From: a virus
Taxonomy: Duplodnaviria; Caudoviricetes
DNA length: 62,123 bases
Virus record (IMG/VR): IMGVR_UViG_3300044460_000010
Span: 1-62,123 of that record
Reading direction: 5' to 3' (one strand)
Made by a program: the position numbers and the translations under genes
Shown: positions 1-62,123 of the stretch, one piece after another
How the letters are laid out: each line of letters begins with the position of its first letter
Position numbering within the stretch: position 1 is the stretch's first letter
The notes under the pieces: model-generated
What the model was told of the DNA's origin: nothing
Databases searched by the model: none
The model's input: the letters and a program-made list of their open reading frames with translations, nothing else

Positions 1-225
1 TCGGGCGGACCGCGATCGGGGTTGAGCAACGTCGCGACCTTCCACATCATGGCCGCGCGGAGGTTCAAGAAGCCGAGTGTCGGGCACTTGGGGTCACGAC
101 AGTTGGCCGCATTGGAGACGATAATGGGTATGATATCCGGCACGTTTAAAAGTTTCGCGGAATCGATCAAAGATGCCCCGATTCCGATACCGTCCACATT
201 CACGGGGATGCCGACCACCCCACCG
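1..225. repeat. Terminal direct repeat, left copy (assembly overlap of a circular genome)
   Basis: Matches 61899-62123 except pos 99 (A) vs 61997 (C). Confidence 0.95.
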
Positions 226-1292
226 CCGGCCTTCCGGATCATGTCGAGCATGTCCTTGCCCTCCCTCATGGCCTTCCCCGGCGCACGGAGAAGTTCGCCG
301 ATTACCGCCCCGTCCTCGGGCTTGGGCGCGCCGTAGCGAGGTGCCACCACCGCCTTGTCACTTCCGCCGCGTGAGGGGTCCGCGCCCAATGCCCGCAGCG
401 GCCCGCGATTCTTGTAGCGTTCCGCCCACCGCTCGTTCGCCAGCTCCACCCACCGCGTGGGAATGAGTTGCCACCGGCCGTCCTGCTTCGACGCGCCAAA
501 GTCGCCTTCGAGGTAGATCGATCGCAGCGGCTCGGGGAGGGTGGCCAGCGTGTTGTGGTAGCCCTGCGCGATGAGCAGGTCGAGCATGTCGCCGGGGATG
601 AATGATCGACTGCGGGGGACGTGGGGCTTGCCCTTGAAGATGACGGGGGTGGCGTCCGCGAACTCCTCTTCCTTGTCACCGATGGTCGTGTACCAGCGCA
701 GTTCGCCCGGACCCGCCCGGTTGCCCGCGTGCGGGTCGAGCCACGCGCGCCAGCGGCGAATCACCCACTCGCCCTCGGCAGTAGTCGGTGGATTCGACGC
801 GCACACCACGCGGCAGCGCTGGCCGGGAACGGTCGTGCGGTTCCAGGCGTTGATAAACAGGTACTGCGATTCGCTAAAATCGACTACCTCGTCGAAGAAC
901 TTTCCGTCGTGCGCACGTCCTTTAAACTTCTGTTTGTCCTTCTCGTTCTCACAGCCGGTCAGTTCAATCGTGCGGCCGGATGCGGTGGTGAGTACACCGC
1001 CGTAGCCACTGCCACGCCAGCGGTCACCGGGCCAGAGCAGTTCCTGGATGCGGGAGGTGACTTCCTGGAGTTGGGTGGCTTCACGACGAAGGATGAGTGT
1101 TTTACGGTGCGCTGTTAGTCCTAAGCCCAAAAGAAGGTCAGATTTTCCAGCGCCCGCGATGCCGCCATAGAACAGTTCATCCGCTTGGTTGCGATACGCC
1201 AGGCTCTGCGGCCCCACGATCGGGAACCACTGGTACGTTTGCCGACAGTGAGCCAGGTACGCTTCCTCCTGCGGCGAGCGCCGCTGCGACAC
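1..1292 (-). CDS. terL: Terminase large subunit, N-terminal part (continues at 61697-61898; ~497 aa total)
   Basis: Manual translation, open to the window edge so absent from the ORF track: LFYGGIAGAGKS Walker A, KFFDEV Walker B, CASNPP, LGADPSRGGSD nuclease motif; in frame with 61697..62116; start codon uncertain. Confidence 0.9.
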   Translation of the reverse strand, partial: MSQRRSPQEEAYLAHCRQTYQWFPIVGPQSLAYRNQADELFYGGIAGAGKSDLLLGLGLTAHRKTLILRREATQLQEVTSRIQELLWPGDRWRGSGYGGVLTTASGRTIELTGCENEKDKQKFKGRAHDGKFFDEVVDFSESQYLFINAWNRTTVPGQRCRVVCASNPPTTAEGEWVIRRWRAWLDPHAGNRAGPGELRWYTTIGDKEEEFADATPVIFKGKPHVPRSRSFIPGDMLDLLIAQGYHNTLATLPEPLRSIYLEGDFGASKQDGRWQLIPTRWVELANERWAERYKNRGPLRALGADPSRGGSDKAVVAPRYGAPKPEDGAVIGELLRAPGKAMREGKDMLDMIRKAGGGVVGIPVNVDGIGIGASLIDSAKLLNVPDIIPIIVSNAANCRDPKCPTLGFLNLRAAMMWKVATLLNPDRGPP

Positions 1293-1659
1293 GTCTGGCG
1301 GCGAGGAACTCGGCAAACTCAGTGGCAAGCTCAATGGGAAGGCTCCCGGCGGACGGTGGCGGGGGTGTGGTCTCTACATTTTCACTATACCCCCGATGCC
1401 GCCCCAGTGTGCGGAGCGCGAACTGAACCGCCCACGACTCGCCCTTCTTGATCGCTGCTAGCAACTTGGATTCCGCCGTGTCGATCAGGGCGCCACGCTC
1501 CTGGTGGATGATGCCCGATATTTCCTTACTGACCTTAGACCGTTCGTATATCGTGTTAGAGTCGCATCCAACCCTCTTCGCAGCCAGAAACACCATACCG
1601 CCCGTCTTTTTCAAAGCGGCGATTATTTCCTTGTCAGAATATTTGCGCGGACGGGCCAT
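1177..1659 (-). CDS. terS: Terminase small subunit (HTH)
   Basis: MARPRKYSDKEIIAALKKTGGMVFLAAKRVGC HTH and AESKLLAAIKKGESWAVQFALRT; directly upstream of terL. Confidence 0.75.
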   Translation of the reverse strand: MARPRKYSDKEIIAALKKTGGMVFLAAKRVGCDSNTIYERSKVSKEISGIIHQERGALIDTAESKLLAAIKKGESWAVQFALRTLGRHRGYSENVETTPPPPSAGSLPIELATEFAEFLAARRVAAALAAGGSVPGSLSANVPVVPDRGAAEPGVSQPSG

Positions 1660-1708
1660 TATGTCTAACGCTGCCTGTGATGGGTATCCCAAGAATTTCC
1701 CACGATTT

Positions 1709-1735
1709 ATGATACTTTGGCACAGGGGAACCTGC
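1709..1735 (-). promoter_or_regulatory. Late promoter motif GCARGTTCCCC-N10-(-10 box), upstream of terS
   Basis: GCAGGTTCCCC-N10-TATCAT; one of 9 copies with identical spacing. Confidence 0.7.
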
Positions 1736-1774
1736 GAGATAGGGGTATGGAGTTTCCATACCCCTATCTCGCTT

Positions 1775-2122
1775 TTACAGGTCGTTGAATTCTGGCAAAG
1801 GAAAATGCTTCTGGATGTAGCGCCGGAAGCACATGTCCACATCGGAAACGCGGTACGCTGGCCCTGGATATTGCGTCGGAGTCGTCCCCCTGAGTCGGTG
1901 AATTGCCTTGCGGAACACGTCCGACTTGTGTTCCGCTTTGGTCCGCTCCCGCTTCCAGCGTTGCCACCGGCGGCGCAGAAGCAGCGCGTGCCTCGGATAT
2001 CCGCCTTCCTCGATCCAATCCGCGAACACCAGCGCCGTATCGAACTCGCCCGCGTGGATCGCACGAACAAAAGTCATTGCCTCTTTCACGCTCAACTTCG
2101 GTTCCCGACTCATTTCCTTCAT
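1775..2122 (-). CDS. TIGR02996-like domain protein
   Basis: AIHAGEFDTALVFADWIEEGG resembles the Planctomycete TIGR02996 motif. Confidence 0.55.
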   Translation of the reverse strand: MKEMSREPKLSVKEAMTFVRAIHAGEFDTALVFADWIEEGGYPRHALLLRRRWQRWKRERTKAEHKSDVFRKAIHRLRGTTPTQYPGPAYRVSDVDMCFRRYIQKHFPLPEFNDL

Positions 2123-2280
2123 GGCTAAACCAGTCATCGCTCACCTCGCTTGAGATTTCCGGCCCAATGTACTTTACGCACGCCGCTTCGCCATCGTTTA
2201 ACGATGTGCAGCCGGGACACGAACCAGGTGTCCCGGCTGCGGGGAAGTGCAACGGGAAGTGCTGGGAGACGTGGTTCAGC

Positions 2281-2487
2281 TCACTGCGATTCCTCCGGGG
2301 TTGCTTCGGGTTTCTCCCGCGCCTCGCCTGCCTGCTCGACATAAGCGGCCCTCGCCGTGGCAAGCTCCTGTTCGAGCCACACGATGTAGTCGCTCAGTTG
2401 TTCAGCATCGGGGTCGCTATTCGACTCCACTTCCAACAGTGGGCCGTTTCGCGCGAACACGTTGATTTCGGGGACCACAAACGGCAT
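2281..2487 (-). CDS. Hypothetical protein
   Basis: Acidic 68-aa ORF with GGAG RBS, in operon orientation. Confidence 0.6.
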   Translation of the reverse strand: MPFVVPEINVFARNGPLLEVESNSDPDAEQLSDYIVWLEQELATARAAYVEQAGEAREKPEATPEESQ

Positions 2488-2585
2488 CGGTCAGTCTCCT
2501 TATGGGTTGCTCTCACTGGGACTCTTCCTTACCGTCGCGGCAGAGGTAAAACCACATCCCGCAGTCGGGGGTTGTTGAGCCGCAT

Positions 2586-4271
2586 TCAGATGCCACAGAC
2601 ACCGGACTTGCAACCGGCCTCAGATTGATCCACGAACTCGACGCCGACCTGATTGACCGCTAACTGATACGGCACCCGGACAAGTGGCTGTCCATCGCGG
2701 CAACCGTCAGGGTATGCCGTGATGCCGCGCAGGTGCGGTAGGTGTGTGAGTAGGTTCGCGGCGAAGTTATCCACCGTGTCGTCAGAGTTCGCCGCGGAAC
2801 CCCAGGCCGGCAAGTTGATCGTGGAGCTAATGCCGTGGTCCACGTGGGTCTGAAGCCACTTCTGGAAGCCAATCCGGCGGTCGACGGATTGCTGATCACA
2901 CGACAGGCTCATCGCGTCCTCAATGGAGTCAGGGTCGACACCGGAGGTGATGAGCCTTTGCGCGGCGGCGTCCACGACATACTGCGCTTTCCACGTCGAG
3001 CCATCCAAGTATCGCCGCTTGAACGCGGTCGCGAAGATCGGCTCAACACCGGAGGTGGTCTCCGCGATGATACTGATCGTGCCCGTGGGCGCGACCGCCC
3101 GCGTTGCCACCGGGCGACTGATGGAGAGGCGGTCGGCCAGTCGGTTCGCGAACGCTCCGGACATGGCGTAGGCCCTCAACCATTCCGCCAGCTCGCTACA
3201 TGGTGCGTAGCGATAGCCACGACACAGGAGCCATTCGTGAATACCCATGAGCCCCAGCCCCAGGCGGCGGTTTCGCTCGCGAATCTGGTACATCGCGGCC
3301 AGGGGGAGCTTGCTGTAAATCGTGCCGCAGAGTAAAAACGCGGTGCCCAACTCCACGGCCTCGGTAAACTCCGCGATTGAACGAAATCGTGCCAGGTTCA
3401 GGCTACCAAGATTGCACATATCACCATCGTCGCGAGAAGTAACCTCGGTGCAAGCATTGCGGAGGTGCTCACCCTCATTGTCGCCGACGTCCACACTGAA
3501 ACCCGGTTCACTGGTTTCCACCATCCCGCGCACCGCGGCAGCATAGACAACTCGTGCGGTTGAGTGTTGGCGATGCATCGCATCGCCAAAGGCCGCGAAG
3601 AACTCATCGTCCTGGATGAGGGAGAGATTCGTCACGTCCAGGGGTGCGGGGAACGAGAAGTCTTGTCGCTTCCCCTCCCGCACGAGACTTGACCAGTTCT
3701 TCGCGGCGATGAATTTCAGGGCGTCGGGGTGGTTCCAGTGGAGACCCGCCCAGATGGCCGAACGGCGACTCCCACCCTGGACGATGTAGCGCCCACACTC
3801 GTTGACCATCTTCATGAGGGCCAGCGGTCCAGTCGATTTACCGCCCATACCGCCGACAGCGGAGCCCTCCGGCCGGAGATTCGAATACACAACCCCAATC
3901 CCGCCGCCGGTCATGAGGGCATTGGTGCATTTCTGGAGTAGTTCCCCCCAGCCCTCACGGGTGTCTTCCGCGCGGAACAAAAAGCAATTATTCACCTGTG
4001 GGAACTTGCGGCCCGCGGCGTAGAGGTATCGGCCACCCGGCATGAACTTCCGTTCGGTGATGAGCCTTTGAATCCGCGTCGTCAATTCCGGCATGTAAGG
4101 CGTGACGACACACCGGGCCACGCGCTCAGCGGTCTCGTGCCACTCCTCTTTCCGCCCATTGACGTCGTGGGCATATTTGTTCTGAAAGATCGTGTTGGCA
4201 AAAGGCGATAGCGATTCCATTGATGAAAACTCCATTGTGATACGATCTAAGGCTTTGGCTTCACTACTCAC
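2586..4271 (-). CDS. nrdJ: Class II (B12-dependent) ribonucleotide reductase
   Basis: FMPGGRYL, NNCF, NACTE, CNLGSLNL, VAPTGTISI, ISSTINLP, C-terminal CKSGVCGI; no beta subunit gene seen; GTG start overlaps thyX stop. Confidence 0.9.
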   Translation of the reverse strand: MSSEAKALDRITMEFSSMESLSPFANTIFQNKYAHDVNGRKEEWHETAERVARCVVTPYMPELTTRIQRLITERKFMPGGRYLYAAGRKFPQVNNCFLFRAEDTREGWGELLQKCTNALMTGGGIGVVYSNLRPEGSAVGGMGGKSTGPLALMKMVNECGRYIVQGGSRRSAIWAGLHWNHPDALKFIAAKNWSSLVREGKRQDFSFPAPLDVTNLSLIQDDEFFAAFGDAMHRQHSTARVVYAAAVRGMVETSEPGFSVDVGDNEGEHLRNACTEVTSRDDGDMCNLGSLNLARFRSIAEFTEAVELGTAFLLCGTIYSKLPLAAMYQIRERNRRLGLGLMGIHEWLLCRGYRYAPCSELAEWLRAYAMSGAFANRLADRLSISRPVATRAVAPTGTISIIAETTSGVEPIFATAFKRRYLDGSTWKAQYVVDAAAQRLITSGVDPDSIEDAMSLSCDQQSVDRRIGFQKWLQTHVDHGISSTINLPAWGSAANSDDTVDNFAANLLTHLPHLRGITAYPDGCRDGQPLVRVPYQLAVNQVGVEFVDQSEAGCKSGVCGI

Positions 4272-5039
4272 GGTGCGGTCCTCCCGCACTCGTTCCAGGC
4301 TGCATGAGTCAAAGGAAATAGTTTTTGGAATTCCGCCTCACACTGACGCGCGGCCTGCTCGATTTCCCACAGGGGATAGCTCACGGCTTGTGCGGTCGGT
4401 TCGTGCGTCCTCAGCGAGAGGAACGCCATCAGTGAGCGTGGGGGGGTTGCACGTGACCCAGCACGACGAATAGATGCCGACGGGAAGGCAATCGCGGGCA
4501 ATCCCTGGGTCAATGCCCAAAGCGAGATTCGCAAGGTAGGCATCGTAGGAGACGATGTAAGACCGCTTCAGATTGTCGATGAGTTCGCAGTAGACGTAGT
4601 TGTTATCGCAGTGGGTGAACTTCGGTCGCCCTGGCTTCCACCCGTCCACCTTCATCATGGGTCGCTCACGATCAGGCAGGTAGAACACCGGGTCGAGCGT
4701 CTTGTAGCGTGCGGATTCCTCGTTGAACGACATACCAAGCCCTGGGTCACCCTCGGTGCCGTACTCGGAGTATGCAAATCCAATCCTGTGGCGATGCCAT
4801 TCACGCCACACGAAAATCGGGGCGTGAACAAAGAACTGAAGCGCGCCCGCTTCGAAGGGGGTGCCGTGCCGGTGCCGCATCAGGTAGCGGATGATTCCAT
4901 GCACGTCCTCTGGGTTTTCAATGGCGCGCCGCAACCCATCCTCAGCCGACGTGGAGACCCATGCGGCCATTGCAATTCGGGCGTCGTCTCCCATCTTGTC
5001 GATGAGTCTCACGCCCATGTCTGATCGAAATGTACTCAT
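4268..5039 (-). pseudogene. thyX: Flavin-dependent thymidylate synthase, frameshifted at a C7 run (4440-4446)
   Basis: HGTPFE, REWHRHR, FNEESARY, IARDCLP in 4338..5039; conserved RSLMAFLSLR...EI tail lies in the 4268..4543 frame. Confidence 0.85.
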
Positions 5040-5311
5040 CCCATCACATCCTTTGGGTGAAACAGCGCGTAACCACCACGCGCCCGAAGTTCAAGTACGC
5101 TCATCTTCTCCACGGAACCTGGCCGAGCCCGTGTCGGTTCCGCCGGCAGCGGTGCCGTGCCGCGAAAGTTGCCGACGCCGCGCCGTCCATACTTCGACGT
5201 CGAGGGATACTGTTCCTTCACGCCGGGACGCCGATAGCAACCCCAACAGAGACCACGATGGGCGGGAGCACGCCTCTGGCCGCAGTGCTTGCAGATGGGC
5301 TTTTCGGTCAC
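5036..5311 (-). CDS. Hypothetical Zn-finger protein
   Basis: CKHC...CWGC; overlapping start/stop with neighbours. Confidence 0.6.
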   Translation of the reverse strand: MTEKPICKHCGQRRAPAHRGLCWGCYRRPGVKEQYPSTSKYGRRGVGNFRGTAPLPAEPTRARPGSVEKMSVLELRARGGYALFHPKDVMG

Positions 5312-5586
5312 ACTGGCTTCTCCAGCAGTTCGAGTCGGTAACTCGGCACAACGTCGATTCGGGCAGAACAACCCATGTGCCAGAACACCGCCACAAGACC
5401 GGTAACGTGGTCGATGGTGAGTACCGTTCGCCAGTCCTCGCTGAACTCCCCGGTCATCTGGCCAGACTTATCCACGAGTCGCAGTCGTACTTTGTCGCCG
5501 AGTTTCACAATGAGTCCTCCATGTCGAGCGGAGCCGCTCGATAGTTCCACCGGCTCCACGAGCGGGTGCTGGATGCTGTTGCCCAC
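5308..5586 (-). CDS. Hypothetical protein
   Basis: Translationally coupled ORF in the minus-strand operon. Confidence 0.55.
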   Translation of the reverse strand: MGNSIQHPLVEPVELSSGSARHGGLIVKLGDKVRLRLVDKSGQMTGEFSEDWRTVLTIDHVTGLVAVFWHMGCSARIDVVPSYRLELLEKPV

Positions 5587-5604
5587 CTGCGCACAGCGGA
5601 TGGC

Positions 5605-6090
5605 TCACTTAGGCGGCAGTTTCTTCTTCAAACTCAAGAACCACTCGTAAAACTCGCGTGTCACCCGGAGGCCCACAAGAGACTCCAGCCAGCCCCTCTG
5701 AGGCGGAAGGGTGATGCCAAACATCGCCGCCTGCTGCTTGTTGAACCAGCCATCGCCATTGCGTCCCGCGTTGAGCAGTTCTTTGGTCAACACGATCTCG
5801 CCCGCAGCAGAAACGGGTTCTGGTTTCGCTTCTTCCTGCGCGCCATGAAGGACTTCATCCGGGATCGCCAGTGGGGTTGCGAATCGTGCCGCGCTGCCGC
5901 GTACCAAACCGGATTCCACTCGGAGCCGGAATGCACCCATTTCGAACACCCACTTCCCGCCGTCGTCAACTCTCTCAACATGCCAGAGTCGCTTTCGCAT
6001 GACGTGGGGCATCCACTTCGACTCCCCCGGCTGAAGAACCTCGCAGGGGGTTCCCTTATCGATTCGGTAATGCTTGACGGTGCTGGCCAT
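5605..6090 (-). CDS. Hypothetical protein
   Basis: 161-aa ORF in operon orientation. Confidence 0.6.
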   Translation of the reverse strand: MASTVKHYRIDKGTPCEVLQPGESKWMPHVMRKRLWHVERVDDGGKWVFEMGAFRLRVESGLVRGSAARFATPLAIPDEVLHGAQEEAKPEPVSAAGEIVLTKELLNAGRNGDGWFNKQQAAMFGITLPPQRGWLESLVGLRVTREFYEWFLSLKKKLPPK

Positions 6091-6492
6091 GACTAAACCC
6101 CCTGTGTGTCTTCATAACCTTTAGAGACAAGGAACACGGAAGCGCAATGACCCCTTTTTTGGTAGGGGAGCCACCGCGCTTCCGTATCCTCTTCGTCGAC
6201 TGAGGTATCCGGAGCTTTTCAGTGAACCGGGCTGATACTTCTTTACCGTGTCGCCCGGTTAGCCTGTCGGCCACCCATGCACGCCAACCTCTACGGGGTG
6301 CCTTGCCTCCATACCCCTGAACGGTTGGGATCTCCGCCATCGGAGACCGCCCTCTAGCCCTCTGGGGTTTCACGCCCAGTCAGCCGGGAACTAACTCTGA
6401 CTGCACGGTGGTATTTCGTCGGGGCCGTGCGCCACCGTCCACAATTGCCCGCAAGCCCGGTGTGGATGCCAGAATTTGCCAGTCGGAGGCTA

Positions 6493-6876
6493 TCATCGCA
6501 GGGCTAATTCCTCCTCATCTACGGGTTCGCCCACACCGGGCGTCAGGTTCGCGAGCTGTTCTTCCAGTTCCCGCATCCGAATCTTGAGTGCGTCCATTTC
6601 GCGCCAGACTCGCACCGCCATGCGTACTGCCTTGTCTGCCTTGTTGCACGCCGGATCTGTCAGTTCGCCCACGATGTGCACCAGTCGTGTCCGAACAGTG
6701 TTGGTGCCGTGGTCGAGCATCATCAGGAACAGCAGTCCGCCGAGCGCTCCCAGGTGCTCTTGCGCGCGAGTGGCATTCGCTTGTGCTGCGGCAAGTTCGG
6801 TCTCGTCGCCAGCACGCTCGGCGTCTTCCAACCGCGCGAAGGCGTCGCCGAGGTCGTCCCAAGGGAGCGGCGTCAT
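6493..6876 (-). CDS. Hypothetical coiled-coil protein
   Basis: MTPLPWDDL...; ATGA overlap with upstream gene. Confidence 0.6.
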   Translation of the reverse strand: MTPLPWDDLGDAFARLEDAERAGDETELAAAQANATRAQEHLGALGGLLFLMMLDHGTNTVRTRLVHIVGELTDPACNKADKAVRMAVRVWREMDALKIRMRELEEQLANLTPGVGEPVDEEELALR

Positions 6877-7280
6877 TTCGCGAATCTCCCCCGCTCCCGC
6901 GCAATCCACGTCGGACCCACCCCACTCTCCGGCGTCCAGAATGGGCATGTCACCATGTGGCACACCTGCTGAATCTCCGGTGTCGGACCGTAGACTGTCG
7001 CCAAGCAAGCCCGGCAACTCTCGCTCTCCAATTCGTCGGCATCCGCCGAAGGTTCGGGTGGCGACTGCGACTCTCGCGGTTGTGGCATCGACTGTTGTTC
7101 CGCCAGTTGAGGCGCGTACATCTTGAGCAGTTCCGGTTTGAATTTCTTGACGGCGTCAATCACGTCGGGCGTCTTCTCTGCGCCGGGACCGCAGAGAACA
7201 AGTGAGTTACGTGTGTCATCGAACTCAATGGTGAGTCCGCGCTGCTTCAGTTGTTCGACAAGTCGTTTGACGAGACTCAT
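6873..7280 (-). CDS. Hypothetical protein (TubC-N-like start, Cys-rich end)
   Basis: LVEQLKQRGLTIEFD...AVKKFKPELL; coupled to the helicase gene. Confidence 0.6.
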   Translation of the reverse strand: MSLVKRLVEQLKQRGLTIEFDDTRNSLVLCGPGAEKTPDVIDAVKKFKPELLKMYAPQLAEQQSMPQPRESQSPPEPSADADELESESCRACLATVYGPTPEIQQVCHMVTCPFWTPESGVGPTWIARERGRFAK

Positions 7281-8923
7281 TCGGGCAGAACCTCGGGTTT
7301 GCGCCAGCCGTTAGCGGCGATGGCATCGATGATGCGGCTGGCGCGGTCCATCCCTATTCCGTTGGCGTCGATGCCGTGTTTCCGCAGCACGCCCGCCTGC
7401 TTGACCGTGCAACGCTTCTTGCCCATTTCGTCAATCACGGCGCCAGCCTGTCGCTTCGAGTAGCGCGACGCTGTCTCCATCGCGACGCCAAGATTCACGA
7501 GTAGTCGAAGTTGCGAATCGGTGGCAGTACCACGCTTGGGGCCGGTGTAGTCGCTACCTACCATCTCAGGCGCGTCGTCGTCAAACGGGTTGACTTCGTG
7601 CGAACCCCACGCCACATCACGGGCCTTGATGTGCTCGCGCTCCTTCCACTCGCGCTCAAGCAACAGGAGAGCTGCGGCCTGGTCCATCACCTCGCCCACG
7701 TCCTTCCGCTCGCGGGTCGCCTCCCCTTTGGCGAGTTCCCGCGTCTCGCAGTCGTAGTTCCCGCCAAGCACGTCGTAGGCGCTCGCGAGCTTGTGTCGCG
7801 AGTTGCCGACAAAGTCGAGTACGAGACACTTCGACTTCTCGCTCGTGAGGATTGCCAGTCGCCGATCCTGTGCGTCAGGGATGCCGTCAACGGTCTCCGG
7901 GAGCGTGCGTAAGCCCCGCCCAAGCATCTGTGTGTAGAGCGTCAGCGACTTGGTGGGTCGGCCCATCACGACCGCCGCGCAGTTGGGCGCGTCGAAGCCT
8001 TCCGTGAGTACCGCGCAGTTGCAGAGGAACTGGACCTTGCCCGCCCCGAAGTCGCGAATGATTTCCTCACGACGCTCGGTTTGCGTGCCGCCGTCCACCG
8101 CAACGGCGGCATCCGGTTTGTAGCGGTTCAAGACCGCGGCGAGTTCGTGCGCGTGGCGGACGCTGGCGGTGAAGACGAGTGTTGGGCGGTCGCCAACCTT
8201 CGCGAGCGTGGGCACCGCGAGTTTGTGAAGCATTTCCTCCTGAACCATCACCCCTTCGAGTTGCGATTGCGAGAAGTCTGCTTCGCCGAACTCGTTCTTC
8301 TTGATTTTCACTCCGTCGAGTTCGAGCGAATCGACAACAACGTATTCCTGTGCGACCGGCACAAGCCAGCCTTCTGTCACGGCGTCGTTGATCGACATTT
8401 GATAGGCGACGGATTCAAACATGAGCCCGAGCGCGGTTCCATCGGAGCGGTTGGGCGTCGCGGTGATGCCGACAACCTTGAGGGACGGGTTGACGGTTTG
8501 GAAGAACTCGACAACCTTCTTGTAGGTCGCTGCGGTCGAGTGGTGAGCCTCGTCAACAACGATGAGCCCGAAGGGGTGGCGACGGTACTTTTCCAGGCGG
8601 CGGTCGCCGTACATCGATTGCACACTGCCGACGATGGAAAGCCCGCCGGACCAAAGCGTATCCATCTCGACAGCTTGGGTTCCCATCTCGACGCCGGGCC
8701 GGTAGCCGAGTTCCGCGCCAAGTTTGTCAGCCGCCTGGCTGATGAGTTCCTTGGTGTGTGCCAAGAACAGTGTGTTGCCCTGTTCCCACTCGGAGATGAG
8801 TTTCGCGGCATAGACGGTCTTACCCAAGCCCGTTGGGAGAACAACAATGGTCGAGTTGTACTGTTGGAGTTGCCGGCGGGTCGCTTCGAGCGCCGCGACT
8901 TGGTACGGACGAAGTTGCTTCAT
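7277..8923 (-). CDS. SF2 DEAH-box helicase
   Basis: LRPYQ, LPTGLGKT, VVDEAHH, ITATP, LTEGFD, QMLGRGLR. Confidence 0.93.
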   Translation of the reverse strand: MKQLRPYQVAALEATRRQLQQYNSTIVVLPTGLGKTVYAAKLISEWEQGNTLFLAHTKELISQAADKLGAELGYRPGVEMGTQAVEMDTLWSGGLSIVGSVQSMYGDRRLEKYRRHPFGLIVVDEAHHSTAATYKKVVEFFQTVNPSLKVVGITATPNRSDGTALGLMFESVAYQMSINDAVTEGWLVPVAQEYVVVDSLELDGVKIKKNEFGEADFSQSQLEGVMVQEEMLHKLAVPTLAKVGDRPTLVFTASVRHAHELAAVLNRYKPDAAVAVDGGTQTERREEIIRDFGAGKVQFLCNCAVLTEGFDAPNCAAVVMGRPTKSLTLYTQMLGRGLRTLPETVDGIPDAQDRRLAILTSEKSKCLVLDFVGNSRHKLASAYDVLGGNYDCETRELAKGEATRERKDVGEVMDQAAALLLLEREWKEREHIKARDVAWGSHEVNPFDDDAPEMVGSDYTGPKRGTATDSQLRLLVNLGVAMETASRYSKRQAGAVIDEMGKKRCTVKQAGVLRKHGIDANGIGMDRASRIIDAIAANGWRKPEVLPE

Positions 8924-9864
8924 TGAACACCGCCCATAGCTTTTGTGCCGCTGTCAAAGGTGTTCTTCTTGACGCGACCAGTCTTCTTGCAGGTGTCGCA
9001 GCCCTGGCCCTTGCAGTACGGGCAGATATGTGCCGGCCGCCCCTGCCACAGAGTCTTCCGTGCGGCTTCGACTTGCGACACAGCGGAATCGATGTGGATA
9101 GAGTATGCGAGGGGCGATTCCTTCAGTGCCTTCATCCGCGCTGCGATCTGGTCCACGTCGCGACAGAGGGATTCGACGGTTGCGACGAATTCCGCGCCGG
9201 GTTCGGCGGGTGTCGCTTCGGCTTCCGGCTCGGTGGCTTTCGCCTTTGCGATTGCATCCTTCGCGGCTTTCTTCTTGTCTTTCGCCTTTGCGACTTTCTT
9301 CCGCTCTGCCCGCGGGAGGTCCGCAACCTGTGCGGCGGTCTTAGCAGACAGGTCGCCTTCCTTCACCGCCGCGAGCAGTTCCGGCGCCTTCTTTTTCACC
9401 TTCGCGGCAGCGTCAATTGTCTTCTCGCCGACACCCGTTTCGCTGGAAATCTCAGCCGAAGTGCGGTTCAAAGGGCACTGGTGCCCTTTGATTTTCCGGT
9501 TGCCGCCGTGGGGCATCAGGTCTGCTAACTCAACGGCGCTTGCGGCAATCTGGGATGCCGTGAGATTGCGCCGCGTGAGGTCGCGTTGAACCCACTGGAT
9601 AATCTGTTCCTCGGTCCAATTCACCGTTCGGTAGACAGGCTCGACTCCAGCGACGATGGCAGCAAGTTCGCGCCTGCGCCCGTCGATGATGAGCGTCGTG
9701 TCAACCAGTCGCGTAACAGGGCGGTCCTGGTCAAACCCGTCTTCACTCATGTTCGCAACGAGCGCCGCGAATTCGTCATTGTCGAGGTTCCACGGCAGCG
9801 CATCAGCGGCGCGGTGGGCCTCGGAGACTTCGTAGTCACGACCAGCGTACTCAATCTTTCGCAT
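8920..9864 (-). CDS. ParB/Srx-like N-terminal domain protein with C-terminal Cys cluster
   Basis: LIIDGRRRELAA, RRNLTASQIA, CPYCKGQGCDTC. Confidence 0.75.
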   Translation of the reverse strand: MRKIEYAGRDYEVSEAHRAADALPWNLDNDEFAALVANMSEDGFDQDRPVTRLVDTTLIIDGRRRELAAIVAGVEPVYRTVNWTEEQIIQWVQRDLTRRNLTASQIAASAVELADLMPHGGNRKIKGHQCPLNRTSAEISSETGVGEKTIDAAAKVKKKAPELLAAVKEGDLSAKTAAQVADLPRAERKKVAKAKDKKKAAKDAIAKAKATEPEAEATPAEPGAEFVATVESLCRDVDQIAARMKALKESPLAYSIHIDSAVSQVEAARKTLWQGRPAHICPYCKGQGCDTCKKTGRVKKNTFDSGTKAMGGVQ

Positions 9865-9993
9865 CGCGATTCCATCCGTTACTGCGGTAGACGGCAAACT
9901 CGCTGTTGATCCGGAGCGCGAGTTCTTCGAGCGAGTCGGCGCGCTGCACAATCGGGAGGTCGTTCACGTTGCCATCTCTCATCAGTGCTCGAT

Positions 9994-11262
9994 TCACGCG
10001 AAGAGTGGTTGTTTCGTGCTGCGCATCCGCTTCTCAATCAGGCGGATGTACTCGGGGTTCAGTTCACACCCGAGCGCCCGCCGCCCATGCTCCATCGCAA
10101 CGGACAATACCGTTCCACTGCCCGCGAACGGGTCGAGGACGACCGCGGGCACCGGCTCGCCCACGTCACACGCGCAGCCCGGTTCCCAGCCCACGGTTTC
10201 CGTTGTCGTGATGTGCCGCTCTGGGTCGCGGTTGCCGCAGACTGCGGATTGGGCATGCCCACGGCCTGGGGCGCATGTTGCGGCGACCTTCGTGTCCTTG
10301 CCCGGTCGCGTCGCCTTCCGCTCGCTCTTCACCAATCGCACCCAGGGTTCACCGCATGCCGGGCAGACGCCCTTGGCGCTCGTTCCCGCGAGGATGCACG
10401 GTTCGATGAGGCGTTTGGGCATCACGGCGAAGTGGGCACCCTTGTAGGCTTTCAGGGTCACGTCGAAGCCGAGTAGTTCCGGGTCGGGATGTTTGCCCGC
10501 CAGCATCATGCCCGCGGTGTCGAACCACAGGTCGGACGAGCGGAAGTTGCGGGATTGCAGCGAGTCGGGCGAACCGTTCGCCCGACTCGCGCTTGCCGCT
10601 GCTGTTCGCTTTGGCGCGGATTTGTCCTTCGCGCTGTTTGGCAAGAAGTCTTCGCCGGACCAATCCTCACGGGCCACTCGCTTGACCGCCTCCATGTCGA
10701 AGAAGTAGTCGCTGCGCTTCGCGAGCAGGAACACCGTCTCGCAGGCGGTTCCGGGGCGGTCGGTCGCGCTTTCTGGCATCGGATTCCGTTTCACCCACGG
10801 GCACCACTGCCGCAAGTACCAGCCATCGGCACGCAGCGCAAACGCCACCATCCATGGAATGCCAATGAGGTCTTTGGGCTTCAGGGTTTTGACCGTTAGC
10901 CCGTGTCCTTGCGGAATCGCCGGGCACGCTTCTTCGGTAGCCGATTGAAACGAAGTGCTTTTGCCACGATTGCCGTTGTAGGCGTTGTAACTGTCCCCCA
11001 GATTCAGCCACAGCGAACCGCTCGGATGCAACACGCGGCACACCTCGCGGAACACGTCCACCATCTTCGCGACGTACTCTTCGGGGGTGTCTTCCAAGCC
11101 GATTTGCCCCTCGCAGCCGTAATCCCGCAGCCCGTAGTAGGGCGGGCTCGTCACCGCGACGTGAATACAATCAGCGGGAAGCGTGCGCATGTTGGCGATA
11201 CAGTCACCTGGGACACACGCCCACGGCCCACTACCGGCCAGAACTTCCGCAACCGTACTCAA
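9994..11262 (-). CDS. DNA methyltransferase, N4/N6 family (SPPY)
   Basis: VTSPPYYGLRDY, HFAVMP, VLDPFAGSGT. Confidence 0.92.
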   Translation of the reverse strand: MSTVAEVLAGSGPWACVPGDCIANMRTLPADCIHVAVTSPPYYGLRDYGCEGQIGLEDTPEEYVAKMVDVFREVCRVLHPSGSLWLNLGDSYNAYNGNRGKSTSFQSATEEACPAIPQGHGLTVKTLKPKDLIGIPWMVAFALRADGWYLRQWCPWVKRNPMPESATDRPGTACETVFLLAKRSDYFFDMEAVKRVAREDWSGEDFLPNSAKDKSAPKRTAAASASRANGSPDSLQSRNFRSSDLWFDTAGMMLAGKHPDPELLGFDVTLKAYKGAHFAVMPKRLIEPCILAGTSAKGVCPACGEPWVRLVKSERKATRPGKDTKVAATCAPGRGHAQSAVCGNRDPERHITTTETVGWEPGCACDVGEPVPAVVLDPFAGSGTVLSVAMEHGRRALGCELNPEYIRLIEKRMRSTKQPLFA

Positions 11263-11660
11263 GGCGATGCCTCCTCACGCAAATCGAGCGGAATGCTCGA
11301 TCGAAGCCGGTGCCGTCTCTGCGCCTCACGCATGTAGCACCGCGTACAGACCTGGGGGACCGGTCCGCGCCGCAGGTCCGTCCGGAGCGGCGTGCCACAC
11401 GTACACGCCGGGACAATCTTCGCGGCCCTCACCGCGACGCGGATCTCATGGACGAGTTTCGCCCGTTGCTCCCAACCGTAGACCCGCTTACACTCGGTCG
11501 AGCAGTAGATCGCATCGCGCCGTTTGCCCACGGGGATCGCCTCACGGCATCGCTTGCACCGGACGCGGCGCGGTAGCGATTCGCACGCGCGCCTGAGTGA
11601 TCTCAGGCGATCAAGGTCCGCATCGGTAGCGAAATCCACAGCCCTCGTCTGGTCATCCAT
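11259..11660 (-). CDS. Hypothetical Zn-finger protein
   Basis: CKRC, YCSTEC, CTC, CTRC. Confidence 0.6.
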   Translation of the reverse strand: MDDQTRAVDFATDADLDRLRSLRRACESLPRRVRCKRCREAIPVGKRRDAIYCSTECKRVYGWEQRAKLVHEIRVAVRAAKIVPACTCGTPLRTDLRRGPVPQVCTRCYMREAQRRHRLRSSIPLDLREEASP

Positions 11661-11664
11661 CACA

Positions 11665-12453
11665 TCACTCCTCATCGCTCACTCGCCCAGTTTGCTCCTG
11701 CGCCGCAATCGCCCGGTCCAGCGAGGTTCCGCCTTCGAGCAGGGCCGGGAACAGGTCCGGCTGCGTCCACCCCGCGAGCAGGCTTCCCTTGCCCACACCC
11801 ATTGCTTCAGCGACCCGTCGGCGGATGATTTCCACGTAAGCCGCGTCCTTTTCGATGATGAGGCACCGCCGGCCTTCGTGGAGCGCGGCAATCGCTGTGG
11901 TGCCAGAGCCGCCGAAGGGGTCGAGGATCAGACCGCCAGGCGGAACCTTGGCTTGCTTGATGCACCAGCGCATCAGGCCAACCGGCTTCTGTGTCGGGTG
12001 CAACTTGTTCCGCTGGGTTGCCATATATTCGCCCGTGTCGCGGAAGCAGTAGACGCCGTACCCGCCCTTCATCCATGCGACCTCGGCGTCTGATAGAAAC
12101 GTGCCGAACAGATGATCTGGTTTCTTCAGCCACACCAAAGATGTGCCCGTTGGCAGCCGCTGAGAATAGTGATTGGCTCCCCACATCAGGACTTTCGGAA
12201 ATTTCAGCCACAGCGTTGGGTCGAAAGGCTCGCCGTCCCCTTGTACCGGCTGCCAGTCGCTACGGCCTTCGCCTAACTTACGCTTGCCACGGGTAAACCT
12301 CTTGCTGTTGGTGTTCCAATTCATCCCATAAGGCGGGTCGGTAATCACCGCATCGACGCAGCCGACTGGCAGTTGCGGCAGCACGTCCATGCAGTCGCCG
12401 CAAATCACCTTCACCGGCTCGTCATCCGTGGGCAGTTCCACGATCATACTCAC
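11665..12453 (-). CDS. DNA methyltransferase, N6/N4 family (DPPY)
   Basis: ITDPPYG, HPTQKPV, LDPFGGSGTT. Confidence 0.92.
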   Translation of the reverse strand: MSMIVELPTDDEPVKVICGDCMDVLPQLPVGCVDAVITDPPYGMNWNTNSKRFTRGKRKLGEGRSDWQPVQGDGEPFDPTLWLKFPKVLMWGANHYSQRLPTGTSLVWLKKPDHLFGTFLSDAEVAWMKGGYGVYCFRDTGEYMATQRNKLHPTQKPVGLMRWCIKQAKVPPGGLILDPFGGSGTTAIAALHEGRRCLIIEKDAAYVEIIRRRVAEAMGVGKGSLLAGWTQPDLFPALLEGGTSLDRAIAAQEQTGRVSDEE

Positions 12454-12704
12454 TTGGCCTCCGCAGGTAACTTGTCTTCAAGTAGGTCGCTATCCCGGTG
12501 TGGTTGCATTCGCGCCAGCCAGTCCGCGAGTTTCGCCGCGAGCCGGTGTACATCCCCGTTGGATAGCGCCATCATCTTGCCCTCGATAACCTGCGTACAT
12601 CGCTCAAATGCGAGTTGGACGGCGTCGAGAACCACTGATTCGAGCTTTCCCGTGACGGGATCTCGGGACACGCGGACGTCTTTGCGCTTGACGTCTTTTT
12701 TCAT
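12450..12704 (-). CDS. Hypothetical protein
   Basis: Coupled ORF starting MKKDVKRK. Confidence 0.5.
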   Translation of the reverse strand: MKKDVKRKDVRVSRDPVTGKLESVVLDAVQLAFERCTQVIEGKMMALSNGDVHRLAAKLADWLARMQPHRDSDLLEDKLPAEAK

Positions 12705-13135
12705 GCGGCACCTGTCGAGCATTCCGCTCGATCTTTCGCGAAATGTGCCGTCAACTCGCCGATACTCGTAAACACCGGAATGCCATGCTCCCGAGCGCAT
12801 TCCGTTTCGAGGTCGGCACCGGTTGACTCGCCGGGGAGACGTAATAACGCGTCGGCGGATACAACCCACGAAAAATCAACGCCCATCCAATCGGCGTGGG
12901 TCATCTGATTGTTACCGTTGCGAGTGGCTTCACAAATCAATGCGTCCCACTGCTCGCCATCATCGTCGGTTAGAACTTCTCGGCGTACTGGCTTCGAGTA
13001 CACCGACCAGTGCGGACACAGCGGCGCGAATCCCGCCTTTGCTAGCGCGACGAAAGCGGCTGTCGCCTGGTTGATGTTGTGGCACAAATCGCCCTTGGAT
13101 ATGGGGCCGCAAATGTAGACCTTCTTCCTCATCAC
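12701..13135 (-). CDS. DUF4406 / nucleoside 2-deoxyribosyltransferase-like protein
   Basis: KKVYICGPIS...ADALLRLPGESTGADLETECAREHGIPVF. Confidence 0.75.
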   Translation of the reverse strand: MMRKKVYICGPISKGDLCHNINQATAAFVALAKAGFAPLCPHWSVYSKPVRREVLTDDDGEQWDALICEATRNGNNQMTHADWMGVDFSWVVSADALLRLPGESTGADLETECAREHGIPVFTSIGELTAHFAKDRAECSTGAA

Positions 13136-13209
13136 GCTTGCTCTCCCGGGTGGAATTCCATCTGGTAGCCATCAGGGGTGAATCCGTCCTGGCGCGGTGG
13201 ACTTACGCT

Positions 13210-13545
13210 TCATGCGTGGCACTCCTTTGCTTCGGCGGGTGGGCGGTTGGCAAATTGAATCTGGTCGTCGTACTGGCCGAACTCGGCGGCCTCTTTGCCC
13301 CTTGCGGTGAGCCTGTAGAGCGTGTGGAACTGCACCGGGCCGGGCTTCTTCCAGGGCGGTAACTCAGGCGCGGGATCGACCCGTGCGACCTCCAGTAGCC
13401 CCGCCGTGACGAGCACATCCAGAAACGTGCCATCGTAAGACCGGCGGCTCGGGCTGACGCGGAGGGTCTTGCCGCTGAGTGGACCTTTGGCGCGGACCAG
13501 CGTGCGAAGTACCTGCCAACTGAAGTGATCGATGGGACGAATCAT
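13210..13545 (-). CDS. Winged-helix-like protein
   Basis: LVTAGLLEV...LYRLTARGKEA pattern. Confidence 0.5.
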   Translation of the reverse strand: MIRPIDHFSWQVLRTLVRAKGPLSGKTLRVSPSRRSYDGTFLDVLVTAGLLEVARVDPAPELPPWKKPGPVQFHTLYRLTARGKEAAEFGQYDDQIQFANRPPAEAKECHA

Positions 13546-13763
13546 GCGGCACCTGCTTTCGCCTGAACTTCCCGCTTGACGATGAAGAAATCGAGGTTGC
13601 GGTTGTATCGCCCTGGGTAATCCCGGCAGAGGCGGTCAACTTCTTCCACGGCGGCGCCGTGGTCCAGGTAGACGCCGTGGATCTGGTCGCCCTGCTCGGC
13701 CACCGTGCGCGGGCTGGAATTGATGACGAACAGGACGTAGACCGTGAGCTTTGGCTCGATCAT
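13542..13763 (-). CDS. Hypothetical protein
   Basis: Coupled small ORF. Confidence 0.55.
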   Translation of the reverse strand: MIEPKLTVYVLFVINSSPRTVAEQGDQIHGVYLDHGAAVEEVDRLCRDYPGRYNRNLDFFIVKREVQAKAGAA

Positions 13764-14998
13764 GCCGTCACCGTGCTTTCCGCCTTCTGGCCCTTCTGTA
13801 GCGCCCTCTCCAGCCGCAACAGCACTTCCTCGGGGAGGTCGCCCAGCCCGCAGTCATCCGCGATGGGGTAGATGCCAGCGGCCTCCGCGAATGGCTGGCC
13901 CTTGTCGCCGCGGAAGTCCTGCCAGGTCATGTTCCGCTTGTGGATGAGGACGAGCACGCGCCGTTTGGTGTCGAGGGCGGGGGTGGGCTTGGGTTCAATC
14001 AAGGCCGTGGAAGAGGTCACAGTCGCACTGACAGCGGGAGTGCCAGCAGCCGTAGCAGGTCCGGCAGTCGGGGTCGTCACACCAGCAGCAGACGCGGTCG
14101 GAGGGTCCGAGCTATCGTCACCCTCCGTGGCAGGTTTCGCGGCAGTCAGCGATGCCTTGTGATTATCCTTGAGCACCTCAAGTTGCCGGTACTCATCCTT
14201 CGTGAGCATGTTCCTGTGGTCAACGACGACCTCCCAAGCGTCCTTGAGCGCAGCCGCGCCTTCCGCCGCGGAAGCAGCGAGACTCTTGGCGAAATCTTCG
14301 GCGGTGGGCGGTTTGGGCGGCTTGACAGGCGGAAGCGATGCGCGGGCGGTGATGTTGCTTACGGGTTCTTCCGGTTCGCCCTCAGACAGGATCGAGCCAG
14401 ACACGCGTTCGTAGACCGCCGCCAGCATCTTCCGCTTGGCCTTGCCGAGTACCGCATCCATCCCCATCCCGGAGTTGACACGCACGGGAATCTGCCGGGT
14501 CAACTCCATTGGCTTGTCGTCGAGTTTCCACCGCATCGTGTATTCCACGATCGCGCCACCGTTGCCCATGACCGGCACGCCCGGCGCGTGCTCTAGATCG
14601 GTCAAGCCGGGGTAGGTCGAGACGAGCCGCGCACAGCCAGCCTGTGCGACGTAGCAGCGCCCGCCGATGATGTTCCACTCGTTGCCGGTGAGGCGCAGGC
14701 CTCGCAGGAGCGCCTCCGTCGCGCACTCGATGACGACAGCATTGGGGTAGCCGCCGTCCTTGTCCTTGTCGGTGCGGAACCCCAGTGACGATCCTTGTAG
14801 CGGCATAATCTTGTCGATGGCGCCCTTGACCACCTCCTGCATTGCCTTGACGCCCTCAGCGATCAGGAACGCACGGCTGACGTCATCGACGGCGGCCAGT
14901 GCCGATGGGCCGTACTGCTCCAGGAGTGCAACGAGCGCTTTGGCCGTGGGGTTCACAGGCTGGGGTTTAGGTGCGGGAACGATTGCAGTTGTGGACAC
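13760..14998 (-). CDS. Putative recombination / ssDNA-annealing protein
   Basis: ALLRGLRLTGNEWNIIGGRCYV resembles RecT-like cores; low-complexity linker; early-region position. Confidence 0.45.
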   Translation of the reverse strand: MSTTAIVPAPKPQPVNPTAKALVALLEQYGPSALAAVDDVSRAFLIAEGVKAMQEVVKGAIDKIMPLQGSSLGFRTDKDKDGGYPNAVVIECATEALLRGLRLTGNEWNIIGGRCYVAQAGCARLVSTYPGLTDLEHAPGVPVMGNGGAIVEYTMRWKLDDKPMELTRQIPVRVNSGMGMDAVLGKAKRKMLAAVYERVSGSILSEGEPEEPVSNITARASLPPVKPPKPPTAEDFAKSLAASAAEGAAALKDAWEVVVDHRNMLTKDEYRQLEVLKDNHKASLTAAKPATEGDDSSDPPTASAAGVTTPTAGPATAAGTPAVSATVTSSTALIEPKPTPALDTKRRVLVLIHKRNMTWQDFRGDKGQPFAEAAGIYPIADDCGLGDLPEEVLLRLERALQKGQKAESTVTA

Positions 14999-15041
14999 GA
15001 TGTTTCTCCAGACTTAGGGTTGAATCTTTCCATCAACACAG

Positions 15042-15148
15042 TGCGAGGGGGAGAGACTCGGACTCTCCGACCTGCCGAAATCCCCTCGGGGCCGCCCGTT
15101 CCTCGGCCCCACTGAATTTCCGCTGCTCTGCCGCTGAGCTACCCTCGC
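15042..15148 (-). ncRNA. tRNA-like RNA with expanded anticodon arm
   Basis: Acceptor GCGAGGG/CCCTCGC, canonical D arm TAGCTCAGCGGCAGAGCA, T arm GAGAG-TCCGAGT-CTCTC; no normal 7-nt anticodon loop. Confidence 0.7.
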
Positions 15149-15283
15149 AGTTGCCCGGTTTGGCCAGACCCGCCGGGCGCGGGTTGCCAGAGTGCCGACT
15201 GACGCGCCATCTGCGACCGTGCCCCGTGAGGTAACTGGGAGCACAAAGCACGGTCCGGGGTGTCTCGTCGTCGGCTGGCCCAG

Positions 15284-15416
15284 TGGTTCCGCCAGAATCG
15301 AACTGGGATGATGCGTTTACGCTTCCGCACCGTTAGCCCTGTTTTGCCTCCGCTTTACACGGCAACGAGCCGCTTCGTCGCGGAGATGGATTTAGGGGCA
15401 CCAGCCCCACGGAACC
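15284..15416 (-). ncRNA. tRNA-like RNA (acceptor plus T arm, large insert)
   Basis: GGTTCCG/CGGAACC acceptor; CCAG-TTCGATT-CTGG T arm. Confidence 0.55.
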
Positions 15417-15419
15417 AGC

Positions 15420-15523
15420 GCGGCGGTAGGGAGTCGAACCCCGCTATCGCGAAGAAGCCGTCCACGATGTTGAACCGACATGAGATGAAAATCATGCCGC
15501 ATCGCGGTCTCTTCGCTCGCCGC
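15420..15523 (-). ncRNA. tRNA-like RNA (acceptor plus T arm, long hairpin)
   Basis: GCGGCG/CGCCGC stem; GGGG-TTCGACT-CCCT T arm; internal stems GCGAAGAG/CTTCTTCGC and CGGCATGA/TCATGTCG. Confidence 0.5.
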
Positions 15524-15674
15524 AAGTGCCGTCTCTCCGGCTGTCACGTCTGTCCAGCTAAGCATCGCACCATGCCGCTCATTACCCCGGACGGCATCCA
15601 CCGCTAGAGCCAGCGGTCGCGGTGGCAGAGACTAGCGATTAGGGACGAACCTTTGTCGCGCTGGGCCTCTTGAG

Positions 15675-15773
15675 CGGTTCCGCCGCGAGTCGAACGCGGT
15701 ACGCATCACGGGTGGCGATTGGCTTTGCCGCTTCGTTCCACCTGTCGCGGGTAACCGTCCCCGCCCCGGAACC
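15675..15773 (-). ncRNA. tRNA-like RNA with expanded anticodon arm
   Basis: GGTTCCG/CGGAACC acceptor; GCGGG/CCCGC D stem; CCGCG-TTCGACT-CGCGG T arm. Confidence 0.6.
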
Positions 15774-15972
15774 AAATGCCTTCTTTGGGCAGGAAGGCTA
15801 GACTGTTCGTCTGGTACGAGAGTTGGCGTTAGGCCACTCTCCGGCATGAGGGGCGGATGGACGGCACCCGCTGCGGTCGATTACTCCCACACGGTTCCAC
15901 CGTGGAGAACGATTACCCTCTCCGCACTGCCGCCTTGATGCTTCCCTGCGCTACCGTGAGGCGCTACCCGCC

Positions 15973-16395
15973 TCACGTCCGGCATTCGTTCTGGGGATCG
16001 CCCGAGTAATCGACCTCGTCGTCACCGGGGAGTGTTTCAGCTGGAGGCTTGGCGTCCGTCAGTTCGATGGTAAAATCGTCAGCCTCGTATGCACGGGACC
16101 GCGCCTCGACATCGACCGCCTGTTGCACGGTGAAGAATCGCCCCAAATTCTGGATTGCCGGAATGTGCGTGAGTTTCACCGCGTCTAGCTGCGCCAGTGT
16201 TAGCCGACCAAGAAGCACCAGGGTGCTATCGAGCGCGTCCTGCGAGTCGATGGCGCCGCCGGCCAGTGCGTGGATTGCCGCCGCGAGGGTGACGCCGCGA
16301 CCCTCCGAGATGACGCCAAGTTCAACGTCTCCGCTGTCGTGCGGCGGAACTTCCGCGAATGCTTCGGGCGTGAGTTGGCCGATGAGGAAAGGCAT
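15973..16395 (-). CDS. Hypothetical acidic protein
   Basis: AAGGAG RBS, 140 aa. Confidence 0.6.
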   Translation of the reverse strand: MPFLIGQLTPEAFAEVPPHDSGDVELGVISEGRGVTLAAAIHALAGGAIDSQDALDSTLVLLGRLTLAQLDAVKLTHIPAIQNLGRFFTVQQAVDVEARSRAYEADDFTIELTDAKPPAETLPGDDEVDYSGDPQNECRT

Positions 16396-16411
16396 GGGGA
16401 CTCCTTTTTTT

Positions 16412-16500
16412 AGTCTAAAGTCATAATGTCCAAAGTCTTAAGGTCAAATGCAGTCTGCTCTTGGACTTTACGACGTTATGACCTGTAGACCTTACGACTG
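16412..16500. repeat. Heptamer-based imperfect palindrome (family B)
   Basis: (AAGTCNN)n-like left arm and (NNGACTT)n-like right arm; similar to 35600-35690. Confidence 0.75.
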
Positions 16501-16645
16501 ACAAGAAATGCGGTTCTGACCCGACCCCCACGAGACCGGGCCACCTCCACCGCAAGGCCGCTTTTGGGCTAAGCGGAGCCTGCACACTTAAGGCTGTGCT
16601 GCACCCTCCCAGGACCGCGATCCGTCGCGGTTGCGCGCACGTGAT

Positions 16646-16921
16646 TCAGACTGCGTGTTCAGGTCGCCGCTCGGCGCGGCTGGCTTCGAGTTTCTTGGCA
16701 AGCCACGCCACCAGTAGGCGCTTGGGCACGAGCGGCTTCGTGCCGTGGTAAAACGTCTCCAACTCGCCTCGGCTGACGGCACGCTCAATCTCACGCTTAC
16801 ATATGCCGCAGAACAAAGCCGCGTCGTCAAGACTCATCGCGCCATCAGCACAGTCATCGACGACACCGTGCGTCAGGCCGTCAGCCCGTGGTGCGTACAT
16901 CGGTCGTGATGGTCTTGCCAC
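16646..16921 (-). CDS. Excisionase-like HTH protein
   Basis: MSLDDAALFCGICKREIERAVSRGELETF...LVPKRLL, HTH_17-like; near the integrase. Confidence 0.65.
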   Translation of the reverse strand: MARPSRPMYAPRADGLTHGVVDDCADGAMSLDDAALFCGICKREIERAVSRGELETFYHGTKPLVPKRLLVAWLAKKLEASRAERRPEHAV

Positions 16922-16940
16922 GATCGCGCTCCAAAGAAAA

Positions 16941-17015
16941 ACCTCACCATGCCACACCGGACCGGAGCCGACCCCGCCGCAACAGGCCCCGACATGGCTT
17001 GCCGCGCCGTAACCA
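16941..17015 (-). repeat. GGY-NN pentamer array 1 (15 units), putative guide RNA
   Basis: Unbroken 5-nt phase; 10/15 GGY, all GNY; followed by TTTTCTTT on the minus strand. Confidence 0.85.
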
Positions 17016-17018
17016 CAA

Positions 17019-17063
17019 TCCGCCGTCCCGGAGTCGAACCAGGAACCACCGCCCCGCAGCGGA
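17019..17063 (-). ncRNA. Minimal tRNA mimic between arrays
   Basis: 7-bp TCCGCTG/CGGCGGA stem stacked on TCCTGG-TTCGACT-CCGGGA T arm, 12-nt linker. Confidence 0.65.
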
Positions 17064-17068
17064 AGAAA

Positions 17069-17178
17069 ACCTAACCCAACCACATCCTGGCTTGCCATTC
17101 CACGCCCTACCTGGCCAGGCCCGACCTAAGCACGCCCAACCAAACCAAGCCTGAGCACGCCGTACCTCACCGAACCAG
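17069..17178 (-). repeat. GGY-NN pentamer array 2 (22 units), putative guide RNA
   Basis: Starts 2 nt after the stop of the RAMP-like gene; 17/22 GGY; T-rich 3-prime end. Confidence 0.85.
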
Positions 17179-17180
17179 AT

Positions 17181-17831
17181 TTATTCCAACCCAACCTTGA
17201 AGTTCACGACTTGAAATCGTCCGTATGTTGGGCGAAAGTCCGCTATCCCGATCAACCGTCCCGCGTTTGCGATGACCTCGTTCAGCACTTCGGGGCTGAC
17301 GTATTCCGGCAAGTTGCACATCAGTTGAAACTCCGCTTCCCAGCCCGCCTTGAACGCCGGCCGAATGCGGGTCACGCCGTTGCGTTGGATCTGAACGCGA
17401 CAGGAATGTTCATAATGCCATTGCTTGGCGCCAAGCGATGCGAGCGGGGTTAGTGAAATGATCGCGGCCTTGAACAGGTCCATCGCTGATTTGCGGGGCG
17501 AACGCGGGTCTTGACGGAACTTCGCGGCGTGGATGATGGACCAGCGAATGTACTCGCCGGGGATGCAGATTTCGCTCTCATCGTTGCGATAGACGTAGCT
17601 CTCGACGTTGTCCGTCTTCTTGGATTTGCTGCCCTTCGCTGCCGCCGCCTTCTCCGCAACCGCTTCACAGTTCCAGCGGTGGAACAGAATGTCGGCAACG
17701 CCCTTGATTCGCACCGTGGCGACGTAAGGAATGCCAGACTCAATCGCTCCCGCGCCGCCGTTGGTGGGCCGTTCGCCACCGATTGCGGTCAACCGATTCG
17801 TGCCGTTCGTACTTGGCGCTTTTGTCGCCAT
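17181..17831 (-). CDS. Stand-alone Cas7/RAMP-like RNA-binding protein (216 aa)
   Basis: VRIKGVADILFH first strand, ICIPGEYIRWSI (cf. RAMP IPGSSLKG), C-terminal Gly loop AGRLIGIADFRPTYGRFQV; GGAG RBS. Confidence 0.75.
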   Translation of the reverse strand: MATKAPSTNGTNRLTAIGGERPTNGGAGAIESGIPYVATVRIKGVADILFHRWNCEAVAEKAAAAKGSKSKKTDNVESYVYRNDESEICIPGEYIRWSIIHAAKFRQDPRSPRKSAMDLFKAAIISLTPLASLGAKQWHYEHSCRVQIQRNGVTRIRPAFKAGWEAEFQLMCNLPEYVSPEVLNEVIANAGRLIGIADFRPTYGRFQVVNFKVGLE

Positions 17832-17859
17832 GAAATGAACTCCGTGAAAGAAGAAAGAA

Positions 17860-18079
17860 ACCCTGCCGTGCCACGCCCAGCCTGAACTAACCAAGCCTCA
17901 CCAAACCAAGCCCTGGCCTACCGTGCCCGACCCAGCCTAACCGCACCCCACCCAGCCCTGCCTTGTCCAGGCCAGCCAAACCGTGCCATGCCCCACCGGG
18001 ACAGACCGCACCACTCCGCAGCGCACCGTGCCTTGCCGTGCCAAGACACACCTAAGCATGCCCAACCCCGCCACGCCAT
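17860..18079 (-). repeat. GGY-NN pentamer array 3 (44 units), putative guide RNA(s)
   Basis: 220 nt with no indel; first G invariant, 35/44 GGY; ends in TTCTTTCTTCTTT. Confidence 0.9.
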
Positions 18080-18082
18080 GAC

Positions 18083-18313
18083 TCAGGCTCCCGCGCTGGC
18101 GAGGTCGGCTTGTGCTTCAGCGAGAACCTCGCCGACTTCTTTCCTCATGCTCGGTCGGGCGTGCCGGGCGATAATACCGCCGATGGTTCCGCCGTGCTTT
18201 GCTTTGATCATCTCAGCATATTCCGCGATGTCTTTTGGAACGATCACCTTTCGCATCGCAGACTCGCCCTGCGATTCCTCGGTCGCCTGCGGTTCTGTGG
18301 TCACAGTGCCCAT
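18083..18313 (-). CDS. Small putative DNA-binding protein, first gene of the leftward early operon
   Basis: AGGAG RBS; divergent from 18497. Confidence 0.55.
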   Translation of the reverse strand: MGTVTTEPQATEESQGESAMRKVIVPKDIAEYAEMIKAKHGGTIGGIIARHARPSMRKEVGEVLAEAQADLASAGA

Positions 18314-18363
18314 TTCGGCTCCTTTTATCTGCTCGCTAGTTCTATCCGCAAGTCAGTAAGGAA

Positions 18364-18392
18364 TTAATATCCTCTGGATTGTAAATTGTCAA
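18364..18392 (-). promoter_or_regulatory. Sigma70-type promoter for the leftward early operon
   Basis: TTGACA-N17-TATTAA in an AT-rich intergenic gap. Confidence 0.55.
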
Positions 18393-18496
18393 CTGACGAA
18401 ATCGAAATATTCATTGTGCCGCCCGTGGAGACGGGAAGGAGGTGGCGATAGGTTGGGCATTATGCCCCACCAAACCGGAGGGGAGACATACTACCG

Positions 18497-18742
18497 ATGA
18501 TGATGACTCAGCCAAAAAGCAAGGCGACGACTGATGACAACGCGGTCACAACAGTCAAGGCGCGGCAACGCGTCGCGAGACTGATACGCAAGTACGCCGC
18601 GCTGTTGGAAGTGAATCAGGAATTGATCCTCGACCGCTACGAGAAGTTGATCGAGGACGATCTTTTAGCGGAGATGGCTAGGCAGACGGGCCAGATTCAG
18701 GGCAAGAAGTCTGCCCCAAAGACACAGCCTCCGAAGGAGTGA
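18497..18742 (+). CDS. Small putative regulator
   Basis: Divergent small gene upstream of the integrase; TTVKARQRVARLIRKYAA. Confidence 0.5.
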   Translation: MMMTQPKSKATTDDNAVTTVKARQRVARLIRKYAALLEVNQELILDRYEKLIEDDLLAEMARQTGQIQGKKSAPKTQPPKE

Positions 18743-19120
18743 GCAGCACGAACCTGACGACTTTCCCCTGTCGCCGGACGCTGATTGTGACCTCTTCGTA
18801 GTTCGGTTCTCGTGATGACCAGTGCGCGCGGGTCGCTTCTTCGTACTCCGCGTCGCTCATTGGGACAGGCTGACCACTCGCGGCATTTTCATTCATCGTC
18901 GTGGGCGCGGGCATGAGCGTTCCTCCTGAAGTTGTCCCATCTGTGGTGTGGTGTACGACCGCCCACTATTCTAACGCGGGCGACGGTGCGTTCGGCAAGC
19001 GGGAAAATACGAAATATTTCTCAGCCGTGAATTTAACACCACAGGCAAGCGAATCACAGACCTCCGGCCGCATTTTTCCGAAGTTCCAATCTCGGTAATC
19101 CAGGCAAACGGGGTAAGCAC

Positions 19121-20170
19121 ATGGCATCCCGCAAGCGAGCGCCCAAAGGCACCGGCACCGTGTTCTGGTGCGAGTGCCGTAAATGCTGGATCGCACGCAA
19201 GACGGTGAACGGGGTGCGGATCGAGCGACACGGCAAGACGCAGGCTGAAGCGCTCCGCAAACTCGCCCTGGCACTGCCGCCCGAACCGGCAGTCACGTTC
19301 TCGGTGTGGTCGGCGCGCTGGCTCGAATCGCTCGGCCACAAACAGCAAACAGTGGACTCCTACCGCGACACGCTCCGGTTGCACATCAACCCGCGGTTGG
19401 GCACACGCGCGGTCAACTCCATCACCGCTTTTGATATCAAGGAAGCGATCAAGTTCTGGGGAGAGAGTTCGCACGCGGGCACCGTGGGTAAGATCCTGAC
19501 GTGTCTCTCCGGGTGTCTCCAGGGCGCGTGCGATGCGGAGATCATCACACGCAACGTCGCCCGTGCGGTCAAGCGGCCCGTTGTGTCGAAGGTGGAACTC
19601 GACCTCTTCACGCCGGAGGAACTGAAGCGCATCATCGCGGCCGGGCTGTCACGGCGGACGTGGCGAAGCTTCGCGCTCTGTGCCGCGACGGGTTGCCGCA
19701 TCGGCGAAGCAACCGCGCTCAAGGCCGGCGACTACGACGCCGCTACGGGGATGCTCTCCATCACGCGCACGCTCACCCGCCGGCACGGACTCAGTACCGC
19801 CAAGAGCAAGGCTTCTCGCCGCGTAATCTGGATTCCGCCGGACGTGCGGCCCGCACTCGTCGCGGGCATCCGCAATTCGAGCTACGCCAACGTGCATGTG
19901 TTCTGGCGGAATCTGCTCGCGCACCTGGGGCTGCGATACCGCAACATCCACCAACTCAAGCACTCGGTGGCATCGATCCTCGTAGCGGAAGGGGAGTCGA
20001 TTGCCGACGCGGCGGCGTACATGGGCGACACATTCGAGGTGTTCGCCAGAACGTACATCCACGCTGTGGGAACCAACCCCGGGGCCACTCTTGAGCGCGT
20101 ATTAGGTGGCGGTAAGGTGGCGGGCGAATCGCGTGTGCGTGCGAAAATCCCCGGAAAATCAGGGCTTTGA
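19121..20170 (+). CDS. int: Tyrosine integrase
   Basis: ATGCRIGEATAL, KSKASRRVI, HQLKHSVAS (R replaced by K), MGD...TYIH catalytic Tyr; N-terminal arm-binding domain. Confidence 0.92.
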   Translation: MASRKRAPKGTGTVFWCECRKCWIARKTVNGVRIERHGKTQAEALRKLALALPPEPAVTFSVWSARWLESLGHKQQTVDSYRDTLRLHINPRLGTRAVNSITAFDIKEAIKFWGESSHAGTVGKILTCLSGCLQGACDAEIITRNVARAVKRPVVSKVELDLFTPEELKRIIAAGLSRRTWRSFALCAATGCRIGEATALKAGDYDAATGMLSITRTLTRRHGLSTAKSKASRRVIWIPPDVRPALVAGIRNSSYANVHVFWRNLLAHLGLRYRNIHQLKHSVASILVAEGESIADAAAYMGDTFEVFARTYIHAVGTNPGATLERVLGGGKVAGESRVRAKIPGKSGL

Positions 20171-20300
20171 CGAGAAGTCGAGTTAGTTGATTTTGAACTG
20201 CCTTGAAGTGCAGTTTACCAGGGATTTCTGGTGTGTTTTCCACTGCCGTAACGACTGGAACTGACTGAAACCGACTGCTGTAAGGTGGCGATAAGGTGGT
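20103..20300. other. Candidate attP region
   Basis: Paired TAAGGTGGCG-like direct repeats at ~20103-20122 and 20281-20300 flank an AT-richer core at the end of int. Confidence 0.5.
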
Positions 20301-20535
20301 GGAAGCGTGCCGCGCCTGGAAACGACACCACCCCTGCTTGTGGAGCCAGGGGGGGGTGGTGTTTGCGGCGCGGGCTGCCTTGCGGCAGGCGCGGCCGCGA
20401 GGGGTAGACGGTGGGCTGGGAAGGTGTCGATCCTCCCTCATGGTCGTTTTCACTGCTTCCTGTTCGCGACCATCGAGCAGCTACTTGCTTCCACTAACAC
20501 CAAATAGAATTGGGTCGCCGGAACAGCCCTTCGTT

Positions 20536-20576
20536 TCGTTGCCGGTCGTTGCCGGTCGTTGCCGGTCGTTAGCCGG
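20536..20576. repeat. Tandem 10-mer TCGTTGCCGG x3 plus a degenerate copy
   Basis: Read directly from sequence. Confidence 0.8.
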
Positions 20577-20961
20577 CGGGTTCATGGCATCACACGCGGG
20601 GCTGAGTCTCAACGGTGTCGTTGAATGCGCTCAACCGAAGTATACCCCACCGACTCGCCGCGTCAATGTCATGCGGCCAACTCAGCGCCCCGGATGCTCC
20701 ATCGCGTCGCGGGTGTGCATGAAGAGATTCCTCGCCTCCTCACGGACCGATGGCACGAGAGCCACGATGAGCACCGCCGCGGCGGCAACGCCCGCCAGGA
20801 ACTGGAAGATTTCGAGTGCCAGGGAATCGCCTTCGCTATTCACGGTGTGGACCTCGTGGGAAACTCGGGTCAGCGGCAGCCCGCTTCAAGCGCGTCGCCT
20901 ACGCGCCCACGGAGCCGCCAACCCGAGCTTTGCTTTTGCGGCGACGGTGTCGAGCGCCACG

Positions 20962-21192
20962 TCACTTCTTGCGGAACCGCTCGATGAGCGCCATCACCAC
21001 GTTGATGATTGCCAGGATACTCGCCGGATCGAACGCGGCGACGGTGCCGGGTGCCGCGCCGAATTTGGCGGGCGCGGACAGTTGGGTCTTGCAGTCTTCG
21101 AGTTGTGCCTTCAGTCCGTCGAGTTCGGCGTCGCACTCGGGCACGGGCGGCGTTGGCTCCGGCGCGGGAGCGGGATCATGCTTCTTCGACAT
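20962..21192 (-). CDS. Hypothetical protein with C-terminal hydrophobic helix
   Basis: MSKKHDPAP...ILAIINVVMALIERFRKK. Confidence 0.55.
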   Translation of the reverse strand: MSKKHDPAPAPEPTPPVPECDAELDGLKAQLEDCKTQLSAPAKFGAAPGTVAAFDPASILAIINVVMALIERFRKK

Positions 21193-21253
21193 CGAACACC
21201 TCACTGAGTTGGGGCGAAAGTTGGGCCTATGTGAACCGGTCTCGCGACCGGGC

Positions 21254-21694
21254 TTATCGACCTCGGAGGCGCGGGAACAGTGCCGGCCTCGATGACTGAG
21301 CGGGGCAATTCCCGCCGACGCAGCCACCAGAGGATTGCGGCAACGAGTATGTCTGCGGTGCAGACTCAGTCACACTGGCCACTTTCACCGGGCACGACAC
21401 GGGGCATCCCGTGCCACCTTTGGACTTGCAGAAGGGCGCGCCGCAGTTGGCGCTTGCCGTGCATCCACAGCCCGAAGTGGTTCGCGCCGCGGGTAAGGCA
21501 GCGACCTGACGATAGACGCCATCCGCGCCGCGCTCGTAGGTGATGCCGTCCGTCGCGGTGAAGCGGTCGGCCGCGGGTTGAACGGGCGTCTGCTTTGTCC
21601 TGTTGACGACGGTGAACCGCTGCGTGGTCTTGTTCTCCACCACGAACGCCGGCTCGGCACCAATCGACGCCGACAACACGAGTACTGTGAACAT
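21254..21694 (-). CDS. Secreted Cys-rich protein
   Basis: Signal peptide MFTVLVLSASIGA; CGC/CVGGNCP motifs. Confidence 0.55.
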   Translation of the reverse strand: MFTVLVLSASIGAEPAFVVENKTTQRFTVVNRTKQTPVQPAADRFTATDGITYERGADGVYRQVAALPAARTTSGCGCTASANCGAPFCKSKGGTGCPVSCPVKVASVTESAPQTYSLPQSSGGCVGGNCPAQSSRPALFPRLRGR

Positions 21695-21702
21695 GGCTCT
21701 CC

Positions 21703-22527
21703 TTACGAGACGTTGGGGGTTGAGGATCGCAGCGCGCACGAGCCGTCCGGAACCATGCCCGCCAGGACACACAGCCCGTGATAACCAAAACCTTGCCACG
21801 AATTTAGAGTGAGAATTCCCCATCTGCCTCGCTCGATTCGTACCCATCTGATACTGAGCATGGAGTGTGAAAATTCGTTGTAGTCGGACGGCGCGGGCAG
21901 GTTGTTAAACAGGCAGGTCGCCAGTTGACCTTTGCTCATGTCCTGGTCGTACTCGGCTTTCGCCATGTCGTACCAGTCTTCCAGGTCGCGGTGCAACTTC
22001 ATGCTCGCGCGCAGGTCGGGCGTGTCGTTGCCGCGCCGCGACTGGTAAGGCCACTCTCCGCGTCCCGTGCCGACGACCGGGAACCCCTGCTCTCGCGCGA
22101 ACTTCATGGACAGTCCGCACCATCCGCCGTTCGTGCGGTTCATGAGTGTTGCCGCGGCAACCGCGTTCAATCGCTGAACCGGGAGGTTCTGTTTGAGTTG
22201 GTCGAACATGATGGCGTGTGCTGTCGAGTGCGTCCAACAGTCCGGGAATCCGTTCTGGTCGAGGAACTCAAACGCGGGATTGCCACCGCGTAGGTAGAGG
22301 TGTTCGAGCGAGTCCTCCGCTTCTTCCCCCGCGTCGTAATAGGCGTCGTAGTCACTTGTCGGGATCAGTGTCATTTGCGCAGGGGAGTCTCGCATCTCGA
22401 CCGGGTCTACCTTGAAATCGCGAGGAACAGCACCCGTGGATGGAGCGATGTCTGGAGTTCCGCGAATAAACCCCTCGTTCAGATCGCGGAAGATGATCGG
22501 CACAACTTTTTTGTAAAAACTCGGCAT
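21703..22527 (-). CDS. Papain-like (C1) cysteine peptidase
   Basis: LDQNGFPDCW (Q, C), HSMLS (H), LNSW (N) in catalytic order. Confidence 0.7.
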   Translation of the reverse strand: MPSFYKKVVPIIFRDLNEGFIRGTPDIAPSTGAVPRDFKVDPVEMRDSPAQMTLIPTSDYDAYYDAGEEAEDSLEHLYLRGGNPAFEFLDQNGFPDCWTHSTAHAIMFDQLKQNLPVQRLNAVAAATLMNRTNGGWCGLSMKFAREQGFPVVGTGRGEWPYQSRRGNDTPDLRASMKLHRDLEDWYDMAKAEYDQDMSKGQLATCLFNNLPAPSDYNEFSHSMLSIRWVRIERGRWGILTLNSWQGFGYHGLCVLAGMVPDGSCALRSSTPNVS

Positions 22528-22530
22528 GGT

Positions 22531-23244
22531 TCATTTCCCTCTGTACGCTTGGAGTTTTTCGACCATCTTCGCGGGGCTGGCTTCCAGGTTGACGATCTCC
22601 ACCTTGCCGTTTCGCTCCATCGCCACGCAGGGTGTCACGGTGATGGCCGGCTTGATCGAGTCCCACAGAGCGGACATGGTCGGGTCTGCCTCGCCCGGCG
22701 CGTCCTTGTCTCGACGTCTCCAGCCTGCTTTCCCGCCCGTGCAGTTGGCGTTCAAATAATCCTCCACCACCCTTCCGTAGATGATCGCGCGCTGATCGAC
22801 AGGCAGCGTGTCCCCGCTCTCGTAAATGAGGATGACGCGGAAGCTCTTGAGCGGGTCGGGCGCGGGCGGAACTGGGGGAGGGTTCGGCCCCGGTGGAACC
22901 GGCGGCGGAACAGGAGGGACTGGCACCTTGCCTTTGTTGATTTCCGTCAGTGACGACGCCGTTTCGCCCTTCGTCCACCACACGACCGACAGCGGCCCAT
23001 CGGCTTCCGGCACGAGCCAGAACACGCGCTCGTTCTCGAAGTCGCCCTTCAGTTCGCGGAACGCGGCCTTGCCGCCCGTCAGCCGGTAGCCGATCTCCGT
23101 GCCCTTTGGCACCTTCACCACGACTTCCGTTACGGAACCGGCCTTCGCCACGACTTCGGCGGGGACTTCGGGCGGCGCGGCGGTCGCGACCGCCGCCATC
23201 GCCAGCAAGGCGGCCGGTAAAATCGCATAGAGTCTCCGCAGCAT
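22531..23244 (-). CDS. Secreted protein with Pro-rich linker
   Basis: Signal peptide, PVPPVPPPVPPGP linker, two domains. Confidence 0.6.
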   Translation of the reverse strand: MLRRLYAILPAALLAMAAVATAAPPEVPAEVVAKAGSVTEVVVKVPKGTEIGYRLTGGKAAFRELKGDFENERVFWLVPEADGPLSVVWWTKGETASSLTEINKGKVPVPPVPPPVPPGPNPPPVPPAPDPLKSFRVILIYESGDTLPVDQRAIIYGRVVEDYLNANCTGGKAGWRRRDKDAPGEADPTMSALWDSIKPAITVTPCVAMERNGKVEIVNLEASPAKMVEKLQAYRGK

Positions 23245-23260
23245 CGAAAAGCCTCTTGGG

Positions 23261-23593
23261 TTACCGATCCTTGCCGTCCTTCGCCCCGACACCGCCGGTC
23301 TTCGTGTGATTCGTACGTGTGAAATACGTCCCGACAATGAAGCTGAACGCGCTGGCCAGAAGCATGAACGGGCCGTTGTCCGATGGCACGAGTTGCGGGT
23401 TGATCGCTCGAATCACCACAATGACGCACGCTGTCAAAGTGACCGCGACCGCGATAACCGCCTGGGTCGCTTCCCACACGAGGTTAATCCTGCGCTGTCC
23501 GGCCGTCGTGCGATCCTCTTCAAACGTCGTGACGGACGGTGACTTGACCTCGGGCGGAACGGGCGCGACGGGTGGGGTCGGTTCGTCAGCCAC
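23261..23593 (-). CDS. Holin-like membrane protein
   Basis: Two TM segments, basic C-terminus. Confidence 0.5.
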   Translation of the reverse strand: MADEPTPPVAPVPPEVKSPSVTTFEEDRTTAGQRRINLVWEATQAVIAVAVTLTACVIVVIRAINPQLVPSDNGPFMLLASAFSFIVGTYFTRTNHTKTGGVGAKDGKDR

Positions 23594-23606
23594 GGCGATT
23601 CACCCC

Positions 23607-23813
23607 TCACGGTTGCGAATTCCACGGACTCTTGATCGGTCCATAGCCAAGCAGACCGATCGCGGCCAAGAGCACAATCAGCCCGAAAATCACCCAGACG
23701 ATGTTTTGGGCCATGCCGACGATACCGAGAACGCCCATCGCCCAATTCAGAAACAACGCGATCAGGCCCACGACGACAACGATAATCACAAGTTGGACCA
23801 ACTTGCCGATCAC
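23607..23813 (-). CDS. Small 2-TM membrane protein
   Basis: Highly hydrophobic, 68 aa. Confidence 0.65.
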   Translation of the reverse strand: MIGKLVQLVIIVVVVGLIALFLNWAMGVLGIVGMAQNIVWVIFGLIVLLAAIGLLGYGPIKSPWNSQP

Positions 23814-24082
23814 AGCATCACCGCCTTCACGGGCGAGTAGGTTCCGCCTCGTCGCTTCAGTTTGCCCTGCTTGTAGTCCCGCGCGATTCGAGCGGTTCGC
23901 GTGAGCACAATTCCCGGCAGCAGCGCGTCAACGGGTGTCAGTTTCTTTGGCTCTTGCGGGGCGGTGTAACTAGTTGACAACCGCTCCTCCGTCGAGCAGA
24001 TGCAGCGGAATGCCGCCGTGCCCCAATGGTGGTTCAAGATATCCAGCCCGCATCCAATGCACCTGGAAGGTCCGATTCCCAT
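23810..24082 (-). CDS. Hypothetical protein
   Basis: Coupled ORF. Confidence 0.45.
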   Translation of the reverse strand: MGIGPSRCIGCGLDILNHHWGTAAFRCICSTEERLSTSYTAPQEPKKLTPVDALLPGIVLTRTARIARDYKQGKLKRRGGTYSPVKAVML

Positions 24083-24091
24083 AACTCACCC

Positions 24092-24439
24092 TCACTCGTT
24101 TGCGAATTCCGGTCCACTCGGATCGCCCTTCAGCACCTTCGTTCCCACTGTCGGGCCGGGTACGCAGTGCCATTCGCCATTGCCGCTGTACCAGAGCATC
24201 CCCCACTCGCCGGGTTCCAGCCCGAAGCACGCGGCGCAGCACGAGGCGGTACAGGCACATTCCGGCAACTCGACCTCACGCTCCGGCAGCGTGACCACAA
24301 CCTGGCCGAACGGGGTCTGTATCGGACCTGTCCATTCGGGTATAGTAAGTGTGCATGGTCCCGACGCTGACAAACCCTTCTTGGACTGACCGTTCGCACT
24401 CTTCTTGGCCTTCGCCGGTTTACTTTGGGGCTTCGCCAT
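24092..24439 (-). CDS. Hypothetical Cys-rich protein
   Basis: MAKPQSK..., AAGGA RBS. Confidence 0.55.
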   Translation of the reverse strand: MAKPQSKPAKAKKSANGQSKKGLSASGPCTLTIPEWTGPIQTPFGQVVVTLPEREVELPECACTASCCAACFGLEPGEWGMLWYSGNGEWHCVPGPTVGTKVLKGDPSGPEFANE

Positions 24440-24833
24440 GTTGTCTCGCTTCCTTTGGTTATTCGTCGCACTGAGTCTGCTGGGCTGCGGTCCGGGAAGG
24501 CATCCCACCCCGGCACCCGTCGTTTACAAAACCGTCCCACCGCGCGAACTGTACAATGCCTACGTCGATTCGTCGGGCCGCTGGGACGATTGGCCCGTGC
24601 GGGTCGTGTTGCCGCCGGGCAGTTTCGTGAGGGACGGTAACACGCTCCTGTGGCACACCTTCCGCACGACCGACGCGCCCTCAATCGTGTTCGCCTTCGC
24701 CACCGTCCCAACCGTCGAGCCAACCGCCTCCGTGACGCTCACCGGGGTCTGTCGCGGCAAGCGGAGGGACGAGGGACCGCGCGGCAGTGGCTTCAAGTGG
24801 CATGTGCTGGTCGATGGGTGCCAGTTGCGCTAA
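24438..24833 (+). CDS. Lipoprotein, possibly OB-fold (tRNA_anti-like)
   Basis: Lipobox LSLLGC; ELYNAY...VTLTGVCRG...LVDGCQL. Confidence 0.6.
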   Translation: MLSRFLWLFVALSLLGCGPGRHPTPAPVVYKTVPPRELYNAYVDSSGRWDDWPVRVVLPPGSFVRDGNTLLWHTFRTTDAPSIVFAFATVPTVEPTASVTLTGVCRGKRRDEGPRGSGFKWHVLVDGCQLR

Positions 24834-24847
24834 GGCATAAAGGCGTA

Positions 24848-24950
24848 AAGGCAGCCACAGATTACGCAGACAAGGCAGGATCAGATAAAGAACTTAATTC
24901 ATTCTTCTGCCTTTAATCCTGTCTTTCTCCGCGCAATCCGTGGCGGTATT
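24848..24950. repeat. Palindromic element family A, copy 1
   Basis: GCAGCCACAGAT...ATCCGTGGCGGTATT imperfect hairpin. Confidence 0.85.
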
Positions 24951-25368
24951 ACTCCCCGCCGCTCTTGCCCTTGAGATGCGCCAGTATCAGCGCTCGCGTC
25001 TTGTCGTCGCGGTCCGAATCGTGCCTGCGCTGCGCCTCAGCCTGCGCCGCGTTGTGCTCCCGCTGAATCGTCATCTGCGCCGCGAAGAACTGCCGTTCCT
25101 TCTCGCGTTCACCGGAGCAGTGCTGGCGGAGCATCTCCTTCTCTTCGGTGGCATTACGCATCTGCGCGGCCTGCATCTCCACGAGCATCGACATCGTGAA
25201 GTGCGACAGTACCCCCAGGGCCACCACCGCCACGATGAGGACAACGTGAACCACCTGCGTGGAACTGAATCGCGAGAACCGTTCGGCGGCGTTGACGCCC
25301 TCACCGATGATCGTGACGGTTCCCGTTTGCGGCGGCGGATCGGGCGCGGTAGCATTCGCATCAGCCAT
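24949..25368 (-). CDS. Membrane-anchored coiled-coil protein
   Basis: TM segment VVHVVLIVAVVALGVL followed by coiled coil. Confidence 0.6.
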   Translation of the reverse strand: MADANATAPDPPPQTGTVTIIGEGVNAAERFSRFSSTQVVHVVLIVAVVALGVLSHFTMSMLVEMQAAQMRNATEEKEMLRQHCSGEREKERQFFAAQMTIQREHNAAQAEAQRRHDSDRDDKTRALILAHLKGKSGGE

Positions 25369-25560
25369 CGACCACCTTGTTCGTGGTTGCTGGTCAGGGA
25401 CTGGAAGTGGCGTCAACCACTTCCGGTTCCGGGGTGGCGCGGTGGTTCGAGCGTTCCGCTCTGGCTACCGCGCTGCCTTGCTCTCTGCGTGAATTGTCGC
25501 ACGCTCACGGGGAACCTGCGTGACTCTGTCGCGTGAGGCTGACCCCCAGCATTACTCACC

Positions 25561-25589
25561 TTGCCTCCAAAGCGATGATCAGATACAGT
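25561..25589 (+). promoter_or_regulatory. Candidate promoter for the orphan array RNA
   Basis: TTGCCT-N17-TACAGT. Confidence 0.5.
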
Positions 25590-25688
25590 TAGGGTTCTGA
25601 TGACGGCGGGTTTGGGACGCAAGTCCCGCTCGTCTCAATCCCCCGGACCGTTCCCTTTGCTTGCAGGCGGGGAGCGGTTCGGTCGTTC

Positions 25689-25763
25689 GGTAAGTTCGGG
25701 CTTGGTAGGTTGGGGCTAGGTTAGGCGCGTTGTGGCGTGCTTAGGTATGGTCAGGCGAGATGC
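25689..25763 (+). repeat. Orphan GGY-NN pentamer array 4 (15 units)
   Basis: GGT-AA GTT-CG GGC-TT GGT-AG ...; 10/15 GGY, all GNY, unbroken phase. Confidence 0.8.
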
Positions 25764-26324
25764 ACCGCACAGGGGGCTGGCTTCGGCTTGCCCCCTGTTG
25801 TTTTCACCCTTCCAAGCCACGACGGACGCGAAGAGACCGTATCGCAGGAGCAGGTATCGCCGAATCCCCCGCCTGGCATCCTCCCTCGTCTCAAACACCG
25901 CAATCTTCTCCGTCGGTCTCCAGCGATTGCGCTTCAGCCTTTGCATCACGACAACCTCTTCGCGATTGCCGATCACCCACACCGCGGCGATGAACCCGCC
26001 AAACCGTTTACTCTCGCGAATCTGGAAGGGGTTGATTTTGCGCGTGGCGAGCACCGCCCGCCAGTTGTCGCCGAAGGTCTCCGCGTACCACCGTGCGACG
26101 AATCGCGCCGTCACGTGCGGTTGCGTGCTGCGACTGCCGGGGATGTTGTAGAGGCAGCCCCCGAGCTTCACGCGCGCGACCCACACGGGATTGCCGGCGG
26201 GGTCGATGCGATGGCGGTAGACGTTGCGAAAGCCCGATTCGGCGGTCCGGCAGCGAAGCGGGCCGATCAGGCGCTCAACAGGGACGGTGGAAGTGGTCGG
26301 CGGTTCGCAGAATTGACGCAACAC
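25716..26324 (-). CDS. AP2-like DNA-binding domain protein
   Basis: SGFRNVYRH...WVARVKLGG; start uncertain; C-terminal tail is antisense to array 4. Confidence 0.5.
   Translation of the reverse strand: MLRQFCEPPTTSTVPVERLIGPLRCRTAESGFRNVYRHRIDPAGNPVWVARVKLGGCLYNIPGSRSTQPHVTARFVARWYAETFGDNWRAVLATRKINPFQIRESKRFGGFIAAVWVIGNREEVVVMQRLKRNRWRPTEKIAVFETREDARRGIRRYLLLRYGLFASVVAWKGENNRGQAEASPLCGASRLTIPKHATTRLT
25769..25805 (+). terminator. Intrinsic terminator after array 4
   Basis: ACAGGGGGC/GCCCCCTGT stem, TTCG loop, TGTTTTC tail. Confidence 0.65.
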
Positions 26325-26489
26325 ATTGCCCCCACGGCCATTCGTGTGATACGATGGATTCGCTGGGGTCAGTGTCGAGCGTGCCGGGCAGCAGCAGGCG
26401 GGGGCTTTGCTGCTGCCCGGTGTCGTTATCCCTGGGAGGGGACAGGGTGAGTATGGCAGACGCGCGGGGAACCTGCGGCGGAAGACGGG

Positions 26490-26594
26490 AATACCGCCAC
26501 AGATCGCACGGATAGAGACAGGATCAGAAAAGAATGTTTTCAACTCTGTCTTTTGCCTTTATCCTGTCTTTATCAGCGTAATCTGTGGCTGCTT
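26490..26594. repeat. Palindromic element family A, copy 2
   Basis: AATACCGCCACAGAT...ATCTGTGGCTGC. Confidence 0.85.
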
Positions 26595-26618
26595 ACTCTT
26601 TTCTCGAAGAGAGAACCC

Positions 26619-26936
26619 GTGAAACGTTTCACCGTGCCGGCCATCATGCTCGTTGTCGGGATCGCGATTGGCTGGCTCGCATCCGACAGCAGGCGGGTTT
26701 ACTCGAGTAAGCCCGGTCCCGGGGCGGTGTTCATCGACCCGACCGCGCCTGTCACCATCGAGCGCTTCATGCATCACCGCGATGAGACGCACTTGAAGAC
26801 AGTCTACACGCCGTTCAAGTACCGCCATCAGGGCGAATGGATCGAACTGAAAGCGGAACCACCCGACCACAAGGATATTTGGGTGCTCAAGGACGAGGGC
26901 GACGCCTTCGCCCTCCACTGCACGAAGTCGAACTAA
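26619..26936 (+). CDS. Membrane-anchored hypothetical protein
   Basis: N-terminal TM segment after MKRF. Confidence 0.55.
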   Translation: MKRFTVPAIMLVVGIAIGWLASDSRRVYSSKPGPGAVFIDPTAPVTIERFMHHRDETHLKTVYTPFKYRHQGEWIELKAEPPDHKDIWVLKDEGDAFALHCTKSN

Positions 26937-27838
26937 CTCACGAAGCACACCTCGCGCGGGGTGCCAAAGGGAACCTCCGGCACATTGAAGCAACCCGTGC
27001 CGTCCCAGCTCGCGCCGTGGTAAAACTTCGAGGTGGTGTCGTCGGTAATCTCCCAATCGGAACTTTGCGCGGGACCAACGACGCCAAGCGTCACCTGTCC
27101 ATCGCCGCTAATCCACGTCACCGCGTATCCTGGCAGACTGGGCGTCACCTCTTTGGTCACGGTAATCGTCGCGTCGATGATGTAGATATTGCCCCAGGCC
27201 GGCGCGACCTGCGTGCTGCTGTTCACCGCGCCGAATGAGAGTGCGTTGTTGGGTTCACTTCCCGCGCCCGTGTACGCGCCCGCCGCGATGCTGAGCGTGA
27301 GGATGCCGCCCGTGTAGATCGTCGTGCCCAGCGTGAACACCACGGTCGTTGTGCCGTTGCCACTCGAGTAAGTTGCCGTTGCGGCCTGCGCGCCCGCGAG
27401 CGTGACGTTCACGCCCCAGGTCGTGACGGCTGTTGCTGCCTTATCGAACACGAGGGTGAGTGTCGTGCCGTTCGCGGCGATGGTGGCGGACTGGGGCACG
27501 GGCGGCGGCGGGATGTAGGGGATGATCGTGATGGTGGCGTCGAACGCGGCGGGGTTGAGGTAATGCGGATGCCGCAGCAGGTAGGCCGCAACCCCGCCCA
27601 TCTTCTCGTCCATCGTCGCGCCCACGCTCGTCGCGGGGATGAATGCGGCGAATACGGTCAGGTCGGCCCAGTCGTCGAACGCGGAGTACTTCGGCGGACT
27701 GCCGCTTGTGACGTCGCTGAAAATGGCATTCTTTTTCGACGTCGAGAGGGCGAGTAACTCCAACTGAATTGCAAGGGGCGTCTTGGCAATGCCAAGAAGG
27801 ACTTCGGGGTTGTTGGGATCATCGAGTGCAACTGGCAT
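26933..27838 (-). CDS. Putative tail-associated Ig-like protein
   Basis: Thr-rich beta domain (ATIAANGTTLTLVFD); follows the tail fibre gene. Confidence 0.55.
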   Translation of the reverse strand: MPVALDDPNNPEVLLGIAKTPLAIQLELLALSTSKKNAIFSDVTSGSPPKYSAFDDWADLTVFAAFIPATSVGATMDEKMGGVAAYLLRHPHYLNPAAFDATITIIPYIPPPPVPQSATIAANGTTLTLVFDKAATAVTTWGVNVTLAGAQAATATYSSGNGTTTVVFTLGTTIYTGGILTLSIAAGAYTGAGSEPNNALSFGAVNSSTQVAPAWGNIYIIDATITVTKEVTPSLPGYAVTWISGDGQVTLGVVGPAQSSDWEITDDTTSKFYHGASWDGTGCFNVPEVPFGTPREVCFVS

Positions 27839-27870
27839 GGGGTAATCCTCGGGAGGGTATACGGCAGACG

Positions 27871-27975
27871 AATACCGCCACAGATCTCGCGGATGAAAAG
27901 GCAGGATTAAAGGCAAAAGAACTCAATTCTTTCTTTATCTGATCCTGCTTTGTCTGTGTAATCTGTGGCTGCATT
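27871..27975. repeat. Palindromic element family A, copy 3
   Basis: AATACCGCCACAGAT...ATCTGTGGCTGC. Confidence 0.85.
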
Positions 27976-27996
27976 CGTCTTCTTTCCGTGGTCGCT

Positions 27997-30009
27997 TTAG
28001 GTGGATCGGGTAATCGTCATCCCGCGATTCTCAAACGTCACGGTGCCCGTATTGGTTCGGAACTGCATTTTGATGGTGTGCGGCGCGGCTGACACGCCCG
28101 TGAGTTTCACCGAACCGGCGCACGGGTAAAGCAGGGTCGCGGCGGGGCAGCGTATCGTGGGGCCGTCTGTGTCGGTGCCATCCAAGTCTACCACGAGCCT
28201 CGCCGCGCCGTTGATCGCGCTGTGCGAACACGTGGCCGATAAATGCACGATGAGGTCACACGCGTCGTCAAGGGTAAGCGAGACGCTCTGTACGGTCGTC
28301 AGGTCCGTGTTGGTCGTGCTCGACGTCGCTTCACTCGCAACCTCGTGGCTCTCACGCAACAGGACGCCGACGTTCTTGTTCCACGTCCCGTTGCTGCCCA
28401 GATTGTAAGGCTGATTGGTGTGGGCCGTGGCACCCGGATCCGGGACGCCGCCGACCGCGTGAGACGCGCCTGCGGCGACAAAGGGGACCAGTGCCCCCCA
28501 ACTTGGCACGCCAGCGACAGTTTGCGTCAGGTAATCCTTCGCGACACCACTGGCCCCCAACCCTCCCCAGGCACTGGCGCCGTACACAAGCAGCGTGCCG
28601 GTGCCCGTGGCAATCATGCTCAGCACATCGCTGGCCGTCAGGGCGGACGGTACACCCGTGCCGCCCGTGTTGCGACCGATGACGCGATTGCTAGCGATGT
28701 CCGCCAGTTTCGCCATCGTCACGGCAGCGGTGGCAATCTCCGTGGTGCCCACCGCGTTTGCGTCAATCTCCCACACCGTGCCACTCGACGACACGGTGAT
28801 ATCACCGTAGTCAGCATCGGCGACTGCTGCCGCGGCATTCAGCGTTGTGCCGCTCATCGACAGACCAGTGCCAAGCGTGAGTTCCTGTGGATCGCCCGCG
28901 CCCGAGTCGCCGCGACCGAGCAGCTTCGACGCGGCCGATACATTCTGCATCTTCGCGTAAGTCACCGCGTCATTGTCGATGGCCCAGGCGGCACCCGAAG
29001 AGGAAACCGTGATATCGCCTTTGTCGCCGTCGCTGACGCCTCCCCCAGCTTGCCATGTGGGTAGCGCCGCCGCCCCGTTACTCGTCAGCACTTGCCCAGC
29101 CGTCCCCACGCCGGAGACGTTTTGGAACGGCCCGGTGGAAGTGGTGCCCGCACAAATGACCGCATAGGCGGTGAAGCTACCGCCGCCCGTGCCGCCATCA
29201 GCGACTGCGACGTCTGTGCCGCCGGGAGCATAGGCCGTGCTCGTGCCGGACATGTACAACCCGCCGCTGAAGGTCAGCCCGCCCGTCACGACTGATCCGC
29301 CCGCAACTCCCCCTATGGAAAAGCCCCGGTTGGTGTCTACCGTACTACCCACGTCGCCGTTGAAAAAGAATCCATTGACCTGGACAGAGAAACCCATGAC
29401 CTTATAGCCACTGACCGTACCCACGCGATAACTGTGCTGAACGGTATCAACATCCGTTGCGGTTGCCCCGTTTCGCACGAGGAAGATCCCCATGCCCAGC
29501 CCGTTCAGCGGGTCAACGCTCAACCCTCCCACGGCTGCGTTGCAAATCTCAAAGCCGCGCGATGTCTCGAAGGCGGGGAAAGGCACGGCATCTGCCACGA
29601 GGGACAGGCGGCCGTTGTCTACAATCTTCCACGCACTATCTTGGATGACCGGAGTGCCCGTGCCGTCAAAGCGTGCGATGCGGTTGTCCGTGCCCGTGCC
29701 CGTGACGCCGGAAAATGTGAAGTCTACTCGCACCGTTCCGGGAACGGTCTCGGAGAGCGTGAAACCGTCCGCTTGATCAAACTGGATTGTCGTAACCTTG
29801 GCATACTCTGGGGCGCCGTCCGCATCCTCGATCGTCAGCCCGCCCAACAGCCCGCCAAGCCCCGGCGCGGAGATGACATCGCCACCCATCCCGTGGCTGA
29901 TTTGAAGCGGCGCGCCGACTGTCAAGCGGCGCAACCGCTCAAGCTCGCGCCACATCTCGTTGAGGCGTTGCGCGTCAGGTACGCTCAGCGGTCCGGCGTG
30001 AAAGTTCAT
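27997..30009 (-). CDS. Tail fibre protein
   Basis: VAVADGGTG, GTAGQVLTSNG, DGDKGDITVSSSG, AVTYAKMQNV fibre repeats. Confidence 0.8.
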   Translation of the reverse strand: MNFHAGPLSVPDAQRLNEMWRELERLRRLTVGAPLQISHGMGGDVISAPGLGGLLGGLTIEDADGAPEYAKVTTIQFDQADGFTLSETVPGTVRVDFTFSGVTGTGTDNRIARFDGTGTPVIQDSAWKIVDNGRLSLVADAVPFPAFETSRGFEICNAAVGGLSVDPLNGLGMGIFLVRNGATATDVDTVQHSYRVGTVSGYKVMGFSVQVNGFFFNGDVGSTVDTNRGFSIGGVAGGSVVTGGLTFSGGLYMSGTSTAYAPGGTDVAVADGGTGGGSFTAYAVICAGTTSTGPFQNVSGVGTAGQVLTSNGAAALPTWQAGGGVSDGDKGDITVSSSGAAWAIDNDAVTYAKMQNVSAASKLLGRGDSGAGDPQELTLGTGLSMSGTTLNAAAAVADADYGDITVSSSGTVWEIDANAVGTTEIATAAVTMAKLADIASNRVIGRNTGGTGVPSALTASDVLSMIATGTGTLLVYGASAWGGLGASGVAKDYLTQTVAGVPSWGALVPFVAAGASHAVGGVPDPGATAHTNQPYNLGSNGTWNKNVGVLLRESHEVASEATSSTTNTDLTTVQSVSLTLDDACDLIVHLSATCSHSAINGAARLVVDLDGTDTDGPTIRCPAATLLYPCAGSVKLTGVSAAPHTIKMQFRTNTGTVTFENRGMTITRST

Positions 30010-30019
30010 CAAGCATCCC

Positions 30020-31171
30020 TTAACCGAACAGCCAGCGTAAGCCTTCCATTGCGACCCGCGGACCGGGAGCCGCTGGCCCAACTCCAAAGAAGTCAGCGCC
30101 AGCGCCAGCCCCGCGTCCGATCCTGCCGCCCTGCTCGCCGCCGATCCCGCGCCCCACGCTCTCAAGCGGCCTCCGATTACTCCCGGCCGATGACTCGGGG
30201 ACCAGGCCGCCGCGCATGAGTTCCACGGCCTTGCGGATGGCCTTGAGTTCGTTGAGTTGCTCTTTCGGAATGTCGCCGCCCACGCCCATCTGGAACGCGG
30301 AGGTGTAGGCTTTATTGATGAACGACTGAACGCCGCCGATCTCTGCGCGACGCGCTGCCGCGCCAACACTGGACTGGTCCTTGATCGGGGGCAGCGTGAG
30401 TATTTCGCGAATCGCATCGACTAACGCGCGAAGGCCCGTCGCTGCTTCGCGGGCGACCTTCGCCACCTCTTCGAGCATCGGCACAAGCGCAACTTCGAGT
30501 ACAGGGACCAGTGCAACCGCCACAACCTCAACCACTGCGGACAAGGCTTTTACGACCGAGCCGAACGCCTGGAATATCCGCTTACCGCTGTCCATCGTCG
30601 CCATCACCCCAACGAACGCGCCGACGAGTGTTCCGATCAAAGCCGGGATACCACCGACGACACGCACGAGGACGGTTCCGGCGCTGATCAGCGCGCCGAT
30701 GGCCCCGCCAAGCCCGCTGCCCAGCCCCAGCCCCACGGCGAGCTTTTGCGCTTCCGGCGAGAGACTGGCGAACGTGTCCGCCAGCGTGCGAACCATCCCC
30801 GTTAGCTTCTCCAGCACGGGGACTAGCGCCCGCCCGATGACGGCTTGTAGGTCGGCAATTGCCTGATTCCATCGCAGCGTGGCGTTGGGGTTTGCTTTCT
30901 CCACGAACGAGGAAATGGCGCTACCGAAAGACAGGATGGACTTTTCGAGCACCGCGAACATCGCGACGATGCGAGACGAACCTGTTTTCAGCCCCTCGCC
31001 AAAGGTGGCGTCCCTGGACTTTGGCTCGGGCGTGGGGTTGGGATTCCGATTCGATCCGCCCGTTCCCGCCTCCATCGCCTCGAAGCCGCGCTCGACGACG
31101 TCAAGCAACACACGCAAATCGCTGTGTGCTTGCTGTGTCACCCACAGGAGATCGTCAAGACTTGCGGCCAC
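30020..31171 (-). CDS. Tape measure-like protein (short)
   Basis: Ala/Gly/Leu-rich helical protein; position after tail chaperones. Confidence 0.6.
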   Translation of the reverse strand: MAASLDDLLWVTQQAHSDLRVLLDVVERGFEAMEAGTGGSNRNPNPTPEPKSRDATFGEGLKTGSSRIVAMFAVLEKSILSFGSAISSFVEKANPNATLRWNQAIADLQAVIGRALVPVLEKLTGMVRTLADTFASLSPEAQKLAVGLGLGSGLGGAIGALISAGTVLVRVVGGIPALIGTLVGAFVGVMATMDSGKRIFQAFGSVVKALSAVVEVVAVALVPVLEVALVPMLEEVAKVAREAATGLRALVDAIREILTLPPIKDQSSVGAAARRAEIGGVQSFINKAYTSAFQMGVGGDIPKEQLNELKAIRKAVELMRGGLVPESSAGSNRRPLESVGRGIGGEQGGRIGRGAGAGADFFGVGPAAPGPRVAMEGLRWLFG

Positions 31172-31463
31172 GAGTTAGCCTCTTCCCTTCCTTCGATGCG
31201 GCCCACTGGTCGTAGGCTTTACCCAGGTCTTCAGCATTTCCGCCAAGTGCCAGGCCACCAGCGATGTACTCATCTCGCGTCGGTAGGCGCGACCTGCCTT
31301 TTTTCTCCGGCTCCTCTTCCTCAGCGCCTTCTCCTCTGGGCCTGTTCTTCTTGGCTCTCTCCAGTTCGGGATGGATGTAGAGTTCCCAAATCTGGTCGTC
31401 GGTCAGTTCGCCGATTTCCGCATGCGCGACGCGGAACGGATCAGCAAGCAGAATCTGGTACAC
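31155..31463 (-). CDS. Tail assembly chaperone-like (gpT position)
   Basis: EIGELTDDQIWEL; synteny. Confidence 0.45.
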   Translation of the reverse strand: MYQILLADPFRVAHAEIGELTDDQIWELYIHPELERAKKNRPRGEGAEEEEPEKKGRSRLPTRDEYIAGGLALGGNAEDLGKAYDQWAASKEGKRLTRGRKS

Positions 31464-31468
31464 CGCCT

Positions 31469-32020
31469 TCAGGTGGAAGCGGTAGCCAGTGCCGCCGTCG
31501 CCTCGTTCAGTAATGCGGCGACGGCTTCGGGGTCGAGCTTCTTCCCCGCTTCGGCCGCGATCTGCACCATCGCCGCGTGGAAAAAATCCGGCGCGATCAC
31601 GACAAGCGCCGCCTCTGTCTGCTCAGGCTCGTTGGCAAGAAGGTAGGCCGCATCCGCCTCCGTCGCGTCGGGGTGATGCCTCTGCATCAAGGACAGCAGG
31701 AACAGTTTCGAGCCGATGGCAGACTTGACGACACGGAACCAGCCCTTGCCGAACGTGCTGTAGTGCTGAGCCGCGAGCGAGTCCTGCGCGTCCTGCCAAT
31801 ACTGCTCGCCTAACTCGCTACTCAGTTCCACCCGTATCTGCAGAGCGCTACGCACGACTTGTGACCGGATCAACTCTTCCAGTCGCCCCTTCGCGTTCTG
31901 TGTGTTGAACCCCAGTCGCCACGTCTTGCCGCCCGTCGTGATTGTTGGGCCGGGGTGCCCAGTGACTTGCTGCACCGACGCCACCCGCGACGGTTCGGCT
32001 TTCTTCCGCCTCTTGCTCAC
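31469..32020 (-). CDS. Tail assembly chaperone-like (gpG position)
   Basis: Synteny between tail tube and tape measure genes. Confidence 0.45.
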   Translation of the reverse strand: MSKRRKKAEPSRVASVQQVTGHPGPTITTGGKTWRLGFNTQNAKGRLEELIRSQVVRSALQIRVELSSELGEQYWQDAQDSLAAQHYSTFGKGWFRVVKSAIGSKLFLLSLMQRHHPDATEADAAYLLANEPEQTEAALVVIAPDFFHAAMVQIAAEAGKKLDPEAVAALLNEATAALATAST

Positions 32021-32364
32021 GCCGCATCCTCCGATTTCGCAATGACTTCACCGGTTGACCCGTCCGGGTTGAGCCGCAGCGCAACCCACGGACGGAACTC
32101 CCACAACTCTTGCCGCTCGTAGTAGATTTCGAGTTTCTTCCCGCCCCGCCCGTCGTCGATCATCCGCTTCTTACGATGCGGCGAAGCTAATGGAGTACCG
32201 TCTGGCCCTAACACAAATCGCCCGACCTTTGCGGGCGATGTTTGCAGGCAAAACACGGTTGCCGGGAACCGCTCGCCCGTCTGTGGGTCGATGATGCGGA
32301 CGTTGCAGGGGAAGGAAACAGAGCCCGGTTCGCGTCCTTCCTTGCGGCAGTCGTAAACCGCCAT
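32017..32364 (-). CDS. Hypothetical protein
   Basis: Coupled ORF in the tail operon. Confidence 0.55.
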   Translation of the reverse strand: MAVYDCRKEGREPGSVSFPCNVRIIDPQTGERFPATVFCLQTSPAKVGRFVLGPDGTPLASPHRKKRMIDDGRGGKKLEIYYERQELWEFRPWVALRLNPDGSTGEVIAKSEDAA

Positions 32365-32366
32365 TA

Positions 32367-32651
32367 CTAAGACTCAATGCGCGTGATATCGATTTCAACC
32401 TTACCATCTGGCAGTACGGTGAAGGCGTCGCGATTGTTTTCCGTCATCGGCCAAGTTGAAACTTTGATGTGATCCGGGTTGCCGCGCTGCATAACGCAGA
32501 ACATACCATTTTCGGAACTGACGACAGTGCCAGGGATGACGCCCCAGCCTTCCGCGATCAAAGTATTTACGTCCTGTGCCAAAGAGATTGGCCCTGGGGC
32601 ACCAACGGCTCTTTGCTCGTAATTGCCCCTTATCAACTTCTCTACTTGCAC
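32367..32651 (-). CDS. Hypothetical protein
   Basis: GGAG RBS, GTG start. Confidence 0.5.
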   Translation of the reverse strand: MQVEKLIRGNYEQRAVGAPGPISLAQDVNTLIAEGWGVIPGTVVSSENGMFCVMQRGNPDHIKVSTWPMTENNRDAFTVLPDGKVEIDITRIES

Positions 32652-32662
32652 GGTTCCTCTCC

Positions 32663-33058
32663 TTATGCCGCCTGTGAAACGATGCCACTGGATTGCATTT
32701 GCGCGGTTCCCATTGCACGATCACGTACCGAGACGTTCGGCTGAAACTCCAGTACATCAGCGGTGACACTGAGATAGCCGAGTTGCACAGTCTTCCGGAA
32801 CAAGAGATCGCACACGACGGGTGCTTCGGGAAAGAACGCGTTCACGTTCGCGTCACTCATGTACAGTTCGACGCTGAACGTCGTATCGAGAACGCCCGTT
32901 GTGCCCTCACTGTGGACATTGTTCCCGCTTGTGGAAACCGCGCTCTCGAAGTTCGTGAGGTCGAGTCGTTCGCGGCGGAAACCGATGTTCCACCGGAACG
33001 GGCCCGTGATGGCCGTGGGCATACGGAACCGTGCGAACTTACCGGCCATGAATGCCAT
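32663..33058 (-). CDS. Major tail (tube) protein
   Basis: MAFMAGK...WNI...LDLTNFES...MQSSG pattern, size and synteny. Confidence 0.6.
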   Translation of the reverse strand: MAFMAGKFARFRMPTAITGPFRWNIGFRRERLDLTNFESAVSTSGNNVHSEGTTGVLDTTFSVELYMSDANVNAFFPEAPVVCDLLFRKTVQLGYLSVTADVLEFQPNVSVRDRAMGTAQMQSSGIVSQAA

Positions 33059-33073
33059 TGACGCAACCTCCGA

Positions 33074-33454
33074 TTAGGCAACGAGTGTGCGCATGTAGAT
33101 TGTCGCCGCGCCGCCGGTTGCGTTGGTCCAGTACGTGGTGGTTACCGCGCTTGTGAATGGGTTGGTCAGCCCGCACGCGAGATACCAGATGAACGGCTTG
33201 CCCGCCGTGACGGTGATGGTGTTGCCGCCCGTCGCGTCGGTCGCGTTCGTTTCCAGTGTGACTGTCACATCACTCTTGATGTAGATGCCGCGCAGGTTCG
33301 TGTGATTGAACGCAATGTTCTCTTGCTGATCCGTCGTCGAGCCCGCGAGTGCGATATTCGCCTCGGTGGCCAACTCTCCGGTGACAGCGACGGAATCACT
33401 GAGTGAGGTAGACCCGCCGGAATGGCCGAACGTAAACGTGTGCGTGATGGACAT
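33074..33454 (-). CDS. Virion structural protein
   Basis: Thr-rich beta protein with its own late promoter motif. Confidence 0.5.
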   Translation of the reverse strand: MSITHTFTFGHSGGSTSLSDSVAVTGELATEANIALAGSTTDQQENIAFNHTNLRGIYIKSDVTVTLETNATDATGGNTITVTAGKPFIWYLACGLTNPFTSAVTTTYWTNATGGAATIYMRTLVA

Positions 33455-33512
33455 AGACCGCCCTCATGGATGAGGCTATTTTGCAGCCAGGCAGGGGAAC
33501 CTGCGTTGCGAG

Positions 33513-33980
33513 TCAGGAGCGGTGGACTTCGACGCTGTACACGATTGTCGAGCGGTGGACATACGCCCCGTTGCGATCAAGACCGGCTTGCGCGGGCTCG
33601 GGTGGACGCTCCAGTGTAATGCTCAGCGTCGCACCATCTGTTAGCCCGCTCAGCGTCGAGCGATTCTCGAAACCCGCGGCGGCAGAGACGGAACCGCCAT
33701 TGAAACGGATGCAAGCCATGATGGTATCCGCGTCCGCTTGCGTGAGCGCAAACGCCGTGATGGTCAAGCGATACCGCTCAAAACTGTCGTCCTCGAAGGT
33801 CAAGTCTGTCTTGTCTGGTTGGAGCACGCCAATCACGTAAGGTGGTCGAAGTTGAGTGCCCGCGGAGGTCGCGACTGGCGCCAATGACTCCGAGAAGGGC
33901 GGGAGCGCAATGCCGCCGGGGAAGTTCGCCACAGTGAGCGTGTCGTAGAAGTCTTTGACGGCTTTGAAGAGTGACGCCAT
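33513..33980 (-). CDS. Tail terminator-like protein
   Basis: PPYVI...LTITAFA...YSVEV; synteny. Confidence 0.5.
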   Translation of the reverse strand: MASLFKAVKDFYDTLTVANFPGGIALPPFSESLAPVATSAGTQLRPPYVIGVLQPDKTDLTFEDDSFERYRLTITAFALTQADADTIMACIRFNGGSVSAAAGFENRSTLSGLTDGATLSITLERPPEPAQAGLDRNGAYVHRSTIVYSVEVHRS

Positions 33981-33984
33981 GTTC

Positions 33985-34041
33985 GCAAGTTCCCCTGATA
34001 AGCAGCACACTCAAAGTGTGACGCACCCACGGGGAACTTGC
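33985..34041. promoter_or_regulatory. Face-to-face pair of late promoter motifs
   Basis: GCAAGTTCCCC-N10-CACACT on + (33985-34011) and on - (34015-34041). Confidence 0.7.
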
Positions 34042-34043
34042 AG

Positions 34044-35135
34044 ATGGCAGCGCCTGACCCGCTCTCCGGCACGATCGAGGAATTTACCGCCACGGACTGG
34101 AAGGAATGCGTGGCGAACTTCCGGCCGTCAGGGCCGAACTCGTTCAGCCCCGAGAGCGGAGAGGCCGCGCTAACTGGGGTCGTTCCCGCGCACAAGGTGC
34201 GCGGCGCAATGCGTTTTTTGCTGGGCTATAACAACACCGAAACCGTGGCGGACAAGGTCTACATTCAGCGGACAAACCCCGTCTACCATCCGCGATACGA
34301 GCGGATGGTATGCACGTCTGCCGCAGAGGAAGAGTTCAAGCCGCAGAGCAAAACCGCATCCCTGAGCACTCCGCACACGCTCAAGACACCCGCTGTCGCG
34401 GCGGTCAGTGCGGCCAAGAGTCTTGGTTTTCGGACTGGCTACACACACGCGCACATCACGGCGCGGTTCCAGCCCATCCCGTGGGAACTGGCGGAAGACA
34501 GCATTGACCGCGAGCACGAGTACCAGCGTAACACCTGGATCGACATTGAGCCGCGAATCGAAGTGCTGAGCCTCGATGGGTTCAAACTGATCTTCGCGGA
34601 AGGCGAGAGTAACACGCCACCGGTCTCCAATCCCAAAGGCAAGGAATACCCCGCGCCATTCGGCCAGATCCTCGTCAAGCCCGATGTCACGATGTACTGG
34701 AAGAGTGTGCCGAAGCGGTTCCTGATGCCGTTGGGCTTGCCGAGAAATGTTCTGGCGGCACTGGGTAAGGTGAACGACGACAGTTTCAACGGCTTCGCCA
34801 AAGGCACGCTGCTTTTGATGGGGGCGAAGCTAACGCGCACGCCGTGGGCACTGGCGCTTGGCACGGAAGACCCCTGGAACTATCAGGTGATGCTGGCGTT
34901 CAGTTACTTCAAGCCGCCGAAGGGCAAGAGCGCGGATACGCAGATCGACACGAACCACGGTCACAACAACATGCCGTGGAGAGGCCTGGCAGTTGAAGGG
35001 GCGCTGACTGCTGGTGATACCAACGCCGGCAAGTGGTTTCTGGCAACGCGGACGGGCGGAAGCGGGGTTGCGTCCGTTGACCCGCGGTTGATCGAGGAAG
35101 CCAGTTTTCCCACCATCTTCCGGCAGACAACCTAA
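34044..35135 (+). CDS. Putative tail hub/baseplate protein, inverted relative to the tail operon
   Basis: 363-aa globular ORF within the morphogenesis region; function inferred from context only. Confidence 0.5.
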   Translation: MAAPDPLSGTIEEFTATDWKECVANFRPSGPNSFSPESGEAALTGVVPAHKVRGAMRFLLGYNNTETVADKVYIQRTNPVYHPRYERMVCTSAAEEEFKPQSKTASLSTPHTLKTPAVAAVSAAKSLGFRTGYTHAHITARFQPIPWELAEDSIDREHEYQRNTWIDIEPRIEVLSLDGFKLIFAEGESNTPPVSNPKGKEYPAPFGQILVKPDVTMYWKSVPKRFLMPLGLPRNVLAALGKVNDDSFNGFAKGTLLLMGAKLTRTPWALALGTEDPWNYQVMLAFSYFKPPKGKSADTQIDTNHGHNNMPWRGLAVEGALTAGDTNAGKWFLATRTGGSGVASVDPRLIEEASFPTIFRQTT

Positions 35136-35533
35136 CCCGACTGCTGTGCGATGCAGGTACAGACGTCGTCAGTGAATTCAAGGGTGATACTCACCCACAA
35201 GGCGCTCCACGTCTCGTAAATGACCTTCCCGCCCCTTCGCTGCTCGGTGCGTTTCGACCAACCGAGCAGACTTGTCAACGCGGTTCTGCCTTTACCGATA
35301 AGCGGCTGGGCCTCGTGAATGCGCTCTTTCAGTCTCATGGGGTAATAGCCGCCCATGAGCAGCACCGCGCCCGTAGCCGCTAAGGAGCCGGCAAGGATGA
35401 TGTGAATGCGTGCTTTTCGCGAGGTGGACGGTTTGTCGAAATCATCAAAAGCAGCCCAGCCCCAGATGCAACCAACACCCATGAGGACGCAGCACCCGAT
35501 GCCGAGGAACTGGGTTGGCGTTGGCGAACGCAT
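35132..35533 (-). CDS. Membrane protein (moron-like)
   Basis: Two TM segments. Confidence 0.55.
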   Translation of the reverse strand: MRSPTPTQFLGIGCCVLMGVGCIWGWAAFDDFDKPSTSRKARIHIILAGSLAATGAVLLMGGYYPMRLKERIHEAQPLIGKGRTALTSLLGWSKRTEQRRGGKVIYETWSALWVSITLEFTDDVCTCIAQQSG

Positions 35534-35599
35534 GGTCTACCCCTCGTGCGGGCACCATGTGGACGGGGCAGCGGCCCGCGGCGCTAACCCCCTTTCCTT

Positions 35600-35690
35600 C
35601 AGTCTCAAGTCAGCAGGTCAAAAGTCGTAAGGTCTAAGAGTTGACTGTATTTTGACTTTATGACCTTTGACGTTACGACTTTACGACTGA
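35600..35690. repeat. Heptamer-based imperfect palindrome (family B)
   Basis: AGTCTCAAGTCAGCAGGTCAAAAGTCGTAAGGTC...GACTTTATGACCTTTGACGTTACGACTTTACGACT. Confidence 0.8.
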
Positions 35691-35718
35691 AGAAGAGGAA
35701 GGGCAAGGACGCGCGTGT

Positions 35719-36030
35719 TCAGGTGGGGTTGGCCGCTGGTTCCTCGATGGGCGCAGCGTAGATGGCGTTCCCGTACTCGTCGCGCGCCCGCTCAAACGGC
35801 ATCCCGACGAGTTCCCGTAGTTCGGCCACCTTCTGCGGCGAGAGCACAACGGCTTGCGACGACAAAAAAGCGTCCGCGGGAATCAGCTTGCCGCTATCAA
35901 GCCAGATGTGGACCAAGCACGCGTCGGTCGGAATCTCCGCTCCCGACGCGTCCTTTGGAAACACGACGCGGACGATCTTGCTCACGCTGATGGAGTGCAA
36001 CTCACCGTTCCAAACGAAGTTAAAGAACAT
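35719..36030 (-). CDS. Hypothetical protein
   Basis: AGGAGG RBS. Confidence 0.6.
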   Translation of the reverse strand: MFFNFVWNGELHSISVSKIVRVVFPKDASGAEIPTDACLVHIWLDSGKLIPADAFLSSQAVVLSPQKVAELRELVGMPFERARDEYGNAIYAAPIEEPAANPT

Positions 36031-36044
36031 CGGCTCCTCCTTGG

Positions 36045-36380
36045 TTACAGTTGTTCTTCGAGCAGCAACTGGCAAAGTCGGGGGATCGTCCCCACGGCCT
36101 CCGTCACCCGAATCCCCAGGATGTGAAACGAACGGCTCCCGAAGGTGAGTTTGTCGCCACGCTGCGCGGTCACGTCCGTCGTCGAGAACTGGTGACTCAC
36201 GATGATATCCATCTGCGCGAATCGCAACTGCTCATTGGCGCTCAACGCGTTCAAGTAGCCCTTCACGGCACTCGTGCGCGTGGCGAACGCGTTGGACACG
36301 CCCCCACCGGCATCGGTCGAGGTGGTCAGCGCGAGGATCGTCACCGTGTGCGGGCTGGTGGCGGGAGAGTAGAGGGGCAT
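36045..36380 (-). CDS. Head-closure protein (SPP1 gp16-like)
   Basis: HTVTI...TDAGGG...RGDKLTFGSRSFHILGI. Confidence 0.7.
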   Translation of the reverse strand: MPLYSPATSPHTVTILALTTSTDAGGGVSNAFATRTSAVKGYLNALSANEQLRFAQMDIIVSHQFSTTDVTAQRGDKLTFGSRSFHILGIRVTEAVGTIPRLCQLLLEEQL

Positions 36381-36409
36381 GTTTTCCCTTCGTCTCAGGT
36401 CGTAAAGTC

Positions 36410-36524
36410 AAAGGCAGCCACAGATCGCGCGGATAAAGGCAGGATCGGAAAAGAAGGAATGGTTTTCAAACCCTGCTCTCTGCCTTTAATCCTGTCTTCA
36501 TCTGCGCAATCTGTGGCGGTATTC
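36410..36524. repeat. Palindromic element family A, copy 4 (abuts a family B fragment at 36397-36411)
   Basis: GCAGCCACAGAT...ATCTGTGGCGGTATT. Confidence 0.85.
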
Positions 36525-36530
36525 CGTCTT

Positions 36531-37211
36531 TCAACCCACGTGAATAGGCAGCACGCCAGCAGCCATGAGTAGCGATGTGACCTCCGGCGAGTTGACCGCG
36601 CCCTCCGCTGTGAACGGCCCGGCATTGCTGTACGAATACCCACCGAAGGATTCGCTACTGTACGCGGCACCTGAGGTCCGGCGATGGTAGAGAAGCGTCA
36701 CGGCTCGCGCGGCAGCCTCCTGGACTACGGCACTCACGGCGGTTGGGCCGAAGGTGCCGCTGACGAATATCGCGCCGCGGTTGGGGTCGGTCGCCGGGGC
36801 GAGTTTATCGAGCGAGTACCGGCGCTCGAATCCCCATATGCCCCGGTTCCTCCGGTAGACCATCCCCGCGCGGTTGATGCCGCTGATGGCATCGTCCACG
36901 GGGAGATAGTAGTCGGTGAAGTTCGTGAGCAGGTCCGCGGTGGTGAGTGTGCTGCTGTCGCCGTTGGCACCCCAGCGAAGGTAGAGTGCCGTGATGCTCC
37001 GGCACGGGCGAAGGGGCAGGTCAAGGATGTTGCCGAGCGGCGCATCGCACGCGAAGAGGGTGAGTGTCTTGGGCTCAATCGCGATGGGGGCGCACTTGCG
37101 GGTGAGCGCCTCCGAGACGGCGGAGGCGAAGGTGTCAATCGAGGTGGCGTCGGCACCGGTCACGGTGATGCCGGTTGACGCGGTCCACAGGGCTTGCGTG
37201 ATGACGGCCAT
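36531..37211 (-). CDS. Head-tail connector (gp6-like)
   Basis: VQEAAARAV...YSSESFGGYSYS. Confidence 0.7.
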   Translation of the reverse strand: MAVITQALWTASTGITVTGADATSIDTFASAVSEALTRKCAPIAIEPKTLTLFACDAPLGNILDLPLRPCRSITALYLRWGANGDSSTLTTADLLTNFTDYYLPVDDAISGINRAGMVYRRNRGIWGFERRYSLDKLAPATDPNRGAIFVSGTFGPTAVSAVVQEAAARAVTLLYHRRTSGAAYSSESFGGYSYSNAGPFTAEGAVNSPEVTSLLMAAGVLPIHVG

Positions 37212-37464
37212 GACACCACCTTACCCAGTTGGCGGGGGACCAGCGGGCGCACCATGCAGTTGGTGGATGAGGTTTTCGAGATCTATCTTCACGCGCTCAA
37301 GTGCAAACTTCGCGGCCAGGGCGGCTTCTTGCGCGGTCCATAGGTTCTTTGCGGCTTCGCCGTATACCTGCTGTGCCTTAACGACATCCTGCACAGCTTG
37401 GAGAATCTCCGCATCGCTGACTGTTACCGTGACCATCTTTACCTTCTTTGTGATGGGTTCGCCT

Positions 37465-37746
37465 TCACTCCGTCGGCTTGGCGGGCTTGCACGGTCCGCA
37501 ATCGCAGTGGTCGCCAAGGGCCACGAGGAAGGCATCAGCGTCTTCGCCCGCGAGGGTCAGGATACCGCCGTTTGCCAGGCACAGGGAGAGCGGTTGCTTC
37601 GCATCGCCTTCGACGGGCAGGGTCACGTCGATGACATGCGCCAGGTTGATGATGCGATTGCCGGCCCGGGCAAAGGACAGCGGTGAAGCGGCCTTGTGCT
37701 TGGGTTCTTGGTGGGCTTCGGGTTTCGACTTCTCGTGAACCGCCAT
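37465..37746 (-). CDS. Hypothetical protein
   Basis: GGAG RBS. Confidence 0.5.
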   Translation of the reverse strand: MAVHEKSKPEAHQEPKHKAASPLSFARAGNRIINLAHVIDVTLPVEGDAKQPLSLCLANGGILTLAGEDADAFLVALGDHCDCGPCKPAKPTE

Positions 37747-37791
37747 TGCGTGAACTCCCAGATAGTAGGTGAGCGTTGGAGGGTGGACGAT

Positions 37792-38418
37792 TCAAGAAAT
37801 CGGCACTTCTTCCCAGGTCATCCCGAAGACAACAAGGGGCGTCGAGCCAGCCGCCGACGTGCCGTGAAGCGACAGAGTGCAGCCAGGGGAGACGATGAAC
37901 TCGCCCGCGGTGTCATCGTAAACCTGCCAGGGCTGAATGGCCGTGGATGCCAGGCTCGCGCCCATTGAGCAGAACGGGCGCAAGATGGTCGGGGCTGGGA
38001 TGGTCGCCGTGGTGAACGGGCGCGCCACGGAGGAACCGCCCCCGAAGAGGCAGTTGACGGCGGTGATGGCCGTGCCCGTCGTCGCGGCGGCGGCGGGGCT
38101 GGTATTGGCGAGGTAGTGAACCACGCCCGCCCCCAGCGTGCCGGACACGTAGCCCAGAGATACCTTCAGTACAACGAGGTAGTAGCCGCTGCCGAGCGGG
38201 TTGTAGAGGCTGAATGCCGCGGTCGTGCCAATGGCGGTTCCGGGTGCGACGCCGGTCGCCGCCGTACCGCCACAGAAGACGCGGCCGCGCAACACCGCGT
38301 CCTGATAACTGCCGTGCGCGGACATCACCGCGATGGCGCGGTCGGCATCCATGCGGCCCGCGGCGTAACCCGACGAGGCGCGGGAGAACCCGACCTGATA
38401 GTTCGTCGCATCAGCCAT
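37792..38418 (-). CDS. Virion structural protein
   Basis: Ala/Thr/Gly-rich beta protein after the capsid gene. Confidence 0.55.
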   Translation of the reverse strand: MADATNYQVGFSRASSGYAAGRMDADRAIAVMSAHGSYQDAVLRGRVFCGGTAATGVAPGTAIGTTAAFSLYNPLGSGYYLVVLKVSLGYVSGTLGAGVVHYLANTSPAAAATTGTAITAVNCLFGGGSSVARPFTTATIPAPTILRPFCSMGASLASTAIQPWQVYDDTAGEFIVSPGCTLSLHGTSAAGSTPLVVFGMTWEEVPIS

Positions 38419-38430
38419 GTTGCTCGCCTC

Positions 38431-39189
38431 TCACTTCAGTTGGAAGATCCGGTAGCCTTGAACGTGCAAGATCGGGTCGTTCGTGTCGTCGGTCTGGCAT
38501 ACGAGCGAGGGGTACAGCGCGACAATCGGAACGTTCGCGGTTGCGAGTAGCGCCGTCGAAACAGACACGCCGTTGATGTATCCCTGCACACTGGTCACGC
38601 CGTCGAAGTACAGCCCAAAGCGGATGTACGTTGCTTCGGCGATGGTCACGAGTGTCTTGGTCGTGGCCGCGGCGGCCTTCGCCCCCGCCAGTGTCGCGAC
38701 GCCCGCGCCGGCCGTGGCGATGTAAAGCCCGACGTGGTTACTCGTGCTGATGGCACCCGACGCGATGATGCTGGTGTCGATTTCCGCCAGGCCGACGAAC
38801 AGTTGTACCTTGTCGAAGGTGTCAACCACCTTGAATTTCCATTCAGCCCAGATGTGCTTGCCGGCGGCGGGCACGAAGGCGGACTTCGCGCGCTGGACCT
38901 GCGCCCCCTGCCCCTGTGTTGTGCTGTTGCAGTCCAGCTCAAAGACGCCCGGCGCGGCGGTCGAGATGGCACCCGTGCCAGCGGTCGCCTGCGTGAGGAC
39001 GTAATCGCCCGTCGTGGCGGCGGCGTTGTACGAGACGAAATTTTCGTCGAGCAGAACGCCGATACTGGGATCGTGGATGTATTCCAGTAGCGGGCAACTC
39101 TTCCACAGGTTCGTCGTGAACGTGGGGTTTAGAAGCGGGTCGTAGTGCGACGTCCGCCCGTTGCCGTGTGTCAAACCCAGGGTCGGCAT
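38431..39189 (-). CDS. Virion structural protein (lectin-like beta sandwich)
   Basis: FGLYFDG...GYINGV; head operon. Confidence 0.55.
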   Translation of the reverse strand: MPTLGLTHGNGRTSHYDPLLNPTFTTNLWKSCPLLEYIHDPSIGVLLDENFVSYNAAATTGDYVLTQATAGTGAISTAAPGVFELDCNSTTQGQGAQVQRAKSAFVPAAGKHIWAEWKFKVVDTFDKVQLFVGLAEIDTSIIASGAISTSNHVGLYIATAGAGVATLAGAKAAAATTKTLVTIAEATYIRFGLYFDGVTSVQGYINGVSVSTALLATANVPIVALYPSLVCQTDDTNDPILHVQGYRIFQLK

Positions 39190-39193
39190 CGCT

Positions 39194-39403
39194 TTATTCC
39201 TTCGCGGGGAGTGGTAACGCGGTTATTTGCGGCTCGTCGAGGATGCGGAAGAACTCGCGCGACGCCGCGATTGCGCCACGGGCAGCGCCCGCCGGCTGCT
39301 TCGTGTCCGCGTTCGCACAGTACAGTTCGACGAACAGTTGCGCCGCGAGCTGCTCAATCTCGCGGGTGCGGTCCTTCGATGGCTTCTTCTGCTCGTTGGC
39401 CAC
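39194..39403 (-). CDS. Hypothetical protein
   Basis: Small ORF with AAGGA RBS. Confidence 0.5.
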   Translation of the reverse strand: MANEQKKPSKDRTREIEQLAAQLFVELYCANADTKQPAGAARGAIAASREFFRILDEPQITALPLPAKE

Positions 39404-39415
39404 GGGTCACAATCC

Positions 39416-39889
39416 TTATGCGATGGTCGTGATGGTCAAGTCCTTCTGCGGGAACCGCGGGAAGGCTCGCCAGTAGGTCACGACGCATTCATCGCCGGAA
39501 TTCGAGCAGGTAATCCGCGCCCCGACGTGCGTGAACGCGAAGCCAGCCGCGTCGCCCACTTCCTTGACCTGCGCGGCCTGACACTCCACGAACACGAAGT
39601 CGCCAACCGCATCGGCGGCGACGGTGCCGGATGACACAATCGTCGTCGCGTTGGTGCCCACGGAATCCGTTGCGCCGACGATGTCTACCAGCGTCGGACC
39701 ACTGGAGGAAGCACTGACGCTGGTCATGCAGCCCGCACCGAACCATTCGTAGTTCGCCATCGGCACGAGTCGCTTGGTCGTGCCGCCGTCGGGAGTCGTG
39801 ATCTGCGCGGATGTCGCGCCGGGATCGTGGTCGTACATGAACAGTGCGTTGTTGCTCGCCAGCCGCTGCGTGGTCACTGCCGATGCCAT
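39416..39889 (-). CDS. Head decoration-like protein
   Basis: Directly after the major capsid gene. Confidence 0.5.
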   Translation of the reverse strand: MASAVTTQRLASNNALFMYDHDPGATSAQITTPDGGTTKRLVPMANYEWFGAGCMTSVSASSSGPTLVDIVGATDSVGTNATTIVSSGTVAADAVGDFVFVECQAAQVKEVGDAAGFAFTHVGARITCSNSGDECVVTYWRAFPRFPQKDLTITTIA

Positions 39890-39925
39890 GACAAGAGCCT
39901 CGTGGAATGAGGAAGATGTTCCGTT

Positions 39926-41194
39926 TCAGGCGCGCGCGTCGAGCACGACGAACGGCGAAAGTTTGCTCGTCGAGTATGCAGGGGTCAAAGCACTTTTCCA
40001 CCACGGTGAACCTGCGTTCCTCATATAGAACTTGAAGGCCCGCTCGTGGTTGATGAACCGCACATGCATCGACTCTTCGGACTGCATCGGCTGGTAGGTG
40101 CCTTCGAGGTATTCGTTCCAGTTGGCGAGGATCAGGTCGCCCTGTGTACCGATGGGCTTGCAGTACTCCGTATAGAAGATCGGGCGGCCCGAAAGCATGT
40201 CCGGCCGACCTTCGACGAGGCTCGGGGTGTACATCGCCGCGCCCGCGGTGCCGATGGGCAACTTCAGTTCCGCGAGAGTCGGGTAGCAGTCGTGGTTGGC
40301 GAGCCAGACGGCTTTTTCGTAGCCCCAGCATCGACTCCGCATTGTGGTGACGTTGCGGAAGGTGATGGTCGCGGCGACCTGGTCGGTTTCCTTCGCGACG
40401 CTGACCGTTGGCCCCAGCCCCGCGGAGTCTAGGGCCGTCAAGATGCCCAGGAACTCACCGACGCCCGTGCCGTAGAGCCGTTCCTTGATGAGTGCGTAAG
40501 CGAACTGATCGGAGAATCCGGCTGCCAGAAGCGCGGTGAACGTGATGGCGCTGTCGCGGAGCAGGCTTTCGCTGGCGTAGCTGAAGCCGAACAGGTCATG
40601 CGCTTCAAGCGTAACCTGTTCGACCTGCATCTGGCTGGGGGTTGCCGCGACCGTGTCGGGTCGCCGCGTGACAGTCAGTCCGCCCGCCACGCTCGTCGTG
40701 TGGTTCTTGTCGGTCCTGGCATTGATCTTGACGATGGGGGATGCCATCGGGACGTTGCGCGTCTTGCCGCCGATGGGGTCGGCTTCCGGGTCGATCTTCA
40801 AGAAGTCCGGCGCGTAGGTCGTCGGAATCAGAAACCCGCCGTAGGGGTCGGAGTTCGTCCGCGCCTCGTCCGACCCGACCGCCTTCAGAACGTGTTCGCT
40901 GGGGTCGCGCCCGGCGTTGCCCGCGAACAAGGGCACAAGTCGCTTGTCCATGTTCGCGTTGGGGTTCTGTGATGCTTTCATCACCGAGAGCAAGAAATCC
41001 CGCTTGCTCTGGAAGCCGTAGGCCGGATCGGGTCGCGGCTTGGTCTGCGCCGGAATTGGTCCGTCTTGGCCGATCACGGCCGCGACGTTGCTCCCCCGCG
41101 GGTTCATTGCCTGTGACTTGAGTACGGCGGTCGCGTCCTTCAGCGCCTTGATCGCCTCGGCTGTCAGCGTACTCTCTGCGGTCGCGGAAGCCAT
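39926..41194 (-). CDS. Major capsid protein (HK97 fold)
   Basis: DPYGGFLIP, SESLLRDS, LYGTGVGEFLGIL, LSGRPIFYTEY, SPFVVL. Confidence 0.9.
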   Translation of the reverse strand: MASATAESTLTAEAIKALKDATAVLKSQAMNPRGSNVAAVIGQDGPIPAQTKPRPDPAYGFQSKRDFLLSVMKASQNPNANMDKRLVPLFAGNAGRDPSEHVLKAVGSDEARTNSDPYGGFLIPTTYAPDFLKIDPEADPIGGKTRNVPMASPIVKINARTDKNHTTSVAGGLTVTRRPDTVAATPSQMQVEQVTLEAHDLFGFSYASESLLRDSAITFTALLAAGFSDQFAYALIKERLYGTGVGEFLGILTALDSAGLGPTVSVAKETDQVAATITFRNVTTMRSRCWGYEKAVWLANHDCYPTLAELKLPIGTAGAAMYTPSLVEGRPDMLSGRPIFYTEYCKPIGTQGDLILANWNEYLEGTYQPMQSEESMHVRFINHERAFKFYMRNAGSPWWKSALTPAYSTSKLSPFVVLDARA

Positions 41195-41244
41195 ATTGCG
41201 GCTCTCCAGTTGGGTGAAATCGAGCATTCGCTCGACCGTCAAAA

Positions 41245-42582
41245 TCAGGACGCCGCCCCGGCGTGCTTCTGCCACTTTTGGAACTCACGCACGGTCGCGG
41301 CGAGTTCTTCGGATTGCGGTGGCGACTTTCGTACCTGCGGGGCTGGGCGGGGGGTGCTAAGGTCCGCTTCACGGAACCGCTTGACCTTGTCCATGTTGGC
41401 GGTGTGAACCGCCTTCAGGATCGGCTTGTAGGGACCGCGGACAGCCTTGAACGTGCCCTCTTCGTCCTCTTCCATGTCCGCGTCATCGTCCGTATCCGCG
41501 TCCGCGTCCGATTTCTTGCCCTCGCCGTCCTCTTCTTCACCGGTGTCCTCGTCCATGTCCGCGTCCGGGTCGCCGCTCAGCCGGGCGTCATGCTTGTCGG
41601 CCGCGCCCTTGACCTTGCCGGCCAGTTGCTTGGCCATCGCGCGGAACTTCTCGGCCATCTTCCGCAGTTCCGGGCTGTCGCTGGACTGCATGTCCTGCTC
41701 GTACTCGTTGCAGGCGTCCATGATAGTCTGCGCGAACTTGTACTTGGCCGATACGCCACCGAGCGCCGGGGCGTCATCCTGCATGTCGTCAACCGCGTTT
41801 TCGTTCGCGGTTGCCAGCGGGTCATCCGTTGGGGTGGGCTGCTGCTGGTACTGGTTATCCATTGCCTTTAGCCCAGCGGTGGAGACGGTGGTTCGTTTGG
41901 CGGGTGCCGGCGCGAGTGCCTTGTAGATCACCTCGCAGAGCGGCTCCCATGCGCCGCCGACCTTCACGCGCCTGTCGATCAGTATCCGCTGTAATGGGGG
42001 AACCTGCTGGCCCATGCCCTTGAGCACATTCAGCGCACCCGGATTCACGCCCCTGGCGCAGAGCGTCCAGCGCACGACGTCGGCGCGCTCGAACCGGTAG
42101 GCGTCGCGTGCTTCGAGCGGGCTTTTGCCGAGCGACTTGTAGAAGCCGTGGACGGGCTTGAATTCGAGGCTGACGGCGGGAAGCGCGTCCTGTTCGACCA
42201 GCGCGAAGACCTGTGAACTGATGCGGTCGGAGGGATTGAAGTAGCTCGTGCCGACAGGGAGGTTGTGATATTCGGGGGGCTGTCCGTCATCGGCGATGTT
42301 GAGGCTCTTCCACTCGACGGCGTAGGGCGCCCCGGGCTTGTCGAGGCTTTCCCGTGCCCACGCGACGGGACGGCCGCGGACATCGGGCGTACGGCCGTGC
42401 TCCAGATCAATCGACGGGTCGCGCTGGTGCTCGGCGAAGTTGAGCCCAGAAGGGTTCACGAAATCGCCGGCGAGGTCAGTGCAGGGGAAGGTGAGAATGG
42501 CCTTCCGCCACATGCCCGCGATACTCGTCTCCGCCTTGCGGATGAGTTGCGGGCGGGCGTAGGTGGCGCGGAAGCGTTGCAT
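41245..42582 (-). CDS. Prohead protease / scaffold fusion
   Basis: DLAGDFVNPSG, IDLEH, VSLEFKP, GVNPGAL; acidic C-terminal half. Confidence 0.7.
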   Translation of the reverse strand: MQRFRATYARPQLIRKAETSIAGMWRKAILTFPCTDLAGDFVNPSGLNFAEHQRDPSIDLEHGRTPDVRGRPVAWARESLDKPGAPYAVEWKSLNIADDGQPPEYHNLPVGTSYFNPSDRISSQVFALVEQDALPAVSLEFKPVHGFYKSLGKSPLEARDAYRFERADVVRWTLCARGVNPGALNVLKGMGQQVPPLQRILIDRRVKVGGAWEPLCEVIYKALAPAPAKRTTVSTAGLKAMDNQYQQQPTPTDDPLATANENAVDDMQDDAPALGGVSAKYKFAQTIMDACNEYEQDMQSSDSPELRKMAEKFRAMAKQLAGKVKGAADKHDARLSGDPDADMDEDTGEEEDGEGKKSDADADTDDDADMEEDEEGTFKAVRGPYKPILKAVHTANMDKVKRFREADLSTPRPAPQVRKSPPQSEELAATVREFQKWQKHAGAAS

Positions 42583-42655
42583 GCCCCGAGTATGGGGCGG
42601 GATGGGGGAACCTGCATTCTTGGGGTCGAAAGTCAGAAGGTCCAAAGTCGTAAAG

Positions 42656-42862
42656 TCAAGGACGGTCGCGGAAGTGGTCGGTCGAAAGATTGAGCGCGGT
42701 TGCCAGCGCCTGAACGGCATCCCAAGTCGGACGCCTGCCATTCTCGTAGTTGTGAATGACCTGCTTCGACAAGCCGGATTTCTCCGCGAGAGCTTGTAGG
42801 GTCAGGCCGGCATCCTTGCGGAGCCGGGCAAGGATGCCGGCAAAGGATTTAGGTTTGGACAT
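42656..42862 (-). CDS. XRE-family HTH regulator
   Basis: LRKDAGLTLQALAEKSGLSKQVIHNYENGRRPTW. Confidence 0.88.
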   Translation of the reverse strand: MSKPKSFAGILARLRKDAGLTLQALAEKSGLSKQVIHNYENGRRPTWDAVQALATALNLSTDHFRDRP

Positions 42863-45800
42863 TAGGCGTCGTGCCTCTTATCGACTTCCGCGGCCCGGGC
42901 GGCCGCGGCCGCATCGCGACTTGCGCGCTCTGCGGTTCGCTCCTGCCATCCCGCTCGCGGCCCGTCATCATAGCCGTCGGATTTCCGCTTAATATTCAGC
43001 CCGATTCGCTCGGCGCCGCGACGGATCGCGGCATCCAAGACTGGGCTTGTGCTGGCATCATGGGCGTCTTCGAGTCTGGAAATGCTGGCCCGTGGGAAGT
43101 GCTCGAATCCTGCCTGATCAGGGGTTTCCACAGCGACCGCAAGCGCCCTGTGGAATGCCTCATTGAGGGCGATGTTGGCGGGGTGGTTGGCCTGGCTTCG
43201 CTCATTCGGCGGCAGTGACTTCACCGCCTCGTGGGCTTGTTTGAATTCCGCCCACACGTCGGTGCCGGGCGACCACTCGCGAACCTTTCGCTGATGCTCG
43301 ACAGCGGCAGCCGCAGCCGCGATTGTCGCTCGTGAAGGCGTCCCGCGCTTTTCTTTCCATTTTTCGATAGCCTTCGCCTCGGCTATCTTGGCATCTTTTT
43401 CCCCAGGGAAGGAATATGCCTCCCCATCCACAGTCACTTCAAAACCGCCCTGAGGGTAATATTTTGGCAGTTTTTTCGACTTTACTTTCTTCGGTTCCAC
43501 TTTCATGCTCCCGTTTTGTGCCCCGCCACCTGCGGGCGGTATGGGAGTATTATTGTCCACAACCGTTGACGTGTCAATACCCGTTGACGGATTATTTTGG
43601 GAAGTGGGCGTGGAGCCCCGATTCGGCGTCTTCCCCACGTACACCCTTCCCCCGTTATCCAGCTGGTATTCCGGCGCTCCGGCCGCTTCGCCGTGCTCGT
43701 TGGCGATGTCCTTGCCTTGCGAACTGGGCAGCCCACGGTTGACCTTCGCCGCGTGCCCCGCGCTACGCTGTACCGCTTCCGCCAGCGTGTTCGCGGTGTG
43801 AATGAGCTTCGGTTCGACGCCGGGTGATTCGACGTGGTAGACGCCGTAGCGGTGGCCGTTGGCTTGCGCGAGTGCTTCATGGGCCGCGTCGTGACGCTGC
43901 TTGAGGTCGTTGACTTCAGCATCGAGTTTGGCGATCTTCGCGTCCAGCCGCTTCTTGCCTTTGGCATCGGCCGCGTTGTAAGCCGCGTACACCAGCGAGT
44001 TCTTGGACTGCCAGTCCTTGAGTTCGGCCGCGAGCGACTTGGCGTCATCGGCTTTCGGGGGCGGGGTTTCGCTCTCCTTCGCGGGGGCCGCTGCCGTGTC
44101 GCCGCCCTGAATCTGATCGAGGGGAACGCTCGATTGGCCGCCCGGATACGCGATGACGCCGTGCTTCACGCCGTTGACATCGTGGACGCCCCGAAAGCTG
44201 CCCACCGTGTCGCCAACGCGCACCGTGTCGCCAACGCTGTATTTGCCCCTCTCCGGTGCCATGCGCCATGTGCCATCTCGCTCCGCGTCCTTCAGTTTAT
44301 CGTTTGCAATGGAGCGGTAGTCGTCCTCTTCGTTGTCGGGGTACTCGCGCCGCAACCAGTCTATTTCGCGCGCGATAAAGTCTTCTCGCGTGGCCGGGTC
44401 CGGTTGCCCGCTCGCGCGGCTCTCATCCAGGGCCGTTGCGTGACTTACTTGGGGGGCTTCGGGCGCGGGTGCCTTTTGGGGCCGTTCTTCAGTGCCCATG
44501 CGTCCATTCGCTCCAGCATCTTCTCGCGCTGTGCCCGACACGTTCCCGGGGTCTTGCGCTTCTTGCCTTTGCTTTTCTTGCTCATGATTTTCTCCCGCGA
44601 CTACCAGTTTCATCGCCGCTTCCTTTTCTTCGTCACTGAAGCCCTGCTCTTCCATCCGCGATTCGAGCGCCTTCTGGCGCGCCCACGCCACCAGCTTCGC
44701 GCGCCGTTCATCCAGTCTGCGCGCCCCGCCGAACTTCGCTCCTGCCCCGTGGAGAAACGTGTGAACGTCGCTGAGTTCGTCGTGGGTCATCGTGGAGAGA
44801 TGCGGAATCAATGCCCGCATGTCGTCGGCGTCGAGCGCTTCGCCCTGCTGATACTGCTTGAACAGCCGCCCGCGAATGGCAATCGCCTCATCGCGGTTGG
44901 CCTTCACGCGGTCGCGTTTCTTCCTGGTCGTTTCCTTCGCCTCTCCCCTCTTGGTCAGCCCCAGGTCCGCCTTGCCGGAGAGCGCGTCTTCGAGTTTGCC
45001 CGCGTCTTCGGGTTTGACCTTCGCGCGGAGTTCCTTCGCTTTGGCGGGGTCGGTCTTCGCTTCCTGAATCGCGTCCTTGCCGATGTAGCGGCCGTCCTTG
45101 CCGCGCGGGTGTTTGCTCTCGTCGTATGCCTTGAAGTATCGCCCCAGTTTGTAGCCCTTCTCCGCGCCGACGACCTTGTCGCGCAGTTGCTTAACCACCT
45201 CCCACACGGCCTCGGTCTGCTTGGTGTACACCTCTTTTGCGTTGGCGTAGGCTTGCTCGAATTCCTGGCGGGCCGAGGTCTCTGGGTCGGTCAACACCTC
45301 GGGTTCGCCGTTCGCGGCTCTATACGCTACATAACTCGCGGCGTTTGCTAGCTTCAAATACGCTTCGCCCGTGGCCCTTTCCGCCGCGTCGAAGGCGTCC
45401 GTTAATACCCGCTTCTCTTCGGCACCAAACTGCTCCGGCGCGTCCGCTTCGAATTGAGCGAGGGCCTTTTTCTTCGCCTCGTGCCAGTGGATCTTTGCTA
45501 CCCGCCGGGCTTTCTTGCCCGCGGTCGCGGCTTCCGCTTCCGCCCGATCGGTGTCCTTATGCTCCGCGGCGCGCTTCATGGCCGCGATCATGTCGCCGCG
45601 GACGATGCCGATGTGCTCGTGTCCCTCGTGGTCGTGGAACTGCGGCGCGTCTGCGGTAAAGTTCTCCTTGGCGCTCCGGGCAACGCCTCCGAGCGGTTGC
45701 TTGCCTTCCCTCAGGAGCGATTCGAGCTTGGTACGCTCTTCGGGCGCGTTGACCTTCGCTCGCAGTTCGGCGGCTTTCTTGGGGTCGCGCGTGGCATCGC

Positions 45801-46146
45801 GGATATCTTTTGAACTGGTGAACGCCCCGTGGTCGTCACGCGGGTGCTCGCCTTCCTTCCACGCCTTCTCCACCGTGCCATCCGCAATCGCGTCCAGGTC
45901 GTCCGCGTCCAGCTCATGCAGCGCCCGCAGTCCCTCCTCCGGGTCGGTGCCGTCGAGGGCACAGGTTGCGGCATACTCCAGCCCGGCGAAGAGTAGTTCG
46001 AGTTCAGGCGGGGCGGCGACTTTATGACCTTCGACGTTATGACCTTTGACTGAGGAGAGTGATTCGCCGAACTCTTCGTAGAGGTCGTGCAACTCGTGCA
46101 GGGCGATGGCGTCAATCTTCTCGGCAGTGAGTTCGGCGTGCGGCAT
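42862..46146 (-). CDS. Large putative head-cargo polyprotein
   Basis: KAWKEGEHPRDDHGAF and KAYDESKHPRGKDGRY motifs; late promoter motif upstream. Confidence 0.7.
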   Translation of the reverse strand: MPHAELTAEKIDAIALHELHDLYEEFGESLSSVKGHNVEGHKVAAPPELELLFAGLEYAATCALDGTDPEEGLRALHELDADDLDAIADGTVEKAWKEGEHPRDDHGAFTSSKDIRDATRDPKKAAELRAKVNAPEERTKLESLLREGKQPLGGVARSAKENFTADAPQFHDHEGHEHIGIVRGDMIAAMKRAAEHKDTDRAEAEAATAGKKARRVAKIHWHEAKKKALAQFEADAPEQFGAEEKRVLTDAFDAAERATGEAYLKLANAASYVAYRAANGEPEVLTDPETSARQEFEQAYANAKEVYTKQTEAVWEVVKQLRDKVVGAEKGYKLGRYFKAYDESKHPRGKDGRYIGKDAIQEAKTDPAKAKELRAKVKPEDAGKLEDALSGKADLGLTKRGEAKETTRKKRDRVKANRDEAIAIRGRLFKQYQQGEALDADDMRALIPHLSTMTHDELSDVHTFLHGAGAKFGGARRLDERRAKLVAWARQKALESRMEEQGFSDEEKEAAMKLVVAGENHEQEKQRQEAQDPGNVSGTAREDAGANGRMGTEERPQKAPAPEAPQVSHATALDESRASGQPDPATREDFIAREIDWLRREYPDNEEDDYRSIANDKLKDAERDGTWRMAPERGKYSVGDTVRVGDTVGSFRGVHDVNGVKHGVIAYPGGQSSVPLDQIQGGDTAAAPAKESETPPPKADDAKSLAAELKDWQSKNSLVYAAYNAADAKGKKRLDAKIAKLDAEVNDLKQRHDAAHEALAQANGHRYGVYHVESPGVEPKLIHTANTLAEAVQRSAGHAAKVNRGLPSSQGKDIANEHGEAAGAPEYQLDNGGRVYVGKTPNRGSTPTSQNNPSTGIDTSTVVDNNTPIPPAGGGAQNGSMKVEPKKVKSKKLPKYYPQGGFEVTVDGEAYSFPGEKDAKIAEAKAIEKWKEKRGTPSRATIAAAAAAVEHQRKVREWSPGTDVWAEFKQAHEAVKSLPPNERSQANHPANIALNEAFHRALAVAVETPDQAGFEHFPRASISRLEDAHDASTSPVLDAAIRRGAERIGLNIKRKSDGYDDGPRAGWQERTAERASRDAAAAARAAEVDKRHDA
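43549..43577 (-). promoter_or_regulatory. Internal promoter embedded in the large ORF
   Basis: TTGACA-N17-AATAAT, repeated GTCAACGG, GGAG RBS and in-frame ATG at 43506. Confidence 0.65.
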
Positions 46147-46205
46147 GCGTGGTTCCCCTTGCCCCAAGTGTGCGGGGCGGAAGGGGAACTTGCCTTCTCC
46201 ACACA

Positions 46206-46338
46206 GACTTAGCCGCAGTTTAGCCGCACGATCAAAACCCGATCAGAACACGATCCGGAATCCATTGGAATTATTCTTAACCCTGCATTCCGTCTTATCG
46301 TGCCTTTCTAATCATGCTTTCATCGTGCGGCTAAGTCT
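46206..46338. repeat. Imperfect palindrome with internal sub-repeats (family C)
   Basis: GACTTAGCCGCA..TTAGCCGCACGAT / ATCGTGCGGCTAAGTC. Confidence 0.7.
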
Positions 46339-47159
46339 TACGATCCTCTCCCGATCCTCTCCCAGATCATGGCACGCAGGGCGCGACTGAGGGCGACTCT
46401 GGCGAGTTCGGCGGTGGGAAATAGTTTTGTGTCCCAATCGGTTCCGCTGATATAAATTTTCGGTTCGGTTTTGAGTTTATCAAATACCTCTCGCGGCAGA
46501 TTGTTCGCCAGTTCTATTGTCGCGAACGGGTTGTGAACCCAATAGCAGTAGTTCTTTCGGTCGGAATGCGTCATCTCTGATGGCACCCGGTCCGCAGGCA
46601 TCACCCCCGTGAGCGTGGGGCTGAAGTGGTCGTGCAGGTAGCGGGCGTAGTCGGTGGGTTCGTACTCAGGATTCAGGGATGGGTCGGGCGTGGTGTAAAA
46701 CGTCGGCTCGCCGGTATATACCTGATTCATGTCTGGCACCTCCACAATCTTCCGTTGCAACACGCTCCCAATCGTGGGCACGCTGACGCAAGACACGTAG
46801 CCCGCTCGCCAGGTGCAGGGGGCTTTTCCTGTGCTGGAGCAGGCTTCGCAATCGGTGCGATGGTAATCCGACTCATGACCATAGCGATTGCGTCTACCTG
46901 TACCGAAGCAGACGGCACACTCCGGCGTCCAGGTGGGGTTGGCCGCGATGATGGCGGACTCGCGTGAGGCGAGTCGTGAACGTGTGCCGGGGTTGCCCTT
47001 CGGGAGTCTCGCCAGCTCCACCTGGACGCGAATCAACTCAGCACGTGCGTTGTAACCGCTGTAGTCCAGCAAGTCCGCCAGCACAAGCCACCCATGATCG
47101 TCATTGGGGTTGGCGGCACACGCGGCGAGAAGAGCGGCTTCATCTGTGGAGGTGGTCAT
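46338..47159 (-). CDS. TIGR02996 domain protein
   Basis: DEAALLAACAANPNDDHGWLVLADLLDYSG...RAELIRVQVELAR. Confidence 0.85.
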   Translation of the reverse strand: MTTSTDEAALLAACAANPNDDHGWLVLADLLDYSGYNARAELIRVQVELARLPKGNPGTRSRLASRESAIIAANPTWTPECAVCFGTGRRNRYGHESDYHRTDCEACSSTGKAPCTWRAGYVSCVSVPTIGSVLQRKIVEVPDMNQVYTGEPTFYTTPDPSLNPEYEPTDYARYLHDHFSPTLTGVMPADRVPSEMTHSDRKNYCYWVHNPFATIELANNLPREVFDKLKTEPKIYISGTDWDTKLFPTAELARVALSRALRAMIWERIGRGS

Positions 47160-47362
47160 TGTTTACTCACCCTAACCTTGATGCCGTGGTCCTGTCCAGC
47201 CAGCATGATTTCGCCGCTGGGCAGCTTTAGCACATACATCCCATTTCTGTGCTCCACCACTTCGCCAACATACCAAGTGGTCATGTATGTTCCGAAGTTA
47301 GGGTGCCAGTATTCCCTCGCTACTTCAAGGACTGTCCCAACGGGGTGTAAATCGGTGGTCAC
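47156..47362 (-). CDS. Hypothetical protein
   Basis: Coupled ORF. Confidence 0.5.
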   Translation of the reverse strand: MTTDLHPVGTVLEVAREYWHPNFGTYMTTWYVGEVVEHRNGMYVLKLPSGEIMLAGQDHGIKVRVSKQ

Positions 47363-47534
47363 TGCTCAACTCCCCTTCTGGTCTTGCAACACACGGTGGT
47401 CAGTATCTCACCACAGCAGCCGCACTCATACCATCGACGGGTAAATGTCACGATCGACCCGTCTATCTCACGCCCCACGACAGGCGAGGTAATCAACTTA
47501 GCCCTGTGACCCAGGAGCCAACGGAGGAAGCGTT

Positions 47535-47828
47535 TCACGGCGAATCCTCTTGCCTTTGTCGGTACGCTCTACGTGCCGACTTCTTGGAAAGCCAGTCCCA
47601 ACGCACTGGCTCTGGTTGCCACTGGATGATGGGCACGTTCGTGTCGAAGATCTCGACGAAGCATTCGTCGCCCCGGAACATGATGATTGTATACCTGTCT
47701 CCTGATGGGCTGAGCCACGTCATTCCCTCGTACAACTTGGTATCTGGCGGGAACAGGTGACGTGGAATCGGGGCTGCTGTCAGGGGAGACGCGGCGAGTA
47801 GCAGGGCGAGCAGGATAGCAAGCCTCAC
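47535..47828 (-). CDS. Secreted hypothetical protein
   Basis: Signal peptide followed by APIPRHLFP. Confidence 0.55.
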   Translation of the reverse strand: MRLAILLALLLAASPLTAAPIPRHLFPPDTKLYEGMTWLSPSGDRYTIIMFRGDECFVEIFDTNVPIIQWQPEPVRWDWLSKKSARRAYRQRQEDSP

Positions 47829-48193
47829 GACTTCGCCTCCGTGAGTTTGGCATACTCCGCAAGGGCTGCGATTGACAACTCGTAGGCTTCATTGAGCAAC
47901 CGCAGATTAACATCCTTGCCCCATGTATTGAAGACGGGGTTGGAGAGGCATTGCCCGAACAGAGAAGCGTGTGCCCGCTCAGTCGCTACGCATCCACCGG
48001 CCAGTTCGCCCGCGACCCGACGGAGTTCGGCGAGTTCCTCTTGCAGCCGCAACATCTCCATGCCGCGATACAACATCTCTTGAGCCAGCGACTTGAGGTC
48101 GGAAATATCCGGATGCTCGGCAAGGGCTAACGCCTCGTCCCGTTCAGCCTGGAGGCTGTCGCGCTCGGCACGTAGTCTTTCCAATTCGGTCAT
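47825..48193 (-). CDS. Hypothetical coiled-coil protein
   Basis: MTELERLRAERD..., AGGAG RBS. Confidence 0.6.
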   Translation of the reverse strand: MTELERLRAERDSLQAERDEALALAEHPDISDLKSLAQEMLYRGMEMLRLQEELAELRRVAGELAGGCVATERAHASLFGQCLSNPVFNTWGKDVNLRLLNEAYELSIAALAEYAKLTEAKS

Positions 48194-48198
48194 CGCAA

Positions 48199-48507
48199 TT
48201 ACTCCTTGTTCAGTTGGGGCTTTGATTTTCGGCGATTCGCCTTCCATGCCCGCATGTAGGCCGCGTACCACGTGTGGCATGGCGCGCAGCGGATGTGCGT
48301 TCCTTCCCGTTTCTTCGAGCAGCCGAACGTAGCACACAGTCCCTGCTGGGCCTTTGCCAGCCGAATCCGCCCCTCGTGTCGCGCTCGCTTGTTGAGGCAT
48401 TCGCGACACAGGGTCTTGCCGTGTTCCGCACGCGCGGGGCAATCGCGGCACAAGCCCTTGGCTTGCCGGGCGTTCTTGTGGACGGCTTGCGGTGAAATAT
48501 TTGGCAT
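48199..48507 (-). CDS. Hypothetical Zn-finger protein
   Basis: Repeated GLCxxC / CxxC. Confidence 0.6.
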   Translation of the reverse strand: MPNISPQAVHKNARQAKGLCRDCPARAEHGKTLCRECLNKRARHEGRIRLAKAQQGLCATFGCSKKREGTHIRCAPCHTWYAAYMRAWKANRRKSKPQLNKE

Positions 48508-48510
48508 GGG

Positions 48511-48771
48511 TCAGACCGCGCCCATTTTACCCGCGATGTAGCGGTGGAACTCGGGGTGTTGCATCTCGTGGCGGATCGCGTCGAGAAATCGGGGCGACAA
48601 CTCGGTGGCCTCAGTCACCGCGATCCGGCAGCAGGTGATGATCTCCGACGGCGTGAGGCGAGCGCGCATCATCAGGGTCCACGCGGTCTCGGGATCATCG
48701 GGCGGCAATTCGCAGAGGAAGGTCTCCACGAAGGCCACCGCGTGACGTACGTTGGGGTAGGCATCGAGCAT
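48511..48771 (-). CDS. Hypothetical protein
   Basis: AGGAG RBS. Confidence 0.55.
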   Translation of the reverse strand: MLDAYPNVRHAVAFVETFLCELPPDDPETAWTLMMRARLTPSEIITCCRIAVTEATELSPRFLDAIRHEMQHPEFHRYIAGKMGAV

Positions 48772-48774
48772 GGG

Positions 48775-49215
48775 TTACTCCTTGCTGGCTTCAATCGCCT
48801 TCAGTGCGGCCTTGCAGATGGCAAGCGGTGCGGTGTCCGCTCGCGCCATGAACATCTGCGGCTCTTCCTCTTCGACGTACACCGTAATGGCGCAGGTCGC
48901 GTGTCCGTCGTCATCGCCGCGGTAGGGGCCAACCTCTTTCACGGTCACACAACCGCCGGCGCAGAGTTTCAGCACGACCTTCCATGCTGCCGCGATGTCC
49001 GTGGAGTAGTGCGGCACGGGAAAGCATCGCCGGTTACAGCCTGGCGGAGTAGGCTCGCGCGATACCGCCCACCAGTTCTCGCGCGCCCAAAGATCCCTGG
49101 CGTCTTCCCTCGCCAGGTCATATTCGCTGTGCCGGCCAAATTCCGCACACAGTCCCATCACCTTCTCGTGAATCTCCACGTCCAATGCTCGTAGTTCCTC
49201 GTCAGACATCGTCAT
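48775..49215 (-). CDS. BC1872 / phage ABA-sandwich-like protein
   Basis: LDVEIHEKVMG, PHYSTDIAAAWKVV, TAPLAICKAALKA. Confidence 0.7.
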   Translation of the reverse strand: MTMSDEELRALDVEIHEKVMGLCAEFGRHSEYDLAREDARDLWARENWWAVSREPTPPGCNRRCFPVPHYSTDIAAAWKVVLKLCAGGCVTVKEVGPYRGDDDGHATCAITVYVEEEEPQMFMARADTAPLAICKAALKAIEASKE

Positions 49216-49477
49216 CCTCCGTTTGGGTTGAAAACGCCCGCTCCTCAACTCGCAAAATGTAGCCCTGCCACTGAGCGGTATCGCGGTGGGCCTCTCTTAC
49301 TCGGTTAAGTACTCGCTCGGCACCCTTCGCTGTCTTCCAGTGGCTTCCGTTACCTGGCTGCACCAGCCTTGCCCTGTGACAAAGAGAGGCGCCGCCTGTT
49401 GTGTAACTCTCACTGCCGATATGCACTTCAGCCTTGCCAGAAATCGGGTGCATGCATTCGATTATGTATACCTTCAT
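49202..49477 (-). CDS. Hypothetical protein
   Basis: Operon ORF. Confidence 0.5.
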   Translation of the reverse strand: MKVYIIECMHPISGKAEVHIGSESYTTGGASLCHRARLVQPGNGSHWKTAKGAERVLNRVREAHRDTAQWQGYILRVEERAFSTQTEDDDV

Positions 49478-49533
49478 CACCCCATCCTCCGAGAGGGGCC
49501 AGCCGAAGCCAGCCCGGTTTAAGGGGCATTCGC

Positions 49534-49719
49534 TCACGCAACTCGGGTCACCACCATCATCAGCCTATCCAGTTCCGCCTGTAACTCGCCAACCATCTTC
49601 CGGGCCTCGGCGATGCCGTCAGGGTCACGGTCGATGGTCAGCCAATACTGGGCTTGCCGCAGTTGGCTGAGGAGCTTCGCGATCTGGTCGCTGAGATCGC
49701 GCTGGGTCGGGGTCATCAT
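49534..49719 (-). CDS. Hypothetical protein
   Basis: Operon ORF. Confidence 0.5.
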   Translation of the reverse strand: MMTPTQRDLSDQIAKLLSQLRQAQYWLTIDRDPDGIAEARKMVGELQAELDRLMMVVTRVA

Positions 49720-49970
49720 GGGCGTAGATCCTGTGTGTGGGTTGGGCCACGGCGGTTACAATTTTCCACGATTCCACAGCCTGAATGCCGCATCCTTGCA
49801 TTCCTGGCTCGGCTCGGTTTCGGCAAGGAGAGCGTCGCCGGGAGACTGCCCCCGACGATCCAAGTAATAACTCGCCCTGTACGCGGCTCTCCCCACGACA
49901 TGCAAGGACCAGCATAGCGCACTGCGATTTTTCTTTTCCTCTGGCACATGGGGTACGCTCGGAGTGTCAT
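49716..49970 (-). CDS. Hypothetical protein
   Basis: Coupled to 49534. Confidence 0.4.
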   Translation of the reverse strand: MTLRAYPMCQRKRKIAVRYAGPCMSWGEPRTGRVITWIVGGSLPATLSLPKPSRARNARMRHSGCGIVENCNRRGPTHTQDLRP

Positions 49971-50304
49971 CGTCTCTTCTGTCTGGCCTGCGCGAAGGCG
50001 AGGTTGCCAGTGAATCGTAATGGCTCAGTCTTGATGACTGATCGCTTGCCATATCAGCGATGGCAAGGAAAGTATCGCACCCAGCAAAAGTATCGGTCAC
50101 GGTATCGATGCTGGAAGTAGGCCAGAGGTCTTTCCCCCGGAAATCCTCTTTGATTTTTTCGATAAGCCCCTGTATCACACGCATCACACGGATGCGTTCG
50201 GCCTTAATCATGAGCAGTGCGGCCTGCTCATCAAATACTGGCTTGTTGCGCCGTCCCATGATAGCTCCTGGTTGGATTCCCGCTCACATTGAGCGGGAAC
50301 GGGT

Positions 50305-50529
50305 CTAGTAATCCGTCACCGCGTTGCGGGCATCGCCGCATTCGGCCAGCTCCGCGTAATACTGCTCGTCATCCAGTCGGCCGACCAGCCACTCCGCCTT
50401 CAGCCGGTGCTCCACGGCTTCGATTCGCCGCGCCCAATAGGCATCGCCCCGGCTGGTCATGCGGTTGGCTTCCGCGTTCAGGTCGCGGGAGAGGGTCAAG
50501 AGTTCGCGAAGCTTGGTAAAGCGTGTCAT
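50305..50529 (-). CDS. Hypothetical protein
   Basis: AAGGA RBS. Confidence 0.55.
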   Translation of the reverse strand: MTRFTKLRELLTLSRDLNAEANRMTSRGDAYWARRIEAVEHRLKAEWLVGRLDDEQYYAELAECGDARNAVTDY

Positions 50530-50543
50530 GGGTTGGGCGTCCT

Positions 50544-50753
50544 TTACTGGGTGCAACTCTCAATTACTCGCTGTGCATCTTTGAGACTCAGTGCGTAGTA
50601 ACGATACCCTTCGCACTCGACGCACCACGCAGCGCCTTGCCCGAACTTCGCTCCCGTGGCACGGACACGGAACCGCCCACACGCTGACGTGTAGACCGTG
50701 CGACCGGTTTCGTTCTTCGCGACCGTGTAGCCGTCGCCCATGTAGTTCCGCAT
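50544..50753 (-). CDS. Hypothetical protein
   Basis: First gene after the leftward promoter, GGAG RBS. Confidence 0.6.
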   Translation of the reverse strand: MRNYMGDGYTVAKNETGRTVYTSACGRFRVRATGAKFGQGAAWCVECEGYRYYALSLKDAQRVIESCTQ

Positions 50754-50789
50754 CGCCGTCTCCCGGTGTCACTCACTCGTCACAATGGA

Positions 50790-50817
50790 ATGATACTCTA
50801 CCCCGATTGGATGTCAA
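50790..50817 (-). promoter_or_regulatory. Leftward early promoter
   Basis: TTGACA-TCCAATCGGGGTAGAG-TATCAT. Confidence 0.7.
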
Positions 50818-50856
50818 TACGGAATTCCGATTTCTTTTTCCGTCGAGAATGGTATC

Positions 50857-51141
50857 ATGGAATGGAACTACATGGAGTCGTTTATGGCGAAGAGTGAGCA
50901 TGGGAAAAGAGCAAGCAAGATCGCGGCCTACTTTGGGCCGCGACTAAAGGAACTGCGAGCAAGTCGGGGGCTATCACAGGCTGCGCTGGCGAAACTGGTC
51001 GGAGTATCGCAGAGCCGGATTGCGGAATTCGAGTCGCCAACGACGAAATACAGGCCCACGTGGGAGACTGTGTTGCAGTTCTCCTTTGCGCTGGGCATTG
51101 ACCCTGGATTTTTCGTGATGCCGCCAAGTGGGCAGAAATAA
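50857..51141 (+). CDS. XRE-family HTH repressor
   Basis: LKELRASRGLSQAALAKLVGVSQSRIAEFE...RPTW. Confidence 0.88.
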   Translation: MEWNYMESFMAKSEHGKRASKIAAYFGPRLKELRASRGLSQAALAKLVGVSQSRIAEFESPTTKYRPTWETVLQFSFALGIDPGFFVMPPSGQK

Positions 51142-51155
51142 TTTCCGAATGCCTG

Positions 51156-51183
51156 TTGACTTTCAATCGGGATGCCGTATCAT
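51156..51183 (+). promoter_or_regulatory. Rightward early promoter
   Basis: TTGACT-TTCAATCGGGATGCCG-TATCAT. Confidence 0.7.
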
Positions 51184-51223
51184 TACCTGTGTAGAGACAA
51201 CCAACACGAACCGGGAGACGACG

Positions 51224-51430
51224 ATGGCAACGCAAGCCAAGATTGTGACAGTATGGCTGGACGAGACGAGCGATGAGCACGGCTGGATTGTTGATACGGA
51301 TACTGAAGAGGGCGGGCAGTCGCGGACTATCGAAGCTTTCCCGCCAACCGCAGCGGGCCGAAAGAAAGCAATCGCGGCCGGGAAGCGAGAAGCAAAGAAG
51401 CGGGGCGTTGAGTTGCAAATCCGCGACTAA
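51224..51430 (+). CDS. Hypothetical early protein
   Basis: GGAG RBS. Confidence 0.6.
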   Translation: MATQAKIVTVWLDETSDEHGWIVDTDTEEGGQSRTIEAFPPTAAGRKKAIAAGKREAKKRGVELQIRD

Positions 51431-51441
51431 CCACACGCGGC

Positions 51442-51775
51442 AACCGGTCAACCCGACCGGGCCGCACACAAGGGGGATGTGAGATGGCTACCGGATATGT
51501 GACAATGACCGCCGTGCTGTATTCCACGGGCAAGAGTCTCGGCAAAGTGCAGGTGCGGCCCTTCGCTGCCGACTGCTACGCACGGCAGACAATTGGGCAG
51601 TGGCCCGAAGGGTTGGTCGAGGCCAGCGATGTGATGGACGCCGACGAGATCGAGCGGATCGGCATCAGCAGTACAACGACGGTGTATGTGGAGGATTGAC
51701 CTGACACGGCGGCGACGATGGCAACGGTAACCGGTCAACCCGACCGGGCCGCACAACAAGGGGATGTGAGATGGC
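51442..51775 (+). repeat. ~47-bp intergenic direct repeats (51442-51488, 51729-51775; partial copy 52066-52092)
   Basis: AACCGGTCAACCCGACCGGGCCGCACA..AAGGGGATGTGAGATGGC. Confidence 0.85.
51484..51699 (+). CDS. Hypothetical early protein
   Basis: Start codon lies within the repeat. Confidence 0.6.
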   Translation: MATGYVTMTAVLYSTGKSLGKVQVRPFAADCYARQTIGQWPEGLVEASDVMDADEIERIGISSTTTVYVED

Positions 51776-51980
51776 CAGCGAAAACCTGACGGATGCCGAA
51801 CTGATCTGCGGCAAGCAAATCCAGCATGATGCCAGCGGACAAGGGCATGCATGGCGCGACATCGACGCTACGGACATTCCGGCCGACATCCGAGAAGGGA
51901 TTGCGGCAGAGATTCTCGACGGTGGGCAGGAGACGTGCGCCGACTACACGGCTACCAACGGGCTGCACTACCGCTGGTAG
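51771..51980 (+). CDS. Hypothetical acidic early protein
   Basis: Start codon lies within the repeat. Confidence 0.6.
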   Translation: MASENLTDAELICGKQIQHDASGQGHAWRDIDATDIPADIREGIAAEILDGGQETCADYTATNGLHYRW

Positions 51981-52081
51981 CCCACCCCAGGCATAGGACG
52001 GCATCAGGGAGCCGGATATGCCTCTGACCAGACACAGCGGCACACGCGAGCAATTCCGCTCGCGAGCCGCACAACAAGGGG

Positions 52082-52327
52082 ATGACGATGGCGTGTATAA
52101 TCCGCATCTTTCGCGATGGTGTGTGGGTCGGGGACGGCACGGTGAGTGACGATGGCACCATCGAGTGCGAGGCGGTGCTCGGTGCCACGCAGGACGACAG
52201 CGACGAGACGTATGAGGCCATCATGGACGCCCTGGACCACGACCCGCAGGACGCGGACCGGTACACCGGGGAAGGCTCCGTGACGCGGCCCGATGGGGTG
52301 TACGACTTCGTCGTTTCCCCTGAGTGA
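52082..52327 (+). CDS. Hypothetical acidic early protein
   Basis: Asp/Glu-rich; start within the partial repeat. Confidence 0.6.
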   Translation: MTMACIIRIFRDGVWVGDGTVSDDGTIECEAVLGATQDDSDETYEAIMDALDHDPQDADRYTGEGSVTRPDGVYDFVVSPE

Positions 52328-52333
52328 TTCTCG

Positions 52334-52768
52334 GTGAACCCTACACCGCTGCCTCGCATCGAGGCAGCGAACCTAACTGAGGAGAGTAATATGAACTCGG
52401 AATTATGGTCGGAATTATGGGTTGATCTGAAAATATCAACCAGAGGATACTCTGTCATATTGACAGACATCGTAGTCGGGGACGCGGGGGTCTTCCCCGT
52501 CCAGACCGTCCAAGCGAAACGCCTACCAGGCGGACACCTGGGACCGTGGAGAAAAGTGCCAGTGGATTTCGGTTTTGGCGGGCATCGTCCGCTGCTGGGG
52601 GCGTGCAAAATCACGCCCGCGCCAGCCGATGACCGAGACGGGCTTGCGGAGGGAGACCATGCGTATCGTCTCCACATTGACGTGGAGACACCCAGGGATG
52701 GGATCGTGGCCAGAGTTATCCGGATCGTGACCCCCTGCCAATTGGGTCACGACCCAGCAGAAGGCTGA
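52334..52768 (+). CDS. Hypothetical protein
   Basis: Likely start at ATG ~52390 after GAGGAG. Confidence 0.5.
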   Translation: MNPTPLPRIEAANLTEESNMNSELWSELWVDLKISTRGYSVILTDIVVGDAGVFPVQTVQAKRLPGGHLGPWRKVPVDFGFGGHRPLLGACKITPAPADDRDGLAEGDHAYRLHIDVETPRDGIVARVIRIVTPCQLGHDPAEG

Positions 52769-52825
52769 CACCCACACACCCACTGCCCCCGATGTGAGGC
52801 AGCGGCTCAAACTGAGGAGAGCGAG

Positions 52826-53356
52826 ATGTCGCGATTCATCCCCGATTGCCCAGCGCGCGGACCGGGAATCTATTTCCGCATGGCTGGCTCCGACGCACGC
52901 GGTAGCCTGCTGAGCGACCCGGTAGCGATGGCCGCATCAGCGGCCCGCGCCCGTGTCCACGCGGGCCTGGGCGATATGCCCGGAGGGGAGCAGATCGAAT
53001 ACCCTCCGTGCCCGGTCTGCACGGACGTGGACGTCTGCCAGGGCGGGGACGATCCTGACCATGTGTGCGACCAGTATTGCTGGGCACCGCGATGGCCGGA
53101 GACCCCGCACCCCGGTCGGTACGGGTCAAGGACGAGTACGCTTTCTCCCGAGGGTCTGGCCGCGTGGGTGGCCAGTCTGGGCGAAGTGAGTGCGGAGGAC
53201 CGCGCCGACCTGACGCGGTACGTGGAATGGGTGGGCGTCTGTGCCGCGATTCGCGAGGCCCAGTTCGCGTACCAGGCGGCGGTGCGGGCCGCCTACGAAA
53301 CGGTCATCAAAACCGTGACCGATGCCTATGTGGCATCGGTCCGGCCGGAGAACTGA
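52826..53356 (+). CDS. Hypothetical protein
   Basis: GAGGAG RBS; CPVC..C..C. Confidence 0.6.
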   Translation: MSRFIPDCPARGPGIYFRMAGSDARGSLLSDPVAMAASAARARVHAGLGDMPGGEQIEYPPCPVCTDVDVCQGGDDPDHVCDQYCWAPRWPETPHPGRYGSRTSTLSPEGLAAWVASLGEVSAEDRADLTRYVEWVGVCAAIREAQFAYQAAVRAAYETVIKTVTDAYVASVRPEN

Positions 53357-53467
53357 GTACACCCGCTGCCGTGGCCGGATGCATTGCAGTGCGTCTGGAG
53401 CAATAATCATCCTCGGTGATTCCACGGCAGCGGGCTTTTCTACCTAACTCTGACTGAGGAGATTGAG

Positions 53468-53638
53468 ATGGATAAGGTTTACGTGGTCTGCGACGCCAGC
53501 GGCGAATATGTGCGGGATGAGGCGGGCGAGAAGCGAACGCCCGCCAGCGACGAGGCATACGAATTCGCCTCTGAGCATGAGGCCAAGTTGGCCTGCACGC
53601 GGGCAACGGACAAGGTGCTGTCCCGCGACGTGGATTAG
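53468..53638 (+). CDS. Small hypothetical protein (56 aa)
   Basis: GAGGAG RBS, MDKVYVVCD; below the ORF track cutoff. Confidence 0.5.
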   Translation: MDKVYVVCDASGEYVRDEAGEKRTPASDEAYEFASEHEAKLACTRATDKVLSRDVD

Positions 53639-53818
53639 ACCGGCGACACCTGATACACGGTTCGCCCAGAGTCGTCGCGGCTCTTGCCGGTGACGGTGAA
53701 CACCATGCCACGCCGGCTATTCACCGGTGGCGTCTTCATTTACCAGACTTGCGCTCCGACTCTAGCTTTGCCCACGCCGCGTCGAGCGCGGCATCCTGCT
53801 CGTCGGTGAGAGTGATTT

Positions 53819-56557
53819 CTACTTGCTTTTCTTTTTCATCTCCGCTTGGTACGCCTTCACGACCGCCAGTGACCGGCTCCCTGGCGTCAGGTCGAACTTC
53901 GCGTGCAACATCTCGGTTCCGTTTACCTTCCACCAGTCACCCCCTGAAATTGATGTTCGTTCTTTTGACTGCTTGCCGAGCTTTTTATCCAGTGCATCGA
54001 GTTTCGCCTTCGTCGCCGCGAACTCTTCTGGCGACAACTCCACGGGTCCGTGTGCCATGATATCTAGCACACTCTTGGCGCCAGGGAACCGCTCTTTCAG
54101 TTCCGCTTGCGTGCTCGCTTTGAATTTAGTTATGGGCTGATCGTAGCCAAATCGTGGCCACGTGTAGTAGCCGTTCATGTGCGGGTTCATGGGTGGACCG
54201 GCCGCGTGGCACTCCAGCCATGATACTCCGGCATCGGCGCACGCCGCTACCTGAGCCGTGAAGATTTCCGCACCAAGCCCCTCCTTCTGGTGATTCTCCT
54301 TGACGATTAGCAAATCAATGTGAACGAATACCTCTCCATCATCCGTGCGCCCAACAGTGGCTACCATGTCTTCCAACTTGGGGTGCCGCACGGTCACCTC
54401 GACCTTGTCATCGTCTAACGACATCTCGACGCCAGTCGCTCCAGGGACGCCAAGTAGATCGCTTGCATCGGGAGCGTCTTCGCCGAATATTTCCTTCCAC
54501 GTGCCAACTGCATCGTCATCATCCTCTTCAGTCTCGTCATCATCATCCTCCGTGGCGTCCTCATCCTCTTCTTCGGCTTGCTCTGGTTCATTTTGATTGC
54601 TATCCTCGGCGAATTCCTCGCCCTCTTCCCTCGCCTTATCTTCATCGGCCACCCATTCGCCAGTGTCCGACTGGTAACCATCGCCATCTTGATAACTCAC
54701 CCACCGGTAGACGGGAATGGGGTCGGCGTCAGGATCATCCGGGAAGGGGTCGTACTCACCCGATTCCAGGGCAATAGTCTGTGGGAAGTGACCGCCCTCA
54801 TCATCGTAGAAATCCCACGATGTCACGTTGTTCTCGTGCCATCCACGGTCGCGACGAACGCTGCCCTGGTCAATCGTGCCATCCCATTCGGGCCGCACGT
54901 CGCCCTTGTCGCCCCCTTCGACTTTGGCCTTCTCTTTCTCCGTCGCATTCGCCATCACCTCGCCGGGAATGAACTCGCCACCCGCGAACTTCTTGCCGCC
55001 AACCGAGACGCCACCTTTGGGTGCATGGGCCGCAGCCTTCTGGACACTCTCCCCCTCAACCGCCCGCCGTATCCGCAACACCGCTTCCGCAATCGCCACG
55101 GGCAACAGACTGCTCCCCGGGATCGGCGTGGGCGCGAGCAGCACCATCGCCCCCAGGATCGCCTTCGCGCCTGTCTCGCCGTAGCGAGCCGCAAGCTTGG
55201 CGTAACGCGCCTGAACCCACGTCCGCACCTTCGCGGCTACGTGGGCGGGGACTTCGGCGATACGGGCGGCGAGGGAAGCGGCCTTGGCGTCGGGGTCATC
55301 GACCGGCGCAGCGTCCCGAGCGCCAGCCCCAGAATCGCCCCCGTGATGATCGCTGTTGCTAGCATCCAATACATCATTTCCAGAAACGGCATCAGGTCCA
55401 TCTTTCGCCCCTCCCGTTGTGCCGAACTTGCCGTGGTCGCGTGGTTGGTCTGGATCGAACGCCTTGCCGACGCGCCCACCGTGCCGGGTGTGATCGTCGG
55501 GCAGATAATACGCCTCGTGCGCGGGACCGTTGGCCCCTCCGCGGCTGTGGTAGGTCGCGGTGTCCTCGGCCTGCCAGCCCGTTTCCAGCTCCGCATGTCG
55601 GGCATCAATCAGAGACTGCGTCCCAGCGCCCCACTGGGCGCTGGTCGCGGCATCCTCTTCGTCGCGCTGGGATTGCCGCGCGGCGTCTTCGACTTCCTCG
55701 CGTGCCCATCTCGCTTCCTTCGCATCCCGATCCTCCTGGGCGTGTCTCTGCATAATCGCGACATCCTCGGTGGATTGGCGCTCCGCTTCCGCGTCCTCCC
55801 ACGCGGAGATTCGAACCGACAACTCCGTCTCCTGCCAGCCATCGAGTGCCGCAATCTGCTCGTCGAATGCCTTGTCGGCCGCGTCATACTCGTCACTTTC
55901 ATCATCGAGCGCCGCCAGCGTCCGCGTGCGCTCAGCCTCAATCGCCTCCTCACGCGCGTCCCGCTCGGCGGTCAACTCTTCCTCGATTCGCTCGTGGGCC
56001 TTCGCTTCGGCACGCTCGCGCTGCTTTTCGAGTTTACGCAGCTCCTTCTCCTGCTGCCTCGACCTGGCATCGTCCTCTTTATCGCCCTGGCGCTCGCGGG
56101 ATCGCTCAATGCGCTCGTCTTCGCGTTCCCGCCGCTCCACGGTCTTGTCAAACGCCTCGCTCTCCAAGGGGTCATTCTCGTCGCGCTCGTCGCGAATTCG
56201 ACTGGCCTCTTCGTCGCGGACACCCTGTCGCTCATCCTCGGTGCGACTGTCTTCCGCCGCCCATCGTTCATGCGCCTCCGAATGGTCGGGCTCAGTATCC
56301 TCATGGTCGGCCGCGTCATCCGTCCATCGGCCATGTTCATCACGCTTCTCGTTCTCGTCGAACGCCTTCTGGATGAACGCCAACACGCCGGCCGTCGAGC
56401 CGTTCATCGACGCCATTGCCTTCAGGATCTGCTGGCGCCCCTCGTCGCGGCCGACTTCGACGCCGCGCCAGTACGACGCATCGCGCACCTCTTCCAGCCC
56501 CGCCAGGTACGCGGACGGGGTGATGGTGAAGGGCGTGTCGTCGTCGGTGTCAAGCAC
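53819..56557 (-). CDS. Large acidic putative head-cargo protein with C-terminal GNAT-like domain
   Basis: KAFDENEKRDEHGRW, KAFDPDQPRDHGKF; IVKENHQKEGLG...NGYYTWPRFGY. Confidence 0.7.
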   Translation of the reverse strand: MLDTDDDTPFTITPSAYLAGLEEVRDASYWRGVEVGRDEGRQQILKAMASMNGSTAGVLAFIQKAFDENEKRDEHGRWTDDAADHEDTEPDHSEAHERWAAEDSRTEDERQGVRDEEASRIRDERDENDPLESEAFDKTVERREREDERIERSRERQGDKEDDARSRQQEKELRKLEKQRERAEAKAHERIEEELTAERDAREEAIEAERTRTLAALDDESDEYDAADKAFDEQIAALDGWQETELSVRISAWEDAEAERQSTEDVAIMQRHAQEDRDAKEARWAREEVEDAARQSQRDEEDAATSAQWGAGTQSLIDARHAELETGWQAEDTATYHSRGGANGPAHEAYYLPDDHTRHGGRVGKAFDPDQPRDHGKFGTTGGAKDGPDAVSGNDVLDASNSDHHGGDSGAGARDAAPVDDPDAKAASLAARIAEVPAHVAAKVRTWVQARYAKLAARYGETGAKAILGAMVLLAPTPIPGSSLLPVAIAEAVLRIRRAVEGESVQKAAAHAPKGGVSVGGKKFAGGEFIPGEVMANATEKEKAKVEGGDKGDVRPEWDGTIDQGSVRRDRGWHENNVTSWDFYDDEGGHFPQTIALESGEYDPFPDDPDADPIPVYRWVSYQDGDGYQSDTGEWVADEDKAREEGEEFAEDSNQNEPEQAEEEDEDATEDDDDETEEDDDDAVGTWKEIFGEDAPDASDLLGVPGATGVEMSLDDDKVEVTVRHPKLEDMVATVGRTDDGEVFVHIDLLIVKENHQKEGLGAEIFTAQVAACADAGVSWLECHAAGPPMNPHMNGYYTWPRFGYDQPITKFKASTQAELKERFPGAKSVLDIMAHGPVELSPEEFAATKAKLDALDKKLGKQSKERTSISGGDWWKVNGTEMLHAKFDLTPGSRSLAVVKAYQAEMKKKSK

Positions 56558-56598
56558 GCTTACGCCTCGTTGCGGTTCGCATCGAAGACAAAGACAGT

Positions 56599-56715
56599 AA
56601 AGCAGCCACAGATCGCGCGGATGGTACGGATTAAAGACAGAAGACAAGAGGCAATTTGAATTTCATTCTGCCTTCTTCTGATCCTGTCTTATCCGCGCAA
56701 TCTGTGGCGGTATTC
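56599..56715. repeat. Palindromic element family A, copy 5
   Basis: GCAGCCACAGAT...ATCTGTGGCGGTATT. Confidence 0.85.
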
Positions 56716-56727
56716 TCTTCCACCCAA

Positions 56728-59454
56728 TCACTCCAGTGATGCCAACACCATGTCTACCAGTTCGCGCCCACGGTCCATGGGCATCGCCTTCGCGAGCGGC
56801 GGCCGACTCCCCTTGCCCGCGGGGTTGGCCGGTCTCGGCACAGCGCCCGATGTTGGGCCTTGCCGCCGCTTGATGCCGACGTTGAGCCTGCCACCGCCGA
56901 CTTTCGTGAGGTCCAGCGTCTGGTTGGCGCTGCCCTCGGGACTCGCCAGTGCCTGCTTGCAGAGCATGACGATGGTATTTGCCAGGAGATGCCGGGCCAG
57001 TTCCGGTGAGATCTTGAGGTGCGCCGCGACGCGGTCTGCGTGCTTGGCGGCTTGCGCCACGGCCCACACGTGCGCCTTCGCGAGTATCGCCTTGCCCTCG
57101 GGGGATTTGGCGAAGGCGGCGGCTTTGGCGACGGCGGCCTTCTTACGCTCGTCGGGAATGGCTCTCGCCGCGATATCCTTGGCCTGCTCCGCACTCATGG
57201 GACTGCCGCGCCGCTCATCCTCGGGGATCGGACCAGCGGAGCGTGGAACGGGCGGCTTACCTGTTGGCCTGCCGGGCGCGGGCTTGGCTCCGCTGCCGGG
57301 CGCGGGCGTCCACGGCGGCTCCGCGGCTACACCACCGTCGGGCCGCGCCGGCGCGTTTGCGGGTTGCGCCCCGCCTGTTGCTTGCGCCGTCACGCCAGCG
57401 AAGTGCTTGTTGAGCGCATCCAGCCATGCCTTGCCCGTTGCGTGCCCGGCCGACATCATTTCGTATGCGGTCTTGATGGCCGCCGTGAATCTCTGGGCCG
57501 CTTCGGGATGCTTGGCGAATCCCGCTTGCTTGACTCGCTCCCACGCTTGGCCGATGTTGGTCTTGCGCTCAGTTGATGGGACTTCGCCCGTCTTGGCAAT
57601 CGAGTCCGCGATGCCTTGGTAGAGGCCAGCGGAAAAGTCTCCAGGCGTGAGGCGGTCAAACGCCGCCTTGATATCCGCACCCTTCTGGTCTTGCACGGAC
57701 AGCGGCTTGCCTTGCTGTGGGGCTGGTTGTGCCGCGGGTTGTCGCGGCTGTGTGTACGGCACGATTTGGCCGTTTTTCTTCGTGTACCTCTTGCCGTCAT
57801 TGCCGGTCCAGATCGACCCCTCGGCGCGCTTGGGTCGGGCCTGGCCGCTGCCGGGCTTGCTGACCTTGACAGCACCACCTTTCCAGCCGCCCACGGACTT
57901 CTGCACGCCTTCGGGCTGCTGCTCCTCACCGGGAACCCCCAGTGCTTCCAGTGCCGCCGCTGTCACCGCGTCTTGGGTCGCCTCGGGTGAGTCGTCGATG
58001 GGTTGCCCTTCATCACCGGTCGGCTGTTCTTCGCCGGGCGCCCCTGCCCCAAGGGAGGGGGGTTGCCCATCCACACCGGGCATGCCGGGCTGAGGGGGCG
58101 GGGCAATCGCTTGCTGCAGTTTGGCGATGTGGATGGGTAGCGGCATATCGCCATCGGGCTTGGGTTTGAACCCGTTGGCCTTCCGCCACTCATTCACGTC
58201 GATGGCACCGGACTGCAGCCCCGTGTCGTTTTTCTTGGCCTCCATCTCGATGTCCGCGGGCTTGCACGGCTCGACCTCGATCTTGAATTGCCCCGGCTTC
58301 TCGCACCACGGGTTCGCCAGCCCTTGTGTCAGGAATACACCCAGTTCGCGGCTGTACGGCGTGACGCCCAGATCCCACCACTGCTGGATCTCCGCGAAGT
58401 GCTGACTGTAGCTATTCGAGCCGGGAATCGCGATGCCCTTGGGCACACCGAAGAGCGCCAGCACGACGCCGCCCTGCTGATCGTAGCTCGTGCCGTAGTC
58501 CATCTCGCGGGATGACTGACTGATGGGTTTCAGTTCGATCTTGTCGTTGAGTCCGCCGCCGCCCAGAACCACGAACCGGTGGGCGTTCTTCGCGCCACCG
58601 TGCCGGGTTTCCAGGGCGTTCTGGAACTTCTCGCAGGTGGCCTGGTCGGCACCCGGAATGAGCGCGGCCATGTCCATTTGCATGCCGTGGTCGAACATGG
58701 CCCAACGGGACGTCATGATGGCTTCGAGCACATCGATTTCCTGCGCGCCCGACTGCAACCGGGACATGCCCATGTTGCGTCCCCAGGGGTGCATCGCGCG
58801 GAATCGCTTCACCTCTTCGCCGGGAAGGATCGCCTGGCTGGCCAGTCCTCCGGCCATGTAGAACCCGCTAGCGGCGTAGGGCGTGACGCGGTAGGAGCCT
58901 TTGGGCCATCGCGGGTCTTGCCCGGCTGCCGTGCCAGCCTGAACGAGGGCTGATGTGAGCGAGAAGAACCGGACGGGCCTACCCGCGTCGTTGAGCGGAC
59001 ACCACGCCGGCGCGTCTCCCGTGAGCATGTGCTGGAGGGTGAGGAACGTGCATTCCTGACCCATCGACCACAAGCCATCCTCGCCGCCCGGTTGCTCGAC
59101 GATCTTGCAGAGGGGGTGCTCTTGGTCGGCGGGCTGGTACTCGTCATCGCGGGAGTAGTGACCCGTGCCGTAGGACTTGAGGACGTTTTGCTTGGTGCGC
59201 TCGAGGACGTTGAAGCGGGCACCGCCGATCACGCTCATGTACAGGCGGATAGCGATACCGACCATGCCCCGGAAGTGATTGGTCTGCTCGTATCGGTCGG
59301 CACCCCAGTAACCCGGCTGGTCGGCCCGCTCCAGCACGCGCTGGAAGAGGTACGCTTGTAGCTGCTCGCCGGGACCGGGAGTCGCGCGTGTGCCCGGCGC
59401 GAGCATGTCGAGCGTGGAGCCGACCGAACCGGAAAATGGGTAGGGGTTGGCCAT
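56728..59454 (-). CDS. Portal protein with long C-terminal extension
   Basis: HPLCKIVEQP, LTGDA, GMSRL, HGGAKNAHRFVVL, LFGVP, IDVNEWRKANGFKP. Confidence 0.85.
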   Translation of the reverse strand: MANPYPFSGSVGSTLDMLAPGTRATPGPGEQLQAYLFQRVLERADQPGYWGADRYEQTNHFRGMVGIAIRLYMSVIGGARFNVLERTKQNVLKSYGTGHYSRDDEYQPADQEHPLCKIVEQPGGEDGLWSMGQECTFLTLQHMLTGDAPAWCPLNDAGRPVRFFSLTSALVQAGTAAGQDPRWPKGSYRVTPYAASGFYMAGGLASQAILPGEEVKRFRAMHPWGRNMGMSRLQSGAQEIDVLEAIMTSRWAMFDHGMQMDMAALIPGADQATCEKFQNALETRHGGAKNAHRFVVLGGGGLNDKIELKPISQSSREMDYGTSYDQQGGVVLALFGVPKGIAIPGSNSYSQHFAEIQQWWDLGVTPYSRELGVFLTQGLANPWCEKPGQFKIEVEPCKPADIEMEAKKNDTGLQSGAIDVNEWRKANGFKPKPDGDMPLPIHIAKLQQAIAPPPQPGMPGVDGQPPSLGAGAPGEEQPTGDEGQPIDDSPEATQDAVTAAALEALGVPGEEQQPEGVQKSVGGWKGGAVKVSKPGSGQARPKRAEGSIWTGNDGKRYTKKNGQIVPYTQPRQPAAQPAPQQGKPLSVQDQKGADIKAAFDRLTPGDFSAGLYQGIADSIAKTGEVPSTERKTNIGQAWERVKQAGFAKHPEAAQRFTAAIKTAYEMMSAGHATGKAWLDALNKHFAGVTAQATGGAQPANAPARPDGGVAAEPPWTPAPGSGAKPAPGRPTGKPPVPRSAGPIPEDERRGSPMSAEQAKDIAARAIPDERKKAAVAKAAAFAKSPEGKAILAKAHVWAVAQAAKHADRVAAHLKISPELARHLLANTIVMLCKQALASPEGSANQTLDLTKVGGGRLNVGIKRRQGPTSGAVPRPANPAGKGSRPPLAKAMPMDRGRELVDMVLASLE

Positions 59455-59497
59455 GATGGCAGATTATGCATGGCCAGCGGGGAACCTGCGAGGACGC

Positions 59498-60403
59498 TTA
59501 GGTTATTCTGGTAATGGTCGTGCCGCGATTCTCAAACGTCACGGTGCCGATGTTTGGCAGGAAGCGGCCGCTTGCGTCGCGGGGATGGGCGCCGGGATCG
59601 AATTCAGGGAGCGGCAGTTCGAACTCAATGCCACCGTAAAGCCGTGACAGGTGCTCGCGCAAAATCTCTACAGCAGCGCTCCAACTCATGACTGCCCAAT
59701 CCGAGGATTCGATGCCAGTAACATGAATGTTCGGCCACGTCGCCAACCTCACCCTCTCGATTGGCTGCGCGGTGTCGGGCATGGGGCGGGGGATGCGGCC
59801 CACTGCCCTGCACTCATCGCACTTTGCGCCCCAAGGATACCCGCCTTTACCTACTGCCCCGTACTTGAAGCCTTTACACTCCGGGCACTCGTCCGTCATC
59901 TCCGGATGCCACGCCAGCGCGTCAGCGTGTTCGAGGAAGTCTTCGGCGCTGCAGGTGATGCGAGAGATGAAGCCGCGCGAGTACCGGAATTCGTATGCGG
60001 CATTTCTGACCGTTGCGGAGTTTGAATCAAACATCGATGTCAAGCCCTGCATCGGCATACCTTCCATGAACAACTCCGCACAGATACTGGGGAACAACTC
60101 TCGCTCGCGGCGTCGGAGCTTATCCCAATAATCGCAGGGACCGTCGCACTCGGGTGGTGCGTTCGCCAACTCACACTGCACCCTCACGAATTCCGCACAC
60201 TCCGGTTCGCCATTCAACTCTGCCCACAGCGCGTACACATATCGCGGTCCGTCATTGTCACGATGCCGAAGCACCAACTCCAGCGCGGCCCGGCGCGCGT
60301 CCGGCGTCTCCGCAAGGAAGCGGTCCAGCACAATGGCATGCAGCCCGCGTTCCGTGGGGTTGTCGAGCAGGGCGGCGATGTTGTCGGCAAGGGAGGTGAT
60401 CAT
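59498..60403 (-). CDS. TIGR02996 domain protein with chimeric C-terminus
   Basis: DNDGPRYVYALWAELNGEPECAEFVRVQCEL; FRYSRGF. Confidence 0.8.
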   Translation of the reverse strand: MITSLADNIAALLDNPTERGLHAIVLDRFLAETPDARRAALELVLRHRDNDGPRYVYALWAELNGEPECAEFVRVQCELANAPPECDGPCDYWDKLRRRERELFPSICAELFMEGMPMQGLTSMFDSNSATVRNAAYEFRYSRGFISRITCSAEDFLEHADALAWHPEMTDECPECKGFKYGAVGKGGYPWGAKCDECRAVGRIPRPMPDTAQPIERVRLATWPNIHVTGIESSDWAVMSWSAAVEILREHLSRLYGGIEFELPLPEFDPGAHPRDASGRFLPNIGTVTFENRGTTITRIT

Positions 60404-60879
60404 AGCGGAGGCACCTCAATGGGAATCGGCCACCACTCCCCTTCGGGATGGATGCCCAGGGGAATCAGTTGCGCGTCAAGGAATGTCGCCGCGAACAAAG
60501 CCGTGCCAGTACCACCGACCAACTTCATCACGGGCTTCTCGCCGGGGGACGCCCGGAAGGCGTAGTAGCCTGGCGTCTTCGGCGGCTCCTTACTCCGCGC
60601 CGGCGCGGGCACGGGCTTAGCGGGAGTGCCTTCGCGGATGGCCAGAGCGATGTCAGCCGCCGCGGACGCGCGGCCTTGCTCGTGGAGGTAGTCCGACGAA
60701 GCGTGTGCCGGAGCGACGTCGAAGGCGTCCGCGATTGCCGCGCATCGCTCCCGCTCGGCTGCGACCACCTCCCGGATGGCGATGGTGATAAGTTGGCGTG
60801 CGCCTGTGTTCGGGCGACACTCCAGCCAAAAGCACACAGCGGTCAGAGCCGCTTCCGCCCGCTTGTCCGCGTCGTCCAT
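60400..60879 (-). CDS. Hypothetical protein
   Basis: AERERCAAIAD motif; GGAGG RBS. Confidence 0.6.
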   Translation of the reverse strand: MDDADKRAEAALTAVCFWLECRPNTGARQLITIAIREVVAAERERCAAIADAFDVAPAHASSDYLHEQGRASAAADIALAIREGTPAKPVPAPARSKEPPKTPGYYAFRASPGEKPVMKLVGGTGTALFAATFLDAQLIPLGIHPEGEWWPIPIEVPPL

Positions 60880-60899
60880 ATGCTGCTCCTCCTCTGGTG

Positions 60900-61091
60900 T
60901 TACACGTCGAGGTTGTCCAGAATCGCCTTCATCACGCGAGGGAAGTCTTGCACGTAATCGGTGTTCGGGTCGTACTCCCAGGACAACACGCCGAGCATAT
61001 CCTTGTACGCCGTGTGGATAGCCTCTCGCAGTTTTGCATTCTCGGCAAGTAGTTCTTCCTTGGTACGCTTGTCCGAATCGTCCTGTGTCAT
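60900..61091 (-). CDS. Hypothetical protein
   Basis: AGGAG RBS. Confidence 0.55.
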   Translation of the reverse strand: MTQDDSDKRTKEELLAENAKLREAIHTAYKDMLGVLSWEYDPNTDYVQDFPRVMKAILDNLDV

Positions 61092-61260
61092 CCCTGTTTC
61101 TCCTTGTCTGCGATCCTTTCTAACTCACGCAATGCCCGGAACCCACGGCAGCCATCGCACTGACAGCCTTCGCGTGGCGGTCCAGGGTCGTTCCAACATT
61201 GGAACGCGACGCGCCGCTCCAGTCCTAAAATCGCTTGATACATGAGCTTTTCAACGTCGC

Positions 61261-61557
61261 TCATCCCTGCTTCTCCTCTGACAGTGATTCCAGGATTAAC
61301 TCCAGGAACACCCTGACGCCCGGCGCGTAGATGCTATCGCTGATCTGCTGATCCGGCAACCCATGAGCGAGCGCGTAGTCCAGGCAGGCATCCTTGAGCC
61401 GGTGCAGCGTGAGACTGCGGTTCGTCCGCTTGCAGTATTCCTCCGCATCCTCACGGTCGTCGTGGAAGACCTGCAGCCCCGAAGAGTGGGCACGCGGCAG
61501 CCCAGGCGGTGTGGAGCTGACGATGAAGTTGGAACCCGATTCAGTTACTTGGAACAT
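61261..61557 (-). CDS. Hypothetical protein
   Basis: MFQVTESG..., GAGG RBS. Confidence 0.55.
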   Translation of the reverse strand: MFQVTESGSNFIVSSTPPGLPRAHSSGLQVFHDDREDAEEYCKRTNRSLTLHRLKDACLDYALAHGLPDQQISDSIYAPGVRVFLELILESLSEEKQG

Positions 61558-61582
61558 ATCCCACCTCGTGTACGGAAAACAT

Positions 61583-61685
61583 AAAGGCAGCCACAGATTG
61601 CGCGGATGGTACGGATGAAAGGCATAAGAATGAAATTCATTCTTTTCTGATCCTGTCTCTATCTGCGTAATCTGTGGCTGTATTC
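61583..61685. repeat. Palindromic element family A, copy 6
   Basis: CAGCCACAGAT/ATCTGTGGCTG perfect outer stem. Confidence 0.85.
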
Positions 61686-61696
61686 CTCTGCCTCCG

Positions 61697-62123
61697 TCAT
61701 CCACTCCCCATGGCAATGTAAAACTCCGGCTTGCACCAGCATGCCAGCCCAACAGCGTCCGAAGAATCGGTCGAGCGTCCAATCCTCTCGCGGATGTCTT
61801 CCTTGCTCTCCACCTTAATCCCGCCTATCGTCATCGTATACGTCGGTGCGGTCAGGTCCGCCTTCAACTCCGGGTCAGGCGGCAGCGCCAGTCGCGTTTC
61901 GGGCGGACCGCGATCGGGGTTGAGCAACGTCGCGACCTTCCACATCATGGCCGCGCGGAGGTTCAAGAAGCCGAGTGTCGGGCACTTGGGGTCACGCCAG
62001 TTGGCCGCATTGGAGACGATAATGGGTATGATATCCGGCACGTTTAAAAGTTTCGCGGAATCGATCAAAGATGCCCCGATTCCGATACCGTCCACATTCA
62101 CGGGGATGCCGACCACCCCACCG
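61697..62123 (-). CDS. terL: Terminase large subunit, C-terminal part
   Basis: VDGIGIG, FLNLRA, VESKEDIRERIGRSTDSSDAV. Confidence 0.9.
   Translation of the reverse strand, partial: GGVVGIPVNVDGIGIGASLIDSAKLLNVPDIIPIIVSNAANWRDPKCPTLGFLNLRAAMMWKVATLLNPDRGPPETRLALPPDPELKADLTAPTYTMTIGGIKVESKEDIRERIGRSTDSSDAVGLACWCKPEFYIAMGSG
61899..62123. repeat. Terminal direct repeat, right copy
   Basis: Matches 1-225. Confidence 0.95.

Follow-up and report, generated by a model that had tools for sequence, protein, structure and literature searches.

A probable VIPR system with long GGY-NN tracts in the genome of a temperate tailed phage

The locus described here is very probably a VIPR (Viral Interference Programmable Repeat) system, carried by a temperate tailed phage whose host is probably a Planctomycete. 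We make this assignment because repeat anatomy, protein homology, fold, contact residues and the linkage of arrays to the gene in relatives all support it. VIPR has already been described, in three 2026 bioRxiv preprints (10.64898/2026.04.26.720920, 10.64898/2026.04.26.720927, 10.64898/2026.10.15.759431), and as this kind of system was in print by April 2026 it is not novel as a kind. Its principle, as reported, is that a small Cas7-like protein seated on five-base GGY-NN RNA units finds DNA through a gapped code (10.64898/2026.04.26.720920, 10.64898/2026.04.26.720927). A sequence-only reading of this DNA had noted a resemblance to recently described viral VIPR systems, and the resemblance is borne out by those preprints and by the homology of the protein to Vipr of phage SUSP1. 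What the locus adds to published VIPR is a remote solo tract, unusually long tracts and the placement of tracts inside mRNA leaders. It departs further in that no pseudoknot-type tail was seen and no conserved accessory gene was recognised.

The window analysed, a single virus record of 62,123 bases, is the whole genome. The one sequencing run listed as containing the stretch is a DNA run from a sediment metagenome, possibly its source; no RNA run was listed. It encodes a portal, a major head protein, an integrase and nucleotide-metabolism genes, and is that of a temperate phage. Among cellular loci with a Vipr homologue, 20 of 25 come from Planctomycetota metagenome-assembled genomes; the closest cellular relatives are Planctomycetota prophages, and a Planctomycete is the probable host. 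The context is viral, with neither cas genes nor a CRISPR array: PADLOC found no Cas protein among the 57 proteins of the window and Tandem Repeats Finder no CRISPR-like repeat in it, in agreement with the absence of both claimed from the letters.

Three tracts of GGY-NN pentamers lie on the minus strand around vipr. Tract A (18077-17858), the vipr leader, has 44 uninterrupted units, 35 of them GGY, and keeps its phase unbroken along 220 nt. Tract B (17176-17067; 22 units, 17 GGY) starts 5 nt past the vipr stop codon, and tract C (17013-16939; 15 units, 10 GGY) ends before a gene for a helix-turn-helix (HTH) protein. Recounting the minus strand returned exactly the 44, 22 and 15 phased pentamers, free of indels, that had been claimed to flank a 216-aa gene, and reproduced their reported composition: over the 81 pentamers there are no indels, position 1 is G in every one, 62 are GGY and 19 are degenerate, and the last two bases vary freely. 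The last unit of each of these tracts is GGTTT, after which comes the T-rich run that had also been described. With the fourth tract (D, below) included, all 96 units begin with G, position 3 is T in 50, C in 44 and A in 2, and positions 4-5 use all 16 dinucleotides. The phased-GGY score is 80 for tract A, 39 for B and 25 for C; block-shuffling the whole window 30 times gave best scores of 8-12. No block of at least six units is common to any two of tracts A-D.

The gene between tracts A and B, vipr (17181..17831, minus; ATG start, with GGAG 8 nt ahead of the ATG), encodes a 216-aa single-RRM RAMP protein. Against PDB chains, phmmer matched it to 36pp_D, 'SUSP1 Vipr protein', at E=1e-7, a single-sequence match that spans only residues 135-209, the C-terminal 75 residues; a 64-sequence profile reached E=3.9e-17 over chain residues 5-188 of 202. 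The protein also matches phrog_4652 (E=1.8e-17), had no match in Pfam or PADLOC scans, and scored 13.5 bits to NCBIfam Cmr6, for which the cut-off is 51.1. Its AlphaFold2 model (pLDDT 92.1, pTM 0.83) has a single RRM core, a glycine-rich loop and a predicted thumb, the minimal RAMP fold; a second RRM is ruled out because 216 aa are too few to hold one. The Cas7/RAMP-like character first proposed from the letters is thus upheld by structure comparison. Foldseek placed Csm3/Cas7 chains at the top (E from 9e-7, TM about 0.5), and VIA-align gave Z 12.9 to type VII Cas7 (8yhe_F; rmsd 4.2, 163 residues aligned) and Z 12.3 to Csm3 (9ash_F), the aligned region covering residues 32-216. All 50 VIA-align matches listed are CRISPR effector complexes, a ranking skewed towards CRISPR because the structure library ends on 2026-04-08 and holds no Vipr among the matches listed.

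The residues expected to hold the repeat are in place. In the SUSP1 cryo-EM structure, H17, D177, R138, W178 and R179 are reported to hold G1, G2 and Y3 of each repeat (10.64898/2026.04.26.720927); these align with H51, D198, R157, F199 and R200 of the phage protein. Over 64 diverse homologues, H51 is H in 51, R157 is R in 63, D198 is D in 58 and R200 is R in 62, and the F199 position is F, Y or H in 49. The two motifs singled out earlier, IPG and a C-terminal glycine loop, were located at I90-P91-G92 and at residues 195-206 (GIADFRPTYGRF), and G204 of the loop is invariant (64/64). A beta-hairpin at residues 140-160 of the model bears R155 and R157, and its alignment to SUSP1 R138 makes it the predicted thumb. 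The lysine-rich segment K66-G-S-K-S-K-K-T-D74 aligns with the SUSP1 region that holds K33, a residue reported to contact target DNA (10.64898/2026.04.26.720927).

The linkage of arrays to the gene extends well beyond this phage. The Vipr homologue family numbers 6621 cluster representatives at E<=0.001, and same-strand GGY-NN arrays lie near the gene in 84 of 87 distinct homologous loci (68 upstream, 65 downstream). The earlier reading had looked to such loci for arrays with different NN, and this is how they turned out: positions 4 and 5 carry 0.04 and 0.01 bit of information across related arrays, and no block of at least six units is common to the window tracts and 106 related loci. The SUSP1 Vipr match, the RAMP fold, the GGY-contact residues and the free NN in relatives together support the original view of a Cas7-like protein with a gapped NN guide. 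Of 270 arrays in relatives, 106 have a ribosome-binding site with its start codon no more than 60 nt from their end, and only 34 are followed by a T-rich run; tails vary widely between relatives, and the longest array cited in one has 141 units. In relatives, vipr often sits in a replication module that runs AAA_24-DUF669-vipr-RusA-helicase, with RusA downstream of vipr at 49 loci and a DEAD-type helicase at 34; the window has no RusA.

SUSP1 VIPR, a type II system of an Escherichia phage with a Vipr structure in PDB 36pp (10.64898/2026.04.26.720920, 10.64898/2026.04.26.720927), is the nearest point of comparison. The two systems have in common a homologous Vipr that folds as a single-RRM RAMP protein and has the G-loop and thumb residues, same-strand GGY-NN arrays both up- and downstream of vipr, and a phage genome without cas genes, CRISPR array or self-targets. 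However, the window Vipr is low in identity and distant from the type II exemplar. Its tracts of 44, 22 and 15 units compare with the 9-16 repeats per array reported for characterised VIPR clades (10.64898/2026.04.26.720920), tract A being about three times longer than the guides studied there. By contrast with SUSP1, the tracts lie inside mRNA leaders and end in GGTTT and a U-rich run or in simple hairpins, and no pseudoknot tail was seen on them. No vap1 homologue was recognised in the window, and the SUSP1 host is an enterobacterium, whereas the present phage is temperate, has an integrase and probably infects a Planctomycete.

Class 1 CRISPR-Cas effectors share the fold (Z 12-13 over residues 32-216 for 8yhe_F and 9ash_F) and the principle by which each subunit takes up a fixed length of guide RNA and flips bases with a thumb. 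The step is 6 nt in Cas7/Csm3 and 5 nt in VIPR, and the guide is a spacer between CRISPR repeats in the former and a tandem repeat in the latter. The window protein belongs to none of the Cas7 sequence families and has no Cas5, Cas6, Cas10, Cas1 or Cas2 partner. Despite the shared fold, with no array, Cas partner or Cas7 family match, the locus is not a class 1 CRISPR-Cas effector.

The inventory of three tracts was right for those it listed but incomplete, as the same scan gives a fourth. Tract D (25689-25763, plus; 15 units, 10 GGY, phased-GGY score 25) lies 7.6 kb from vipr on the opposite strand. It is followed by an intrinsic-terminator-like element (25769..25805, plus), a GC-rich hairpin and then TTGTTTT, and the 76-nt tail stretch has a predicted folding energy of -28.9 kcal/mol. 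With no gene downstream on its strand and a terminator-like hairpin of its own, tract D is free-standing. Solo vrRNAs have been reported from SUSP1-family phages and F5 satellites (10.64898/2026.10.15.759431). Tract D resembles them in standing apart from the vipr operon as a GGY-NN array of its own. It differs from those that the preprint describes in sharing a phage genome with vipr, 7.6 kb away, and in its 3' end, where an ordinary terminator hairpin takes the place of the tails seen on tracts A-C.

Described at first as a lone gene, vipr in fact stands between two other minus-strand ORFs. Directly upstream is a 76-aa ORF (18083..18313, minus) that stops 5 nt ahead of tract A; it had no significant match in Pfam or PHROGs, no match in PADLOC or NCBIfam, and no homologue among 79 related viral loci. 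Ahead of it, within the divergent intergenic region 18314-18496, we read by eye a candidate promoter (18364..18392, minus), TTGACA-17 nt-TATTAA, which may mark the start of the operon transcript. A consensus promoter scan passed over this pair, as the T that should close the second hexamer is missing. Tract A ends 26 nt before the vipr ATG, and 17 nt separate the end of tract C from the GTG that opens the downstream 91-aa ORF (16646..16921, minus), which encodes an HTH_17 or excisionase-like DNA-binding protein. The 66-aa core of that protein matches Pfam HTH_17 at E=5.2e-6 and 27.1 bits (cut-off 27), the full 91-aa form scores 25.8 bits, below the cut-off, and NCBIfam 'excise' gives E=0.016. 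By its position only, it is a candidate accessory (vap-like) gene. Six vap genes have been named for seven VIPR types (10.64898/2026.04.26.720920), and the published Vipr tree covers 670 proteins (LG+F+R6). In the 79 related viral loci no such HTH ORF lies beside vipr, and none of five neighbouring genes has a homologue there; in these loci no neighbour was recognised as a conserved accessory gene.

Two hairpins are predicted in the 53-nt spacer (17014..17066, minus) that separates tracts B and C, one at 17062-17046 and one at 17044-17026, of which the latter has a T-loop-like TTCGACT loop. The spacer is a candidate 3' tail or processing element of tract B RNA. No SUSP1-like pseudoknot or conserved structured tail is shown for tracts A-D, the tails being a T-rich run, two hairpins (B) and a terminator hairpin (D). 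Rfam gave no match at gathering score in the window and nothing meaningful at E<=10 within 16500-18500. A tRNA-derived attP at the T-loop-like hairpin was considered and dropped: ARAGORN called no tRNA in the window, a 24-mer from the hairpin had no exact match in 185,579 species genomes, a 25-mer had none in 5 Phycisphaerales genomes even when 3 mismatches were allowed, and the arrays of relatives end at plain hairpins whose 'GGTTCG' arms are similar. Arrays separated by ribozymes were likewise rejected, as no Rfam ribozyme lies near the tracts and Hammerhead_II occurs about 2.3 kb upstream of vipr in only 2 of 20 relatives.

We propose a model, drawn by homology with the SUSP1 system, where the minus-strand operon would be transcribed as a unit comprising the 76-aa ORF, tract A, vipr, tract B, the hairpin spacer, tract C and the HTH gene. 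Vipr protomers would polymerise on the GGY-NN tracts, one per five-base unit, with G1 held by H51 and D198, G2 by R157 and F199, and the pyrimidine in a pocket that R200 of the adjacent protomer closes off. Each NN pair would stay exposed, and the filament may then bind double-stranded DNA by reading xNN xNN, with one skipped base per unit, and block transcription there. A fourth guide RNA would be made from its own small gene, 25689-25805 (+). There is no adjacent nuclease gene, and silencing rather than cutting is therefore to be expected; likely targets would be phages, prophages or satellites that compete with the phage inside its host.

It is tempting to speculate that, in the Planctomycete-phage clade, guides are uninterrupted tracts (up to 44 units here, up to 141 in a relative) set in the leaders and spacers of polycistronic mRNAs, with a U-rich end before the ribosome-binding site, and are not made from separate small-RNA genes capped by a pseudoknot. 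We consider this generalisation rather unlikely. Were it true, one option is that a 44-protomer filament reads a 132-bp target; another is that Vipr, by coating its own leader and that of the excisionase-like gene, throttles the translation of both, which would tie the silencing of rivals to the lysis-lysogeny control of the phage.

None of the target searches succeeded. On the phage's own genome, windows of 10, 12 and 15 units with a 1-nt skip gave best scores equal to those of shuffled guides, and the discovery paper likewise reports no self-targets for its systems (10.64898/2026.04.26.720920). No match rose above shuffled guides in 104 related loci (windows of 10 and 13 units, 1-nt skip) or, for tracts B, C and D under skip rules 0-3, in the own genome and 106 loci; tract A was searched under the 1-nt skip rule only. 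All 15 units of tract D, at up to 3 mismatches, found nothing in 401 Planctomycetota genomes, nor did a reversed control. Searches of IMG/VR and metagenomes with 10-unit patterns covered five windows and exact matches: the xNN patterns of D 3-12, C 3-12, A 34-43 and B 12-21 had none in IMG/VR, and tract A units 24-33 had one among metagenome contigs. We rejected this match as a target and judge it to be due to chance because it has no extension past the seed, the flanking units matching at 8 of 22 bases downstream and 6 of 46 upstream, and because about 2 chance matches are expected, a rough estimate with an assumed collection size. An apparent open reading frame runs through this match, and the skipped bases coincide with its second codon positions.

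That no search returned a target would also suit a decaying or idle VIPR remnant, in which an intact protein is left with drifted tracts that no longer guide anything useful, and the 19 of 81 units that are not GGY and the lack of a conserved neighbouring gene fit the same picture. We nonetheless give it only a small chance. Drift would not preserve a G at the head of 96 of 96 units or a phase unbroken over 220 nt, and the protein keeps all the contact residues checked; internal degeneracy of vrRNAs is frequent according to the discovery paper (10.64898/2026.04.26.720920), and the targets of an uncultured sediment phage may be missing from the collections searched. Slimmer still is the prospect that the tracts are cis-acting leader elements, such as G-rich structures or protein sites that tune translation, with the RAMP-like protein acting only as their regulator. 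Tracts A and C do stop 26 and 17 nt short of start codons, but hypervariable NN beside fixed GGY suits a guide and not a structural leader, tract D is free-standing with its own terminator and no gene downstream on its strand, and a homologous protein has been shown to use such RNAs as guides.

The DNA-reading model itself has a competitor, improbable in our judgement, in which the filament of this clade recognises RNA instead of double-stranded DNA and acts on the transcripts of rivals or of the phage itself. The closest solved folds, Csm3 and type VII Cas7, are RNA-targeting, and the tracts lie inside mRNA leaders, as may those 106 of 270 arrays in relatives that stop so close to a translation start. 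However, the fold ranking is skewed to CRISPR, the library ending on 2026-04-08 with no Vipr among the matches listed, and the segment K66-G-S-K-S-K-K-T-D74 is present and aligned with the K33 region of SUSP1. The sole experimental Vipr data, moreover, report binding to double-stranded DNA and strand-independent transcriptional silencing (10.64898/2026.04.26.720920, 10.64898/2026.04.26.720927).

VIPR is only months old and has so far been characterised in phages of enterobacteria and Pseudomonas; the same machinery now appears in a temperate phage that probably infects a very different, little-studied host group. The general picture of VIPR is unchanged by this locus, and its long tracts, leader placement, apparent lack of a pseudoknot tail and solo guide gene beside a resident vipr provide material on what fixes the ends of a guide and on the number of protomers that one filament can hold.

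The closest named phage homologue of the protein is WJZ48083.1 of phage DSL-LC04 (GenBank OR003939.1), with 60.7% identity over 88% of the protein; a further homologue, 85% identical, lies on a 12.6-kb contig. Phage DSL-LC04 is similar in genome size (61.5 kb), and upstream of its homologue lie three GGY-NN arrays, with 21, 11 and 10 units. It differs in its neighbouring genes, in a recorded host among the Gammaproteobacteria and in arrays that have no unit blocks in common with those of the window. In its record, WJZ48083.1 is annotated as a 'helix-turn-helix transcriptional regulator'.

The locus around the 216-aa gene vipr (17831-17181, -) is a genuine, well-preserved VIPR system. The sequence-only reading had proposed a Cas7/RAMP-like protein guided by GGY-NN arrays and had likened it to VIPR; this holds, judged from homology to a solved Vipr (chain 36pp_D), a predicted RAMP fold and arrays with freely varying NN in relatives. 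The novelty it implied does not, since VIPR is already described in three 2026 preprints (10.64898/2026.04.26.720920, 10.64898/2026.04.26.720927, 10.64898/2026.10.15.759431).

The IPG motif (residues 90-92) and C-terminal Gly loop (GIADFRPTYGRF, residues 195-206) noted earlier are both present. Vipr has no match in Pfam and falls in a PHROGs family without a name (phrog_4652, E=1.8e-17). Among sequences of solved structures it matches chain 36pp_D, 'SUSP1 Vipr protein' of an Escherichia phage (E=1e-7), and a profile from 64 diverse homologues matches this chain at E=3.9e-17 over residues 5-188 of 202. AlphaFold2 models it with confidence (pLDDT 92.1, pTM 0.83), and the suggested structural comparison, run with Foldseek and VIA-align, places it among Cas7/Csm3 subunits (type VII Cas7, Z 12.9, rmsd 4.2, 163 residues aligned; Csm3, Z 12.3), pointing to a RAMP fold. 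All 50 structure matches listed are CRISPR effector complexes, from a library reaching to 2026-04-08 with no Vipr entry listed. In the available text on the SUSP1 cryo-EM structure (10.64898/2026.04.26.720927), G1 is held by H17 and D177 and G2 by R138 and W178, while R179 closes the pyrimidine pocket. H17, D177, R138, W178 and R179 align with H51, D198, R157, F199 and R200 of the window Vipr, conserved in 51, 58, 63, 49 (as F, Y or H) and 62 of the 64 homologues, respectively.

Split into pentamers, the minus strand from 16939 to 18077 keeps its phase without an indel. Of the 44 units in tract A (18077-17858, -), 35 are GGY; the count is 17 of 22 in tract B (17176-17067, -) and 10 of 15 in tract C (17013-16939, -). 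Our recount gave figures identical to those first reported, with G at the start of 81/81 units and GGY in 62/81. Phased-GGY scores are 80, 39 and 25 for tracts A, B and C; when the window was block-shuffled 30 times, the best scores were 8-12. A remote array, tract D (25689-25763, +; 15 units, score 25), was absent from the earlier list. Of the 96 units in tracts A-D, 94 have a pyrimidine at position 3; positions 4-5 use all 16 dinucleotides, and the four tracts share no block of at least 4 units with one another. Tracts A, B and C each finish at the 3' end with GGTTT and the T-rich run seen previously; directly 3' of tract D lie a GC-rich hairpin and then TTGTTTT. Start codons follow 26 nt past the end of tract A and 17 nt past that of tract C.

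The B-C spacer (17014-17066, -) contains two predicted hairpins. The second (17044-17026), a 6-bp stem capped by the loop TTCGACT, resembles a tRNA T-arm and is followed by ACGGCGGA; no tRNA gene matching it was found in the collections searched. A 275-aa ORF of no family (25716-26543, -) lies antisense to the terminator hairpin and the final 48 nt of tract D. If the 3' end of this ORF is not spurious, the guide gene overlaps a coding region.

Vipr homologues are widespread, with 79 distinct loci in IMG/VR (52-71% identity), 1106 homologues in a 50%-identity library and 6621 cluster representatives at E<=0.001, out of 7019 candidates, in a large protein collection. After duplicate removal, same-strand GGY-NN arrays lie near vipr in 84 of 87 distinct loci, upstream in 68 and downstream in 65. 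Among the 279 arrays the median length is 15 units and the longest reaches 141; 90 arrays contain 20 units or more, and 13 contain 40 or more. Positions 1-3 carry 1.78, 1.18 and 0.74 bit of information, values that the array detector partly builds in; positions 4-5, which are free of that effect, carry 0.04 and 0.01 bit. No block of at least 6 units is common to the window tracts and 106 loci. Fold, arrays in homologues and variability of NN were among the points on which the sequence-only reading had staked itself, and all favour it: a RAMP fold is predicted, the arrays recur and NN is free. In relatives, too, 106 of 270 arrays have a ribosome-binding site and start codon no more than 60 nt from their end. 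In the named phage DSL-LC04 (GenBank OR003939.1), three arrays (21, 11 and 10 units) occupy the unannotated 320 nt upstream of a 60.7%-identical homologue (2465-3082), which is annotated as a 'helix-turn-helix transcriptional regulator'.

The longest array, 141 units, lies at 3600-4304 of locus L031; L018, L020 and L047 have arrays of 57-59 and 74 units, and some of these very long arrays score as GGY-NN on both strands simultaneously. Arrays in several relatives finish with a GC hairpin, then GGATTG or ATTC. Conserved spacers of ~50 nt separate the arrays of L070/L071 and L057-L069 (e.g. 'TTATTGCAAGGAATAGGGCGG...' and 'GCTGCTATGCAGCGTACAG...GATGCG') and look like structured processing elements; six of these loci, including L070, L071, L058 and L061, gave no Rfam match at gathering score. 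Type II hammerhead ribozymes occur in L043 (660-728, 53.3 bits) and L047 (576-642, 51.9 bits), ~2.3 kb upstream of the vipr homologue and outside the inter-array spaces.

In their available text, the preprints describe a minimal RAMP protein with guide RNAs (vrRNAs) of 9-16 YNNGG repeats and a structured 3' tail, each repeat taking one protomer. Double-stranded DNA is recognised with one base skipped per unit, and competing phages and satellites are silenced at transcription. Seven types differ in array architecture and accessory genes; 'solo' vrRNAs encoded apart from vipr (10.64898/2026.10.15.759431) and 'staggered' arrays and single-vrRNA systems (10.64898/2026.04.26.720920) are also mentioned. 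The window agrees in protein, repeat and context. It differs in tracts of 44, 22 and 15 units rather than the 9-16 repeats given there, in tails formed by a U-rich run, two hairpins (tract B) or a terminator (tract D), in which no pseudoknot could be shown, in the placement of tracts A and C just before start codons, and in a vipr without a conserved neighbouring gene.

By analogy, the operon would be transcribed, as homology suggests, from a promoter-like site at 18392-18364 (-), and Vipr protomers would line up along each tract, one to a unit, covering GGY and leaving NN exposed. The filament may then bind DNA, reading xNN per unit, and block transcription there. Silencing is the expected outcome because no nuclease gene lies beside vipr. 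The proposed NN pattern search returned no target. Best scores in the phage's own genome and 104 related loci equalled those of shuffled guides with one skipped base per unit, and so did those of tracts B, C and D with 0-3 skipped bases in the own genome and 106 loci; the window lacks self-targets above that background, as in the control of 10.64898/2026.04.26.720920, as far as its available text goes. Four exact 10-unit windows had no match in IMG/VR, and tract D, at up to 3 mismatches, had none in 401 Planctomycetota genomes. One exact 10-unit window matched metagenome contigs once, where about 2 matches are expected by chance on a rough estimate. We rejected it as a target: its flanks agree at 8/22 and 6/46 bases without extension, and the skipped base lies off the wobble position.

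The window spans its entire record, a single, virus-flagged contig of 62,123 bases. PHROGs identifies a portal, a major head protein, an integrase (19121-20170, +), ribonucleotide reductase, thymidylate synthase, a helicase, two DNA methyltransferases and a ParB-like protein. PADLOC finds no Cas protein among the 57 window proteins, in keeping with the earlier impression, and the window has no tRNA genes and no Rfam family at gathering score. A Planctomycete host is plausible from sequence, because Planctomycetota MAGs account for 20 of the 25 cellular loci in which a homologue (58-67% identity) occurs, 16 of the 20 being Phycisphaerae. Genes adjoining the window vipr have no conserved counterpart beside it in 79 related viral loci. 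Many relatives carry vipr within an AAA_24-DUF669-vipr-RusA-helicase module; the window is without RusA, and its homologue of the module helicase is 8 kb from vipr. Phycisphaerales-type relatives (L008, L009, L011, L014-L016 and others) have vipr in this replication-recombination module, in which the helicase is of DEAD type, with a GGY-NN array in almost all intergenic leaders.

The region 18314-18496 separates divergent ORFs of 76 aa (-) and 81 aa (18497-18742, +) and looks like a switch region beside the integrase. The promoter-like TTGACA-17-TATTAA within it (18392-18364, -), which faces the VIPR operon, was read by eye and is unlisted by a consensus scan. TCGTTGCCGG occurs four times in tandem (96% matches) at 20536-20576, ~370 nt past the integrase gene on its downstream side; these copies may serve as arm sites for the recombinase or belong to attP.

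What the first reader, a model, noticed from the sequence alone, without database searches (positions are those of the whole stretch)
17019..17063. 45-nt tRNA mimic separating two guide arrays
Seen: between arrays 2 and 1 lies a 7-bp acceptor-like stem stacked on a T arm with a TTCGACT loop, with only a 12-nt GGTGG-containing linker instead of D and anticodon arms. Known: the acceptor/T-arm half is what RNase P and RNase Z recognise. Inference: host tRNA-processing enzymes cut the transcript into separate guides, standing in for Cas6, like engineered tRNA-gRNA polycistrons.
Basis: partly seen in the sequence, partly recalled or inferred. Interest (0 to 1): 0.82.

Follow-up and report, generated by a model that had tools for sequence, protein, structure and literature searches.

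The report
tRNA-like punctuation in phage guide-RNA array
A 45-base RNA fold shaped like the top half of a transfer RNA sits between two guide RNAs of a phage's VIPR gene-silencing system, and it belongs to a large conserved family that probably tells the host's tRNA-trimming enzymes where to cut.

Summary
On the minus strand, 17063..17019 forms a 7-bp acceptor-like stem, a 12-nt GG-containing linker, and a 6-bp T stem with a TTCGACT loop.

The "guide arrays" are real. The window is a 62-kb temperate phage carrying a VIPR system, described in 2026 preprints: a Vipr RAMP protein (17831..17184) flanked by GGYNN pentamer guide tracts.

The element alone is weak evidence:
- its fold z-score is 0.10;
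- ARAGORN and Rfam find nothing;
- it is absent from 80 loci of the same Vipr clade.

The family evidence is strong. A scan of viral contigs found 128 copies of the same module in 50 loci, next to guide tracts:
- 95% of cells pair, against 67% when shuffled;
- 10 of 11 pairs show compensatory changes;
- the linker GG is invariant;
- the stack is 11-13 bp.

A covariance model built without the window ranks this element first in the window (22 bits, E about 0.015).

The module brackets each guide in Gordonia phage Trine. In Streptomyces phage Endor2 it separates ordinary protein genes where no Vipr was detected. That favours a host-read processing signal (RNase P/Z) over a Vipr-specific handle. 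Cleavage itself is inferred, not shown.

The accessible text of the three VIPR preprints never mentions tRNA. This scan noted similar tails once before on other DNA (e1-3381960).

The parts
17019..17063 (-). tRNA-like minihelix (TLS): 7-bp acceptor-like stem, 12-nt GG-containing linker, 6-bp T stem and TTCGACT loop. It sits between two guide tracts.
   Evidence: Sequence read. Descriptor test. Top hit of model R1 at 17075..17010, 22.0 bits. Stack 6+7 = 13 bp and linker 12 nt, inside the family range.
17064..17180 (-). GGYNN guide tract A (vrRNA repeat tract). It starts right after the vipr stop codon and ends in a U-rich motif just before the TLS.
   Evidence: Period-5 GG run detected at 17176..17095, 15 of 17 units with GG. 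Sequence.
16942..17018 (-). GGYNN guide tract B. It starts right after the TLS and ends in the same U-rich motif about 40 nt before the HTH gene. It has no TLS.
   Evidence: Run detected at 16988..16942, 8 of 10 units. Sequence.
17184..17831 (-). vipr gene: 216-aa RAMP protein, a homologue of SUSP1 Vipr.
   Evidence: Profile A1 against PDB chain 36pp_D, 'SUSP1 Vipr protein', E 1.3e-9. blastp against the SUSP1 CDS, 29% identity, E 3e-13. AF2 model pLDDT 86, matching Csm3/Cas7 at E about 1e-6. phrog_4652.
17861..18077 (-). GGYNN guide tracts upstream of vipr: two abutting runs in different phase (18077..17976 and 17962..17861). No TLS.
   Evidence: 17 of 21 and 19 of 21 units.
16646..16900 (-). 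84-aa HTH_17 DNA-binding protein. Candidate accessory (vap-like) or excisionase-like gene.
   Evidence: Pfam HTH_17, E 3.5e-5, 24.4 bits, below the 27-bit cutoff. No similarity to SUSP1 vap1 (blastp E 0.031).
25689..25804 (+). Solo GGYNN tract (25689-25755) followed by a GC hairpin and T-run (25770-25804): a fourth candidate guide ended by an intrinsic terminator.
   Evidence: 10 of 14 units. Sequence.

Best explanation
The window is a temperate phage with a VIPR locus: a Vipr RAMP protein and guide RNAs made of GGYNN repeats, all on the minus strand. The 45-nt element is a tRNA top-half mimic, an acceptor-like stem stacked on a T arm, with a short GG-containing linker in place of the D loop. 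It sits exactly at the junction of two guide tracts that lie on one transcript. It is a divergent member of a large family of such modules.

Shown:
- the structure;
- its covariation across the family;
- its placement at guide and gene boundaries.

Inferred (my odds about 0.65 given the first part): the host's tRNA-end enzymes recognise the minihelix. RNase P would cut at its 5' edge, about 17064|17063. RNase Z or 3' trimming would act after the base following the 3' strand, about 17018|17017. This would separate guide A from guide B, as tRNAs do in mitochondrial transcripts and in engineered tRNA-gRNA arrays. Whether the minihelix stays attached to guide A as a protective 3' cap is open.
For: VIPR context:
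- Vipr homology.
- Pentamer tracts in the window.
- 75 of 80 related loci carry such tracts on the gene strand: 4175 units against 33 on the other strand.
- The system is described in PMC13142463 (sections 4, 10 and 16 read).

Family:
- A pattern scan of IMG/VR gave 103 stretches, of which 80 loci were listed.
- Model R1 finds 128 copies at E<=0.01 in 50 of those 80 loci. 23 loci hold 2-11 copies.
- Most of the 78 gaps between successive copies are 97-185 nt.

Structure:
- On the structure-blind MAFFT alignment, 9 of 11 pairs show compensatory changes.
- On the model alignment, 95.0% of cells pair, against 67.4% shuffled and at most 53.2% when slid. Covariation score is 0.704 against 0.177. 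10 of 11 pairs have double changes.

tRNA-specific features:
- linker GG in 128/128 copies;
- T-loop G53, T54, C56 and C61 in 128/128, though this is partly ascertainment bias;
- outermost pair G-C in 102/123 distinct rows;
- next base a purine in 122/128, then C in 115/128.

The stack length is 11-13 bp in 113 of 122 copies. The window has 13.

The window's element is the top R1 hit, above all controls.

Layout:
- Loci L139 and L141, whose Vipr proteins are 63-68% identical to clade members, have vipr, tract, TLS, tract, next gene, as the window does. Their last tract has no TLS.
- Phage Trine has vipr, TLS, guide, TLS, guide, TLS, gene.
- Phage Endor2 has 6 of 6 TLS copies in gaps between protein genes, with no GGYNN tract and no Vipr hit.
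Against: - There are no RNA data: cleavage, ends and expression are untested.
- The element scores 22 bits, below the 30-64 bits of family members. It lacks the family's conserved 3' flank.
- Its fold is no more stable than shuffles, and an alternative fold wins in context.
- R1 finds nothing at E<=1 in the 80 loci of the window's own Vipr clade.
- Only one of the window's four or more guide tracts has the element, so guides can evidently be made without it.
- In the characterised SUSP1 system the tail stays on the mature guide and caps the Vipr filament. A pure cap role is therefore possible.
- The T-loop was part of my search pattern, so its invariance is partly circular.
Confidence: 0.6

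Rival explanations
1. The minihelix is only a structural 3' handle. It caps the guide, blocks 3' exonucleases and sets the register or nucleation of the Vipr filament, as the SUSP1 pseudoknot tail does. Host tRNA enzymes are not involved.
For: - SUSP1 vrRNAs keep an invariant structured tail, which is seen at the 3' end of the filament in cryo-EM (passages read).
- In most family loci every guide tract, including the last, is followed by a TLS (terminal examples).
- Spacing between copies (most gaps 97-185 nt) matches a guide-plus-tail unit.
Against: - The same module stands between protein genes in Endor2, where no guide tract or Vipr was detected.
- In Trine one copy follows the vipr stop codon with no guide upstream.
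- In the window, L139 and L141 only the junction between two tracts has the module.
- The conserved G-C closing pair, purine, C, and 11-13 bp stack are tRNA-enzyme determinants. A cap does not need them.
Confidence: 0.25
2. It is the phage attachment site: a copy of the 3' part of a host tRNA gene, used by the integrase at 19121-20170.
For: A tyrosine integrase lies 2 kb away (Pfam and PHROG hits), and an HTH_17 protein lies next to the element.
Against: - The 25-mer from T arm to 3' end has 0 matches in one genome for each of 185,579 species.
- The 20-mer has 7 matches. All read as protein-coding context, and none lies in an ARAGORN tRNA.
- The 22-mer has 0 matches in viral contigs.
- The element has its own 5' acceptor strand.
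- The family occurs in tandem copies inside guide arrays.
Confidence: 0.02
3. It is a chance stem-loop inside G-rich repeat DNA, with no function.
For: - z-score 0.10.
- No ARAGORN or Rfam hit.
- No sequence homologue in 80 clade loci.
- T-arm-like motifs occur about once per shuffled window.
Against: - The full descriptor appeared in 4 of 300 shuffles.
- The independent model ranks it first of 124 kb searched, and it lies exactly at a guide junction.
- L139 and L141 have the same layout.
Confidence: 0.05
4. It is a tRNA mimic with another client: CCA addition or aminoacylation, recruitment of T-loop modifying enzymes as chaperones, or a decoy for tRNA-targeting defence nucleases.
For: The T loop, the GG 'elbow', the G-C closing pair and the purine discriminator-like base are conserved.
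Against: No CCA is encoded. There is no anticodon arm. The punctuation layout is explained more simply by end processing.
Confidence: 0.05

Closest known systems
VIPR systems (Vipr + vrRNA), including hammerhead-ribozyme-interspersed vrRNA arrays (bioRxiv 10.64898/2026.04.26.720920 = PMC13142463)
   Same: A phage-encoded small RAMP protein flanked on its own strand by GGY/NN pentamer guide tracts. Array architectures vary, and some carry a self-cleaving RNA between guides (sections 4 and 16 and the supplementary figure legends).
   Different: Here the element between guides is a tRNA top-half mimic, not a ribozyme or a pseudoknot. It cannot cut itself, so it would rely on host enzymes. 'tRNA' occurs 0 times in the held text of the three VIPR preprints. 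I could not see their supplementary tables.
SUSP1 vrRNA 3' pseudoknot tail
   Same: A conserved structured element directly 3' of the repeat tract.
   Different: SUSP1 tails are about 40-nt hairpin-pseudoknots. Each vrRNA has its own A/T-rich upstream stretch and a T-run. Model R1 scores at most 6.1 bits on the SUSP1 locus.
Engineered polycistronic tRNA-gRNA arrays, and the mitochondrial 'tRNA punctuation' model (both recalled, not read here)
   Same: Guides or mRNAs are separated by tRNA-shaped units that RNase P and RNase Z excise. The Trine layout, TLS-guide-TLS-guide-TLS, is the same design.
   Different: This is natural and viral. The unit is a 45-55-nt minihelix with no D or anticodon arm. 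Cleavage is untested.
mascRNA/MEN-beta tRNA-like RNAs (Rfam RF01684)
   Same: A tRNA-like fold within a longer RNA that sets an RNA end through RNase P and RNase Z (function recalled).
   Different: Only sub-threshold matches on the TLS array of L156 (21.0 and 17.7 bits against a gathering score of 42.5). mascRNA is eukaryotic and has a full cloverleaf.
tmRNA tRNA-like domain, and synthetic acceptor/T-arm minihelix substrates of RNase P (recalled)
   Same: An acceptor stem stacked on a T arm, with the D arm reduced to a short loop that can touch the T loop.
   Different: There is no CCA end, no tag reading frame and no G3-U70. ARAGORN finds no tmRNA in the window.
Cas6 processing of CRISPR arrays
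   Same: A repeat-derived structured unit between guides defines the guide ends.
   Different: No dedicated nuclease gene is evident in the locus. The recognised shape is that of a host substrate.

Membership tests
VIPR system | Vipr protein: a small RAMP homologous to SUSP1 Vipr | tested here: met
   Profile against PDB 36pp_D, E 1.3e-9. tblastn hit to phiSUSP1, E 2e-5. blastp 29% identity over 153 aa, E 3e-13. Csm3/Cas7-like fold.
VIPR system | GGY/NN pentamer repeat tracts flanking vipr on its strand | tested here: met
   Four period-5 runs on the minus strand at 16942-18077. 75 of 80 related loci have them on the gene strand.
VIPR system | Conserved structured 3' tail on each vrRNA | tested here: inconclusive
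   Only tract A is followed by the TLS. The other tracts share only a short U-rich motif. The solo tract ends in a terminator hairpin.
VIPR system | Accessory vap gene | tested here: inconclusive
   An HTH_17 protein lies downstream, scoring below the Pfam cutoff. It shows no similarity to SUSP1 vap1.
VIPR system | vrRNAs are expressed and bound by Vipr | not testable with these tools
   No RNA run was listed.
tRNA-like vrRNA tail / intercistronic TLS family (model R1) | 6-bp T stem with a 7-nt TTCRANN loop, stacked without a gap on a 5-7-bp acceptor-like stem (total 11-13 bp) | tested here: met
   Window: 6 + 7 = 13 bp, junction offset 0. Family: 11-13 bp in 113 of 122 copies.
tRNA-like vrRNA tail / intercistronic TLS family (model R1) | 10-12-nt linker with an invariant GG | tested here: met
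   The window's linker is 12 nt and contains GG. In the family, GG is present in 128/128 copies, and the linker is 10-12 nt in 100/122.
tRNA-like vrRNA tail / intercistronic TLS family (model R1) | Significant covariance-model score | tested here: inconclusive
   22.0 bits, rough E 0.015. It is the top hit of the window and above the 16.1-bit maximum in 86 kb of controls. It is below the 30-64 bits of accepted members.
tRNA-like vrRNA tail / intercistronic TLS family (model R1) | Conserved 3' flank (purine, C, G, C) after the acceptor 3' strand | tested here: not met
   The window has T-T-G-T there. L141 shares the window's flank.
Canonical tRNA or tmRNA gene | Cloverleaf with D and anticodon arms, or a tag reading frame | tested here: not met
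   ARAGORN found 0 genes. There was no Rfam tRNA or tmRNA match even when only 116 nt were searched at E<=10.
attP core copied from a host tRNA 3' end | Identity to the 3' end of a real tRNA gene | tested here: not met
   0 matches for the 25-mer. The 20-mer has 7 matches, none in a tRNA.
RNase P / RNase Z substrate | An acceptor/T-arm coaxial helix of about 12 bp with a T loop, and actual cleavage | not testable with these tools
   The shape criterion is met (13 bp). There is no encoded CCA. Cleavage needs experiments.

The most novel reading that the evidence does not exclude
Phages have a natural counterpart of the engineered tRNA-gRNA array. A stripped-down tRNA top half of about 50 nt is used as universal punctuation, read by host RNase P and RNase Z. 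It releases VIPR guide RNAs, and in actinophages such as Endor2 it also separates individual cistrons. This would be a third route to guide maturation, beside Cas6-type nucleases and self-cleaving ribozymes, and a bacterial-virus version of mitochondrial tRNA punctuation.
Probability: 0.45. Interest if true: 0.82.

Novelty: new variant of a known kind. Interest (0 to 1): 0.7.

Why it matters
VIPR was described only in 2026, and how its guides are cut out of longer transcripts is largely open.

- **A host-dependent route.** A tRNA-shaped unit between guides would mean that many VIPR phages borrow the host's essential tRNA-maturation enzymes instead of carrying a nuclease or a ribozyme.
- **Annotation.** This explains why such arrays have been mis-annotated as protein genes or as "tRNA-Arg" in cultured phages.
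- **Testable systems.** Gordonia phage Trine and Streptomyces phage Endor2 are cultured phages of non-pathogenic hosts in which it can be tested.
- **Multiplexing.** It suggests a compact natural part for multiplexing VIPR guides.
- **A wider role.** The same unit between ordinary phage genes hints at a general, undescribed layer of mRNA processing in actinophages.

Tried and rejected
- **Single-sequence folding.** This gave no support.
- **ARAGORN at default thresholds.** It found nothing. At an 80% threshold it gave poor, overlapping models in both test segments, which I treat as noise.
- **Rfam.** The gathering and E-value searches of the window gave no relevant family.
- **attP idea.** Exact-match scans found no tRNA.
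- **Homologue search.** blastn-short in 80 Vipr-clade loci found none. The strict descriptor had 0 hits there. The loose descriptor showed no clear enrichment apart from L079 and the window.
- **Relatives through the HTH_17 protein.** None were found in viral contigs.
- **Sub-family pattern** (T loop plus the window/L141 3' flank). Of 23 stretches, only L141 is a VIPR locus. The rest are real tRNAs, a tmRNA or coding DNA.
- **Expression data.** No RNA holder was listed, and read laying was not used.
- **Rfam on 20 related loci.** It found only a hammerhead II (L047) and a twister-P5 (L034), both away from the arrays.
- **Literature.** Four searches found no paper on tRNA-like units in VIPR arrays or between Streptomyces phage genes: 'pentanucleotide repeats'+'phage genome'+'intergenic' (0 papers); 'vrRNA'+'tRNA-like' (0 papers); 'vrRNAs'+'Vipr' (only the three preprints); 'tRNA-like'+'Streptomyces phage'+'intergenic' (3 unrelated papers, listing only).
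- **Supplementary files** of the preprints were closed. They may already classify tail types.

Full report
**What is there.**
- a 7-bp stem, 17063-17057 paired with 17025-17019;
- a 12-nt linker rich in GG, 17056-17045;
- a 6-bp stem, 17044-17039 paired with 17031-17026;
- a 7-nt loop reading TTCGACT, 17038-17032.

All 13 pairs are standard, and two of them are G-U. The element lies between two tracts in which GG recurs every five bases: 17176..17095 and 16988..16942. A longer double tract lies at 18077..17861, on the other side of a 216-codon gene.

**Is it more than chance, taken alone?** Only weakly.
- A descriptor written after the fact asked for a 5-bp T stem, a TTCRANN loop, an adjacent perfect 7-bp stem and a linker of 0-30 nt. 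It hits once in the window, at this element. It appeared in 4 of 300 dinucleotide shuffles.
- Folding energy gives nothing. The z-score is 0.10.
- The proposed fold (-17.0 kcal/mol) is not the minimum (-18.5). In a 240-nt context its pair probabilities are 0.03 or less.
- ARAGORN finds no tRNA or tmRNA.
- Rfam finds nothing relevant at gathering scores or at E<=10, even when only 116 nt are searched.

**Context.**
- The window is an entire virus record.
- It carries a tyrosine integrase at 19121-20170.
- The 216-aa protein (17831..17184) has no Pfam family.
- It has at least 80 relatives in viral contigs.
- In 75 of these 80 loci the gene is flanked, on its own strand, by the same period-5 GG tracts: 4175 units on the gene strand against 33 on the other.

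**The protein is a Vipr homologue.**
- A profile of 36 of these proteins matches PDB chain 36pp_D, "SUSP1 Vipr protein", at E 1.3e-9.
- The AlphaFold model (pLDDT 86) matches Csm3/Cas7 RAMPs at E about 1e-6.
- The protein aligns to the SUSP1 gene product at 29% identity, E 3e-13.

**What VIPR is.** The preprint PMC13142463 (sections 4, 10 and 16 read) describes Viral Interference Programmable Repeat systems. A Vipr protein polymerises on guide RNAs (vrRNAs) made of 9-16 YNNGG repeats, followed by a conserved structured 3' tail. The complex silences competing phages. Array architectures vary and include hammerhead-ribozyme-interspersed arrays.

**The attachment-site rival.** An integrase nearby suggested a copied tRNA 3' end.
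- The 25-mer from T arm to 3' end has no match in one genome for each of 185,579 species.
- The 20-mer has seven matches. All are in coding-looking context, and none lies in an ARAGORN tRNA.
- The 22-mer is absent from viral contigs.
- The element also has its own 5' strand.

I regard this rival as nearly refuted.

**Relatives of the element.** The 80 clade loci hold no sequence homologue, no strict descriptor hit and no ARAGORN tRNA. One locus is an exception: L079, whose Vipr is 71% identical to the window's. It has a 67-nt cloverleaf-like tRNA mimic right after a tract.

I then scanned all IMG/VR contigs for five or more GGYNN units followed within 20-50 nt by the T-loop core.
- The scan gave 103 stretches, of which 80 loci were listed.
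- Of 106 such sites, 68 distinct ones had all five T-stem pairs. This was my filter.
- I aligned 65 of the 68 with MAFFT, leaving out three near-duplicates.
- RNAalifold returned a 6-bp T stem stacked on a 5-bp acceptor-like stem. Nine of 11 pairs were kept through changes on both sides. The sixth T pair and the acceptor pairs were not part of my filter.

**The covariance model.** Model R1 was built from this alignment, without the window.
- It finds 128 copies at E<=0.01 in 50 of the 80 loci. 23 loci hold 2-11 copies.
- Most of the 78 gaps between successive copies are 97-185 nt. That is one guide tract plus one module.
- On that alignment 95.0% of cells pair, against 67.4% in shuffles and at most 53.2% when partners are slid.
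- The covariation score is 0.704 against 0.177, and 10 of 11 pairs have double changes. That alignment is fitted to the model. The MAFFT result shows the same helices.

**tRNA-like detail.**
- The linker GG is present in 128 of 128 copies.
- The outermost modelled pair is G-C in 102 of 123 distinct rows.
- The next base is a purine in 122 of 128, followed by C in 115 of 128.
- The continuous stack of T stem plus acceptor stem is 11 bp in 52 copies, 12 bp in 47 and 13 bp in 14, of 122.
- The linker is 10-12 nt in 100 of 122.

The T-loop's invariance is partly a consequence of my search pattern. From general knowledge (recalled, not tested here), these are the features of the tRNA "top half" that RNase P, RNase Z and the CCA-adding enzyme read. 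The GG matches the D-loop G18-G19 that docks on the T loop.

**Is the window's element a member?**
- R1 was run over the whole window on both strands with filters off. Its best hit is 17075..17010 at 22.0 bits (rough E 0.015). The runner-up scores 17.2 bits.
- In 86 kb of Vipr-clade control loci the maximum is 16.1 bits, which is L079's T arm.
- The element has a 13-bp stack and a 12-nt linker, inside the family range.
- It scores below accepted members (30-64 bits) and lacks their purine-C-G-C flank.

It is therefore a divergent member. Two family loci, L139 and L141, have Vipr proteins 63-68% identical to members of the window's clade. Both show the window's layout: vipr, tract, TLS, tract, next gene, with no TLS after the last tract.

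**Handle or punctuation?** In the characterised SUSP1 locus each vrRNA has its own A/T-rich upstream stretch, a hairpin-pseudoknot tail and a T-run. R1 scores at most 6.1 bits there. In the TLS loci the next guide tract begins within a few bases of the module, which leaves no room for a promoter. The guides must therefore be cut from a longer RNA.

Three observations favour a host-read cutting signal over a Vipr-specific handle:
1. In the window, L139 and L141, only the junction between two tracts has the module.
2. In cultured Gordonia phage Trine, three modules (53-58 bits) bracket two guide tracts. The first follows the vipr-like stop codon directly, with no guide upstream.
3. In cultured Streptomyces phage Endor2, six modules (42-52 bits) all lie in gaps between annotated protein genes. 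No GGYNN tract and no Vipr hit was found in that 4.6-kb stretch, and one module is annotated "tRNA-Arg".

A BLAST of one TLS array found short matches in 121 phage records: 103 Streptomyces, 12 Mycobacterium and 6 Gordonia. I inspected only two of them.

**What remains inferred.**
- No RNA data exist for this phage. No RNA holder was listed.
- Cleavage by RNase P (expected at about 17064|17063) and by RNase Z or 3' trimming (expected at about 17018|17017) is therefore a prediction.
- The module may also stay on guide A as a 3' cap, as the SUSP1 tail does.
- The window's other tracts end in a shared U-rich motif, or in a terminator hairpin in the case of the solo tract at 25689-25804. This phage therefore makes most guide ends in other ways.

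**Novelty.**
- VIPR itself is known.
- A tRNA-shaped unit in vrRNA arrays is not mentioned in the held text of the three VIPR preprints. 'tRNA' occurs 0 times, including in the methods and supplementary figure legends of the first.
- Searches for 'vrRNA' with 'tRNA-like' found nothing.
- This scan recorded a similar reading once before on another genome: e1-3381960, "tRNA-like 45-mers are the tails of guide RNAs".
- It also recorded several phage tRNA top-half mimics proposed as cutting signals.

I therefore class this as a new variant of a known kind.

Noticed in passing
window 25689-25804 (+): A solo GGYNN tract (14 units) on the opposite strand, 8 kb from vipr. It is followed by a GC-rich hairpin and a T-run. 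It looks like an independent vrRNA with a terminator as its 3' end.
   Followed up: partly
window 17861-18077 (-): The tract upstream of vipr consists of two runs of 21 units in different phase, abutting with no structured separator. This may be the 'staggered' array type mentioned in the preprint.
   Followed up: no
window about 17862-17850, 17075-17064 and 16942-16930 (-): All three minus-strand tracts end in the same short motif, AGG followed by a run of T with one C. It may be the clade's own guide-end signal. L001 shows it too.
   Followed up: no
window 15410-15463 (-): A second exact GGTTCGACTCC lies in a region of unclear coding status. Model R1 gives only 14.5 bits (E 0.64), so it is probably chance.
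   Followed up: partly
L079 3441-3507: A 67-nt element right after a guide tract. Its minimum-energy fold is a small cloverleaf: a 6-bp acceptor, two small hairpins and a canonical T arm. Its Vipr is 71% identical to the window's.
   Followed up: partly
L216 (Gordonia phage Trine NC_047991) 1939-2250: The annotated CDS gp40 starts inside the TLS-guide array. A ribosome-binding site and ATG at about 2251 look like the real start. gp41 is an unannotated Vipr homologue.
   Followed up: partly
L215 (Streptomyces phage Endor2 NC_054673) 581-4119: Six TLS modules occupy six intergenic gaps of an operon of small genes. One is annotated tRNA-Arg. No GGYNN tract and no Vipr hit was found in the stretch.
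   Followed up: partly
L017, L018, L020; L070, L071; L019: Other loci of the window's Vipr clade separate guide tracts with different conserved units: about 90-108 nt, 53 nt and 44-nt hairpins. None is matched by Rfam at gathering scores. These are possibly other punctuation solutions.
   Followed up: no
L047 1576-1642 (+); L034 1398-1474 (-): A hammerhead type II ribozyme (51.9 bits) and a twister-P5 ribozyme (40 bits) lie in related phage loci, a few kb from the guide arrays.
   Followed up: no
L002 4001-4627 and 6310-6912: There are two Vipr-like genes in one locus, each preceded by a guide tract.
   Followed up: no
window 16646-17098 (-): The 150-codon ORF that covers the element is an artefact of an open frame through the repeat tract. 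The HTH_17 match lies in residues 88-135, and the likely start is the ATG at 16900.
   Followed up: partly
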